Shown here piece after piece: positions 1 through 44,496 of a stretch of DNA of 44,496 bases (positions are counted from its first letter, which is position 1; each line of letters begins with the position of its first letter). The stretch comes from Oligoflexales bacterium. Its GTDB lineage: Bacteria; Bdellovibrionota_B; Oligoflexia; Oligoflexales; Bog-1112. The DNA is taken from assembly GCA_045106415.1 (NCBI GenBank), contig JBGCEP010000031.1, positions 1 through 44,496 on the forward strand, in the 5' to 3' direction. The position numbers and the translations under genes are program-made. The notes beneath the pieces were generated by a model, which was not told the DNA's origin, did not search any database, and was given only the letters and a program-made list of their open reading frames with translations.

Positions 1-973
1 CTTATAAACTTGAATTCGAGAGATGTGATTTTATCTTATAAATTTAGTATGTTGTTCCTAGTTTTATCAAATATTTGGAATTGACATGTCTAAGTTATAC
101 TCATTAGACCTGAAGAATAAAGTGATTGATGCGACAGAATCTGGCTATACCGATAGCTCTATCAGTGAGACTTTCAATATCGCTCGTAAAACAATCTATA
201 ATTGGAAAAGAAACTGACAAAGACAGGTTCTCTGAAACCACGGAAACGTAAACAGGGATCAGGTAAGATTCAAGATTTGGAAAAATTTAGAAAATTTGTA
301 GAAGAAAAATCTGATAGAAGTTCCGAAGAAATGGCTCAAGATTGGGGGGATATTTCTCTACGGAGTATTCGTCGATACTTGCGGCTTATCGTTTTTACAA
401 ATAAAAAAAAACATTTGGATACAAAAATCGCTGCGATAAAAATCGGAGTGACTTTCAAAAGGAAATAAATAATAAAAGTGATAAAAACATTATTTATCTC
501 GATGAGTGTGGCGTTAAGAAAAATGAGTCCTGTCAACATGGATGGAGTCACAAAAGTTCCAGGCCCCATGGTTTAAAAGAAAGTTCACAACATAAAGCTG
601 TTAATATCATTGGATCACTCAACAACCATAACGAAATTACTGCTCCATTTGTATTTAAAGGAAGTTGTACAGCAGAGGTTTTCAATGCGTATCTTGAGAA
701 GGTTTTAAGCCCACATTTGGATGGAAATACAGTTATTGTGCTTGATAATGCTTCATTTCATAAGTCTTCAAATATAGTTCAAATAGCTCAAGAGTAGGGG
801 GCAGAAGTTCTATATCTTCCCCCATATAGTCCAGATCTCAATCCTATCGAACACAAGTGGCATCAAGTTAAAATAAAAATACGAAAAATTCTCAGAGATG
901 GATGTGACTCTATTTATGATGCTGTTTGTGCGGCTATGAAGATGTTGAGTAAATAAATGTAGCCAATGCTATA
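1..973 (+). mobile_element. IS630-family insertion sequence, defective transposase (ATG 86 to TAA 956); left end probably outside the window
   Basis: Reading MSKLYSLDLKNKVI...TIYNWK (HTH), then an A-run near 403-411, then IIYLDECG, VIVLDNASFHKS and LYLPPYSPDLNPIEHKW (DDE_3 motifs). There is an extra frameshift near 205 and an in-frame TAG at 795-797. The element ends in ...ATGCTATA at 973 (TA target). Confidence 0.9.
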
Positions 974-1235
974 ACAGACAACGCCTTCACTCATCTTTAG
1001 GGTATCAAAGTCCAGCTTGCTTTGAATCAAGATATATGACAGAAAGCGCTTAAACCGAAAAAAAAAAAAAAGAGGAGAAGCTTACTCGCCTTCTGCAAAA
1101 CTCTGCGATACTGAGGCCACTGGCTGCTTGTTCAATCGCAAGCTGTGAATACGATCTCTTATTTCTCATTTTTTCCTCCATTTAGCGTACGATCACGAAG
1201 GAATCAAAGGAAGGTACCGCTCGTCAGGCGCTTAC
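974..1235 (-). mobile_element. IS66-family left-end remnant with truncated tnpA
   Basis: The minus strand begins GTAAGCGCCTGACGAGCGGTACC at 1235, an IS66-type GTAAGCG end. GGAGG RBS, then ATG 1169 MRNKRSYSQLAIEQAASGLSIAEFCRRR, the IS66 TnpA-like SGLSxxEFCRR pattern. Cut off by the IS630. Confidence 0.75.
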
Positions 1236-1579
1236 GATTGAAGTGCTATTAGAATATATTGGCTCTCGCCACAACTACATGAAGATATCTATGCTATGGA
1301 TGTTTTAGCGTAGAGTTGAATAAATATTTTATGAAATGAATAAGGCTATCTCGTAATATACTTAAAAATGAAAACTCATCTCTTTCTTAGAGAGTAGAAA
1401 TTTTGTTATTCTTGGATATTAAGAAAATGCATTTAAATGTTCTTTTTTTAGAGGGGAAAGGTTTCCTGGTCTTCTCACGAAATGAATAATGAAAAATATT
1501 TTCATGGAAGCACTGAAAAGTTGAAAATTCTTTCTGACAAGTTAAACTCCATATATGTATCTTTATTTATGGAGAAATT

Positions 1580-2149
1580 ATGAAAATCATGTTCAGCATT
1601 GTTACGTTGGGTTTTTTGTTATCTTTTACATACCCACCTTTAGATACAGTGGATCAACTTGACCTTGAAAAATATATGGGCACTTGGCATCAAATAGCAA
1701 CGATACCAGCGTCTTTTCAAGAAAAGTGTGTGAGAAAAACTTCAGCTGAATATAAACGTCTTGACAAAAATCATGTTCAAGTGATTAATCGCTGCGAAGA
1801 AGAGGACGGGGAGGTTCGTATCGCTATTGGAAGAGCTCGTATCAATTGTGACTTTAAAAACCCAAGTCGTTTACAGGTGACTTTTGTAAAACTGTTTAAC
1901 TGGTGGGTTTGGTCATTTGGTGGTGATTACTGGGTGATTGATCTCGATGCTGATTATAATTATAGTGTCGTAGGGGATAGAAAAAGATTTTATCTTTGGA
2001 TACTGTCTCGTTCTGCAGCAATGGAAATATCAGATTTAAAAATTCTAGAAGAAAAAATTAAAGATCAACACTTTGACACGTGTGACATTGTTATTACTCA
2101 AGAAGGTGAGCTTAAAGGAAAACGTTTGTGTGATATTTCTTTTGGTTAA
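1580..2149 (+). CDS. blc: Bacterial lipocalin (Blc-like)
   Basis: Signal peptide; LDLEKYMGTWHQIA (GxW motif); DYWVIDLDADYNYSVVG...LWILSR. Confidence 0.9.
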   Translation: MKIMFSIVTLGFLLSFTYPPLDTVDQLDLEKYMGTWHQIATIPASFQEKCVRKTSAEYKRLDKNHVQVINRCEEEDGEVRIAIGRARINCDFKNPSRLQVTFVKLFNWWVWSFGGDYWVIDLDADYNYSVVGDRKRFYLWILSRSAAMEISDLKILEEKIKDQHFDTCDIVITQEGELKGKRLCDISFG

Positions 2150-2210
2150 AGATATCTTAGGTTAATTTTATCTAAAATATAACTGTTAAATAAATATTTT
2201 GAAAGAATAC

Positions 2211-2254
2211 TCTAGTCGTGTTTATTTTGTGTGTAAAAAATGAATACGGCTAGA
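2211..2254 (+). terminator. Long RNA hairpin after blc
   Basis: TCTAGTCGTGTTTATTT / AAATGAATACGGCTAGA. All three mismatches become G.U pairs on the + strand. Confidence 0.5.
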
Positions 2255-2454
2255 ATTTCCCACCATTATTAGAGAATAAATGATTGTTAAATTTTATTCG
2301 AAGCTAATGTATGTCGTGATGTAAAGATATTTTAAGGTTTTTAACTATCGAAAGACATGAAAATATTCTTCTTTGAAAAATGATGATTCACCGTGACACT
2401 ATTCTAGTAAAGTGATACTTGTTTTAGTTTTTTGTAAGAAGTGATGAGAGTCGT

Positions 2455-3618
2455 ATGGATACAAGTTTGCCATTAGCAGAAAAAATGAGACCGCAAAGTT
2501 TTGATACTATTTGTGGTCAAGTGCACCTTGTTTCAAAAAGGTCTTTGTTGCGACGTTTGGCTGAAGAAGATCGATTTCAGTCACTCTTATTGTGGGGACC
2601 GACCGGGTGTGGGAAAACAACTTTAGCTCGTCTTATTGCAGAACAAAGCCAACATGATGTTAGCGCTTTATGCGCTGTCCATGCCAGTGTTAAAGACCTT
2701 AGAGAAGTTATTGCTTTGTCTGAAGAACAGAGACAGCAGTTAAAGCCTGTTCGTATTTTGTTACTTGATGAAATTCATAGGCTTTCTAAAAATCAGCAAG
2801 ATGTTTTACTGCCTCATTTAGAATCAGGATCTTTAAAGATGGTAGGAACAACAACAGAAAATCCAGTTGTTGAAGTCAATCCGGCTATCCGTTCTCGTAG
2901 CCTGACTTTTCGTCTTAAACCTCTTGATGCTGAAAGTATTTTTCAAACTCTGAAACGAGCAAATATTTTTTGTGAACACTCTTTGAAAGACCAACAATTA
3001 AAGGCGATTGCGTTTCATGCTCAAGGTGATGTGCGTGCAGCATTAAATCTTTTTGAGGCGTATGGTATAGGTTTTGATGGTAGCTCCGAAGACTTCGATG
3101 AGTTGTTGAGTTCTTTGCCGTTGAAGTATGGAAAAAATAGCGATGATCACTATAATTCTTTATCTGCAATGATCAAATCTATTCGAGGTAGTCATTGTGA
3201 TGCAGCTGTTTATTATCTTGCTCGTTTATTAGAAGGAGGGTGTGATCCAGCGTTGATTGCGAGGCGTTTGATTGTCTCAGCGTCTGAAGATATAGGAAAT
3301 GCAAATCCTCATGCTTTGAATGTGGCAACATCTGGTGCGGCAGCAGTGCAGTATGTAGGCATGCCAGAAGTACGGATTGTTTTATCACAAGTTTGTCTAT
3401 TTTTGGCTTCTTCACCAAAGTCGAGAAGCTGTTATTTTGCAATTGCAAATGCGACGCACTGTGTTCGTCAGACAAAAAACTTAGACATTCCAGAGTTTTT
3501 ACACAACTCACCAAAAGGCCCTCCCCCCTCTCAGTCACGTTTTTTGCCTAATGATATTGAGGATCAAATTTTTTATACACCAACAAATAATGGGTATGAA
3601 AACCACCTATCACAATGA
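2455..3618 (+). CDS. rarA: Replication-associated recombination protein A (RarA/MgsA AAA+ ATPase)
   Basis: PLAEKMRP, GPTGCGKTT, LLLDEIHR, GTTTENP, SAMIKSIRGS, ASEDIGNA. Confidence 0.95.
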   Translation: MDTSLPLAEKMRPQSFDTICGQVHLVSKRSLLRRLAEEDRFQSLLLWGPTGCGKTTLARLIAEQSQHDVSALCAVHASVKDLREVIALSEEQRQQLKPVRILLLDEIHRLSKNQQDVLLPHLESGSLKMVGTTTENPVVEVNPAIRSRSLTFRLKPLDAESIFQTLKRANIFCEHSLKDQQLKAIAFHAQGDVRAALNLFEAYGIGFDGSSEDFDELLSSLPLKYGKNSDDHYNSLSAMIKSIRGSHCDAAVYYLARLLEGGCDPALIARRLIVSASEDIGNANPHALNVATSGAAAVQYVGMPEVRIVLSQVCLFLASSPKSRSCYFAIANATHCVRQTKNLDIPEFLHNSPKGPPPSQSRFLPNDIEDQIFYTPTNNGYENHLSQ

Positions 3619-3736
3619 CCATATTTGCTTGACAGTGTCATTTGCTTCATAAAAATTGATTTCCGGCAACACTTTCTATATATTGCTCTAGCAAGTTTAC
3701 TTGCGTAACTTTTATACCCTTTCCTTTGAGGCCCTT

Positions 3737-4279
3737 ATGGATCAGAGATCTCGAAATAATAGCTTTTGGGCACGCAGACGTTTGCGTCGTCGTTATGTTA
3801 AACAGCCTCAGTGGGTGATTGGTGCTCATAGCCAAGGGTATGGTGAGGTTATTCGTTTGTTTGCAGATAAAGAAGAATCACAGGGTCGTGGAATTTTGGT
3901 GCGAGCTTTTTTAAAGTTAGCTGATATTGCTATGCATATTATTCATTGTGGGCTCATTTTGTTTAGTATGGTTGGTTATTTGTGGGAAGAAACCAGGGCG
4001 TTGCATTTATTTTCTCAGTTCATGATTTTTACGTCATGGTATGGGCTGGGTCGTTTCTTTTATCCAGGATATTGTATTCTGACTGATTTGCATTGGCGTT
4101 TGAAAACTGTGCGAGGTTGTCGCCCTGAGGCAGAGTATTATACCAAATATATGGTTGATAAGGTTTGTGGGACAGATGCAAGTCGAAAGCTTCTTGATAC
4201 CGTATCCCATGTTATTTTGTTTAGTGCGATTACGATTTCTGTAATCTGGAATGTTTATGATTGGTGGTTTTCAGCTTGA
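3737..4279 (+). CDS. Membrane protein with DUF2784-like C-terminal domain and Arg-rich N-terminal extension
   Basis: ADIAMHIIH...LHL...SWYGLG...GYCILTDLHWRLK pattern; three hydrophobic segments. ATG 3737 preferred over TTG 3701. Confidence 0.6.
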   Translation: MDQRSRNNSFWARRRLRRRYVKQPQWVIGAHSQGYGEVIRLFADKEESQGRGILVRAFLKLADIAMHIIHCGLILFSMVGYLWEETRALHLFSQFMIFTSWYGLGRFFYPGYCILTDLHWRLKTVRGCRPEAEYYTKYMVDKVCGTDASRKLLDTVSHVILFSAITISVIWNVYDWWFSA

Positions 4280-4280
4280 T

Positions 4281-5564
4281 TTATTGAGTTGAGTTCTTTT
4301 TTCGTGCTTCTAATTTTTCGTTAATGCTCCTTGTATATTCAGCGATACTTTCTTGTAAATAAGTAATTGAGCTGAACTCTCGAGTTATTTCTGCTGCGTA
4401 AAGAGAGTCTTTGTTGCAGTCAATTTGAAGTCGTGGTTTTGTGAGTTTTCCAAAGTAGACGACATCTTGGATAATAGGCATAATTGAATCGCCGATTTCA
4501 TCAAGTGTATCTGGGTTAAAACCGCCACCCCCACCAGATGCTAAAATACCACCAGCGAGTTGAAGTCTCGTTTGAGTTTTCGTTCTTTTTTCGTTAGGTT
4601 CCTCATATTTTTTTTCAAGCTCAGCGCGTTCAACCTCTAGGTCTGAAATTGTTCTTTTTGCGGATGCAATTCCTTCAGCAAACCCTAGAGGTTCAAGAGT
4701 ATCGAGTGCTTTTTTTATTGTAGAAATTCTTTCTAAAAGGAGGATAACTTCTCGAGGAAGTTCTGTGAGTTTACAGTGCTCAGCATCCCTTTCATTTGCT
4801 CTGGATGTTTCATATGTAGCAATAAGCTCGCTGATTCGATTCACATGAACGATCATCTGTTTAAGAGCTTTTTGCCGCTCTCTAACTTCCAGGTTTAAAT
4901 ACCCTGTGGTGTTGTGACGGTGGTAAAAATCTTTTAAGACCCATGGTCCACACGTTTCTTCGCTTTCAGATAGTTCGCTAGGGATACATTGGCGTAATCG
5001 AAGAGAAGCTCTTCCTTCAATTGCGTCAACCTGGAGTCCTGCGTTGGAAGATTCATCATCGCTTCCAAAGTAATAATCAGAATAATAATTATCGAGTAGA
5101 ATATGATCCCAGCGGACGCGACCTCTTGCGCATCCGTTATCTTTGAGTCCCACTTTTTCTGCTTCTGAGAGAACTTGAGAACAAATTTCATATTCAAAAT
5201 GTCCTGAATGATTATGAGTATAAGCTTCTACCCACGTAATAGGTGGAGATGTGATTCCCCCTTCTTCAATCACAGTGACATTTGTTGGGATCAACGTTTT
5301 AGGGTCAATGGTTTCTAATGCAGATGTTTCATCTGCCAGAAAAGTAGCAAAATGGCCAGAGGGTTGTACGTGATTCTTATAGGAGATGTTGAAGACCGTA
5401 TTTGATGATTCTTCAGCATTTTGAGATATGTCTGCTGACGGGGTTGTGTTTTTCAATTCGCTTTCGGCAGGAGATTGTTCTAGTTGGGAGTGAGGTGCTT
5501 TGGGAGGTTGAGGCTGGCAATGGACGAGGGTGATGCCCATGAATAGAAAAAAAAGAGCTCTCAT
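4281..5564 (-). CDS. Hypothetical lipoprotein (Cys-rich domain plus coiled coil); distant paralogue of the 24538 and 25911 proteins
   Basis: Lipoprotein-like leader MRALFFLFMGITLVHC; motifs HFEYEIC and GRASLRLRQC...ETC; long helical C-terminal half. Confidence 0.7.
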   Translation of the reverse strand: MRALFFLFMGITLVHCQPQPPKAPHSQLEQSPAESELKNTTPSADISQNAEESSNTVFNISYKNHVQPSGHFATFLADETSALETIDPKTLIPTNVTVIEEGGITSPPITWVEAYTHNHSGHFEYEICSQVLSEAEKVGLKDNGCARGRVRWDHILLDNYYSDYYFGSDDESSNAGLQVDAIEGRASLRLRQCIPSELSESEETCGPWVLKDFYHRHNTTGYLNLEVRERQKALKQMIVHVNRISELIATYETSRANERDAEHCKLTELPREVILLLERISTIKKALDTLEPLGFAEGIASAKRTISDLEVERAELEKKYEEPNEKRTKTQTRLQLAGGILASGGGGGFNPDTLDEIGDSIMPIIQDVVYFGKLTKPRLQIDCNKDSLYAAEITREFSSITYLQESIAEYTRSINEKLEARKKNSTQ

Positions 5565-5598
5565 GAATGCCTCACAAAAAATGAACCTACCAAGGAAA

Positions 5599-5626
5599 CA
5601 ATCGGTACATAAGGTGAAAAACTTTA
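5599..5626 (-). promoter_or_regulatory. sigma28(FliA)-like promoter
   Basis: Minus strand TAAAGTTT-N12-ACCGATTG, about 35 nt upstream of ATG 5564. Confidence 0.5.
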
Positions 5627-5715
5627 TTTTTTTTTATAGAATGTTATTTATATGAAATGAATTTAAATAGTTGAGCCCATTTAAGTGGGCAGCTCGTAAC
5701 GCTGCCGATATGGTA

Positions 5716-6423
5716 TTAAAATGCCTCATGTGGAAAGTCTATGTTCATATACAAGTCTCCTGTTTCATAAAAATCGTCATCATAAAGCTCAGTTTTTGTC
5801 AGCCATACAGCTAAAGGAGTGATGCGATTGAGAATAGCTTCAACCCATGAAGAAATGTGTTCAGGGCGGTTGTTTACAGCTTTAAGCCAGAGAGGTGGGT
5901 GTTCTGCCCAGGATAAAATCAGTTTTTCGAGGTTTGGATAAAAACTCTTGTGAAAATGATGTTTTTGTAAGGATGCTTTAATTTTTTCTGCCACAATTTG
6001 ATTTTGGTATGCTTTTTCTTGAAGAGCGTCTGAGATCATAACAGCGGAAGAGAGAAGTCCTGTACGATCACTACCATGGTAACAATGGATGTAAACTTTC
6101 GAATCCTCCGATCTTTTTGTTAAAACTGTTTGTAGAGCAGCATAGAAAAGACCAAAATTAAAATGATTACCGAATAATGGAACGGTCATGAGGGGAAAGT
6201 GTAAACACTCCAAGTTGTTTTGTTCACATAACACAGAGTTGTCTGGCGTGACTTGGAGATTAATGACGTATTTGACGCCTAAGCTTTGAAGTTCTTCATA
6301 ATCAGAGTGTGCTAAAGCACCTCCGCGGAAGACATGAGGGGATACTAAACCTAAATTGGATACCGCAAAAAGATAGCCTGGTACACAGAACGTTATGACG
6401 CATAAGCACAGTTTTGAAAACAT
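5716..6423 (-). CDS. Exported tyrosine/dual-specificity phosphatase family protein
   Basis: CX5R loop VYIHCYHGSDRTG; FRGG...LGVKYVINL; N-terminal signal peptide. Confidence 0.85.
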   Translation of the reverse strand: MFSKLCLCVITFCVPGYLFAVSNLGLVSPHVFRGGALAHSDYEELQSLGVKYVINLQVTPDNSVLCEQNNLECLHFPLMTVPLFGNHFNFGLFYAALQTVLTKRSEDSKVYIHCYHGSDRTGLLSSAVMISDALQEKAYQNQIVAEKIKASLQKHHFHKSFYPNLEKLILSWAEHPPLWLKAVNNRPEHISSWVEAILNRITPLAVWLTKTELYDDDFYETGDLYMNIDFPHEAF

Positions 6424-6619
6424 CTCATGTTCCTTTTTTTATTTTTATGCATTTTATGCGTAAATTGATGTAGAGAGAAAGCTTTTTTATATAACAGCTG
6501 TGATTATATGAGTTTGGCAAAAAAAGTTGATGGAAACAGTTAATTGTTGTAATCAAGTTTGTTTTTTAGCTGTAGAAACATTTAATTTTATTAGAGTAAA
6601 TCATTCTTATGCAAAAAAA

Positions 6620-6646
6620 TTGATTTTTTTGAAAAAAAACCGATAA
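6620..6646 (+). promoter_or_regulatory. Possible sigma28-like promoter
   Basis: ACCGATAA at 6639-6646; the -35 match (TTGATTTT) is weak. Confidence 0.35.
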
Positions 6647-6675
6647 GAAATCTGCGCTCTTCGGAAAGGATTTTT

Positions 6676-7746
6676 ATGAAAAAACTATATATGTTCTCGG
6701 TGTTATTTTTAAGTGTTTCAGCTTGTAAGCAGAGAAAACCTGATCGTGGAGCCTTGCCAACTGAGCCAACCTGTAATCAAGACTTGCTGTTGGCGACAAC
6801 ACCTAATGTTTTAGATGTAAATCGAATTGGGTTTGGTTTATCTGGAGTTGATCGTTCGGAAGGATTAGCACTTTTGAGTGTGCCTGTCGGTAAGCAAAAC
6901 CTACCAGAAGAGGTTCAAAGTTTTGTGAGGGACGGCGTTCTTGTTCTTGCTATGGGAGTTAGAGATCTTAACGTTCGAGAAGAAGTTGCTTTTAATTTAG
7001 CTGATAAAGCAGTGAAAAATGTGAAAAAGCCTTTGAACTCAGGTTCTAAAGTAGACTCAGGAAGCCCTCGTGTTGACCAAAATCCATCGAGGTTAGAAAC
7101 CAGATCAGGTGGTGAAGATTCTGGTGTTAATTCAAAAATAGAACAAAATGGTAGTGTTCTTGAGAAAGATGGTGACGTTAATAAGAAAGAAGGTGAAACA
7201 AAGGGTTCCGCAGTTAATGGAAAGAAAAATTTTGCATCAAAGTTTAAAGATGGTGTCAAAACAAAGTGGGCTGCTGTCAAAAAATGGTCAGATGACCACC
7301 CTAAGTTTGCAAAGATGGGTAAATGGGGAGTTGGTGTGACAGGTCTTGCTCTTCTGTTTCATGTCATTACTCAAGAAGATGATGTGGACACAATTTATGT
7401 TTTTGGTGATGATTTGCCAAAAGAGCTGACTAGTGATCAGGTTTCTTCTGATGAAAACGTAGTAGAGAATGAATCTAGTGACAGTGGTCAATCACCGAAT
7501 TCTAGTGAAAGCAGTAATACTGCTCCAAATAGTAGTGATGCGCAAAAAGAAGGTGCGTTTTCAAATGCAGATCAGAGTGAGTCAGAGCCTAATATTGTGA
7601 CACTAGATGTTGGTAAAGAAGATGATGCTACGGCTTATGTTGTTGATACGGATAAAGGGGAAATCTCAAATATTACAGTGGGGGTTCAGGGCGAACATGA
7701 TGCTCTTCAAGATCCAACTCTTTCTCAAACCTGTGGTGTAAAGTAA
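6676..7746 (+). CDS. Hypothetical lipoprotein with Lys-rich amphipathic region, internal hydrophobic helix and acidic C-terminal part
   Basis: MKKLYMFSVLFLSVSAC lipobox; KWGVGVTGLALLFHVIT; AAGGA RBS. Confidence 0.75.
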   Translation: MKKLYMFSVLFLSVSACKQRKPDRGALPTEPTCNQDLLLATTPNVLDVNRIGFGLSGVDRSEGLALLSVPVGKQNLPEEVQSFVRDGVLVLAMGVRDLNVREEVAFNLADKAVKNVKKPLNSGSKVDSGSPRVDQNPSRLETRSGGEDSGVNSKIEQNGSVLEKDGDVNKKEGETKGSAVNGKKNFASKFKDGVKTKWAAVKKWSDDHPKFAKMGKWGVGVTGLALLFHVITQEDDVDTIYVFGDDLPKELTSDQVSSDENVVENESSDSGQSPNSSESSNTAPNSSDAQKEGAFSNADQSESEPNIVTLDVGKEDDATAYVVDTDKGEISNITVGVQGEHDALQDPTLSQTCGVK

Positions 7747-7846
7747 CAAAAATGAGGCGATGCCAATAGGCTACCCATGGTATTTGGGAATCTCTAGTAA
7801 TGCCTAACTAAACACCTCAGTTCATAAATTTCCTGTATTCAACAAG

Positions 7847-7882
7847 ACTCTGCATTCCTAATTCTGAGTGCGGAGTATTTTC
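7847..7882 (+). terminator. Probable intrinsic terminator
   Basis: ACTCTGCATTC / GAGTGCGGAGT stem with G.U pairs, followed by ATTTT. Confidence 0.45.
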
Positions 7883-8049
7883 ATTATCACCACAATAACC
7901 ACTGAGGAATGAGTTGAAAAACAGTGTCTGCTTTATAGCGGTCAGAGGTGTGTACATAATCATGCTTAGATGTTGCAACAAAAGCTTCAGGCGTGCAGGG
8001 CTATACGCTGTCGTGAAACAGCTTGTTAGATTCAGCTGGCACCCTGTTT

Positions 8050-8285
8050 TATTTTTTTCTGGAGAGCACTCATAGTGCTCAGGCTAGCATTATAATTTAC
8101 AGCTGTCTTGAAACTGCAAAATGCAACGATCTTGACCCATATCAGTGAGGCTCTCACGTTCTGGAGAATCTGCCTCTGCGCTCTTCTTGAGATAATATTG
8201 ATGAGCTATTGCCATTGAATATCTGACGTATTTAAAAATCTCATGATTTGAATTTTTTTAAAGGTAGCACTTACTTTGCGCTTAC
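8050..8285 (+). mobile_element. IS66-family right-end remnant (decayed tnpC C-terminus plus IRR)
   Basis: Unannotated frame AQASIIIYSCLETAKCNDLDPYQ*GSHVLENLP...NIDELLPLNI matches the IS66 TnpC C-terminus. Ends ...GCGCTTAC at 8285. Confidence 0.8.
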
Positions 8286-8444
8286 TTCGGGTCCATTGGG
8301 GATGTCAATGAATATGTATTAGGGTGGCGCCTGATGCCCTAATTTTTTTACAAAGGCAGAGTAAGTGTGTCATTGGTGAGATACTGGAAAAGCTAGACAT
8401 CTTGTATAAACTCAGCCATAAAATAAAGGTTAATTGTTTTTGAG

Positions 8445-8699
8445 GTGTGCGTGCGACGTGGAATAGTGTGGGTTATGTTTTTGGTAGGGTGTGAAGTGCC
8501 CTCTCTTCCAGAGGGGAAGCACAGACTTCTTGTTGAAAAACACTGTACAAGTTGTCATAGCCACGCACATCTTCTGGTAAAAAAGCGCTCACGGGCTCAA
8601 TGGGAAAGTGTTGTTTCTTGGATGCAGAAAATGAACGGCATGTCTCCTTTGGGGGTAGAAGATCACAAGAACATTTTAGACTATTTAGAATCATTGTAG
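8445..8699 (+). CDS. Small c-type cytochrome lipoprotein
   Basis: LVGC lipobox; CTSCH haem motif; W...WM...GM distal Met; ILDYL. Confidence 0.75.
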   Translation: MCVRRGIVWVMFLVGCEVPSLPEGKHRLLVEKHCTSCHSHAHLLVKKRSRAQWESVVSWMQKMNGMSPLGVEDHKNILDYLESL

Positions 8700-10093
8700 G
8701 ATTTTAGTTGTATAAATTGTTTTTTAAAAACAAAGAGTTGGATGGTCATAAAACAGGCTGCTCCAAGTCCAATGAGTCCCCACCAAGGTATAGATTGTTT
8801 GGCAGCCATAAGGATGACACCCATAAGAAGACAGCCGGGAATCACTTTTATAGCATCGTGATAGACAGGCCCATCAAGGTGAGTGAGGCTTTGTTTGTAA
8901 AGGTGAACTGCAGCTACTGTTTTTCCAATGCATGCGCTGAGAAAGATGTTGTATACACTCCAATGTATAGAGCTGATGCATAGGCATATGAAAAATGAAA
9001 AGATACCTAAGAAGAGGCCTTTTGTAAATTTCTGAGGCTCTCCCCTTGTAATAAGAACTTGAAGTCCGAAGACTTGAATGAGAATTGAGGGTAAAAGACC
9101 GAGGTTGAAGAAGCAAAAGAGTTGAGCTGCTAGAGGATGATTTTCCCCGATTGTGGCTTTTAATAGTGGTGATGCGATAAAAGGTGTTCCAATAAGAATA
9201 GGGAAAATAATTAATGCAATAAACCAAAGGCTGAGCGATAGATGCTGAGTTAAGCTTTTTTTTGAGTGAACTTGAAGCATTTCTGCGAAAAAAGCACTTC
9301 CTACGGCTGCTAGGGTTTGTAGTAGGCTATGAGTGATGCGTCCTGGCCCCCCATAAAGACCGCTCATTTCAGCTCCGAGGAGAGGTTCTATGCATAAAAC
9401 ATCTACCCTTTCTAAAAGCGTCATGAGAGGAATAATCCAAAAATAAGGGGTCGCTTTTGTGAAAAAAGAAGGAAGAGATGGAACTTGAGGTGGTTTAAAC
9501 CCATAGGTATAAATTGACCACAGTGCTGTTGTGATGTGTATGAGGATTGAGGGGGAAATCCACAGAAAGATTAAGAGATGGATATCTTCTGCGCCGTTGA
9601 CAAGAAAAAATGTCAGTATGAGGCATAAAAATCGACTAAATCCATTGAGAGAATGCGCCCATGCTACTCTTTGTGTTGCGACTAGAAGCCAGTGGCTTTC
9701 AAACGCTGTTGAAATTAAGCAAACAGCAATAAGTATAAAAAAAGTCGGGTGATAATTTGTAGCCCAACCGGTTGTGGTAAAGGTTAGAAGCCCTAGTAGT
9801 AAAATAGCTGAGTGCATTAGCTTAAGAGCTTGTGTATTAGAGACTGTCTGAGCGATAGATGCTATTTGAAATGATTTTTTATTAATATCAACAGAAGCTG
9901 CATGATTGTAGCCAGCGACAACCCAAGGAATTAAAGACTCAATGACAGAGAGGCAGAAGATAGCGTACCCAAAGTTTTCTAAGCCGAGGCGGGTTCGAGC
10001 GATCGATATCATGAGAAAAGGAATGATCTTTTGTAAAATTTCAAAGCCAAAGCCAGAAGCAATAGCTTTGGAAAGCCGTTGTGTTTGAATCAC
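8681..10093 (-). CDS. Oligosaccharide flippase (Wzx/MOP superfamily)
   Basis: Polytopic membrane protein; ARTRLGLENFG; ERVDVLCIEPLLGAEMSGLY. Confidence 0.8.
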   Translation of the reverse strand: MIQTQRLSKAIASGFGFEILQKIIPFLMISIARTRLGLENFGYAIFCLSVIESLIPWVVAGYNHAASVDINKKSFQIASIAQTVSNTQALKLMHSAILLLGLLTFTTTGWATNYHPTFFILIAVCLISTAFESHWLLVATQRVAWAHSLNGFSRFLCLILTFFLVNGAEDIHLLIFLWISPSILIHITTALWSIYTYGFKPPQVPSLPSFFTKATPYFWIIPLMTLLERVDVLCIEPLLGAEMSGLYGGPGRITHSLLQTLAAVGSAFFAEMLQVHSKKSLTQHLSLSLWFIALIIFPILIGTPFIASPLLKATIGENHPLAAQLFCFFNLGLLPSILIQVFGLQVLITRGEPQKFTKGLFLGIFSFFICLCISSIHWSVYNIFLSACIGKTVAAVHLYKQSLTHLDGPVYHDAIKVIPGCLLMGVILMAAKQSIPWWGLIGLGAACFMTIQLFVFKKQFIQLKSYNDSK

Positions 10094-10526
10094 ATGTGCT
10101 CCTGTTTTATTGATAGAAAGATAACTCTAGAATAAAGTCTTAGCAGTGATGGTCAAGTGTAAGTTGATATAAGTCATTTTTTGTCTTGGAGTTTTTATGT
10201 GATAATGACTGCAGTCGTTGTCTAAAAACCTATTCTTCACACTCAGAATAGATTTGACGCTTACTTTTCAATTTGACAATTTTTATTAATATTTCTATTG
10301 AGCAGAGTGTGTGACTTTATGAAAATAATGTTTGAAGTTGTCATGAGATGTATTTCTATTGGGAAAACAGCTCATAAGGCTTGAGTTGAAAAAAAGACTT
10401 CATATCCCATGAGATTTTTTTGATCTTGAGTATGTGTTGAAGAGTTTTTTTCTTTTATTCAATCTAGATACATAGCATTAATTTTTCACAAGAGAGGTTA
10501 AGCAGCTTTTCTTTGATTGCCTTGTC

Positions 10527-11222
10527 TTAAGGCCGCCAATGAAAATTAAGGCCAACCCATGTTGTTGTGATGGCTTCAGATGTTGTTGTCCCTAATAAAG
10601 ACATGACAAAGGTTTGTTGGCGATAGCCCATATCGAAACTTATTAAAGACTTTGTGACTCGTACACGTCCTCCGATAAAAAGATCAGATCGAGTCCCCAG
10701 TGCCGCAGCATCAAGTTCTTGGATTGCTTCATTAAATGTGCTGTAAGAGGTTTGTGTTGCTTTTAAAAAAATGTGGCTTCCCTTTCGAATAGGTATGACA
10801 AGTGCAACACGGCCTCCTTGCCCTAACCCTGTGCCACGGATATGTGGGCTTCCTTCTCTATCTATTTCTGCATATAAACTACTCCAAGCTGGTCCAAGCT
10901 GCAGCCACTTCCAGCGGAATAAAAAGCCGCTGTCAATAAAACTTGTTGTCGAGCCACTAGGAACGCCTCCTGCAGTAAACTGGAAAGACGTTGTGTTGTT
11001 GACCTGAGATATAAATGCTGAAATTTGTCCTTGAGAACCAGCGTTACTTTCTAGTGATATTCCACTAGAGGTGCTGGTATCAACAGAAGCAACCATCTCG
11101 CTTTTGTAAGTGCTTAACCCACCCCCAACTTGTAAGGAAAAGGCAGAGTTTTGATAAGAAAAGCCAGAGTCAGCTAACCAAACTAAAAAACCAAGAAAAA
11201 CAATGTTGATACGTGAGGTCAT
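10527..11222 (-). CDS. Putative outer-membrane beta-barrel protein
   Basis: Signal peptide, alternating beta-strand pattern, C-terminal WVGLNFHW beta-signal-like strand. Confidence 0.6.
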   Translation of the reverse strand: MTSRINIVFLGFLVWLADSGFSYQNSAFSLQVGGGLSTYKSEMVASVDTSTSSGISLESNAGSQGQISAFISQVNNTTSFQFTAGGVPSGSTTSFIDSGFLFRWKWLQLGPAWSSLYAEIDREGSPHIRGTGLGQGGRVALVIPIRKGSHIFLKATQTSYSTFNEAIQELDAAALGTRSDLFIGGRVRVTKSLISFDMGYRQQTFVMSLLGTTTSEAITTTWVGLNFHWRP

Positions 11223-11579
11223 GAGTGATTGATCGGAAGGAAGGAGCAAAATCTGTAATCAGCTCACCCTTGGGGGGGGCTGTTATTAAAAAGCATTCAT
11301 ATGAATATCTTGTCAGCCGCTTTTAATAAAGAGGTCAAATGATGAAGGTTTTTTGTGTAAGCTTAAAATTTTACGGTAGGTAAGATTTACTTATAGTTAT
11401 TTTTTGAAATAGAAAAATAAGTAATAACAGTGTGTTGTGCTGTTGTGTTTTTTATTTTTGTCTTTTTTGAATTATTTAATGTTGCTTGAAATCTTCATGT
11501 TAAAAATATTTACACAGGTGATGATTTTTCAAGTATAGTCAGCCCTCGGTTTAGTACTTTTTTGATTGAGGTCCATATA

Positions 11580-12971
11580 GTGAGTGATTTAATTTTTTCA
11601 AAGTTGGCGATATCAGATGTGATGTCTAAGAACCTACAGTCTCTCGGTTATGAAAAAATGACTCCTATTCAATCTCAGAGTCTACCTCATATTTTGAATG
11701 GCAGAGATGTCATGGCTCAGGCTAAAACTGGTAGTGGTAAAACTGCGGCGTTTGGTATTGGTGCATTATCGAAAATTGATCTTAAGATTCATAAAATACA
11801 GGTTGTTGTTCTTTGTCCAACCCGTGAACTTGCAGACCAGGTCGCAAAAGAACTCCGGCGCATAGGTCGCCAACAGCATAACCTTAAGGTTCTGACGCTA
11901 TGTGGTGGGACCCCTATGGGGCCTCAAATCGCTTCTTTGGAACATGGGGCGCATTGTGTTGTAGGAACTCCAGGGCGAATTTGTGACCATTTAAGTCGAA
12001 GAACGCTTAATTTACGGTTTGCGCAGACTTTGATTTTAGATGAAGCGGACCGGATGCTTGATATGGGGTTTACTGAAGACCTTGATAAAGTGATTAAGCA
12101 AACGCCGAAAAATAGGCAAACTCTTTTATTTTCAGCGACATACCCTGAGAATATCCAAGCGATGAGTGAGCGTGTTCAAAGAAACTCAGTTCATATCGTT
12201 GTTGAGGGTGGAGAGAATAATCTTGATATTGAGCAAAAATTCTATGAAGTGAAAAGAACTCAAAAGTCGGATTGGTTGGTTGCGTTACTTGCGCACCACC
12301 AGCCAGAATCTTCTGTGGTGTTTTGTAATACGAAAAAAGACTGCTCTGACGTCGCTAACGCATTAAGGCAAGCTGGTTTTGTAGCGGAAGCAATTCATGG
12401 TGATTTAGAACAAAAAGATCGAGATGATGTGCTCGCTCTTTTCTCAAATAAAAGTATTTCTATTCTTGTTGCAACTGATGTGGCAGCTCGCGGATTAGAT
12501 ATTAAAGATCTTTCTCTTGTATGTAACTATGAGCCTTCAAGAAATCCTGAAACTCATGTGCATAGGGTGGGGCGAACGGGACGAGCTGGTAATAAAGGTT
12601 TGGCGATAACTCTTTATTCACCACAAGAGGAACGTCGTGTTCTTGAAATCGAAAAAATGACTTCTGCGAAATATAAAAAAGAAAAAGCTTTTACTTCAAT
12701 ACAACTTGGTGTTGGAAAGCCTTTTTACCCTAAAATGCAATCTTTATGTATTCATGGTGGAAAAAAGCATAAACTACGTCCTACGGATATTTTGGGAGCT
12801 CTCACTGCTAAAAAAGATCTTTTAGGGAGTGATGTAGGGAAAATTATGATTTCAGATTTTCATTCTTTTGTTGCTCTTAAAAAAGAGAAATTTGCAAAAG
12901 GAATGAGTCTTTTATCAGACTATAAAATTAAAGGACGTGAGTTCAAGGTACGTAAGGTACACCTTTCGTAA
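11580..12971 (+). CDS. dbpA: ATP-dependent DEAD-box RNA helicase DbpA
   Basis: AKTGSGKT, PTRELA, DEAD, SAT, HRVGRTGR; C-terminal DbpA RNA-binding domain GGKKHKLRPTDILGAL. GTG start 11580 after GAGG. Confidence 0.95.
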   Translation: MSDLIFSKLAISDVMSKNLQSLGYEKMTPIQSQSLPHILNGRDVMAQAKTGSGKTAAFGIGALSKIDLKIHKIQVVVLCPTRELADQVAKELRRIGRQQHNLKVLTLCGGTPMGPQIASLEHGAHCVVGTPGRICDHLSRRTLNLRFAQTLILDEADRMLDMGFTEDLDKVIKQTPKNRQTLLFSATYPENIQAMSERVQRNSVHIVVEGGENNLDIEQKFYEVKRTQKSDWLVALLAHHQPESSVVFCNTKKDCSDVANALRQAGFVAEAIHGDLEQKDRDDVLALFSNKSISILVATDVAARGLDIKDLSLVCNYEPSRNPETHVHRVGRTGRAGNKGLAITLYSPQEERRVLEIEKMTSAKYKKEKAFTSIQLGVGKPFYPKMQSLCIHGGKKHKLRPTDILGALTAKKDLLGSDVGKIMISDFHSFVALKKEKFAKGMSLLSDYKIKGREFKVRKVHLS

Positions 12972-12987
12972 AGAATACCTCCTAAAG

Positions 12988-13028
12988 AAAATCCTTATCT
13001 GTCATGAAAGTGATAGATAAGGATTTTT
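12988..13028. terminator. Bidirectional terminator between convergent genes
   Basis: AAAATCCTTATCT...AGATAAGGATTTT inverted repeat. Confidence 0.75.
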
Positions 13029-14914
13029 TATTGTTTTTTAAAATGATTTTGAAGTATTTCATCAATGATGTGTGCTTTTTCTTTATTTCCGCTTTGTGTA
13101 TATGCCTTCCAAAGCTGGATGAGAATATTTGTGTCTTTTTTCTGATGAAAATCTCGAGATTTTTCTAAAATAGAAATTGCTTCAGTATATTGACCGCGTT
13201 GTATAAAGAGCTCAGATTGGATCGCTGTACAGTATGTATTTTCAGGGGAATCTATGAGGCACCTTTGAATCTCGTGTTCGAGTTTTTTTTCTAGCATAGG
13301 TTGATTTCTTATTTTTAAGAAAGGAACCTGAAGAGGATCTGCGGGATTGAGGTAGTGGTATTCATATTCATCGATAATATTTTGGTGCTCATTTTTCCTT
13401 TTGATTAAGATAGCGAGTTTTTGGCTGAAAAAGACGAGTGACCATGATTGGGTAGGAAGAATAGCGTTTAAACCATGAATGATGTTTCCTTTGGAGTCCC
13501 ACTGGTTTTTTAGAATAGGAACCATAGCTGTGTTGATGTTGAATTTATCTTCAATAAGCCGTGTGATCGTAGGTGTGCTTTGAAAGCCAACAAGAAGAGG
13601 TTTTATTTTGTTGTAAATGACATCTCTATGATCAGCAAAAACAGGATATTCTCTAAGAGCCCATGTTTGATAAGATCCAGGAAGAAAGTCTGAAAAGATA
13701 TTCCCTAAAGGTTTTGTTTTTTTAATGAATTCTACTTCACGAACAGGGAAGTGTTGTTTATTCACTTTAAAACCCCAAAGGTGTTTGTATCGATAAACCT
13801 CACTTTGGAGAGGGATAGCCCAAGTAAAGAGAACGCAAACGATATAAATATATTTTATAGATGTTTTTTTGGAGCTGATATGTAAGAAAGCATCTGTAAT
13901 AATTGGCAAAAAATAGACAAGATGAAAAGGGATCATGCGGATATATTGGATGCTTAAAAGAGAAAGTGTCACACCAATAATGAAAACAGCGTAAATATTT
14001 TGGTAAATATTTTGAGATTTTTTTTTGATGATTTTTAAATATAAAAAGCTTATCCACCCGAGAGCAAGATATATAAACCACATGATAAATGGCCATCCAT
14101 GAGTGGATGTATTTAAAAAATTAAAATGGAAAGAAAGGTATTCGGTATTTGTTATAAGGCTCTGGTCATATTGAGCGTGAACCCATAAGAGATGAAGCAT
14201 TTTAAAGTGAGAAGGGTTGGCGAAATAGCTTCCTGCAACAAGGGTGGCACAAACAATAAGTTGTATCCAGCATTGTTGATTTTTGATGTGTTTTTGTTCT
14301 GAAAATATTTGAAAAAAAGTTAAAATAGCAATAACATACCCCAAATAAACAGCAGCCCCAGCGTGCCATTGGCTGGAGAGAAAAAGACAAGTGAGCCACC
14401 ATATGGGGGGGTGAAATTTTTCTGTAGACGTGATGTTGTTTTTTGTTCCACGGTAGATAAAATATGCGAATGTAAGAAGGCAGAAAAAATCTGGTCTTAG
14501 ATGAAATCGAAAGATCATACTGATATAAATCATAGGGCTTAAAAGAAACATAAGAATGATGCTTGTACTATAAGGGAGGCTATTTTTTTGTGTGGAGTAA
14601 CAGATTATTAGGTTGACCCAAATAAATAACAAAGCAATAGCAAAACCTCGGAAGAAAACAAGCCCAGCCTCTGTATGAACTTCATAAAGAATTCTTAAAA
14701 CAACCTGAGAAAGCCAATGATAATTGACCCAATTTTCCCCTGGGATTGTGAAACTCCAGGTTTCTGTATTTGATATGCTTGATGTTTTTAAAATATCATC
14801 GCCTGCACGAAGAAGCCAATAGATATCATCTTCGTGTAACTGCCAAAGGCTAACGCTTCCAAGGATGAAAGAAATAAGGACAGCGACAAAAATATCAATA
14901 CGAAAGTGTTGCAT
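13028..14914 (-). CDS. Polytopic membrane protein, probable GT-C-fold glycosyltransferase with C-terminal TPR-like helices
   Basis: DDIYWLLRAG...WSFT...W.NYHWLSQV first loop; LRPD; many TM segments; TPR-like tail (GQYTEAISILEKS). Confidence 0.6.
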   Translation of the reverse strand: MQHFRIDIFVAVLISFILGSVSLWQLHEDDIYWLLRAGDDILKTSSISNTETWSFTIPGENWVNYHWLSQVVLRILYEVHTEAGLVFFRGFAIALLFIWVNLIICYSTQKNSLPYSTSIILMFLLSPMIYISMIFRFHLRPDFFCLLTFAYFIYRGTKNNITSTEKFHPPIWWLTCLFLSSQWHAGAAVYLGYVIAILTFFQIFSEQKHIKNQQCWIQLIVCATLVAGSYFANPSHFKMLHLLWVHAQYDQSLITNTEYLSFHFNFLNTSTHGWPFIMWFIYLALGWISFLYLKIIKKKSQNIYQNIYAVFIIGVTLSLLSIQYIRMIPFHLVYFLPIITDAFLHISSKKTSIKYIYIVCVLFTWAIPLQSEVYRYKHLWGFKVNKQHFPVREVEFIKKTKPLGNIFSDFLPGSYQTWALREYPVFADHRDVIYNKIKPLLVGFQSTPTITRLIEDKFNINTAMVPILKNQWDSKGNIIHGLNAILPTQSWSLVFFSQKLAILIKRKNEHQNIIDEYEYHYLNPADPLQVPFLKIRNQPMLEKKLEHEIQRCLIDSPENTYCTAIQSELFIQRGQYTEAISILEKSRDFHQKKDTNILIQLWKAYTQSGNKEKAHIIDEILQNHFKKQ

Positions 14915-14919
14915 TGAGC

Positions 14920-14964
14920 CACCTATACAGTGAGGTTATCAATTTATTCTACACTGTATAGGTG
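14920..14964 (-). promoter_or_regulatory. 13-bp perfect inverted repeat covering the RBS of the 14914 gene
   Basis: CACCTATACAGTG-N19-CACTGTATAGGTG. On the minus strand TAGAAT lies in the loop and the SD-like AGGTGG overlaps the 3' arm. Confidence 0.55.
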
Positions 14965-14975
14965 TATTTGATCTC

Positions 14976-16157
14976 TTATGATTTTGGGCGAGCTAAGATA
15001 AGGACGCCGAGAAAACCAGATGTTGTTGAAGCTAGGATAATGGCAAGTTTCGCTTGGTCGACAAGAGCATCGTGACTAAACGCTAATGATGTAACAAACA
15101 GTGACATTGTGAATCCTATACCAGCTAGGCAGCCTACTCCCAGAATCTCTTTGAGAGAGACACCTTTAGGTAGTGATGCAATTTTGAGAGTATTCGCTAG
15201 GAAGGCTGCGCCGACGACTCCAAGAGGTTTTCCTACGACAAGTCCTAAAATGACACCAAAGCTGACATTTGTGAACTCAATGGCACCTAGAGGGACTCCT
15301 GAGTTACAGAATGCAAAAATTGGTATGATAAGAAAACCAATCCACGGTAAGAGTGATTTTTCTAAAAAGACAGCAGGGCTGTCTAAAGGTGAGGCTTCCG
15401 ATGAAAGAATACTATTGATAAGTTTTTCAGCATTGTGACTTTTCGGTGCTAGAGGAATGGTTGCAGCTAAGAGAACTCCAGCTATTGTTGCGTGAACCCC
15501 TGATTTTAGCATGAAGTACCACAGTGGAAGCCCTACGAGAAGGTAGAGAGAAAGCTTCATAACACCGAGGCGGTTCATAACAATACAAGTGCCAAAGCAA
15601 ATACCGGCGTAACCGAGGTAAGCCATCTTGATTTGTGATGTATAGAATAAGGCAATGACAATAATAGCGCCTAAATCATCAACAATAGCGATTGCTGCGA
15701 GTAATATTTTTAAGGAAGATGGAACACGAGACCCTAAAAATGCTAAAACACCCATTGCAAAAGCAATATCAGTCGCCATGGGGATCCCCCAACCTTGAGC
15801 AGCCTCTCCTTGTGGGTTTAGCACAAAGTAAAGAAGTGCGGGAACGACCATGCCACCAATTGCAGCAAAAATTGGGAGCGCTGCTTGTCGGAGGTCAGAG
15901 AGTTCTCCGATGATAATTTCTCGTTTGAGTTCAAGGCCGATGAGTAAAAAGAATACTGCCATCAATCCATCATTCACAATATGAAGAAGAGACTTGTCGA
16001 TGATGTCAAAATGTGCAACAGAAAATAAGATCGGAGCATGAAGTGCGGAGAAATACGCGTCAGCTCCTGAAGAGTTGGAAATTATAAAGCCTAAAATTGC
16101 CGAAACTAACAAAATGAGAGGGGCGGCTAGACTTGATTCACCGTGATCTGCGGACAC
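14976..16157 (-). CDS. nhaA: Na+/H+ antiporter NhaA
   Basis: VNDGLMAVFF..GLELKRE, GWGIPMATDIAFA, AIVDDLGAI, KSGVHATIAG, GIGFTMSLF. Confidence 0.97.
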   Translation of the reverse strand: MSADHGESSLAAPLILLVSAILGFIISNSSGADAYFSALHAPILFSVAHFDIIDKSLLHIVNDGLMAVFFLLIGLELKREIIIGELSDLRQAALPIFAAIGGMVVPALLYFVLNPQGEAAQGWGIPMATDIAFAMGVLAFLGSRVPSSLKILLAAIAIVDDLGAIIVIALFYTSQIKMAYLGYAGICFGTCIVMNRLGVMKLSLYLLVGLPLWYFMLKSGVHATIAGVLLAATIPLAPKSHNAEKLINSILSSEASPLDSPAVFLEKSLLPWIGFLIIPIFAFCNSGVPLGAIEFTNVSFGVILGLVVGKPLGVVGAAFLANTLKIASLPKGVSLKEILGVGCLAGIGFTMSLFVTSLAFSHDALVDQAKLAIILASTTSGFLGVLILARPKS

Positions 16158-16254
16158 ATATCCTCCTTCAGGTCAAAAGTATCTGCGCAAAGAGAACTGA
16201 TACACTCAGTGCTCTCGGAATAAGAAATCCTTTAGAGTTTCTCACGGATTTTCT

Positions 16255-17055
16255 TTAATGTGAATTTTTTTTGTGATCTTTCAGTGATTGATTTGAAGGA
16301 GACTTTATAATCTGAGTCTTTTTCGGTGAGTTTAACTGTATGCTGGAGGCTGAGTGCTTAAGCTTGATAGTAAGTGGCTTTCTTAACAAGGGAGTGCCGT
16401 TTAAAAAGCGGATTATTGAGTTTTGTGCAGGATCTCTAAAACCAGAAAAAACTCCAATAAGTCTTCCTGTCTTTAAGGAAAAGACCCCTGCCCCGTTTGG
16501 TAAGTGAGTTGAAGTGAGATAAGAATTCTCACTTGTATGCTCTAGAGACACTAAGGTTTGAAAATTTTGAACTTTGACGTTTTTGTCTTTTATTTCAAGA
16601 AGAGGCTGGGAGCCAGCATACTTAATGTCTTCAAAGTGAGGAAAGTCAAACTTCACAGACTTGAGGTTGTAGCTGTGGTTTAAAGTGACCCATCCAATGC
16701 CCATTTGATGAAGTGGAGTCGCTTCAAAGACTGCAAAGTGCTGATTTTTTTCTTTATGGCTTGGGATAAACCCCAAAACATTTCGGGTTTTTAGGTTGTG
16801 TTGTATAACCGCAGCACAGGATGCTGACGTGGCGATCAGATGTGGCCAAATGACGGTTCCTTCGCAAAGGATGTTTTGATTTTGTCTTTCATGTGCGCAC
16901 ACTCCTGGATTTTCTCCAAATTTTTGCTCACATAGTTGGCTATCTGTCTTTGTTCCGTGGTCTGAGAGTAGAAACAGCATCTTGTAAGGATTTGAAAAAG
17001 AAGGTGTTTGATAAAGGGATGACGAGAGCAGTAAAAGAGTTAAAGGTCGTATCAT
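16255..17055 (-). CDS. Exported trypsin-like fold protein, catalytic residues apparently lost
   Basis: LCEGTVIWPHLIATSASC (cf. CGGxLIxxxxVLTAAHC) and PNGAGVFSLKTGRLIGV (cf. GDSGGP...LVGI); signal peptide. Confidence 0.55.
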   Translation of the reverse strand: MIRPLTLLLLSSSLYQTPSFSNPYKMLFLLSDHGTKTDSQLCEQKFGENPGVCAHERQNQNILCEGTVIWPHLIATSASCAAVIQHNLKTRNVLGFIPSHKEKNQHFAVFEATPLHQMGIGWVTLNHSYNLKSVKFDFPHFEDIKYAGSQPLLEIKDKNVKVQNFQTLVSLEHTSENSYLTSTHLPNGAGVFSLKTGRLIGVFSGFRDPAQNSIIRFLNGTPLLRKPLTIKLKHSASSIQLNSPKKTQIIKSPSNQSLKDHKKNSH

Positions 17056-17311
17056 GATAAGCCTCGTTGGAGTTTTCGATCTTATGAATAATGTCTATAC
17101 ACGTTTTGTTAAAAGAGTGAAAACAAAAAAATTATAGAATTGAAAAAATAGATATTAAAAGTCATGAAGATGTGATTTGTGCACTAACTTGTTTATGGAA
17201 ATAAATTTTTATCATCATTAAGGGTTTGTTATTTTTTGGGATAAATCTAGATGATGAGATGATTTGTTTGTGAAATTAGGTATGGAAACTCTAAAAATGA
17301 TAATGCGTTTT

Positions 17312-17902
17312 TTAGAGGAACGTCAAAAGGCTTGTTTGGTATTCGCTTAAGATAAACCGGGTTTGTTTTGTGAGGAGCAGATCTGTGTCTGTAATAAGGT
17401 CTTTGAGGAGGATCCACTGAAGAGAATAGCTTTCTTTTTCGTTTTCTATAAATTTAAAAGAAGAAGCGTTGAATGGGTGTATGGTGTTGTTCAGGTGTAT
17501 GTGATAGAGATATAAAGGTTTTTTTTTATACCGGAGCTCGTGAGAGGGAGACTTTGTCGAACCCTGACGCATGAATTCACTCAAGGTTTGAGTTGTTTCT
17601 TCTTCACTTAATTCGCGTAAGAGAGCTTTAAATTCATGGTCGTCTTCCAAATCTATCTTTCCTCCTAAAAATTCAAATCTTTGATTTTTTTTAGACTTTT
17701 TTGATTTTTTTAAACTCATAAGAATATATGTTTTGTTTTCAGCTGTGTATGTAAAAACTGCTTTCACTGTTCCCAGCCCAAGATTTTTTGCTTCGAGATT
17801 TGGATGACACGAAGATGAATGACTGAAAGCAACAATGAGTACGAAGATTTTAAGGCATTTTTGAAAAACTTGAGATGAGAGTGCTTTGTTGTCATATCTC
17901 AT
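17312..17902 (-). CDS. NUDIX hydrolase with N-terminal signal-like segment
   Basis: FEFLGGKIDLED...ALLRELSEEE Nudix box. Confidence 0.8.
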   Translation of the reverse strand: MRYDNKALSSQVFQKCLKIFVLIVAFSHSSSCHPNLEAKNLGLGTVKAVFTYTAENKTYILMSLKKSKKSKKNQRFEFLGGKIDLEDDHEFKALLRELSEEETTQTLSEFMRQGSTKSPSHELRYKKKPLYLYHIHLNNTIHPFNASSFKFIENEKESYSLQWILLKDLITDTDLLLTKQTRFILSEYQTSLLTFL

Positions 17903-17963
17903 GGTGCTTCCTTTTTTTTCGACAAAATAAAATCTTAAGAAAATCTCGCTAAATAAAAAACTG

Positions 17964-17991
17964 TGAATTTTTTTTCACATAATGCCGATAG
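17964..17991 (+). promoter_or_regulatory. Possible sigma28-like promoter
   Basis: TGAATTTT-N12-GCCGATAG upstream of ATG 18030. Confidence 0.4.
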
Positions 17992-18029
17992 CCTATCCCC
18001 GCAGTTCTGCGGCAGGTTTTGGAGGAAGC

Positions 18030-18530
18030 ATGAAGACAGAAACATTAAAACAAACTGTTCGTTTTCAGGCAAGCGCAAAGGAGGTTTTTGATCTTTTTAT
18101 GGATGCAAAAAAACACCGATTATTTACAGGTTCACCTGCTGTAATTTCTCGAAAAGAAGGAGGGAAATTTTCAACGTATGCTGGAATGTGTCATGGACGC
18201 AATATTGAAATTGTAGAAGGAGAAAAAATCGTGCAAGCATGGCGTGCTGAAGATTGGCCTTCAGGAGTTTATTCTTTGCTGACTTTGAAGTTAATTCCTC
18301 AAGGGGATCACAGTTCCCGGCTTGAAGTTCTGCAAACAGCTGTGCCTGGACAGAGAAATCTTGAAAAGATAAAACAAGGATGGAATGAGCACTATTGGGG
18401 GCCCATGAAGGCTTACTTTAAACAACAAAATGGGCAGAATGAAAAACATAAAATAACGATGCTTAAAGACAAAGAAACATCGCGGTCTGGCACAATGAAA
18501 ATAGGGAGAACTCTTCGCCGTGTTGCTTGA
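18030..18530 (+). CDS. SRPBCC/AHSA1 (activator of Hsp90 ATPase-like) domain protein
   Basis: GGKFSTYAG..HGRNIEIVEGEKIVQAWRAEDWP, GWNEHYW; GGAGG RBS before ATG 18030. Confidence 0.88.
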   Translation: MKTETLKQTVRFQASAKEVFDLFMDAKKHRLFTGSPAVISRKEGGKFSTYAGMCHGRNIEIVEGEKIVQAWRAEDWPSGVYSLLTLKLIPQGDHSSRLEVLQTAVPGQRNLEKIKQGWNEHYWGPMKAYFKQQNGQNEKHKITMLKDKETSRSGTMKIGRTLRRVA

Positions 18531-18557
18531 TTTTTAAAAGAGATGAAAATGATAACG

Positions 18558-18589
18558 AAGAAGCGCTTTTTATTAAGCGCTTCTTTTTT
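18558..18589 (+). terminator. Intrinsic terminator
   Basis: AAGAAGCGCTT / AAGCGCTTCTT followed by a T-run. Confidence 0.7.
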
Positions 18590-18726
18590 GTTCTTTTCTT
18601 CTTCTGTGATTCGAACTTTCACATTTTGAAAGACTCAGGCATTCTATAAACATTACATATTTACTGCCTTGCTATAAGGTGTCTTTTAGGTAGAATGCAC
18701 AGGTGCATATGCACCAACAGGGGGGT

Positions 18727-19194
18727 ATGGTGGACTGTAAAGTAATTCCTTTTCCGAAAAAGTCGGCAAATCTTAATCGCAGTCTTGACGATAGCGCAAA
18801 AGCCTCCTCACATGATGACCCGTTAATGGATGATCTTTGGGATGATTGGATTCGCCAGCACGGGGATGAGCCTTTTGACCTTGACTATGATGGTGATCCA
18901 CAACCCATGACCGAGCAGGAGCAAGTTCTTTTTCTAAAAGACCTGAGAAAATGGAAGCACTTTCAAAGTCTAGAAACAGATACTTCATACAGTGATCTTC
19001 TTGATAGCTATGATGATAACCAAATGAGTCTTGAGCAAGAAGCAACTTTTGAGTATTTACGGCACATGTATCAACGAGTCATGGAATTTGACTTGTTCAA
19101 TGCCCTGACTGTTCTTAAAGGGGATGATCTTCAAGTTTTGTTGAAGGATGTTCAACAGCGCCCTTTTCGTAGTGCACCCCTTTCTCCTCAGTGA
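18727..19194 (+). CDS. Hypothetical acidic protein
   Basis: Open frame with GGGG RBS; N-terminal KVIPFPKK; no recognisable family. Confidence 0.6.
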   Translation: MVDCKVIPFPKKSANLNRSLDDSAKASSHDDPLMDDLWDDWIRQHGDEPFDLDYDGDPQPMTEQEQVLFLKDLRKWKHFQSLETDTSYSDLLDSYDDNQMSLEQEATFEYLRHMYQRVMEFDLFNALTVLKGDDLQVLLKDVQQRPFRSAPLSPQ

Positions 19195-19204
19195 GCTTAA
19201 GCCT

Positions 19205-19246
19205 AGGAAGTTTTATGGCTATGCTAGAATAGTCATAAAACTTCCT
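19205..19246 (+). promoter_or_regulatory. 18-bp hairpin with an extended -10-like TGCTAGAAT at its apex
   Basis: AGGAAGTTTTATGGCTAT-GCTAGA-ATAGTCATAAAACTTCCT (17/18 matched, one G.U). Confidence 0.5.
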
Positions 19247-19253
19247 CTAAAAG

Positions 19254-19751
19254 GTGGACTCTGTGGAGCATCATGAAATTGCCCAATATTTAAGCAAAAA
19301 CTCGGCGTTTGCTGGAATTTCTAAAAGTCAGCAGGATGCTCTTGCTGATATTGCTGTCGCCAGCCAGACCAAAGAGAGTGGTTTTTTAGTTTTAGAAAAA
19401 GAAAAATCTATCCATTTATTTTTAATTGTGGAAGGTTCAGCATCAGTTGAAATCGCACTTCCTGGAAGTAGTGCTATGGAGTCTGTGGCTAAGTTAAAGG
19501 CTGGAGATATTTTCGGCGAGTTCGGCTTGTTAGGTGTCGATCGTCGCTCAGCCTCCGTGAGAGCGCTTAGTGATGTCACATGCTTACAGATTCCTCATGA
19601 AGCGATTCTAGACCTTTGTCAAAAGGATTGTGAGTTGGGTTATCGTCTGATGACAAACCTTGCTCGTACGCTGGCTGATAGGCTTATTACAACGACGAGA
19701 GATTTTGGAAACGCCATGTATCAAATGGTTTTCACTGGAAAAAACGATTGA
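19254..19751 (+). CDS. Stand-alone cyclic nucleotide-binding domain protein
   Basis: LFLIVEG, GDIFGEFGLL...RSASVRA phosphate-binding cassette; no HTH. Confidence 0.9.
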   Translation: MDSVEHHEIAQYLSKNSAFAGISKSQQDALADIAVASQTKESGFLVLEKEKSIHLFLIVEGSASVEIALPGSSAMESVAKLKAGDIFGEFGLLGVDRRSASVRALSDVTCLQIPHEAILDLCQKDCELGYRLMTNLARTLADRLITTTRDFGNAMYQMVFTGKND

Positions 19752-19856
19752 GGCTTTTGTCTAAAAAATCAACATATATGACTGAATATAAGACACTCTT
19801 TGGCTGATGACGAAAAAGAACCATTGCTTTTCTAAAGAGTTAATTGTCTAGAAAGG

Positions 19857-19873
19857 TTGGCACATATCATGCA
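19857..19873 (+). promoter_or_regulatory. sigma54 (-24/-12) promoter
   Basis: TTGGCACATATCATGCA gives GG-N10-GC with TGGCAC, about 40 nt before GTG 19911. Confidence 0.7.
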
Positions 19874-19910
19874 TGGAATAGGTGATAAGCACAGATATGA
19901 AGGTGGTGCA

Positions 19911-21326
19911 GTGTCTCAAAATCGAAAGCAATTTTTCGGCGAGGTTGGGTATAAGGACGCGGAAAAAGGTGGCGCTCTTTTAGGTTCACTTTTTTTTGTT
20001 ATGATCAGCGGTATTACGATGTTAGGCTTGAGCCAATTTCAAAGTTCAGACCTTAAAAGGGGACAACAGTTCCGGGATCAAAGGATGCTGGATCAGTTGG
20101 GTTCTCAGATGGAACGTTCGATTCAGTCTGCAGCTGTTCTTCGCCTTGCGAGCTACAGTGGGAAAAACCCACCAGCACCAAATGTTCCTTTTACACATGT
20201 CAGCTCTGGTAACAGAGCCTTATACCGTTGTTGGAGGCATGATACCGATACGCTGGATACAGCAGAGCTGCAGGTTGATTGCAGACATATGGAGATCCAT
20301 AGCTTTGTCGTTCCTAGGGTTTCAGGTGAACAAAGGCTTGCATTAGCTGGTGTTGAGAGTGATGGCCCAACTGTTTACTATACTGGGCGTGGCGATCGCT
20401 GTCTTGAAAATCCAGGACTGAGTCTGGATGGGTTAAAATGTGGTGATAGAAAAGGGACTTCACCATTATATCAAGCTGTCGCTGAATTTAGAGCTCGTTG
20501 CCCTGAAGATCAAGCAGAGTGTGCGATTGCGGAGTTTATTGATGTTCGTTTTCTTCTTTATAATGAAAATGGCCGGAGAGTATACCCACGAGGTCGGCAA
20601 AATGATGATGATGTGACCCCTTGGGAAACAATTTCTACAAGCACGCTTAGAGGTCAACAGTGTAATGAAGGAGCTCTAGCTCGTTCAACAAAAAATAGCC
20701 ACCTTAAGTGCGAGTGTGTGTTTCCTTGGCAACCGACAGGACGAGAAAATATCAACGGTGAAGTCTGTTTTCGAGTGAATATTCAAACCCACCATGAGTG
20801 CCAGCCAGAAGAGTCAGTTCGAGGATTTGATCCCAAGGCTGATAACTATTTTGGAAAAGAACGCTCTCGCCTTCAGTGTTTAAAACCAGCGAGTAGCCGG
20901 ACAAGAACTCAAAGCTTTAAGGGAAATAAGCGTGGTGATGGCGGTAGCGTGCAAGGCTTTAGCAATGGTGATTGTGATACAGGATGGGTGCAGTCAGCGG
21001 TCCCTGTTTGTACGGCAAGGTGTGATGTTAAGAAAAAACGTGGCGACGAGCCTGATTGGTATGAATCGGCAGTAACAGCTGGTTTAACAGGGCTTGTTAC
21101 TGTGTTTGTATTAGGAGGTGGTTTCCTGCCAGCTTTATTAGCAGGAGGGGCTTTGTCTGTTCTATCTGCAGTTTTTGAGCCTATTGAAGACGTTGTCAAT
21201 AGCGTTATTTGCGCTATTGGAGGGCTGTTTGGCAGTGGTTGTCAGTCTTATCTGAGTCCTTGTGTCCCTAAGGTGGAGTGTCAACTTGAAGTCACTTGCC
21301 AGGATTTCAATTACGACCAATTTTGA
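19911..21326 (+). CDS. Large GspK/PilX-like minor (pseudo)pilin, Cys-rich, with C-terminal hydrophobic Gly-rich segment
   Basis: Charged leader then EKG|GALLGSLFFVMISGITMLGL (class III-like signal lacking Glu5); 20 Cys; AVTAGLTGLVTVFVLGGGFLPALLAGGALSVLSAVF. Start GTG 19911 after AAGGTGG. Confidence 0.6.
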   Translation: MSQNRKQFFGEVGYKDAEKGGALLGSLFFVMISGITMLGLSQFQSSDLKRGQQFRDQRMLDQLGSQMERSIQSAAVLRLASYSGKNPPAPNVPFTHVSSGNRALYRCWRHDTDTLDTAELQVDCRHMEIHSFVVPRVSGEQRLALAGVESDGPTVYYTGRGDRCLENPGLSLDGLKCGDRKGTSPLYQAVAEFRARCPEDQAECAIAEFIDVRFLLYNENGRRVYPRGRQNDDDVTPWETISTSTLRGQQCNEGALARSTKNSHLKCECVFPWQPTGRENINGEVCFRVNIQTHHECQPEESVRGFDPKADNYFGKERSRLQCLKPASSRTRTQSFKGNKRGDGGSVQGFSNGDCDTGWVQSAVPVCTARCDVKKKRGDEPDWYESAVTAGLTGLVTVFVLGGGFLPALLAGGALSVLSAVFEPIEDVVNSVICAIGGLFGSGCQSYLSPCVPKVECQLEVTCQDFNYDQF

Positions 21327-21975
21327 GGAATTTTTTTCGGCAAATTTTCTTATAATATTTTTTAGAAATTTTTCGAGAGAAGCGTTTGAAATCGCGATAC
21401 CCTACCTGGAGAGTGGAATGTAAGCCATAGCCACTAGCGTAAAGCGGTAGGATAGCAAAATAGAAAAAGCTATTCACGATAAGATCTTTTTTCCAGTATT
21501 TCTGTGATAGATACCACGCAGTGGCTGAGCCTCGAATCATGAGAATATTCCGGACCCAATTTGCGTGATCAACCCGTCGATTGGTGATGTGGTGAGCATT
21601 ACAAAAATCTTCGACAAGAGTCCAGCAATCAAAGACTCCGAGTGTATATTTATGTTTTTTAGCCCATGTTTCACACCAAGCAATATAATCTTCTAATGTT
21701 TTTTTTCCAGTTGCGAAAAGCTCTCTTCTTAGAACTCTTCGTCCGTAGTAACCCTTTTTAACAGTGAGCAGTCCTTTTTGTGTGAAGTGGCATTCAATGA
21801 AATGTTCTCCTTCTTGGAACCCTAAACCTTGGTGTTTAAGAAGGCCGAAAGTCCAAGAAGTCGTTGGCATTGTTGCTTCTATGAAGAAAATTTTAGTTTT
21901 TGAAAGTGCGCTGGAAGAAAGCATAAATATCATGCAAAAATATATGGCATGAATATGTAGGTGAGTGTTGGCCAT
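21307..21975 (-). CDS. Exported putative permuted papain-like (PPPDE/LRAT-like) enzyme with C-terminal hydrophobic helices
   Basis: Signal peptide; EHFIECHF (His) followed by YTLGVFDCWTLV, similar to YxLxxxNCxxF. Confidence 0.45.
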   Translation of the reverse strand: MANTHLHIHAIYFCMIFMLSSSALSKTKIFFIEATMPTTSWTFGLLKHQGLGFQEGEHFIECHFTQKGLLTVKKGYYGRRVLRRELFATGKKTLEDYIAWCETWAKKHKYTLGVFDCWTLVEDFCNAHHITNRRVDHANWVRNILMIRGSATAWYLSQKYWKKDLIVNSFFYFAILPLYASGYGLHSTLQVGYRDFKRFSRKISKKYYKKICRKKFLKIGRN

Positions 21976-22089
21976 GTGAGCTCCCTGGTTTATATGGAAT
22001 ATAAGATCATAGTGAGACCGAAAAAACCAGAAAATCTCTTTTTGTTTTAGTAAATTATTTAGGTCGTGGTGATAAAAATAACTTTTGAG

Positions 22090-23319
22090 TTATCGTTTGT
22101 TTTTTGGTCTTTGTGGAGGAGTTTGTTTTAAGTGTGATTGGTCTTGATTCAGTTCTCTTTTAAGAGATTCATGATTATCACGTTGAGAGTTTAGTCGGGC
22201 ATCTTCTTTTTTCATGATTAAGTTTTCCATGATGTGATGTTCATTGAGTTTTGAAATAGATTCTGCGAATTCCACCATCTTTACAAATGTTTTTAAAGTG
22301 TATTCTGGTGTGTTTTTCCCTGTCCCGAGTATCTTTTTTTGAGCATGAATCATATTATGTTCATCAATCGTTGTGCTGTAAATGACTTTGTTGACAAATT
22401 TTTTCGTGTTTTCATTGAGTGCTTCTTTCTCTGTTTTTGTAAATTCAGCTAATTTTGAATCAATAACAACCCACTTTCTTGTTGTGTAATCATACATAAT
22501 GTTTGCAGGGTTTAAATCATCAAAGATTTGTTTCGAATCAGAGATGTCGAGTATAAGTTGACGCAGTGTTTCTTGTAAATTTTCTGAATGATTTTTTGTT
22601 TTTCCGGTGACATCAGAAAAAAATGTTCCTTGTTCAATGAGTTCTTTTAAAGTTCTTCCTTGTACAATCGTTTTCATATCGATATCGTCACGTCCCTCAA
22701 AAGTTTCTATTTGAATAGGGTTTCCGAATTTCTTCCATTGTTTTACAAGGGTTTTCTCTTCTTCAACTTCAGATTGACCTTGGAACCACTGTGAAACTTT
22801 TGTTAATACTTCATTATGCCGGTATAGGTATTTCATTGCCCATGGTTCTACACGGCCGTCGTCTAGAATTTTATTGACTTGAAAGACAATTCCATGACTA
22901 CCTTTTTTACCAAGCACGACTGGAGATCCATCTTCGTTGTAAATGGGTTCAAATGCTTCTGGGACTTTGATGACATAGTTCTCAAAATAAATTGTATTTT
23001 TAACATTACTTTTTTCTGATTCTTCTATTGTAGCTTGGTGTGATGTGTCGAAAGGTTTTTCATCTTGATCTTCTTTTGCTTTTAAAGATAAGGGGGAGTT
23101 TGCCTCTCGAGTGATTTTAATAATATTTGTGACCTGGCCTTCATCGTTTTCAATGGCAATAAGATCGATAGCATGGCCTGCGTCGAGTAAGAAATTAACA
23201 ACCTCTTTTTGAGGTTGAATATGTTCTGAGTTCTGTTCATTGCTTGGAGAAAGATTTTCGTTTTTTTCACCGCATGAAAAACAAAGAATAAAAAAGAGAG
23301 ATTTCAATATCAGCTTCAT
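22090..23319 (-). CDS. Lipoprotein with protein-kinase-like domain
   Basis: MKLILKSLFFILCFSC leader; LGKKGSHGIVF Gly loop, WAMKY, DDLNPANI catalytic loop, VIDS. Confidence 0.8.
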   Translation of the reverse strand: MKLILKSLFFILCFSCGEKNENLSPSNEQNSEHIQPQKEVVNFLLDAGHAIDLIAIENDEGQVTNIIKITREANSPLSLKAKEDQDEKPFDTSHQATIEESEKSNVKNTIYFENYVIKVPEAFEPIYNEDGSPVVLGKKGSHGIVFQVNKILDDGRVEPWAMKYLYRHNEVLTKVSQWFQGQSEVEEEKTLVKQWKKFGNPIQIETFEGRDDIDMKTIVQGRTLKELIEQGTFFSDVTGKTKNHSENLQETLRQLILDISDSKQIFDDLNPANIMYDYTTRKWVVIDSKLAEFTKTEKEALNENTKKFVNKVIYSTTIDEHNMIHAQKKILGTGKNTPEYTLKTFVKMVEFAESISKLNEHHIMENLIMKKEDARLNSQRDNHESLKRELNQDQSHLKQTPPQRPKNKR

Positions 23320-23351
23320 CAGGAACCACCGTTGTAACAAGAGTTAAGTTC

Positions 23352-23378
23352 TTATCGGAATTTGATTTAAAAACTTGA
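23352..23378 (-). promoter_or_regulatory. sigma28(FliA)-like promoter of the kinase
   Basis: Minus strand TCAAGTTT-N11-TCCGATAA. Confidence 0.65.
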
Positions 23379-23561
23379 GCTATGCTTATTTCACTCTGTT
23401 AATCTTAGAGGTTACTTAAGCTATTAAGTAAGTCTCTTATGATATCCCATGAGTTTTTTAAGCAGCCAGAATATGTCATATCATCTATGCTGATGGTTGT
23501 AAAAAACGCAATAAATTAATTGCATAAGAATCTAATATTATTGGTTGTAATTCTAATTTAT

Positions 23562-23588
23562 TAAGAACGTTAAGAAATATTCCGATAA
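23562..23588 (+). promoter_or_regulatory. sigma28(FliA)-like promoter of the lipoprotein operon
   Basis: TAAG-N15-TCCGATAA, 30 nt upstream of ATG 23618. Confidence 0.6.
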
Positions 23589-23617
23589 GTATCTTTGGAA
23601 CAGTTCTTGGGAGTCTT

Positions 23618-24541
23618 ATGGTAGGGCATAAAAGCATAATAATCATGCTCTGTGTGTGTTTTGTATTTCCAGGCTGTTTTCAAGAAAATACATCGCCTGA
23701 TTCAAATTCCAGGGAACGCCCGAGCTCTCAAAATTCAGTGGATGCTCTAAATCATCAAAACGTAGGGCAGGGCCCCGATTCAACCGTGATATCCTCTGAT
23801 CAAAGGATCCCTATTTCAACGCTTCAATATGATGCCGACACATCTTTTTTCGGGCCATCATCAGCTTTGAGTGAAGCTGAACGCTTAGAGCTTGAAGCTT
23901 ATGTTCTTCAACAACAAAAATTAGCAGATTTAGAAAATTATTATCGCTTTGAAGAAAGTCGTAACCTTCAGCTTGTAGCCGAGCTTCGGACAGGGCAACT
24001 CTCTGGTTGCCATCTCAGAGATAAAGTTCAAGAGATTGAAATTGTTTTAACAGGGTCAAAAGAAGAAGCTCAGTTTTTAAGTCGAACATCAGACCCTGAT
24101 TTTTACACAGGCTTTGATACCTCCTTGTCTTGGAAGCTTCAGTTTTCAGAAGCATATGGCTTTGAGGGCGAGAGAGTCCAATCACTGTTTGGCGATGGAA
24201 AAGGTCGTATCGTTCAGAGCCCTGAGGGTCTTGAGGTTAGAATGTTGCAGTATGTGTTGGTGGAAAGATCTGGTTTTAAGTATGAGAAATATGAAAAACT
24301 TGAGCGAGATTGGATCCTTTTTAATAAAAAATTCTATGAGTATTATGAGAGTGATCGAGTTCGTTTGGAAGGAGTTAAAGTTGTTGTAACAAACCAAGTC
24401 GGTCAAAAATATACTATTTATAACAACACTTCTATTGGAGTCACCTTAGGATCAAATTTGGAAATCTGGTCAGAGGATCTTAGAGGGTCTGCTGAATGGG
24501 GAGCTCTTATGGCTCGTACAGATTGTGAGGATACGCAATGA
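23618..24541 (+). CDS. Hypothetical lipoprotein, beta-rich (possibly PLAT-like) C-terminal domain
   Basis: FPGC lipobox-like; low-complexity linker; IEIVLTG...LFGDGKG...LQYVLVER...RLEGVKVVV; stop overlaps the next start (ATGA). Confidence 0.7.
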   Translation: MVGHKSIIIMLCVCFVFPGCFQENTSPDSNSRERPSSQNSVDALNHQNVGQGPDSTVISSDQRIPISTLQYDADTSFFGPSSALSEAERLELEAYVLQQQKLADLENYYRFEESRNLQLVAELRTGQLSGCHLRDKVQEIEIVLTGSKEEAQFLSRTSDPDFYTGFDTSLSWKLQFSEAYGFEGERVQSLFGDGKGRIVQSPEGLEVRMLQYVLVERSGFKYEKYEKLERDWILFNKKFYEYYESDRVRLEGVKVVVTNQVGQKYTIYNNTSIGVTLGSNLEIWSEDLRGSAEWGALMARTDCEDTQ

Positions 24542-25914
24542 TTCAATGCTTTTTGATCATCGTTTTTCTCATGTTTTCTTGTCAGCAAAAACCTGTCAGC
24601 ACTGAAAAAGAGAATTCATGTCAAGTCACCGGGTGTGAGGATACAGTATCCCCAATAAACGCAGATGCTGTGATTGATAATGATATTGAAGAAGAAGAGG
24701 GCGCTCTTATAGAAGGTCTTCAAAGTACTTACGAAAAAAAGTGGACTTTGGCTGAGATGGACAATGAGTTGATCGTGACGGATCCTATTGTGGGGATGCT
24801 GGATTTGATTGGTTCAAGAGTTCCAGTCCTTTCTGTAGAGAGTACGAATGGGACCAGTTATCTTCAGGTGGTTCGGTGTCTTTCTTCTGCTAAAATACAA
24901 GATTTTTCTACAGGAAATTTACTAAGAGATATCGCAGATGCTCCGCGAAAAGACCAGAGGTTAAAGGCTTACCTAGAATTTGATTATTTTTCTCTTGCAG
25001 AACAACACCCGGATTGCTTCTTGTTGAGCTTTGAACACATGTCTGATGTTTTCCCAGATTTTGCGGCTCCTTCGGGTCAATATGTTTATTTGATACGTTC
25101 TTGTCTTGAAAGTTCTTTAATTGATAGAAAATCAGGAGAACCCTCTAGAAATTGTTCGCGATATGTTGCTCGATCTTCTTCTTATGAATACGTCAATGAG
25201 CGTCAAGATAGAGAGCAAGAAGCTCTTATGGATGCTCAGCAAAAAAGACTGGCCCTGAGAGGCCACTCAATTAGAATAGATGGGGTGGCCACAAGAATGC
25301 AGAGTGCTTTAGAGGTTTGTCAGAAACAGCAAGTTGAGCAATTAGAAGCAGTAAAAAAGAAACAAGCGATAGCTAAACTTATCGGAACAACAATTAACAC
25401 GGCGGCGAATGCTTTTGTAATAACAAAAGGTTTAGGGAGTGTTGCGTCGACAGGTGGCAAGAAAATTATTTCAGCAGGTTCAAAACTAGGAAAAGCAAAA
25501 GCAATAGGGAGTGCCGGAGGGAGCCTTCTGGGGGTTGGAATGCTTGTCGGAGGTTTGTTTGACGGCCCGTTGCCACAAGCTTTTGTCAATATTACCGCGC
25601 ATGCAACAGATATTCCAAGAACTTGTTATGACTGGGAACAGAGTCAACAGGATATGAGAAGAGCTGTTGCTCAATACGCCAATGCTATGGAGCAATGGCT
25701 TTGGAGTGAAAAAAAATGGCTTGATATGAGCCGAGCAAGGTATTTAGAGGAAGGGTTTGAGCCGGAAAGTTTACCAGATTGGAATAAAATTATTGAAGAA
25801 TATTTAAGATGGCAGGCCTCACTCACTCCTGTTGAGTCTGAGCAAGCATCAGAGCCTGTAGATGGAGAAGAAGAGAAAAAACAATCCATAGATAGTGAAG
25901 GTGAAGAGTTATGA
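24538..25914 (+). CDS. Hypothetical lipoprotein: Cys-rich domain, coiled coil, Gly-rich hydrophobic hairpin, acidic tail
   Basis: MFSC lipobox-like; YLQVVRC, DFAAPSGQYVYLIRSC, ALEVC, AGGSLLGVGMLVGGLF; ATGA overlaps at both ends. Confidence 0.75.
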   Translation: MIQCFLIIVFLMFSCQQKPVSTEKENSCQVTGCEDTVSPINADAVIDNDIEEEEGALIEGLQSTYEKKWTLAEMDNELIVTDPIVGMLDLIGSRVPVLSVESTNGTSYLQVVRCLSSAKIQDFSTGNLLRDIADAPRKDQRLKAYLEFDYFSLAEQHPDCFLLSFEHMSDVFPDFAAPSGQYVYLIRSCLESSLIDRKSGEPSRNCSRYVARSSSYEYVNERQDREQEALMDAQQKRLALRGHSIRIDGVATRMQSALEVCQKQQVEQLEAVKKKQAIAKLIGTTINTAANAFVITKGLGSVASTGGKKIISAGSKLGKAKAIGSAGGSLLGVGMLVGGLFDGPLPQAFVNITAHATDIPRTCYDWEQSQQDMRRAVAQYANAMEQWLWSEKKWLDMSRARYLEEGFEPESLPDWNKIIEEYLRWQASLTPVESEQASEPVDGEEEKKQSIDSEGEEL

Positions 25915-27143
25915 ATATGTTCATTTTTATCACACTTATGATAACAGGGTGTTTTCAAGCCTCTGCACCTCCTCCTGCTCGTGTACATACAGACGTGTCT
26001 AAAAATATTGATCAAAAATTAGAATCGCAACCAACTGAGGAGCAAAGGGCTTCAATTCAAACTTCAGAGAAAAATCAAACACCTTATGAAATCATAGAAC
26101 AAAAGCTTGAAGAAATTCAGATTCAAATAGAAAGAGAGCCTTTTACAACAAAGTCTGAATACTGGCCATCGTTTCAGTTTTCTATCAATCATAATGAAGG
26201 ATTTGTTGAAATTATGAGGTGCCACGGGAATTTTGAATTTAAACTTTTGACAGGAGATTTTATTTTCCCAGAGGGGAGTTCTTATGCTGATAAAAATTTG
26301 CAAAGCTTTGAACTTGAAGGGGCTTGGAAAAAAGCTTTTGATGATGAGAGGTCATGTAGCCTTATCTCACAAGGGACAGGGGTTTTAACTGTACAAGATG
26401 TCGCAGCAACGGACGGGACATTTTATTATATCTTAAATCCATGTGTGCCGGACTTTTCTTTGAAGGATGGTCAACGGTGTAGTTATAAATTAGTGAGAAC
26501 CGAATTTGTGATCGATTTTGAAAATACCGTCACAAAAGATCTTAGTCAATTGGGGAAAGATCTTGCTGAAGCTGAGACGTTATTAAATGAAAGATTTGGG
26601 CGTTTGAAAGTTGAGGCGAAAAAAATTATTAGAGCTTTAGAGTCTTGTGAAAATGTTCAAACCCACGAAATGGCACAGAAATCATTTTTAACAGGCCTGA
26701 CGCAGTTGGCTGCAACAGCAACAGGAGCTGTGATTGGTGGGGTTTTAGGGGGGCCACAGGGTGCTGTCATAGCAGGGCAGCTTCTCGGTACGGTGGGAAC
26801 CCTTGTGGGTTCAATTGCTTTTCCCCCTTCGCAAGATGAATGTGCTATTGAAGCTCGAGATTCTTGGGCTCGATTTGAGCTTTTGTGGGAAGGAGATGCC
26901 CAAAGCCCTGGTGTTTCCGATATGGTCCAGCAAGCAAGTCTTATGCAGTCTGAGCTTAACCAGAGTTATTGCGAGTACCGATCTAATAATGCGGAAATTC
27001 TTGGGGATAGCATTCAGCAGGATCACTATAAGTGTGATGTTGGAGGAGAAGCTGTCCTCGAAGAGGAGGTTGAAACAGTCCCTAATGATGAAAAAGGTAG
27101 CGATGAACAAGAAAGCGTTGAACAAGAAAGCGTTGAACAGTAA
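25911..27143 (+). CDS. Hypothetical lipoprotein, paralogue of the preceding gene, with glycine-zipper hairpin
   Basis: ITGC lipobox; FVEIMRC, DVAATDGTFYYILNPC, ALESC, ATGAVIGGVLGGPQGAVIAGQLLGTVGTLVG. Confidence 0.75.
   Translation: MNMFIFITLMITGCFQASAPPPARVHTDVSKNIDQKLESQPTEEQRASIQTSEKNQTPYEIIEQKLEEIQIQIEREPFTTKSEYWPSFQFSINHNEGFVEIMRCHGNFEFKLLTGDFIFPEGSSYADKNLQSFELEGAWKKAFDDERSCSLISQGTGVLTVQDVAATDGTFYYILNPCVPDFSLKDGQRCSYKLVRTEFVIDFENTVTKDLSQLGKDLAEAETLLNERFGRLKVEAKKIIRALESCENVQTHEMAQKSFLTGLTQLAATATGAVIGGVLGGPQGAVIAGQLLGTVGTLVGSIAFPPSQDECAIEARDSWARFELLWEGDAQSPGVSDMVQQASLMQSELNQSYCEYRSNNAEILGDSIQQDHYKCDVGGEAVLEEEVETVPNDEKGSDEQESVEQESVEQ
27104..27139 (+). repeat. 15-bp coding tandem repeat (EQESV, about 2.4 copies)
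   Basis: TGAACAAGAAAGCGT TGAACAAGAAAGCGT TGAACA. Confidence 0.9.
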
Positions 27144-27169
27144 ACCGTCGTTTTTTTATTAATGGATTT

Positions 27170-28130
27170 TGTATAGAACGCCTATTTACCGGTGTCCTTC
27201 CTTTTGGGTGATTTTTAGTTTTTTTTTTCAGAGTTAAGATTCGTGGAAATTTTTTAAGTTTCTTCAAGTAATATCGACATGGTCTTGATCCAGAACTTTT
27301 TTCATCAGTTGATCATGCTGCAAGGCGATGGATACCTAAATTCAGATCGATACTCCTTGAAGCGTATAGATTCACTTATACGAACCTCACAGAGTTGAGA
27401 AATTTTGACAGTTACCATGGACGATTAGAGCGTGATCTTCTTCTTAAGATGGCGGCGTCTTCCATCGTGACCAGCGGAGAACACGGTCATCAAAGTGATG
27501 GCACCCTCAGCAAGTTCTTGTTTAGGTGATATTTTCATAGGATGACCGAATAAAATCACTTCTGCTCCAAAAACTTACATATCTTGAAAAATAATTTCAC
27601 TTCCAAGGCGTATAAGTCGGTCTTTAATGTGTCAAAGTTAGAGACTCAACCTGTTCACTTAAAATCATTCTAATCACTTTTTGAAGTATTTTTTCTTATA
27701 TTTAAGGCTGTTTTTTAGATTGTAAATAACTTTTTGTGATAAAGATATATCTGTGTTTAAGTGCGTCTTTAGTCGATGCGCTTGCTGAACAAGGTTCTGC
27801 CTTTGATCTGATGAGCTGAAGCGGGCATATCCAAGGCGGATTCTTTTTAAAGACCGTTGTTTCTTACCAACAAATTTTAAAACACCTTGATAATCATATC
27901 TGTGGTGACCACCAGGTGTTTTGTATGACAGTTCTAAGGTTTTTTTCATCCTACTAGCGAAGATTTGAGATAGAAACCCTAAGCATTATAGCTGCTGTTT
28001 TCAGTAGAAATACCTGCCTTGACAACCCTCATCATTGTTTTCATGAGATTAAACATTGCGTTAAATGAGAAAATCAACAGAAATCACCGGATAGTTGAAA
28101 AGCAGGAATTAGATCTATTGGGAATGTAAA
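27170..28130 (-). mobile_element. Decayed IS607-family element (tnpA serine recombinase plus tnpB fragments)
   Basis: TAAIMLRVSISNLR**DEK, TPGGHHRY, GYARFSSSDQ, KDRLIRLG, LMTVFSA (TnpA, about 27430-28025). Downstream IDLNLGIHRLA*STDE and KKLKKFPRIL (TnpB RuvC-I/helix). Boundaries approximate. Confidence 0.8.
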
Positions 28131-28389
28131 TGTATAGGCTTTAGGACAGCAGCTTCCGCCTAAATTACAGAAGTTATTCAGAATTTTTGGATGAAGGCTC
28201 ATTGCTTTATTTTATAAGACTTTCTGTATTTTTAGACTATTCCTTAAAGTGTGACTTGCGTTTCTTTCAGTGATCAGTACCATCGCACCCATGAGGTGTT
28301 TTGTTGTTTGAGCTGGATTTTTAGATTTTGAGAGTTTCAGACAAGATTATGCCTTTGGAAATATCAATTAAAGAAAGAAAGTCTTTGTC

Positions 28390-30639
28390 ATGTTGCACCG
28401 AATTCATAAACTTGACGACAGTGTTATCAATAAGATAGCCGCTGGAGAAATCGTAGATAGACCGGCAAGTGTTCTTAAAGAGCTTCTTGAAAATGCGTCT
28501 GACGCTGGTGCCAGCGAGCTTGTTGTTGAACTTGATGAAGGAGGGAAGGTCCGACTTTCTGTGATTGATAATGGCTGCGGTATTGCTGAGCATGATATTC
28601 CTCTTGCTCTCACCCGTCACGCGACAAGTAAAATTCATGGTGTTGATGATTTATTTGAAATAAAAACTATGGGTTTTCGAGGTGAGGCCTTGGCTTCTAT
28701 TGCTTCGGTGAGCCGTTTAAGTGTGAAAACCCATGCGCAAGATGCTCAAGCCATATGTGTTCAGTCTGAGGGAGGATCAGAGCCTGAAATCACACCCTGG
28801 AACGGTGCTGTGGGTACACAGATACATGTTCAAGATCTTTTTTATAATGTTCCTGCTCGCGCTCGGTTTTTGAAATCTGCACAAGTTGAATATGGTCATT
28901 GTCTCGAGTTGATTCACGCTTTCACGCTTTCGAATCCTCAGATGAAAATGACTTTGAAGCATAATGGAAAACAGACTTTTATAGCTGAAGCGGTTTGTGG
29001 TGAAAGTAAAGAGTGGTTTGGTGCGGAAGCTGTAAAGAAACGTGCAGCATCTGTTTTTGGCTTGGCGACTGCAGATAAAATGCTTTATGTAAAAAAAGAA
29101 GGGACTTACGGACGGTGTGAAGGTCTAGTAGCTCCTCCTGGAGTGGATCGTTCGAATGGAAAGCTTATTTTTAGTTTTTTAAATAAGAGGTGGGTTCGTG
29201 ATCCTGTCCTTCGGTATGGTCTTTTGCGTGGCTATCATAGCCATTTACTGAAAGGTCGTTTTCCTATTGCAGCACTGTGGGTGAGCTCAGATCCAGGCCT
29301 TGTGGACGTCAATGTTCATCCCAATAAAACTGAACTTCGTTTTCAGTATGGTAAAGAGCTACAAACAATAATAGCTGAAGGTGTTCGTGAAGCTCTCCGT
29401 TCAACAGAATGGTCAGAGCCTACTCAAAGAACAAAAGTCATTGCCGAGACACTGCTGAAACAACAGCCTTTTTCAAAGAAGAACACAACAGCAGCAGAGG
29501 ACGCAGTACGTGAATTTCCTTTAGCAGTACCTCAACCTGTTCACCGGGGTTCATCTTTAGAGTCCTCTTCGGTGCTGGTAAACGATCCAACTCGATCGCA
29601 AAAATTGAAGACTTCTTTTCTGCCTTCCACGGAGGAAAAATCGCTTCATAACCAGTTTCCTGTGACTCGCACTGAACCGAAAGCTGTTGAAAAATCAACC
29701 GAAGAACACTGTGCACAAGAATCAGAACCTATTGAGTCTTTAAAATCAACGAAAATTGAGAAGCCTCAAATCACAAAGGGTCAACAAGAAGTACAGTTAA
29801 GCACACACCGTAACTGTGAAGAGAGAAAGAAGCCCTCTGCTTTTAAAGATCAAGCCGACTCTTCTGAAGTTGACCCGGTTGCTTTTCCTCAAAAAACTGA
29901 GATCAAGCCGGGTTTTAAATCTCAACCTCAGCCTCAAGCTTCGTTTGAAGTGGGGCAGCCGGAAAAGATTCAAAACGACCTTCCTCCAGTGACACGGAGA
30001 CAAGGGGCGGTTAGCCTTTTCGACGATCAACCTGCAACGATAATGAAAAATACACAAAAAACTCAAATTTCTTGGGATAAATTGCAATATCTTGGAACCT
30101 TTGCAAAGTGTTATTTGATGTTTCAAGATCATGAAGAACGTTTTCTTTGTGTAGATCAGCACGCCCTCCATGAGCGTATTCTATATGAAAAACTACAAGC
30201 CGACGCTTCTTTACTCCGACAATCTCAAAGATTGATTGTACCTGAAGTTGTTGAGTTGACGGCACTGCAAGTAGCGCAACTTGAAGAGTTTGAACAAGAG
30301 CTAAAAGAGATGGGTTTTTCGATCAGATTTTCAGGAGGCCGTTGCATAGAGGTTATGAACATTCCTTCGATTTTAGGCCAAGCCGACTTAACCTCAGTCT
30401 TTGGAGATTTGGCGAAAAGTCAGGGTCTTGATGACCTTTCTGTACTTGCACATCATACGTTGGCAACGATTGCGTGCCACAGTGCTGTCCGAGCTGGAGA
30501 TGAGCTTGGTGAGCAACAGCTGCAAGGACTGTTGGCCCAAGCAAAAGATGTTGACTTTTTTCATAATTGTCCTCACGGCAGGCGTGTTTTGAGGTGGTTC
30601 ACAAAGAAAGATGTAGAAGGCTGGTTTGATCGAATCTAA
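28390..30639 (+). CDS. mutL: DNA mismatch repair endonuclease MutL
   Basis: KIAAGEIVDRPASVLKELLEN, GFRGEALASI, DVNVHP, DQHALHERILYE, ACH, CPHGR; long low-complexity linker. Confidence 0.97.
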   Translation: MLHRIHKLDDSVINKIAAGEIVDRPASVLKELLENASDAGASELVVELDEGGKVRLSVIDNGCGIAEHDIPLALTRHATSKIHGVDDLFEIKTMGFRGEALASIASVSRLSVKTHAQDAQAICVQSEGGSEPEITPWNGAVGTQIHVQDLFYNVPARARFLKSAQVEYGHCLELIHAFTLSNPQMKMTLKHNGKQTFIAEAVCGESKEWFGAEAVKKRAASVFGLATADKMLYVKKEGTYGRCEGLVAPPGVDRSNGKLIFSFLNKRWVRDPVLRYGLLRGYHSHLLKGRFPIAALWVSSDPGLVDVNVHPNKTELRFQYGKELQTIIAEGVREALRSTEWSEPTQRTKVIAETLLKQQPFSKKNTTAAEDAVREFPLAVPQPVHRGSSLESSSVLVNDPTRSQKLKTSFLPSTEEKSLHNQFPVTRTEPKAVEKSTEEHCAQESEPIESLKSTKIEKPQITKGQQEVQLSTHRNCEERKKPSAFKDQADSSEVDPVAFPQKTEIKPGFKSQPQPQASFEVGQPEKIQNDLPPVTRRQGAVSLFDDQPATIMKNTQKTQISWDKLQYLGTFAKCYLMFQDHEERFLCVDQHALHERILYEKLQADASLLRQSQRLIVPEVVELTALQVAQLEEFEQELKEMGFSIRFSGGRCIEVMNIPSILGQADLTSVFGDLAKSQGLDDLSVLAHHTLATIACHSAVRAGDELGEQQLQGLLAQAKDVDFFHNCPHGRRVLRWFTKKDVEGWFDRI

Positions 30640-31525
30640 AACAATCGCCATAGTTGGTCCAACTGCAAGCGGAAAAAGCCAACTTGCTTTAGCATTAGCA
30701 CGAGAATTGAATGGTGAAATTGTCAGTTGTGACTCTGTTCAAGTGTATAGAGGCTTTGATATTGGTTCTGCAAAACCGACGTTAGATGAGCAGCACTCTA
30801 TTGTGCACCATATGATCGATATTCTTGATCCGCAGGAAAAAATGGATGCAGCCGTTTATGCAAGAAGCGCACAACAAGCCATTGCTAACGTGAAAGCGAA
30901 AGGTAAAGTTCCAATCTTAGTTGGTGGAACAGGTCTTTATTTTCGCGCTTTATGTGGAGAAAAGTTTCATGATTTGCCAACAGATCTAAATCTTAAAATA
31001 GAATTGTCTCAAAAAAACTGTGAAACTCTTTATGATGAGCTGTCTCAATCAGACCCTGAAAGAGCTCAGAAAATCCACAAGAATGATCATTTTCGACTTG
31101 TGAGAGCTGTCGAAATTTTTCGTCTTACACAAATGAAGATGACTGACTTGACCGCAGAGGTGAAAAAAGAAAACCTAGATTTTTTCACTTGGGCTCTTAT
31201 TCCAGATAGAAAATGTCTTCATCAACGTATTGAAAATCGATCTGTAGAGATGTTGCGAGGTGGCCTTGTAGAAGAGGTTGAAAATCTCCTTGAAAAAAAG
31301 TGCCCAGAAGACGCTTGGCCATTTCAAAGTATAGGGTATAAGCAAGTTTTGAATTGGATTCAAGGTGGAAAATGCGAGTCTTTTGATCAGCTTTCTGAAA
31401 AAATTATGATTGCAACACGACAATACGCAAAAAGACAGTGTACTTGGTTTCGAAATTATAGAAGAATTGAAGAAGAAACTCTTTCACAGCGTGTCGATAT
31501 CATTCGAAAAACGGTTGTCTTTTAA
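30626..31525 (+). CDS. miaA: tRNA dimethylallyltransferase MiaA
   Basis: GPTASGKS, DSVQVYRGFDIGSAKP, VGGTGLY, TRQYAKRQ.TWF; follows mutL. Confidence 0.97.
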   Translation: MIESKTIAIVGPTASGKSQLALALARELNGEIVSCDSVQVYRGFDIGSAKPTLDEQHSIVHHMIDILDPQEKMDAAVYARSAQQAIANVKAKGKVPILVGGTGLYFRALCGEKFHDLPTDLNLKIELSQKNCETLYDELSQSDPERAQKIHKNDHFRLVRAVEIFRLTQMKMTDLTAEVKKENLDFFTWALIPDRKCLHQRIENRSVEMLRGGLVEEVENLLEKKCPEDAWPFQSIGYKQVLNWIQGGKCESFDQLSEKIMIATRQYAKRQCTWFRNYRRIEEETLSQRVDIIRKTVVF

Positions 31526-31689
31526 ATATTTTTATTTGTTTGTTATTTGCGACTTGAGCTGTAACAAAATGATTTTTCTTTTGTTTTTGAGTGTGATACT
31601 TTGATGCAAATGTTGGTTTGAGCTTTGTGCTAAATTACAGGCTGTAAATGAATGTGAAACACAAAACCTTGTGAATAGTGAGTCGACTT

Positions 31690-32667
31690 ATGAAGAATAA
31701 GATTGTTGTGGGATCTGTGGCCTTGTGTGTTGTTTTACTCGGCGTTTATTGGATGCAAAATAAGCATCATGAAGACATGCTCAATGATGAGGCTTCTCAT
31801 ACTGAAGCTTCTGATCATCCTGTTGATATGAGTCTTTATCGAAGTAAGGGAAGCCGCAGTAAAGGAGATACCGTTTCTGCGTCTAAAAAATCTGGAGTTG
31901 ATATCACACCATCAGCGCCAAAGACTTCAACGAGAAAGAAGCGAGAAACTACAGGGTCAAGACAGATTCTTACAGGTGATCAAGTTGTTGACAACATTGT
32001 TAAGAACACAGGGCTTCAGGATCATCTTCAAGGCATTGAAAAATCTTTAGAAGAAATGATGGAAGGCATGATGGAGCTTTCCGGGAATATGGATGAAAAA
32101 GAACTTGAAAAAATTAAAGAAGTTTTAGGGGAAAATTTTGCTGCTGAGAAACTTTTAGAAGAATACCGTTCTGAGCTCAGATCTAATTTTTCTGATGATG
32201 AAATGGCTGAGCTTTCTGAAGTGTACAGCAATGAAATTGTGATTGAAGGCAAACGCCTTGAACAACAAGCGAACGAAGAAGCTAACAAATCAGTTGATGA
32301 AGTGATGGCGTTTGTCGGAAACTTAAGAACAAATCCTTTACCGCAAGAACGGGTTGATCTTTTGAAAAGGGTTGATAATGCTTTGAAAACAAGTGACCTT
32401 GCAAGTCGAGTCATGAGTGTTGAAGATGGTGAAGCAGATCCAACAACTCAAAGCATGGTTGCGGAAGGTGTTCAAGCGCAGATGGCTTATACGTACCGTA
32501 ATATGGATATGCAAGCTCTTCAGAATTACGCTGAAGCGATTGAAAAGCCAGCCGCAAAGAAGGAAAGAAATGTCTACAATAACGTTGTTGTCAATAGTAT
32601 GAAAAAGACTCATGAGGGTCTCGAATCGGTGAGCCCAATGGGTGAAGATACTGAAAATACGAACTAA
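31690..32667 (+). CDS. Membrane-anchored helical protein, DUF2059-like repeats
   Basis: N-terminal TM; NFSDDEMAELSEVYSNEI and YRNMDMQALQNY resemble DUF2059 motifs. Confidence 0.5.
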   Translation: MKNKIVVGSVALCVVLLGVYWMQNKHHEDMLNDEASHTEASDHPVDMSLYRSKGSRSKGDTVSASKKSGVDITPSAPKTSTRKKRETTGSRQILTGDQVVDNIVKNTGLQDHLQGIEKSLEEMMEGMMELSGNMDEKELEKIKEVLGENFAAEKLLEEYRSELRSNFSDDEMAELSEVYSNEIVIEGKRLEQQANEEANKSVDEVMAFVGNLRTNPLPQERVDLLKRVDNALKTSDLASRVMSVEDGEADPTTQSMVAEGVQAQMAYTYRNMDMQALQNYAEAIEKPAAKKERNVYNNVVVNSMKKTHEGLESVSPMGEDTENTN

Positions 32668-32692
32668 AATTTTTATTATCTTTGATAAAAAC

Positions 32693-32720
32693 AGCCGAGG
32701 GGTGATCTCTCGGCTTTTTT
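32693..32720 (+). terminator. Intrinsic terminator
   Basis: AGCCGAGG / TCTCGGCT followed by a T-run. Confidence 0.8.
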
Positions 32721-32784
32721 GTCTTCATATCACTTCAGTCAAGACGTGTTAATATTTTTACAAAAACAGTCTATGGGGTGCCTT

Positions 32785-33984
32785 ATGGTTCGAAGTTTTC
32801 TTCTTGTTGCGATAGGTTTTTATCTACAAGGTTGCGGGAATCAAGATGTTGTTACAGTGACAACCGATTTTAAAGCATGGAATTTATTCCAAAATAATGA
32901 CTATGCTAAAGTTCTCTCTTCTTCAGATGGGGAAATTGTTGGCCAAGTACTCGAAAGTGACTTACCTCAATGGTCTGCAACAATTCATGAAAAACTCAAT
33001 AGATGTGGTGGTTTCTTTTTAGAGGGAGCAGAAGCTGAAGGCCTCGGTTTTTTAGCTCTTTCAGATCATGAAGCATCATCGTCTGTGAGTTATCGTTATC
33101 CTGAAGTTGAAGTGCAAGAGCATATTGCTGGTGTCATGAACCAAGTGCAAGAAGCATCAATTTTAGAAATGATTGAGAAGTTGTCTGCGTTTCAGAATCG
33201 TTACTACCGTTCGCAGTACGGTGTTCAATCACAGACTCTTGTGATGGACACGTGGAAAGAGCTTGCGAAAGATCGCGAAGATATTTCTGTGGAAATGATT
33301 TCTCATCGCGGCTTTCCTCAACCTTCAGTTGTTCTTACAATTGAAGGAACAAAAAGACCAAATGAAGTTGTGGTTTTAGGTGGCCATGGAGACTCTATCG
33401 CAGGGTGGATGCCTGATCAGAACGTGGATGCGCCTGGTGCAGATGATAATGCCTCAGGGATTGCGACTCTCACAGAAGTGTTACGCCGAGTGATTGCAAA
33501 TGATTATCACCCAGAACGAACGGTTCAAGTGATGTCTTATGCTGCTGAAGAAGTAGGTCTTGTTGGATCTGCAAGGATTGCTGCACAGTATGAGCGTGAA
33601 CAAAAACAAGTGGTAGGTGTGTTGCAATTTGATATGACAAACTTCTCCGGAAGTGTTGAAGATGTTGTCTTGATGACTGATCACACAAATCCTGACTTAA
33701 CTCGTTGGACTGAAGACCTTTTAAATGCTTATCAACCAGATGTTGAGGTGGGACGTGATCAATGTGGTTATGCATGTTCAGATCATGCATCATGGACGCG
33801 GTATGGTTACCCTTCTGTGATGCCTTTTGAGTCAAGAATGGATGATCATAGCCCGCATATTCATACTAACCGAGACACGCTAGACCGTTCGGATGCAAGT
33901 GCCGGGCATGCAAAAGTTTTTGCTAAGCTTGGGGTGACTTGGATGATGGAACTCGCTGCTGCAAAAGTCTTAAGTTTTCACTGA
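32785..33984 (+). CDS. M28-family leucyl aminopeptidase (Vibrio Lap-like), lipoprotein
   Basis: LQGC lipobox; RCGGF; GGHGDS, PGADDNASG, AAEEVGLVGS, QFDMT, CGYACSDHASW, PHIHT. Confidence 0.93.
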   Translation: MVRSFLLVAIGFYLQGCGNQDVVTVTTDFKAWNLFQNNDYAKVLSSSDGEIVGQVLESDLPQWSATIHEKLNRCGGFFLEGAEAEGLGFLALSDHEASSSVSYRYPEVEVQEHIAGVMNQVQEASILEMIEKLSAFQNRYYRSQYGVQSQTLVMDTWKELAKDREDISVEMISHRGFPQPSVVLTIEGTKRPNEVVVLGGHGDSIAGWMPDQNVDAPGADDNASGIATLTEVLRRVIANDYHPERTVQVMSYAAEEVGLVGSARIAAQYEREQKQVVGVLQFDMTNFSGSVEDVVLMTDHTNPDLTRWTEDLLNAYQPDVEVGRDQCGYACSDHASWTRYGYPSVMPFESRMDDHSPHIHTNRDTLDRSDASAGHAKVFAKLGVTWMMELAAAKVLSFH

Positions 33985-34127
33985 AATAGAATAGATAGTC
34001 GTTTTTAATGTTTGTAAGATTCTAAAATAACAAAAACTATCTGGGAATTGAAAGATTTTCAGATAGTTTTTTGTTATTTGTGCCGTTATCACTTAGGTCG
34101 GCTCTTTTAGAGAAAGGTCCCGTGAGT

Positions 34128-35114
34128 ATGATGCAGAGTCATAGGGTATTTAGTAAAAGGTTGTTCGACCGGGTTATTTATAACCAGTATGGTGCGATCA
34201 GGGGGGGGCTTATACCTCTTTTTGTTATGGCTATGACCTATCTGCTCTTTGTTTTGTGTTGGATGCTTTTTTGGCAAAGAGAAACAATGCCTAGCTTGAT
34301 GCATAAGCCAATGCAACGATGGGAGCTTGCACTTCCAAACCGTTCGGATGCGGATCTTCCAGGAAAAAAACTCTTTGAGAGCCTTAAAAAAGTCTCTGCG
34401 CCTGTGTTTCAAAAAAGGTTAAAAGAAGAGATTGCAAAAGGGAATATCCCCAGTTTTTTGAGGCAGTTGGTTCCTGTTGGGATTCGTTCAGGAAAAGATA
34501 TACTTACGATTTGGACGATGTCAGACTACCTATCTGTTGGGGATGATCATGACTTTGTAAGGGTCGCGCTTGATTTACCTACAGCAAAGCTTGTTGCGCG
34601 AGAGCTTGACTTATTGCTACCAACACGAAAAATGGTGAATGCGATTTATAACAAAGCTGGGGTGAAGCTTGAGCCAAGGCACATGGAGCCAGGGCCACGC
34701 ATGACTTCTATAGAGTATATGTTGGATCATCATAAAATGATTGAAAAAGACCTCTCAAGCTTAACGACTCCAAGATTGATTGCGGGTCACAAGAAAGATT
34801 TGGTTATGAGTCCTCGGCTTTATAAAAAATCAAAGGATCGTGTGGCGATTTATGGGTGGCATCAAAAAAATGGAAAACCTATCCAGCCATTGTCTTTGTG
34901 GCATCATGAAGGTTATTACGATTATAGCCATGGCGTAAGATTTGTTGCGCGTTATGGAATTTTAAATGGCCGTATTGTTGATTTAACTGATATTTTGCAA
35001 GACCCACGTTATATTCGTCTTGTGAGTGATGAAGGTGTTTTTCCAAAAAGTCCTGAACTGTCCCTGACGCGTGGCCACCATCTTCCATGGGGGAGTATTT
35101 CGTCAAGCTTGTAA
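34128..35114 (+). CDS. Membrane-anchored conserved-looking hypothetical protein
   Basis: One TM; motifs GNIPSFLR, DYLSVG, LPTRKMV, AGHKKD, VAIYGWH, PIQP, DYSHG. Start uncertain. Confidence 0.7.
   Translation: MMQSHRVFSKRLFDRVIYNQYGAIRGGLIPLFVMAMTYLLFVLCWMLFWQRETMPSLMHKPMQRWELALPNRSDADLPGKKLFESLKKVSAPVFQKRLKEEIAKGNIPSFLRQLVPVGIRSGKDILTIWTMSDYLSVGDDHDFVRVALDLPTAKLVARELDLLLPTRKMVNAIYNKAGVKLEPRHMEPGPRMTSIEYMLDHHKMIEKDLSSLTTPRLIAGHKKDLVMSPRLYKKSKDRVAIYGWHQKNGKPIQPLSLWHHEGYYDYSHGVRFVARYGILNGRIVDLTDILQDPRYIRLVSDEGVFPKSPELSLTRGHHLPWGSISSSL
35058..35078 (+). repeat. 21-bp direct repeat, copy 1
   Basis: CTGTCCCTGACGCGTGGCCAC, identical to 38069-38089. Confidence 0.9.
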
Positions 35115-35171
35115 TTTTTTGGAGAATAGGTAGTTTTCTTCTCTGAATCTTTTAAAAAGAAGATATTTATA

Positions 35172-36104
35172 ATGATTGTTTATATTGCGACTTGTAGAGA
35201 TCTTGAAAGGTTTTTTCCATCATCGGCTGAACCTTTGTTTACTCATGATGATCAAGCACTTGTCATGGGTTTGAGGAAGAAAGGTTTTCAGGTGAAGCCC
35301 TTTCTTTGGGACGAAGACTCTCTAGGGATAATTAAGAAAAAAGACGTTATTATCATACGTTCAACTTGGAATTATATGGATTCAGATGAATCTATAGTGT
35401 CTTATGAGTGCTGGCTGAACGAAATAGAAAGAAGAAAGCTAAGAGCTTTGAACTCACCAGCTCTGATGAAATGGAATTTTAATAAATCTTATTTAAAAAG
35501 CTTTCAAGATATTGCTCCAATACTTGTCACGTCATGGTTGGATTCTGTGCCTAATGCTGTTGAGTGGTTTCGAGAACGTGGGAGTTTTGTTTTAAAGCCA
35601 CAACGAGGTGCTGCCGCAAAACATGTTTATCGAGTGCGTAATCTTGTTGAGGCAGAAAAATTAGCTGTCCTATGTCAACGCATGGATCCATACCTTTTAA
35701 AGAGCGGATGGATGTTACAACCTTATGTTGAAGGAGTGGAAATATATGGTGAACTTTCGTTAGTTTATTTTCAAGAAAGCTATAGTCATAGCGTTTTAAA
35801 GATCCCAGCTAAAGGGGATTGGAGGGTGCAAGATGAACTTGGAGGGAGTGTTTTATCTGTGGTTCCTTCACAAAAAGCAATTGAGATTGGAAACGCTGTG
35901 ATTGCTGCTCTTCCACAAAAAGCAGATTATGCAAGAGTCGATCTTATGAGAAAGGCAGAAGATGAGTATCTTTTGGGAGAGGTCGAACTTATTGAGCCCG
36001 AGTTGTTTTTTCTTGAAAGAACATTGACAGGCAATCGCGTGAATAAAAGTGCTATTGAGAGATTTGTTTCAAGTATAGGCTGTGGAATCGATTTAAAATC
36101 TTAA
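35172..36104 (+). CDS. ATP-grasp ligase (RimK/glutathione-synthetase-like)
   Basis: IRSTWNY, WNFNKSYL, VLKP, GELSL, DWRVQDELGG, YARVD, EVELIEP. Confidence 0.85.
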   Translation: MIVYIATCRDLERFFPSSAEPLFTHDDQALVMGLRKKGFQVKPFLWDEDSLGIIKKKDVIIIRSTWNYMDSDESIVSYECWLNEIERRKLRALNSPALMKWNFNKSYLKSFQDIAPILVTSWLDSVPNAVEWFRERGSFVLKPQRGAAAKHVYRVRNLVEAEKLAVLCQRMDPYLLKSGWMLQPYVEGVEIYGELSLVYFQESYSHSVLKIPAKGDWRVQDELGGSVLSVVPSQKAIEIGNAVIAALPQKADYARVDLMRKAEDEYLLGEVELIEPELFFLERTLTGNRVNKSAIERFVSSIGCGIDLKS

Positions 36105-37353
36105 AGTAGCCAGGAAATGTTTTGTCGACAACCGAAGGGTTTTGAATCGAAAAACCAGGTACACGGCAACCAATTAGGCTTAAAGCCATCGCCATGCGGT
36201 GATCGTTGTAGGTCTGAAAAGTACACGGGGTGAATGTTGCGCAGGGTTCAACGATAAGGTCAGATTTTTCCATGTAAGCAGATCCTCCTGCACGGCTAAT
36301 TTCTGTTATCAAGGCATGAAGGCGATCGCATTCTTTATAACGCATGTGTTCAACGTTTCTAAATCGAGAACGAGTAGTAGCAAAGAGTGCGGTGACGGCG
36401 AGTGTAGGGACAATGTCGGTCATGGTGTTCATATCACAATCAACACCTCTTAGGGTGTTGTCATGAGGGGCTTGAACGTAAAGGCCAGAGTCTGTTGCCT
36501 TGACACTTGCGCCCATAGATTTTAGGACCTCAAGTCCTTGTATATCAGGTTGTGCCGATTGAGTTGAAATTCCTGTCGTGTGAATAGAACTTTCGGTAAG
36601 CACGGCGATCGAGAAAAAATATGATGCTGAAGATGCGTCACCTTCGATGTTGTACACTGTTCCAGTATAGCCGGAGTTAGGAACAAGCCATGTCTTGTTG
36701 TTTTTGTTGTTTTCAACGATACAGCCAAATGCTTTCATGACATCACTTGTGAGGCGAATATAGCCCTCAGAAGGAAGTTCTGTCGAACTTTTGAGGTTTA
36801 GAGGTTTTTTTGCGTATGCACCTGCAATCATGAGCGAACTTAAAAACTGTGAACTCAAGGCTGTTTCTATGCTTAAATCCCCTCCTGGAAAGCCTTTGGC
36901 GTAAATCTTTATTGGGAGAGAATATTGAGATAATTCTTCCACTTTTAAACCACTTTTTCTTAAAGTTTGAAGAAGAGGTGCCAAAGGTCGTGACGAGATG
37001 GAGGGGTCTCCAGTGAGAGTGTACACCCCCTGTCCGAGGTGGAGGGCTGTAGCTAAAAACCGGACAACAGTTCCAGAAGCGTGCCCGTATAGAATCTTTT
37101 TGGTTGGTTGGAAAGACCCCTGACACCCCATTATGGAAATTTGAGTCCCTTTTTGTTCAAAGAAGATTCCTATCTGTTGTAGAAGATTGAGCATAGCGAT
37201 CGAATCATCACAGATTAAAGCGTTATGCAGCTTTGAAGTGCCTGTAGCTAAGGCAGCAATAAGAAGAGAGCGATTTGTGAGGCTTTTGGATCCTGGAATA
37301 TTAACGTGTGTATCAATATTATGAAATGTCTGGCATTGAAAAAAATCACTCAT
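36052..37353 (-). CDS. aroA: 3-phosphoshikimate 1-carboxyvinyltransferase (EPSP synthase)
   Basis: PGSKSLTNR, SSQFLS, EGDASSA, RYKECDR, TYNDHRMAM, KTFP. Confidence 0.97.
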   Translation of the reverse strand: MSDFFQCQTFHNIDTHVNIPGSKSLTNRSLLIAALATGTSKLHNALICDDSIAMLNLLQQIGIFFEQKGTQISIMGCQGSFQPTKKILYGHASGTVVRFLATALHLGQGVYTLTGDPSISSRPLAPLLQTLRKSGLKVEELSQYSLPIKIYAKGFPGGDLSIETALSSQFLSSLMIAGAYAKKPLNLKSSTELPSEGYIRLTSDVMKAFGCIVENNKNNKTWLVPNSGYTGTVYNIEGDASSASYFFSIAVLTESSIHTTGISTQSAQPDIQGLEVLKSMGASVKATDSGLYVQAPHDNTLRGVDCDMNTMTDIVPTLAVTALFATTRSRFRNVEHMRYKECDRLHALITEISRAGGSAYMEKSDLIVEPCATFTPCTFQTYNDHRMAMALSLIGCRVPGFSIQNPSVVDKTFPGYFKILNRFHSLYLKQISQ

Positions 37354-37374
37354 AAAATAACACTCATTGATAAT

Positions 37375-37689
37375 TTAAAAAGATTTTAGCGTATATAAGA
37401 GGGTCTCGTAGAATGAAATTAAGTTATCTTGATTGTCTTCTGGTTCAAGGATTTCACTTTTGCGCAGCAAGATATCAGATAAGACTTGTTCACACGCGCT
37501 AAGATTGAAACGATCAATTTCAAGGTCTTCAAAAATTTCCCAAACAGAAACACTATGCGTTGAATAGATGTCTATAATGTCATCAGCAGAGTTGTCGTAA
37601 AGTGATTGGAGGAATTTTTGATGAGGGCAGCTTGCAAAAGAATTGGTGCTGAAAACCATTGATATGAATACAGTATATAATTTTATCAT
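37375..37689 (-). CDS. Small exported hypothetical protein
   Basis: Signal peptide ending SFA; GGGG RBS; stop about 20 nt upstream of the aroA start. Confidence 0.6.
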   Translation of the reverse strand: MIKLYTVFISMVFSTNSFASCPHQKFLQSLYDNSADDIIDIYSTHSVSVWEIFEDLEIDRFNLSACEQVLSDILLRKSEILEPEDNQDNLISFYETLLYTLKSF

Positions 37690-37806
37690 GAAAACCCCGA
37701 GATTTCGTGTGACTGCTCTTACACATTAGAGGTGAAACTTACGATAACAGGGGGTGTCTTGCAATAAAAAACCACCAAATGTGTTGTTGTTAATGCTAAG
37801 TGAAGG

Positions 37807-38645
37807 ATGACCTTTTTGATCCAATATCAAGCAAATCCGTTAAAGATATTTTGATCAATAGCGATCTGGCCTATGGTGTCATTGGACAAACCAATCCATA
37901 GAAGCTGACTTAAAACTTCTTCAAAGTATTGACTGAATTTGGACTTGATATCTAGCTGAAGCAAGAAATAACTCCAAAGTCTAGAAACAATGGATTTTTT
38001 CTTGGAACTAAAACTTTCATATTTATGAAATGAATATCAACTTCTCTTTTTCCTGCGTTTGATCAAGTCTGTCCCTGACGCGTGGCCACTGCCGACTCCT
38101 TTTATTCTTAGACGATTTGTCTTCATCTACGTCTAAAGTTTTGAGTTATGATTGTGAACCGCAGCATAGAGGAAGAAAAAGAATTGATCGTCGGTCATTT
38201 TTTTAGCATTTATTGCGCCAAACTCTTAAGAATATCGATGGTGAATTCTCTTCAGAAAAATTGGCGATTGATAAACTTTTGGAAATAATTTGTAAACTTC
38301 AAGCAGATCAGAAACTCCCTTGTGAGACATCATGCGTTTAGAAATTTTGGTTGAGTCATAGTATAGTAGAAAAAACACAAAAATATTTCATAACAGAACG
38401 GTTGAGAGATGATTTAGCTCATAATGTCAGCCCGGGACGCAACTACGATTGAAGTTAGAGAAAAACCTGCAAAAAATTCTATGAACAAGGATTTCGTCAA
38501 TAACAACTTAATTTCCCTTTTGCAAATCTTGTTGCTTAAAATATTCTTAAATCAGCATTTAATGATGCAGATTTTTATGAGTCATTATTTTGTCTGTGTT
38601 GAAGAAAATTTCATGCTTGTGTTTTTACCGCGTATATGGAATAAA
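37807..38645 (+). pseudogene. Heavily decayed coding remnant(s), family not recognised
   Basis: Protein-like frames broken by multiple stops, e.g. VPDAWPLPTPLFLDDL...RSFF*HLLRQTLKNID...KKFYEQGFRQ*. Confidence 0.4.
38069..38089 (+). repeat. 21-bp direct repeat, copy 2
   Basis: Identical to 35058-35078. Confidence 0.9.
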
Positions 38646-38842
38646 AGATGGAACAAAAATTTTATTTAACACAAAATAAAAATCAAAGCTGATTTATTTT
38701 TATTTCTAAAATTTGTGGTCGCAAGTTTTCAAACATCGTTGTATGATGCAGTCGTCTGTGGTGCTTGCTGCGTTTTTGCGCGTGCTACCTCGTCTTAAAT
38801 TATATTACGCACAGTCTTAATTGAGTGGGGCAAGGGTTAAGA

Positions 38843-40777
38843 ATGAAGTCAGCTTTGTGGTTTATCAGAACCTCTTTATTTATTGGTTTTGGAGTCTATA
38901 GCTCTCTAATAGTTGCAGAGGGTTCTCTTCCTTACAAAAAGAAAAATGCTCGCGCGAATGATGAGGTTTCGAGTCATGTGAGTAAGCAAGTGTCTCATAA
39001 GCGCTACAAGCCTTTTGAAAACTTGCCAGTCTCTTCAGCGGAAAGAAGATTGCCTCAGAGATGGGTCAACTTGGAAAGCCCTGCAGTAAAAGAGCTTGAG
39101 CGCTTAGGCGTTCGTGTTTTTCAGGACTATCTGATTAATGTCGACGGTGTTCGTTTTGATCGCGTGGTTTGGCGCTCAGAGCTCCATAAGCAATTGAGTC
39201 GTGATCTTGAAGATCCTGTGAAAGCTGACAAGATTGAATCTGAATTTTACAGTCAAATTTATCCTGAACTTTTAAAGCAAAGCAATGAAGATGCTCTTAG
39301 TCTTTTTGAAGAGTGGTTGCTTTCACACGCGATCTTTCTTGGTTCTTCGATTCACCGAGCCATGGATCTTTACTCTGCGCATCATATCTCTACGGTTTTA
39401 GATCTTGATTCTGATTTGCTTGACTCGTTTTTTGAAAGCTTAAAAGAAGAGTGGGAACGTGTTGATTGGCCGGAAGATCCTTATGAGAGCGAGAGTCGAC
39501 GTGTGATGTTTTTAACAACTTCCGGTGGAGGGGGGCATTATACAGTTTCGAGTGCGATGTCTAAAGAATTGAAAAAAGATGACTCGTATCACGTTGAATC
39601 TTTGGATTATGCAGCGCTTCAGTTTCGCTGTGACCCTATGTGGCTTGCAACAAAAGTTTATACTGCTGATAAAATTTATAGTGAAATTTTTCAACAACAA
39701 GACGATGTGCAGAAAGCAAATTTGTACTGGGACATCTATGGCGTTTTGGATGAATATGTTCCGAGTGCTTGTAATAGAGCGTTGAAAGAGGAAGTTAAAG
39801 CAGAGCAGCCTCATATATTAATAAGTACGATGCCTCATTGGACTTTGCATACAGATGTTGCTTACTCTTTAGATATTCCTTTACGGTACACAGCGACGGA
39901 TTACCAAATCGCCTCTGGTATTTTTAAAAGTATTTATAGTAGTTTACAAAATGTTCTTGAGGGGGCAAAGCGTTTTGTTGAATTTTGGCTGCCAACAAAT
40001 GATGTTGAAATGTTTACAGATTTAGCGCATCAAGATGTGTATTCTGATGACGCTCATAGTTTTCGTGACGTCGTGAGAAAAGCTGTTTATGGCGGAGGCA
40101 ATCACTTTGAAATTCACTCTCACCCTAAAAATCCATTTTACGTGTTAGGGTATCCTGTTCGGCATAGCTTTGTGCCAAAGAAACTTTCTGAAAAAGAAAT
40201 TTTAAATCTCCGAGAAGAAATGAATGTACCTAAGGAGAGCCGTGTTCTTATTTTGAGCATGGGGCGACAGGGTGTTGGTGTTTTAAGTGAAATTGTTGAC
40301 CGTATCCGTCGAGAGGCTGAAAGCTTAGAAGAGAACCTTCACGTTGTTGTGATTTGTGGAAAAAATATCAAAATTGCTGACGATATTAAAAAAATTCTTG
40401 CAGAGCAAGGCGATCATAAAAGAGTTTCTTTTGATATTCAGGGTTATCTGACAGAGCAGAGTATGGCTAAGTTCTTTTCGATTGCAGAAGGAATGATTTC
40501 TAAGCCTGGTGGTGCGACAACAGCTGAAGCCAGCGCGATGAATCTACCTCTTTTAATTTGCCACTCTCATGCTTGGGAAGAAGCCAACCGTGCATACCTT
40601 GAAAGAAAAGGTTTGTCCTTCCACTTTGATCTTATGAGAGCCTTGGTTCCTCAGGTTAATGTTTTTCTTGGGAGAAACATGAAAAAGAACGCTAAGGTAG
40701 AAGTTGTGCCTTGGGCTACACGCTTGAAAGATGCGCTAGAAGAATTTTTTACAGATGTTCCATTTTTAAAAATTTAA
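38843..40777 (+). CDS. GT28/MGDG-synthase (UgtP)-like glycosyltransferase with signal peptide and about 220-aa N-terminal extension
   Basis: TTSGGGGH, TATDY, GYPVRHSF, VVICGKN, ISKPGGATTAE, WEEAN. Confidence 0.85.
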   Translation: MKSALWFIRTSLFIGFGVYSSLIVAEGSLPYKKKNARANDEVSSHVSKQVSHKRYKPFENLPVSSAERRLPQRWVNLESPAVKELERLGVRVFQDYLINVDGVRFDRVVWRSELHKQLSRDLEDPVKADKIESEFYSQIYPELLKQSNEDALSLFEEWLLSHAIFLGSSIHRAMDLYSAHHISTVLDLDSDLLDSFFESLKEEWERVDWPEDPYESESRRVMFLTTSGGGGHYTVSSAMSKELKKDDSYHVESLDYAALQFRCDPMWLATKVYTADKIYSEIFQQQDDVQKANLYWDIYGVLDEYVPSACNRALKEEVKAEQPHILISTMPHWTLHTDVAYSLDIPLRYTATDYQIASGIFKSIYSSLQNVLEGAKRFVEFWLPTNDVEMFTDLAHQDVYSDDAHSFRDVVRKAVYGGGNHFEIHSHPKNPFYVLGYPVRHSFVPKKLSEKEILNLREEMNVPKESRVLILSMGRQGVGVLSEIVDRIRREAESLEENLHVVVICGKNIKIADDIKKILAEQGDHKRVSFDIQGYLTEQSMAKFFSIAEGMISKPGGATTAEASAMNLPLLICHSHAWEEANRAYLERKGLSFHFDLMRALVPQVNVFLGRNMKKNAKVEVVPWATRLKDALEEFFTDVPFLKI

Positions 40778-40803
40778 GAAGATCAGAATAAATACTGTTT
40801 AGG

Positions 40804-40833
40804 AAACCGAAGTTTTTTAGCTTCGGTTTTTTT
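40804..40833 (+). terminator. Intrinsic terminator
   Basis: AAACCGAAGT / GCTTCGGTTT followed by a T-run. Confidence 0.75.
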
Positions 40834-40852
40834 ATTGATAATAAGGATGTTT

Positions 40853-41245
40853 ATGAAGTTGTTTATTTGTTTTTTAATGAGTGTTTTTTTTCTTATGGAG
40901 AGTCTGGGTGCGCAACCAGGCCAAGATAATCGGCGCGATATTGAGATGTATGAAATGGATTTTAATGGAGTTTATCAAGATTCTTCGATACCGATGCCTC
41001 CAGTGAAAAAGAAATCTTTTTCTTATGGCAGGCCTCGTTATTATGTCGTTGGTGCTTTAGCTGTGACGGGTCTTTCTCTTTTGTCTTTTGGGCATTATCT
41101 TCAGTGCTTTTGTAATGAAGGCATAGCCCATGATTGTGTTGAAAGACGAGTAGGCCTTCCGATGATGATTATTGGAGGAGGCTTTGTTAGTGCTTCTATA
41201 GGGCGTATGAGTGATCTTTTTTCGGATTATTTAGAAGGGTCTTAA
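40853..41245 (+). CDS. Small hypothetical protein, signal peptide plus two TM helices
   Basis: MKLFICFLMSVFFLMESLGA; YYVVGALAVTGLSLLSFG; LPMMIIGGGFVSASI. Confidence 0.6.
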   Translation: MKLFICFLMSVFFLMESLGAQPGQDNRRDIEMYEMDFNGVYQDSSIPMPPVKKKSFSYGRPRYYVVGALAVTGLSLLSFGHYLQCFCNEGIAHDCVERRVGLPMMIIGGGFVSASIGRMSDLFSDYLEGS

Positions 41246-41326
41246 CTTATACTTTTAGGTCTTTTTTAATAATAAGCGCAGGGTTTGGGCTTACTGTTAA
41301 GAAAGGCCATTTTCTCGCTTTCTTGT

Positions 41327-42682
41327 CTATATTGTTTTTAAAAATCGGTGTGACTCTTTTTTGAGGACGGAGCTTAAGAGAATCAGAGCAATAAGGTTTG
41401 GGATTGCCATAAGGCCGTTTGCTATGTCTGCAAGCAACCATGTCACTTCCAAGCCCCATATCGAAGCTGGAATCATCACAAGAATATACGCTACTCTATA
41501 GTGTGGAATCCATTTTTCTCCGGCTAAGTATTCTAAGCATTTTTCACCGTAATAAGCCCACCCAAGGATAGTTGAGTAAGCGAAAAAAATGAGTCCTAAG
41601 GCAACACACGCTGCTCCCCCAGGAAGTCCTGTTTCGAATGCTGCCATAGCGAGGGGGGCTCCGTTTAAAGGTAGACCGGTGGCTTGGTCGATGTTCCCCA
41701 GTACCCCTGATACTCCAATGACAAGAGCAGTAATTGTACAGACAATGATGGTGGCTATAAAGACGCTTGTCATTGAAACCAGGGCTTGGTGCCCAGGCTC
41801 ATCTGTTATGGTTGCTGCAGATGCAATTGAAGAGGTTCCAAGTCCTGCTTCATTTGAAAAGACTCCTCTTGCTATACCTGCTTGTATACCAGCAGAAACA
41901 GTTGACCCAAGAAAACCACCTATGGCTGCTTGGCCGTAAAATGCAGAATGAAAAATAGTGAGAAAAACCTCTGGGATGGCATGAGCCTGAGAGAAGAGAA
42001 CCCAAAGGCCACATAAAATATAGAGAGAGGCCATGACAGGAACGAAAATTTCTGAGATTTTACCAATACTTTTAACTCCTCCCAGCAGGACCCATCCTGT
42101 TGTTAGAGCAAGCAAGATTCCAGTGGTAAGAGGGGGTATGGGCGTGAGGTTGCCGACAGCATCAGCTACGGAATTGACTTGTACCATGTTGCCTGTGCCA
42201 AAAGTTGCTAGAACGCCTAAGAAAGCAAAGCAGGAGCCAAGGATTTTTTGATTGCAGCCGTTTGAAAGAACATACATTGGGCCTCCGCTCATTTCTCCTT
42301 GTTGGTTTTTTTGTCGGTATAAAACAGAAAGGAAAGCCTCAGAGTATTTCAGTGCCATTCCAAAGAGTGCAAATACCCACATCCAAAAAACAGCACCCAT
42401 ACCTCCTGCTGTGATTGCAGTTGCCACTCCTGCAATGTTGCCTGTGCCAATTGCAGCAGCAAGAGAAGTCATAAGAGCTTGGAAGTGTGTGAGTTCACCC
42501 TGTTTCGACGAAGCGTTGCCAGAGGTGAAAGAAAGACGGAAAGAGTGTATAAGGTAGCGAAATTGGAGACCTTTGAGGATCCATGTGAGATAGATACCGA
42601 CCGACGTAAGAAAAATAAGGAGTGGTGCAGACCAAACTAAGTTTCGTAAAATTTGTAGAGTGTCAAGGATCTGTGTGTTCAC
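41327..42682 (-). CDS. Alanine/glycine:cation symporter (AGCS family)
   Basis: IGTGNIAGVATAI..GG.GAVFWMW, SGGPMY, RGVFSNEAGLG, NGLMAIPNL. GTG 42682 after GGAGAG preferred as start. Confidence 0.95.
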   Translation of the reverse strand: MNTQILDTLQILRNLVWSAPLLIFLTSVGIYLTWILKGLQFRYLIHSFRLSFTSGNASSKQGELTHFQALMTSLAAAIGTGNIAGVATAITAGGMGAVFWMWVFALFGMALKYSEAFLSVLYRQKNQQGEMSGGPMYVLSNGCNQKILGSCFAFLGVLATFGTGNMVQVNSVADAVGNLTPIPPLTTGILLALTTGWVLLGGVKSIGKISEIFVPVMASLYILCGLWVLFSQAHAIPEVFLTIFHSAFYGQAAIGGFLGSTVSAGIQAGIARGVFSNEAGLGTSSIASAATITDEPGHQALVSMTSVFIATIIVCTITALVIGVSGVLGNIDQATGLPLNGAPLAMAAFETGLPGGAACVALGLIFFAYSTILGWAYYGEKCLEYLAGEKWIPHYRVAYILVMIPASIWGLEVTWLLADIANGLMAIPNLIALILLSSVLKKESHRFLKTI

Positions 42683-42977
42683 AAACTCTCCTGGTTCGAA
42701 AGGCTGTGCAAAAAGTAGCAACGAGTCAAATTACCGGAGTTCTTGTTTGTGCACAAGAAAGAAACCTGCGGGGTATTTTTCTTATTCAGGTCTCTCTTTT
42801 TTATTTTATGAGTGGATTCAAGGTGTTTTGATTTTATAGGTTGAAATGCAGAGCGATGAGATGAAAAATTTTTTATAAACCACAGATGAAATGTGTATTT
42901 TTTAGGCTAGGTTTTTTGAATTTTTATGAGATGTAATACGTACAACGTGATGATCGCATAGCGATGCATTTTTGTGG

Positions 42978-43170
42978 CTAGAGGTCGATAATTGGGAGAT
43001 TATCCCCCATTTCAGAGCTTTTATCTCCAAGGTTTATATTGTCACCGTGTCCTAGTTGTCCATCGCTTCCGTCGCCCCAGCACTTAATTTGATTGGTATC
43101 AAGCTTTGCACAAACATAGGCCTCACCAACAGAAATTTTAACTGCTGTGCGTTGTTGTCCTAAATGAACA
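42978..43170 (-). pseudogene. C-terminal fragment of an RCC1-repeat protein truncated by IS insertion
   Basis: ISVGEAYVCAKLDTNQIKCWGDGSDGQLG...EMGDNLPIIDL; the frame runs into the IS3 end at 43171. Confidence 0.8.
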
Positions 43171-43394
43171 TGACCCCCTTTTGGCCTTGACACCTCCAAT
43201 AACTAGGAGGGGTCAAAATGGGCTCAGATAAGACAAGAATAAAGAGAAGATATTTCTCAACTCGTCAAAAACAAGAAATTTTAGAAGAACTGGAATCTGG
43301 TCTTCTGACTCACTCTGATCTAGTAAGAAAACATGGTATACATCCTCTGAAACGATTCACCCTATTGAAGAATCCTCATCTCCTCAATTATTGA
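43171..43394 (+). mobile_element. IS3-family left end with truncated orfA
   Basis: TG-initiated end TGACCCCC...TTGACACC; GGAGG RBS in a hairpin; ATG 43218 MGSDKTRIKRRYFSTRQKQEILEELESG...LVRKHGIHP (HTH_Tnp_1-like), not in the ORF track. Confidence 0.7.
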
Positions 43395-43407
43395 GAATAC
43401 TATCAAC

Positions 43408-44496
43408 GAGGTATGTCTAAATGTTGTGGATTAGCTTCATGCCAACCTACCTCGCACTTCCTCTATATCTAACAACAGACCATCTTTGTAACGATCTCCT
43501 TTCAGTAGCCCTGCAATTTCTTTGCATCCCTTTAGTTTTCTCCATCTTTCTTCTGCTTCTACAAGCAATTTAAATGCCATTGTTTCTGCTATTTCAGGGC
43601 TACCCGCACCTTTAGTGGTTCTTGTTCTCAATTTTACAGTTGAGAAAGTTGATTCTATTGGGTTCGTTGTCCTTAGATATTGCCAGTGAATTGCAGGAAA
43701 ATCGAAAAATGCAGTTAACTCATGCCAATTTTTTTCTAGACATGTGATTGCCTTTGGATATTTCTTTCCAAGATATTTTTTAAATCTTGCAAGCTCAATG
43801 TCTGCGTCGGTTTTACGCTCTGCTTGCATCATATTGTGTAATCTTTTCTTTACAGCAGGTTGCAATCTTGTGTACCCAGCACCTTAGTTCACGCGTATTT
43901 TCAAACTCAGAGGTTTGTATTACAGTCTTCCGCAATTCAAGCCCACCATCTCCAATAATTGCTATCGGAGGCTTCAGGCCCCGTCTGAAAAGGTCTTTGA
44001 AGATCAGGTCCCAACAATCCGCGGATTGCCTATAACCTGACTCTACAGCTATGAGTTTCTTTTCCCCATGTTGGTTGACCCCAATTAAAACCAGCAAACA
44101 AAGTCGTTTGTCTTCTCCTAATCGAATCTTCACGTTGACGCCATCTGCCCAAATATAGACAAACTCATCTTCAATAATTCGATGACCCCACTCCTCTTGT
44201 TCAGCTCTACAGGTTTTCTTGAGGGTTGAGATCGAGCTGGATGATAGACCACCAGCACCATCCCCAAGAAGGCCAGAAAGAGCATCATGAACATCGTTCC
44301 CAGACAACCCTTTAAGGTAGAGAATCGGCAAAATTGATTCGACATTCTTGGACTTCCGAAGGTAAGGAGGGAGTATATGAGAGATGAATTGACTGTCATG
44401 TCTTTTGTCATTTACTCGAGGTGCTTGTACTTCAAGAGTCCCTGTACCAGTTGTAATTTTACGGGGTTTTCCTTTTCCTTTTCCTTTTCCTTTTCC
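43408..44496 (-). mobile_element. IS256-family element, frameshifted transposase, running off the window
   Basis: LYLKGLS, YIWADG, IGDGG, RCWVHK, FFDFP..HW..LRTTNPIES split over three frames; end GAGGTATGTCTAAATGTTGTG at 43408. Confidence 0.92.

Follow-up and report, generated by a model that had tools for sequence, protein, structure and literature searches.

The subunit that caps a type IV filament decides what the filament can touch and how its assembly starts. Pilus tip complexes are capped by a subunit that lacks the glutamate at mature position +5 (Glu5), a known exception among pilins (PMC10191384). GspK (XcpX), which sits on GspI-GspJ in the T2SS tip complex (PDB 3ci0), has a prepilin-type N-terminus without Glu5, is larger than ordinary pilins, and has two Glu5-bearing pilin-like partners. 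Modular pilins (S. sanguinis PilB and PilC, CofB, TcpB, ComZ) join an N-terminal pilin module to an extra C-terminal module; the class is defined by IPR012902 together with a named domain, and members with grafted C-terminal modules are common and are thought to be exposed at the tip (PMC8179133). The grafted modules that have been described are soluble adhesive or enzymatic domains, and the word "transmembrane" is absent from the main text of PMC8179133. The Verru_Chthon cassette proteins C and D (TIGR02599, TIGR02596) have prepilin-type N-termini and belong to small, fast-evolving clusters with no attached machinery. The hairpins of pore-forming toxins and the glycine-zipper peptides consist of two uncharged Gly/Ala/Ser-rich helices joined by a short Pro/Gly turn, and the turns of toxin hairpins that insert from outside carry no positive charge.

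The protein considered here, encoded within the window (the whole 44,496-nt stretch of DNA that was analysed), is a pilin-like cap relative with two extra hydrophobic helices, an unusual build that has so far been found in one small bacterial group. A literature search brought up no account of a cap-type pilin-like protein with a C-terminal helical hairpin tying it to a membrane as well. The reading that we tentatively prefer, at something short of an even chance, is that it is the Glu5-less, cap-type member of a lineage-specific trio of Cys-rich pilin-like proteins, and that its two-helix C-terminal membrane hairpin was gained within the clade. The open reading frame at 19857-21326 on the forward strand has 489 open codons when read from a TTG; the gene caller begins at GTG 19911, the likely start, and gives a product of 471 aa. 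The features of the locus are these:

19858..19873, +, sigma54-like -24/-12 element, TGGCAC-N5-ATGCA (TGGCACATATCATGCA), with GG at 19859-60 and GC at 19871-72
19900..19906, +, Shine-Dalgarno-like AAGGTGG, read from the sequence, 4 nt before GTG 19911
19911..21326, +, coding sequence of 471 aa, stop TGA at 21324-21326, conserved in relatives
19911..19970, +, putative prepilin leader of 20 residues ending in the invariant Gly(-1), from alignments of relatives
19971..20660, +, pilin-like module: alpha1-N GALLGSLFFVMISGITMLGLSQFQ with no Glu at +5, a helix to residue 72 and an antiparallel beta sheet
20661..21026, +, Cys-rich, beta-rich middle region with the core QCNEGA...KCECVFPW and including CTARC, from invariant Cys columns
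21066..21239, +, hydrophobic hairpin of the C-terminal part, made up of 37 uncharged, Gly-rich residues, EPIED and the segment VVNSVICAIGGLFGSG
21240..21323, +, C-terminal tail, holding the C-x5-C shared by the family (C457 and C463, 471-aa numbering) and three further Cys that are lineage-specific

This is a real, conserved gene. Its N-terminal motif, Cys pattern, hydrophobic pair and C-x5-C recur in relatives at 20-42% identity and are thus not the work of chance. The only point that speaks for a chance ORF or an assembly artefact is that database annotation is absent for the protein: Pfam and NCBIfam scans of it returned no family match, and Pfam run on all 17 members reached a best E value of 0.015, with unrelated families. 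Against this stand a paralog in the same genome at 42% identity, the invariant Cys columns and the fact that 13 of 15 sister genomes have a full-length relative, so that the probability of an artefact is negligible; conservation of the gene rules out a chance ORF. The distribution is narrow, the full-length relatives having been found only in one family-level clade, with 7 hits among 1.84 billion representative proteins, and word-indexed homologue searches among 8000 candidates recovered only the protein itself from a single sequence and one more protein from a profile. The features that a sequence-only reading had listed for the gene (the N-terminus, the cysteines, the hydrophobic stretch and its brackets, a GG-N10-GC element) are all there.

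The N-terminus runs ...AEKG/GALLGSLFFVMISG, the slash separating leader from mature chain, and places Gly at mature position +5. Its layout is that of a prepilin leader, MSQNRKQFFGEVGYKDAEKG/GALLGSLFFVMISGITMLGL, in which a basic leader ends at Gly(-1) and about 20 hydrophobic residues follow. The Gly(-1) column holds Gly in 17 of 17 sequences in the alignment of the family (A2), and 42 Gly and 3 Ala among the 45 sequences of the alignment that includes the Glu5 partners (A3). Glu at +5 occurs in none of 19 sequences of the non-Glu5 classes, as against all 26 partner-type sequences. The class-III-like N-terminus without Glu5 that had been claimed for the protein (KG/GALLG) is therefore present, with a Gly(-1) that is invariant across relatives. 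The genome also has a gene for an A24 prepilin peptidase, on contig C14.

Homology to pilins is transitive. The family's own profile makes no link to solved pilins (best value 0.78), and the N_methyl and IV_pilin_GFxxxE models match neither the protein nor its 16 relatives. The first ~250 residues are nevertheless homologous to partner Cys-rich proteins that bear a genuine GFxxxE motif: a profile of the N-terminal module finds the Glu5 paralogs at E 1e-9 to 1e-20 (hmmsearch), and the Glu5 partner proteins reach the N_methyl or TIGR02532 cut-offs. The joint profile A3, made of the family and the Glu5 partners, in turn matches solved pilins, with Geopilin best at 1.3e-6 and pilins in 21 of 22 rows. 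The AlphaFold model of the N-terminal 250 residues (pLDDT 84, pTM 0.76) consists of a helix at 20-72 and an antiparallel beta sheet. Compared with 48,161 chains by VIA-align, it is closest to EpsI (Z 4.6, 83/84 aligned), GspI (4.0), XcpV (3.8), S. sanguinis PilA (3.5) and ComZ (3.4); these five lead the ranking and are all pseudopilins or minor pilins, and the pilin class supplies 12 of the first 23 matches, with every Z < 5 and thus weak. CofB is likewise among the structural matches of the module. Foldseek against the PDB, run with the whole model and with the N-terminal one, found nothing at E <= 0.001, and the ESM Atlas offered for the whole protein only leads, at 0.84-0.86 to hypothetical proteins, 15-43% of these with N_methyl. 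The paralog homology, the profile matches to solved pilins and the GspI-type matches of the model bear out the earlier proposal of a pilin-type protein that belongs with the Glu5-less cap or tip subunits.

The gene itself stands alone, outside any pilus or secretion operon, with neighbours that are not conserved. Its paralog lies on contig C39 and is followed there by two Glu5 genes, and a second Glu5 pair is found on contig C2. In the tree the gene groups with its C39 paralog (100/100), and the two C2 genes are each paired with a C39 gene (100/99, 100/98), from which it follows that all three genes were duplicated together. Judged from these sequences, a three-gene pilin-like set was duplicated whole in this genome, and the protein is the one in the set that lacks Glu5. 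Other families of the order repeat the pattern, with sets of two or three genes that include a non-Glu5 member. The set is rich in Cys (16-28 per protein), and the Cys-rich middle region, which gives only insignificant EGF-like matches, is common to the Glu5 paralogs. A complex prediction for the module with its two C2 partners scored 0.01, which, run without controls, is evidence neither way. The little-studied lineage offers in this family a small group of proteins that lends itself to testing, three of them, Cys-rich and pilin-like, with Glu5 absent from one.

Among described systems GspK is the nearest analogue. The protein shares with it a prepilin-type N-terminus without Glu5, a size exceeding that of ordinary pilins and two Glu5-bearing partners, and the genome's own GspK has a leader, EKG/VSLLIAL, very like the leader and helix of the protein. 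The likeness is confined to the N-terminus: hhalign of the family against that GspK aligns 31 residues at a probability of 24.5%. No T2SSK alpha-domain (PF03934 / PF21687) is found at E <= 1 in any of the 17 members, the fold comes closest to GspI instead, and GspK has no C-terminal membrane hairpin, whereas this protein has a hairpin and 20 Cys. Contig C21 holds a gsp cluster complete with G, H, I, J and K genes, and the present gene lies outside it. Identity with GspK is ruled out by the missing T2SSK domain and the genome's own GspK. PilX_N (PF14341) reaches E 0.17 at best, in 1 of 17 members, so that the protein does not belong to that family either. It resembles the modular pilins in joining an N-terminal pilin module to an extra C-terminal one, but its last module is a membrane helix pair, and Pfam and NCBIfam detect in it neither an IPR012902-type pilin domain nor a named C-terminal domain. 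The partner proteins match TIGR02599 and TIGR02596 weakly and without significance (E 0.026-0.48). The set is like the Verru_Chthon cassettes in being small, fast-evolving, prepilin-like at the N-terminus and free of attached machinery; in contrast to them, it is Cys-rich and has a Glu5-less member.

The protein has 20 Cys, 13 of them in columns that are invariant across 17 relatives. CTARC (21009-21023) and a second bracket, the C-x5-C of CVPKVECQLEVTC (21261-21299), flank the hydrophobic region as the sequence-only reading had it; C457 and C463 are invariant (17/17), with the C-x5-C at the extreme end in 16 of 17. Between the brackets, residues 404-440 (489-aa numbering) are 37 uncharged residues, 7 of them Gly, followed by PIEDVVNSVICAIGGLFGSG with a helical hydrophobic moment of 0.35-0.49. 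The stretch was thus rightly seen as uncharged, Gly-rich and followed by an amphipathic segment; with 1 GxxxG and 11 small-xxx-small motifs it is no textbook glycine zipper. AlphaFold, proposed as a check on whether the segment projects from a beta stalk, models helices at 383-401 and 415-437 as a hydrophobic hairpin that exits and re-enters the last Cys-rich beta domain, with a low pLDDT (37-45) for the hairpin and 72-78 for a tail beta strand at 452-466. The C-terminal third (325-471) matches only small unrelated alpha/beta proteins in VIA-align (Z 3.3-4.5), and its search of the ESM Atlas gave no usable feature match.

Comparison of the relatives is what suggests a topology. Their two C-terminal helices are at least as hydrophobic as the pilin helix: over 19 residues the hydropathy of the tail peaks at 1.8-3.2 in 16 of 17 members, where the pilin helix gives 1.9-2.4. 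Three relatives carry, at the turn of the hairpin, an insert of 258-299 residues with 39-44 Lys/Arg, which by the positive-inside rule places the turn on the cytoplasmic side. The hairpin has the look of an ordinary membrane helix pair with a cytoplasmic turn, and these Lys/Arg-rich turns favour a cap-type subunit tethered to the inner membrane over a killing loop presented at the tip. The window copy is less tidy: its turn is without positive charge and 4-5 Lys/Arg precede the hairpin on the presumed periplasmic side, so that the positive-inside rule is not cleanly obeyed. None of the 13 short-turn members has a positive charge in the turn, and compared with other genera the protein and its paralog have a shorter, less hydrophobic hairpin that is rich in Gly. 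Five members, and L006, have a Trp-rich WDW/NW motif directly after the second helix. An inner-membrane anchor at both ends, which the sequence-only reading had named as counting against itself, is accordingly the likeliest topology; a pilin fold, the absence of which it had named as well, is nonetheless predicted.

Under the preferred reading the N-terminal helix would insert N-in by the Sec route and the leader would probably be removed by the A24 peptidase. The ~340-residue ectodomain would be oxidised in the periplasm, the two C-terminal helices would settle in the inner membrane of the cell itself, their turn facing the cytoplasm, and the last ~30 residues would return to the periplasm, where the invariant Cys would pin the tail to the last beta domain. 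As a subunit without Glu5, the protein would occupy the cap position on top of two Glu5 partners, by analogy with GspK on GspI-GspJ. The genome has, besides the A24 peptidase, T2SS and T4P ATPases and secretins. Fixation at both ends is hard to square with a filament growing beneath the cap; since the far end stays in the membrane, a short membrane-tethered stub or primer is likelier than a free fibre tip. A protein that stays in the inner membrane in this manner would be a bacterial pilin-like protein serving as a fixed machine part rather than as a fibre subunit. Among the points that tell against this reading are that no Pfam or NCBIfam pilin model matches the protein, that the structural matches are weak and closest to GspI rather than GspK, and that the gene lies apart from pilus and secretion operons.

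Some of the same facts would suit a pilin-derived protein that works outside any filament, with an uncleaved signal anchor, a periplasmic Cys-rich binding or structural module and three membrane helices in all. The standalone gene with its non-conserved neighbours, the absence of a pilin HMM match and the GspK already present in the T2SS operon can all be taken in this sense, and anchoring at both ends fits a resident membrane protein. We nonetheless consider it unlikely, if well within reach: all 17 members keep Gly(-1) and the [KRQ]G/ leader pattern, which suggests that recognition by the peptidase is still being selected for; the paralog shares an operon with two Glu5 pilin-like genes that were duplicated along with it, and sets with a non-Glu5 member recur elsewhere in the order. 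It was proposed at the outset, on the contrary, that the protein is the tip subunit of an extended pilus or pseudopilus whose disulfide-clamped hairpin inserts into another cell's membrane, anchoring or leaking it. In its favour, analogy puts the Glu5-less subunit of minor-pilin sets at the tip (PMC10191384), and modular pilins provide a precedent for tip-exposed grafts (PMC8179133). The short turns are free of positive charge, as in toxin hairpins; the hairpin of this genus, being rich in Gly and no more hydrophobic than the pilin helix, might be extractable, and it is modelled as leaving and re-entering the last beta domain. During Sec export, hydrophobic helices such as these should stop in the cell's own membrane, and a Lys/Arg-rich turn of 258-299 residues, present in three orthologous members, could not be pulled through a bilayer.

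Nor do toxins offer a counterpart. No toxin, bacteriocin or glycine-zipper family matched, either in Pfam and NCBIfam for the protein or in Pfam for all 17 members (OsmB reaches E 0.082 in the paralog only, SLATT and holin models 0.36-0.46 in single members), and no immunity-like small gene is evident beside the gene. The two uncharged helices are reminiscent of toxin hairpins, but the expanded Lys/Arg-rich turns of the relatives point to a resident membrane anchor instead. A classical glycine-zipper toxin is ruled out by the single GxxxG and the want of a family match. The membrane-inserting tip loop for anchoring or killing, weighed against resident-like helices, basic turns and no toxin family, is thus improbable. 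Quite improbable, too, is a harpoon in which the assembly motor draws the Gly-rich hairpin from the inner membrane of the producer and the fibre tip delivers it into the neighbour's; if true, it would mean contact-dependent anchoring or permeabilisation of a neighbouring cell, and any hairpin that travels to the tip would affect the membrane of a second cell by a new route. A milder version would have the hairpin, with its sometimes very long cytoplasmic turn, serve as a mechanical or signalling link from a periplasmic priming complex to the cytoplasm.

The sequence-only reading had also put a sigma54 promoter in front of the gene. The element, scored against the consensus TGGCAC-N5-TTGCW, has the GG-N10-GC spacing and agrees at 10 of 12 positions; it is intergenic, 53 nt before GTG 19911. 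It overlaps the TTG at 19857 and is therefore upstream only if GTG 19911 is the start. The bare GG-N10-GC occurs 11,463 times in the genome, so that only the match to the extended consensus carries weight. No site of at least 8/12 is found in 14 other upstream regions (those of 13 relatives and the paralog, plus the C2 pair), and the promoter claim holds for the quality and position of the match and fails for conservation. On the + strand of the upstream gap, nothing resembling a sigma70 site came up in a simple scan. A sigma54 promoter is plausible on this evidence, and transcription may begin from it about 27 nt before the GTG. The genome carries rpoN (217 bits), and TGGCAC-N5-NTGC is present at 16 sites, 5 of which are intergenic and face a start within 78 nt.

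The window gene occupies a plus-strand open frame that runs from TTG 19857 to a stop codon at 21324-21326 (489 codons). P0001, the gene-caller entry for it in the large protein collection, is a 471-residue protein that starts at GTG 19911, with AAGGTGG 4 nt 5' of that start; residue numbers refer to this protein, and adding 18 gives those of the 489-residue version used in the sequence-only reading. The protein features on which that reading was built are all present: a prepilin-type N-terminus without Glu5, the glutamate at mature position +5 of pilins (P0001 reads ...AEKG↓GALLGSLFFVMISGITMLGL, with Gly at +5); 20 cysteines; and, near the C-terminus, an uncharged Gly-rich stretch of 37 residues (7 Gly) followed by the amphipathic segment PIEDVVNSVICAIGGLFGSG, the helical moment of which is moderate (0.35-0.49). 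The bracketing motifs are CTARC on the 5' side of the hydrophobic region and CVPKVECQLEVTC on its 3' side.

Library scans assign P0001 to no Pfam or NCBIfam family. A full HMMER search through 1.84 billion representative proteins returns 7 at E <= 0.001, counting P0001 and a paralog of 42% identity encoded on contig C39 of the window genome; the source label of one homologue is 'Oligoflexales bacterium'. Full-length matches to a 9-member profile occur in 13 of the 15 other genomes of the family-level clade f1 (the two matchless genomes are 59% and 92% complete) and in none of 79 genomes from 15 other families of the order, where the matches are all partial and fall on shorter paralogs; a wider search, over the 131 genomes available for the phylum, gives a distribution in agreement. 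Across 17 aligned members (20-42% identity) Gly(-1), Leu(+3), 13 cysteines and two C-terminal cysteines spaced as C-x5-C are invariant. The window gene thus belongs to a real, rare family.

Built from the first ~250 residues (the N-terminal module), a further profile finds many shorter proteins in the same and related genomes (E 1e-9 to 1e-20). These paralogs, of about 340-470 residues with 16-23 cysteines, mostly start G↓F(S/T)L(V/L)E, have Glu at +5 in 26 of 26 cases and, in the window genome, score above the curated N_methyl or TIGR02532 thresholds. A joint module profile of 45 sequences matches solved type IV pilins, Geopilin best at 1.3e-6; of the 22 rows with E <= 10, pilins and pseudopilins fill 21. 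The profile of the hairpin family itself falls short of the solved pilins (top pilin match 0.78), and the link to pilins is therefore transitive. Modeled alone by AlphaFold (pLDDT 84, pTM 0.76), the module forms a helix at residues 20-72 followed by an antiparallel sheet. Comparison of this model with 48,161 representative PDB chains places pilin-class chains in all of the top 5 and 12 of the top 23 rows, with Z scores that are low in absolute terms; Foldseek gives no match at E <= 0.001. The modeled pilin fold is suggestive, not conclusive.

Best structural matches of the module model among 48,161 representative PDB chains
1. EpsI, Z 4.6, 83/84 residues aligned, rmsd 3.3
2. GspI of PDB 3ci0, Z 4.0
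3. XcpV, Z 3.8
4. S. sanguinis PilA, Z 3.5
5. ComZ, Z 3.4

After the last ectodomain cysteine, 16 of 17 members carry hydrophobic segments (maximal 19-residue hydropathy 1.8-3.2) that equal or exceed the pilin helix (1.9-2.4). In most genera these are two helices of 20-30 residues each, with a short Pro/Gly turn between them (SNPGT, TMPAG, YTGP) and often a Trp-rich motif such as NWDW after them; C-x5-C is kept in 17/17 members, at the very end in 16 and internally in one longer protein. The turn is devoid of Lys and Arg in the 13 short-turn members. In three orthologues (L025, P0005 and P0007) the hydrophobic segments are 258-299 residues apart, with 39-44 Lys/Arg between them; since Lys/Arg-rich loops face the cytoplasm by the positive-inside rule, this turn should be cytoplasmic. 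The simplest reading of these sequences would start the chain in the cytoplasm and put the ectodomain in the periplasm; the hairpin would then sit in the inner membrane of the cell itself, its turn on the cytoplasmic side, and the tail would return to the periplasm, fastened there by the invariant cysteines. The case for a membrane hairpin is weaker for the window copy and its C39 paralog because theirs is shorter, 19-24% Gly, carries the acidic residues of EPIED within its second part and comes after 4-5 Lys/Arg. In a whole-protein model (pLDDT 66) the tail strand at 452-466 scores 72-78 and the hairpin helices 37-45. The three long-turn orthologues are 729-838 residues long with an Ala/Lys/Ser/Gly-rich low-complexity insert (43 Lys/Arg versus 4 Asp/Glu in P0007). 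In one genus (L022, genome G005; L023, genome G015) the protein extends beyond C-x5-C through a linker rich in Ser, Gly and Thr into another, repeat-like C-terminal domain; the G015 copy comes as two frames, one on either side of an unreadable base.

Two Glu5 pilin-like genes come directly after the paralog on C39. A second such pair adjoins a rapA-like gene on contig C2, a layout shared by two sister genomes; the window copy is a lone gene some 7 kb from mutL-miaA, and its counterpart in a sister genome is likewise alone. The Cys-rich Glu5 genes of the two sets (C39:545-4171 and C2:5779-8108; L045, L046) have 20 Cys each. With the window gene and its paralog added, there are two complete trios. 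In the maximum-likelihood module tree the window gene is sister to the C39 paralog (100/100) and each C2 gene to one C39 gene (100/99, 100/98); the whole trio was therefore duplicated in this genome's lineage, which argues that the three genes function together. The Glu5-less proteins of f1 form a single group (89/86, below the starred level), with the two members that lack a clear hairpin nested inside it. Glu5-less proteins of other families fall in a clade of their own (100/99); the N-terminal hydrophobic helix is the only one they have, and they terminate in a CC motif. The hairpin is therefore an addition specific to f1.

In type IV filament tip complexes, PMC10191384 states, the cap is a subunit without Glu5. 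Position and N-terminus liken the window protein to GspK, but it is not GspK: the genome's own (T2SSK_1st domain, 36 bits; N-terminus EKG↓VSLLIAL) sits in a complete T2SS operon on contig C21, and its alignment with the family is limited to the first 31 residues. That operon (L056, C21:1270-16691) contains two tandem secretin genes, GspE, F, G, H, I, J and K, and a PilM-like GspL. Modular pilins occur widely, and PMC8179133 reports 264 architectures. The literature searched yielded no description of a C-terminal membrane hairpin in any pilin or pseudopilin, an architecture that the supplementary datasets of PMC8179133 could list; PMC4858521 concerns S-layer-like proteins, not pilins.

Our preferred explanation, held tentatively, is that the window protein is a cap-type pilin-like subunit that would stay tethered to the inner membrane and, with its two Glu5 partners, nucleate a small assembly; the tethering is far less secure than the protein's identity as Glu5-less, pilin-like and modular. 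That it is instead a pilin-derived resident membrane protein with no remaining link to any filament is rather unlikely: Gly(-1) is invariant, the paralog shares an operon with Glu5 partners, and the three genes were duplicated together. The loop presented at a pilus tip and entering another cell's membrane, for anchoring or killing, that the sequence-only reading had proposed is improbable, though conceivable for the Gly-rich window copy: the long cytoplasmic turns found in orthologues speak against it, and no toxin-like signal was found.

Upstream of the gene, the sigma54 promoter-like TGGCACATATCATGCA at 19858-19873 matches 10 of 12 consensus positions, and rpoN is present in the genome, but a score of at least 8/12 is reached in none of 14 other upstream regions, those of 12 orthologues, the paralog and the C2 pair. 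Both strands of the 5.9 Mb hold 125 sites scoring at least 10/12, so that ~0.5% of 250-nt upstream regions would have one by chance. Of 16 TGGCAC-N5-NTGC sites, 5, the window element included, are intergenic and lie no more than 78 nt ahead of a start codon that they face, an excess over random placement. A simple scan found no sigma70-type site on the plus strand of the 159-nt gap. On this sequence evidence the odds of a sigma54 promoter here are roughly even. Four more such sites lie 11-78 nt before gene starts (C5:10017, C23:20911, C30:62883, C70:40047), the genes behind them including an SLT transglycosylase and an ABC1-kinase-domain protein. Several near-identical ~50-nt direct repeats (TTCTAAAGAGGGCGTTCCCCCCTCTTTAGGAATCTCCCCCCTGTTCTTT...) lie 5' of one orthologue (L011, 1-840; G007:C146).

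Elsewhere in the window, three consecutive plus-strand genes at 23618-27143 have lipoprotein-like N-termini (LMFSC, ITGC). Of these, the second and third (24538-25914 and 25911-27143) are weakly paralogous (BLASTP E 4e-5), and both have a Gly-rich hydrophobic segment and sub-threshold matches to C19orf12 and PdsO glycine-zipper regions. The minus-strand gene at 22090-23340 (416 residues) has sub-threshold matches to an OspG-type kinase domain (E 2.6e-4, below the cut-off) and to a lanthionine synthetase kinase region. All 2-kb bins up to 42 kb (window 1-42000) show positive GC skew (0.06-0.20), regardless of gene strand.
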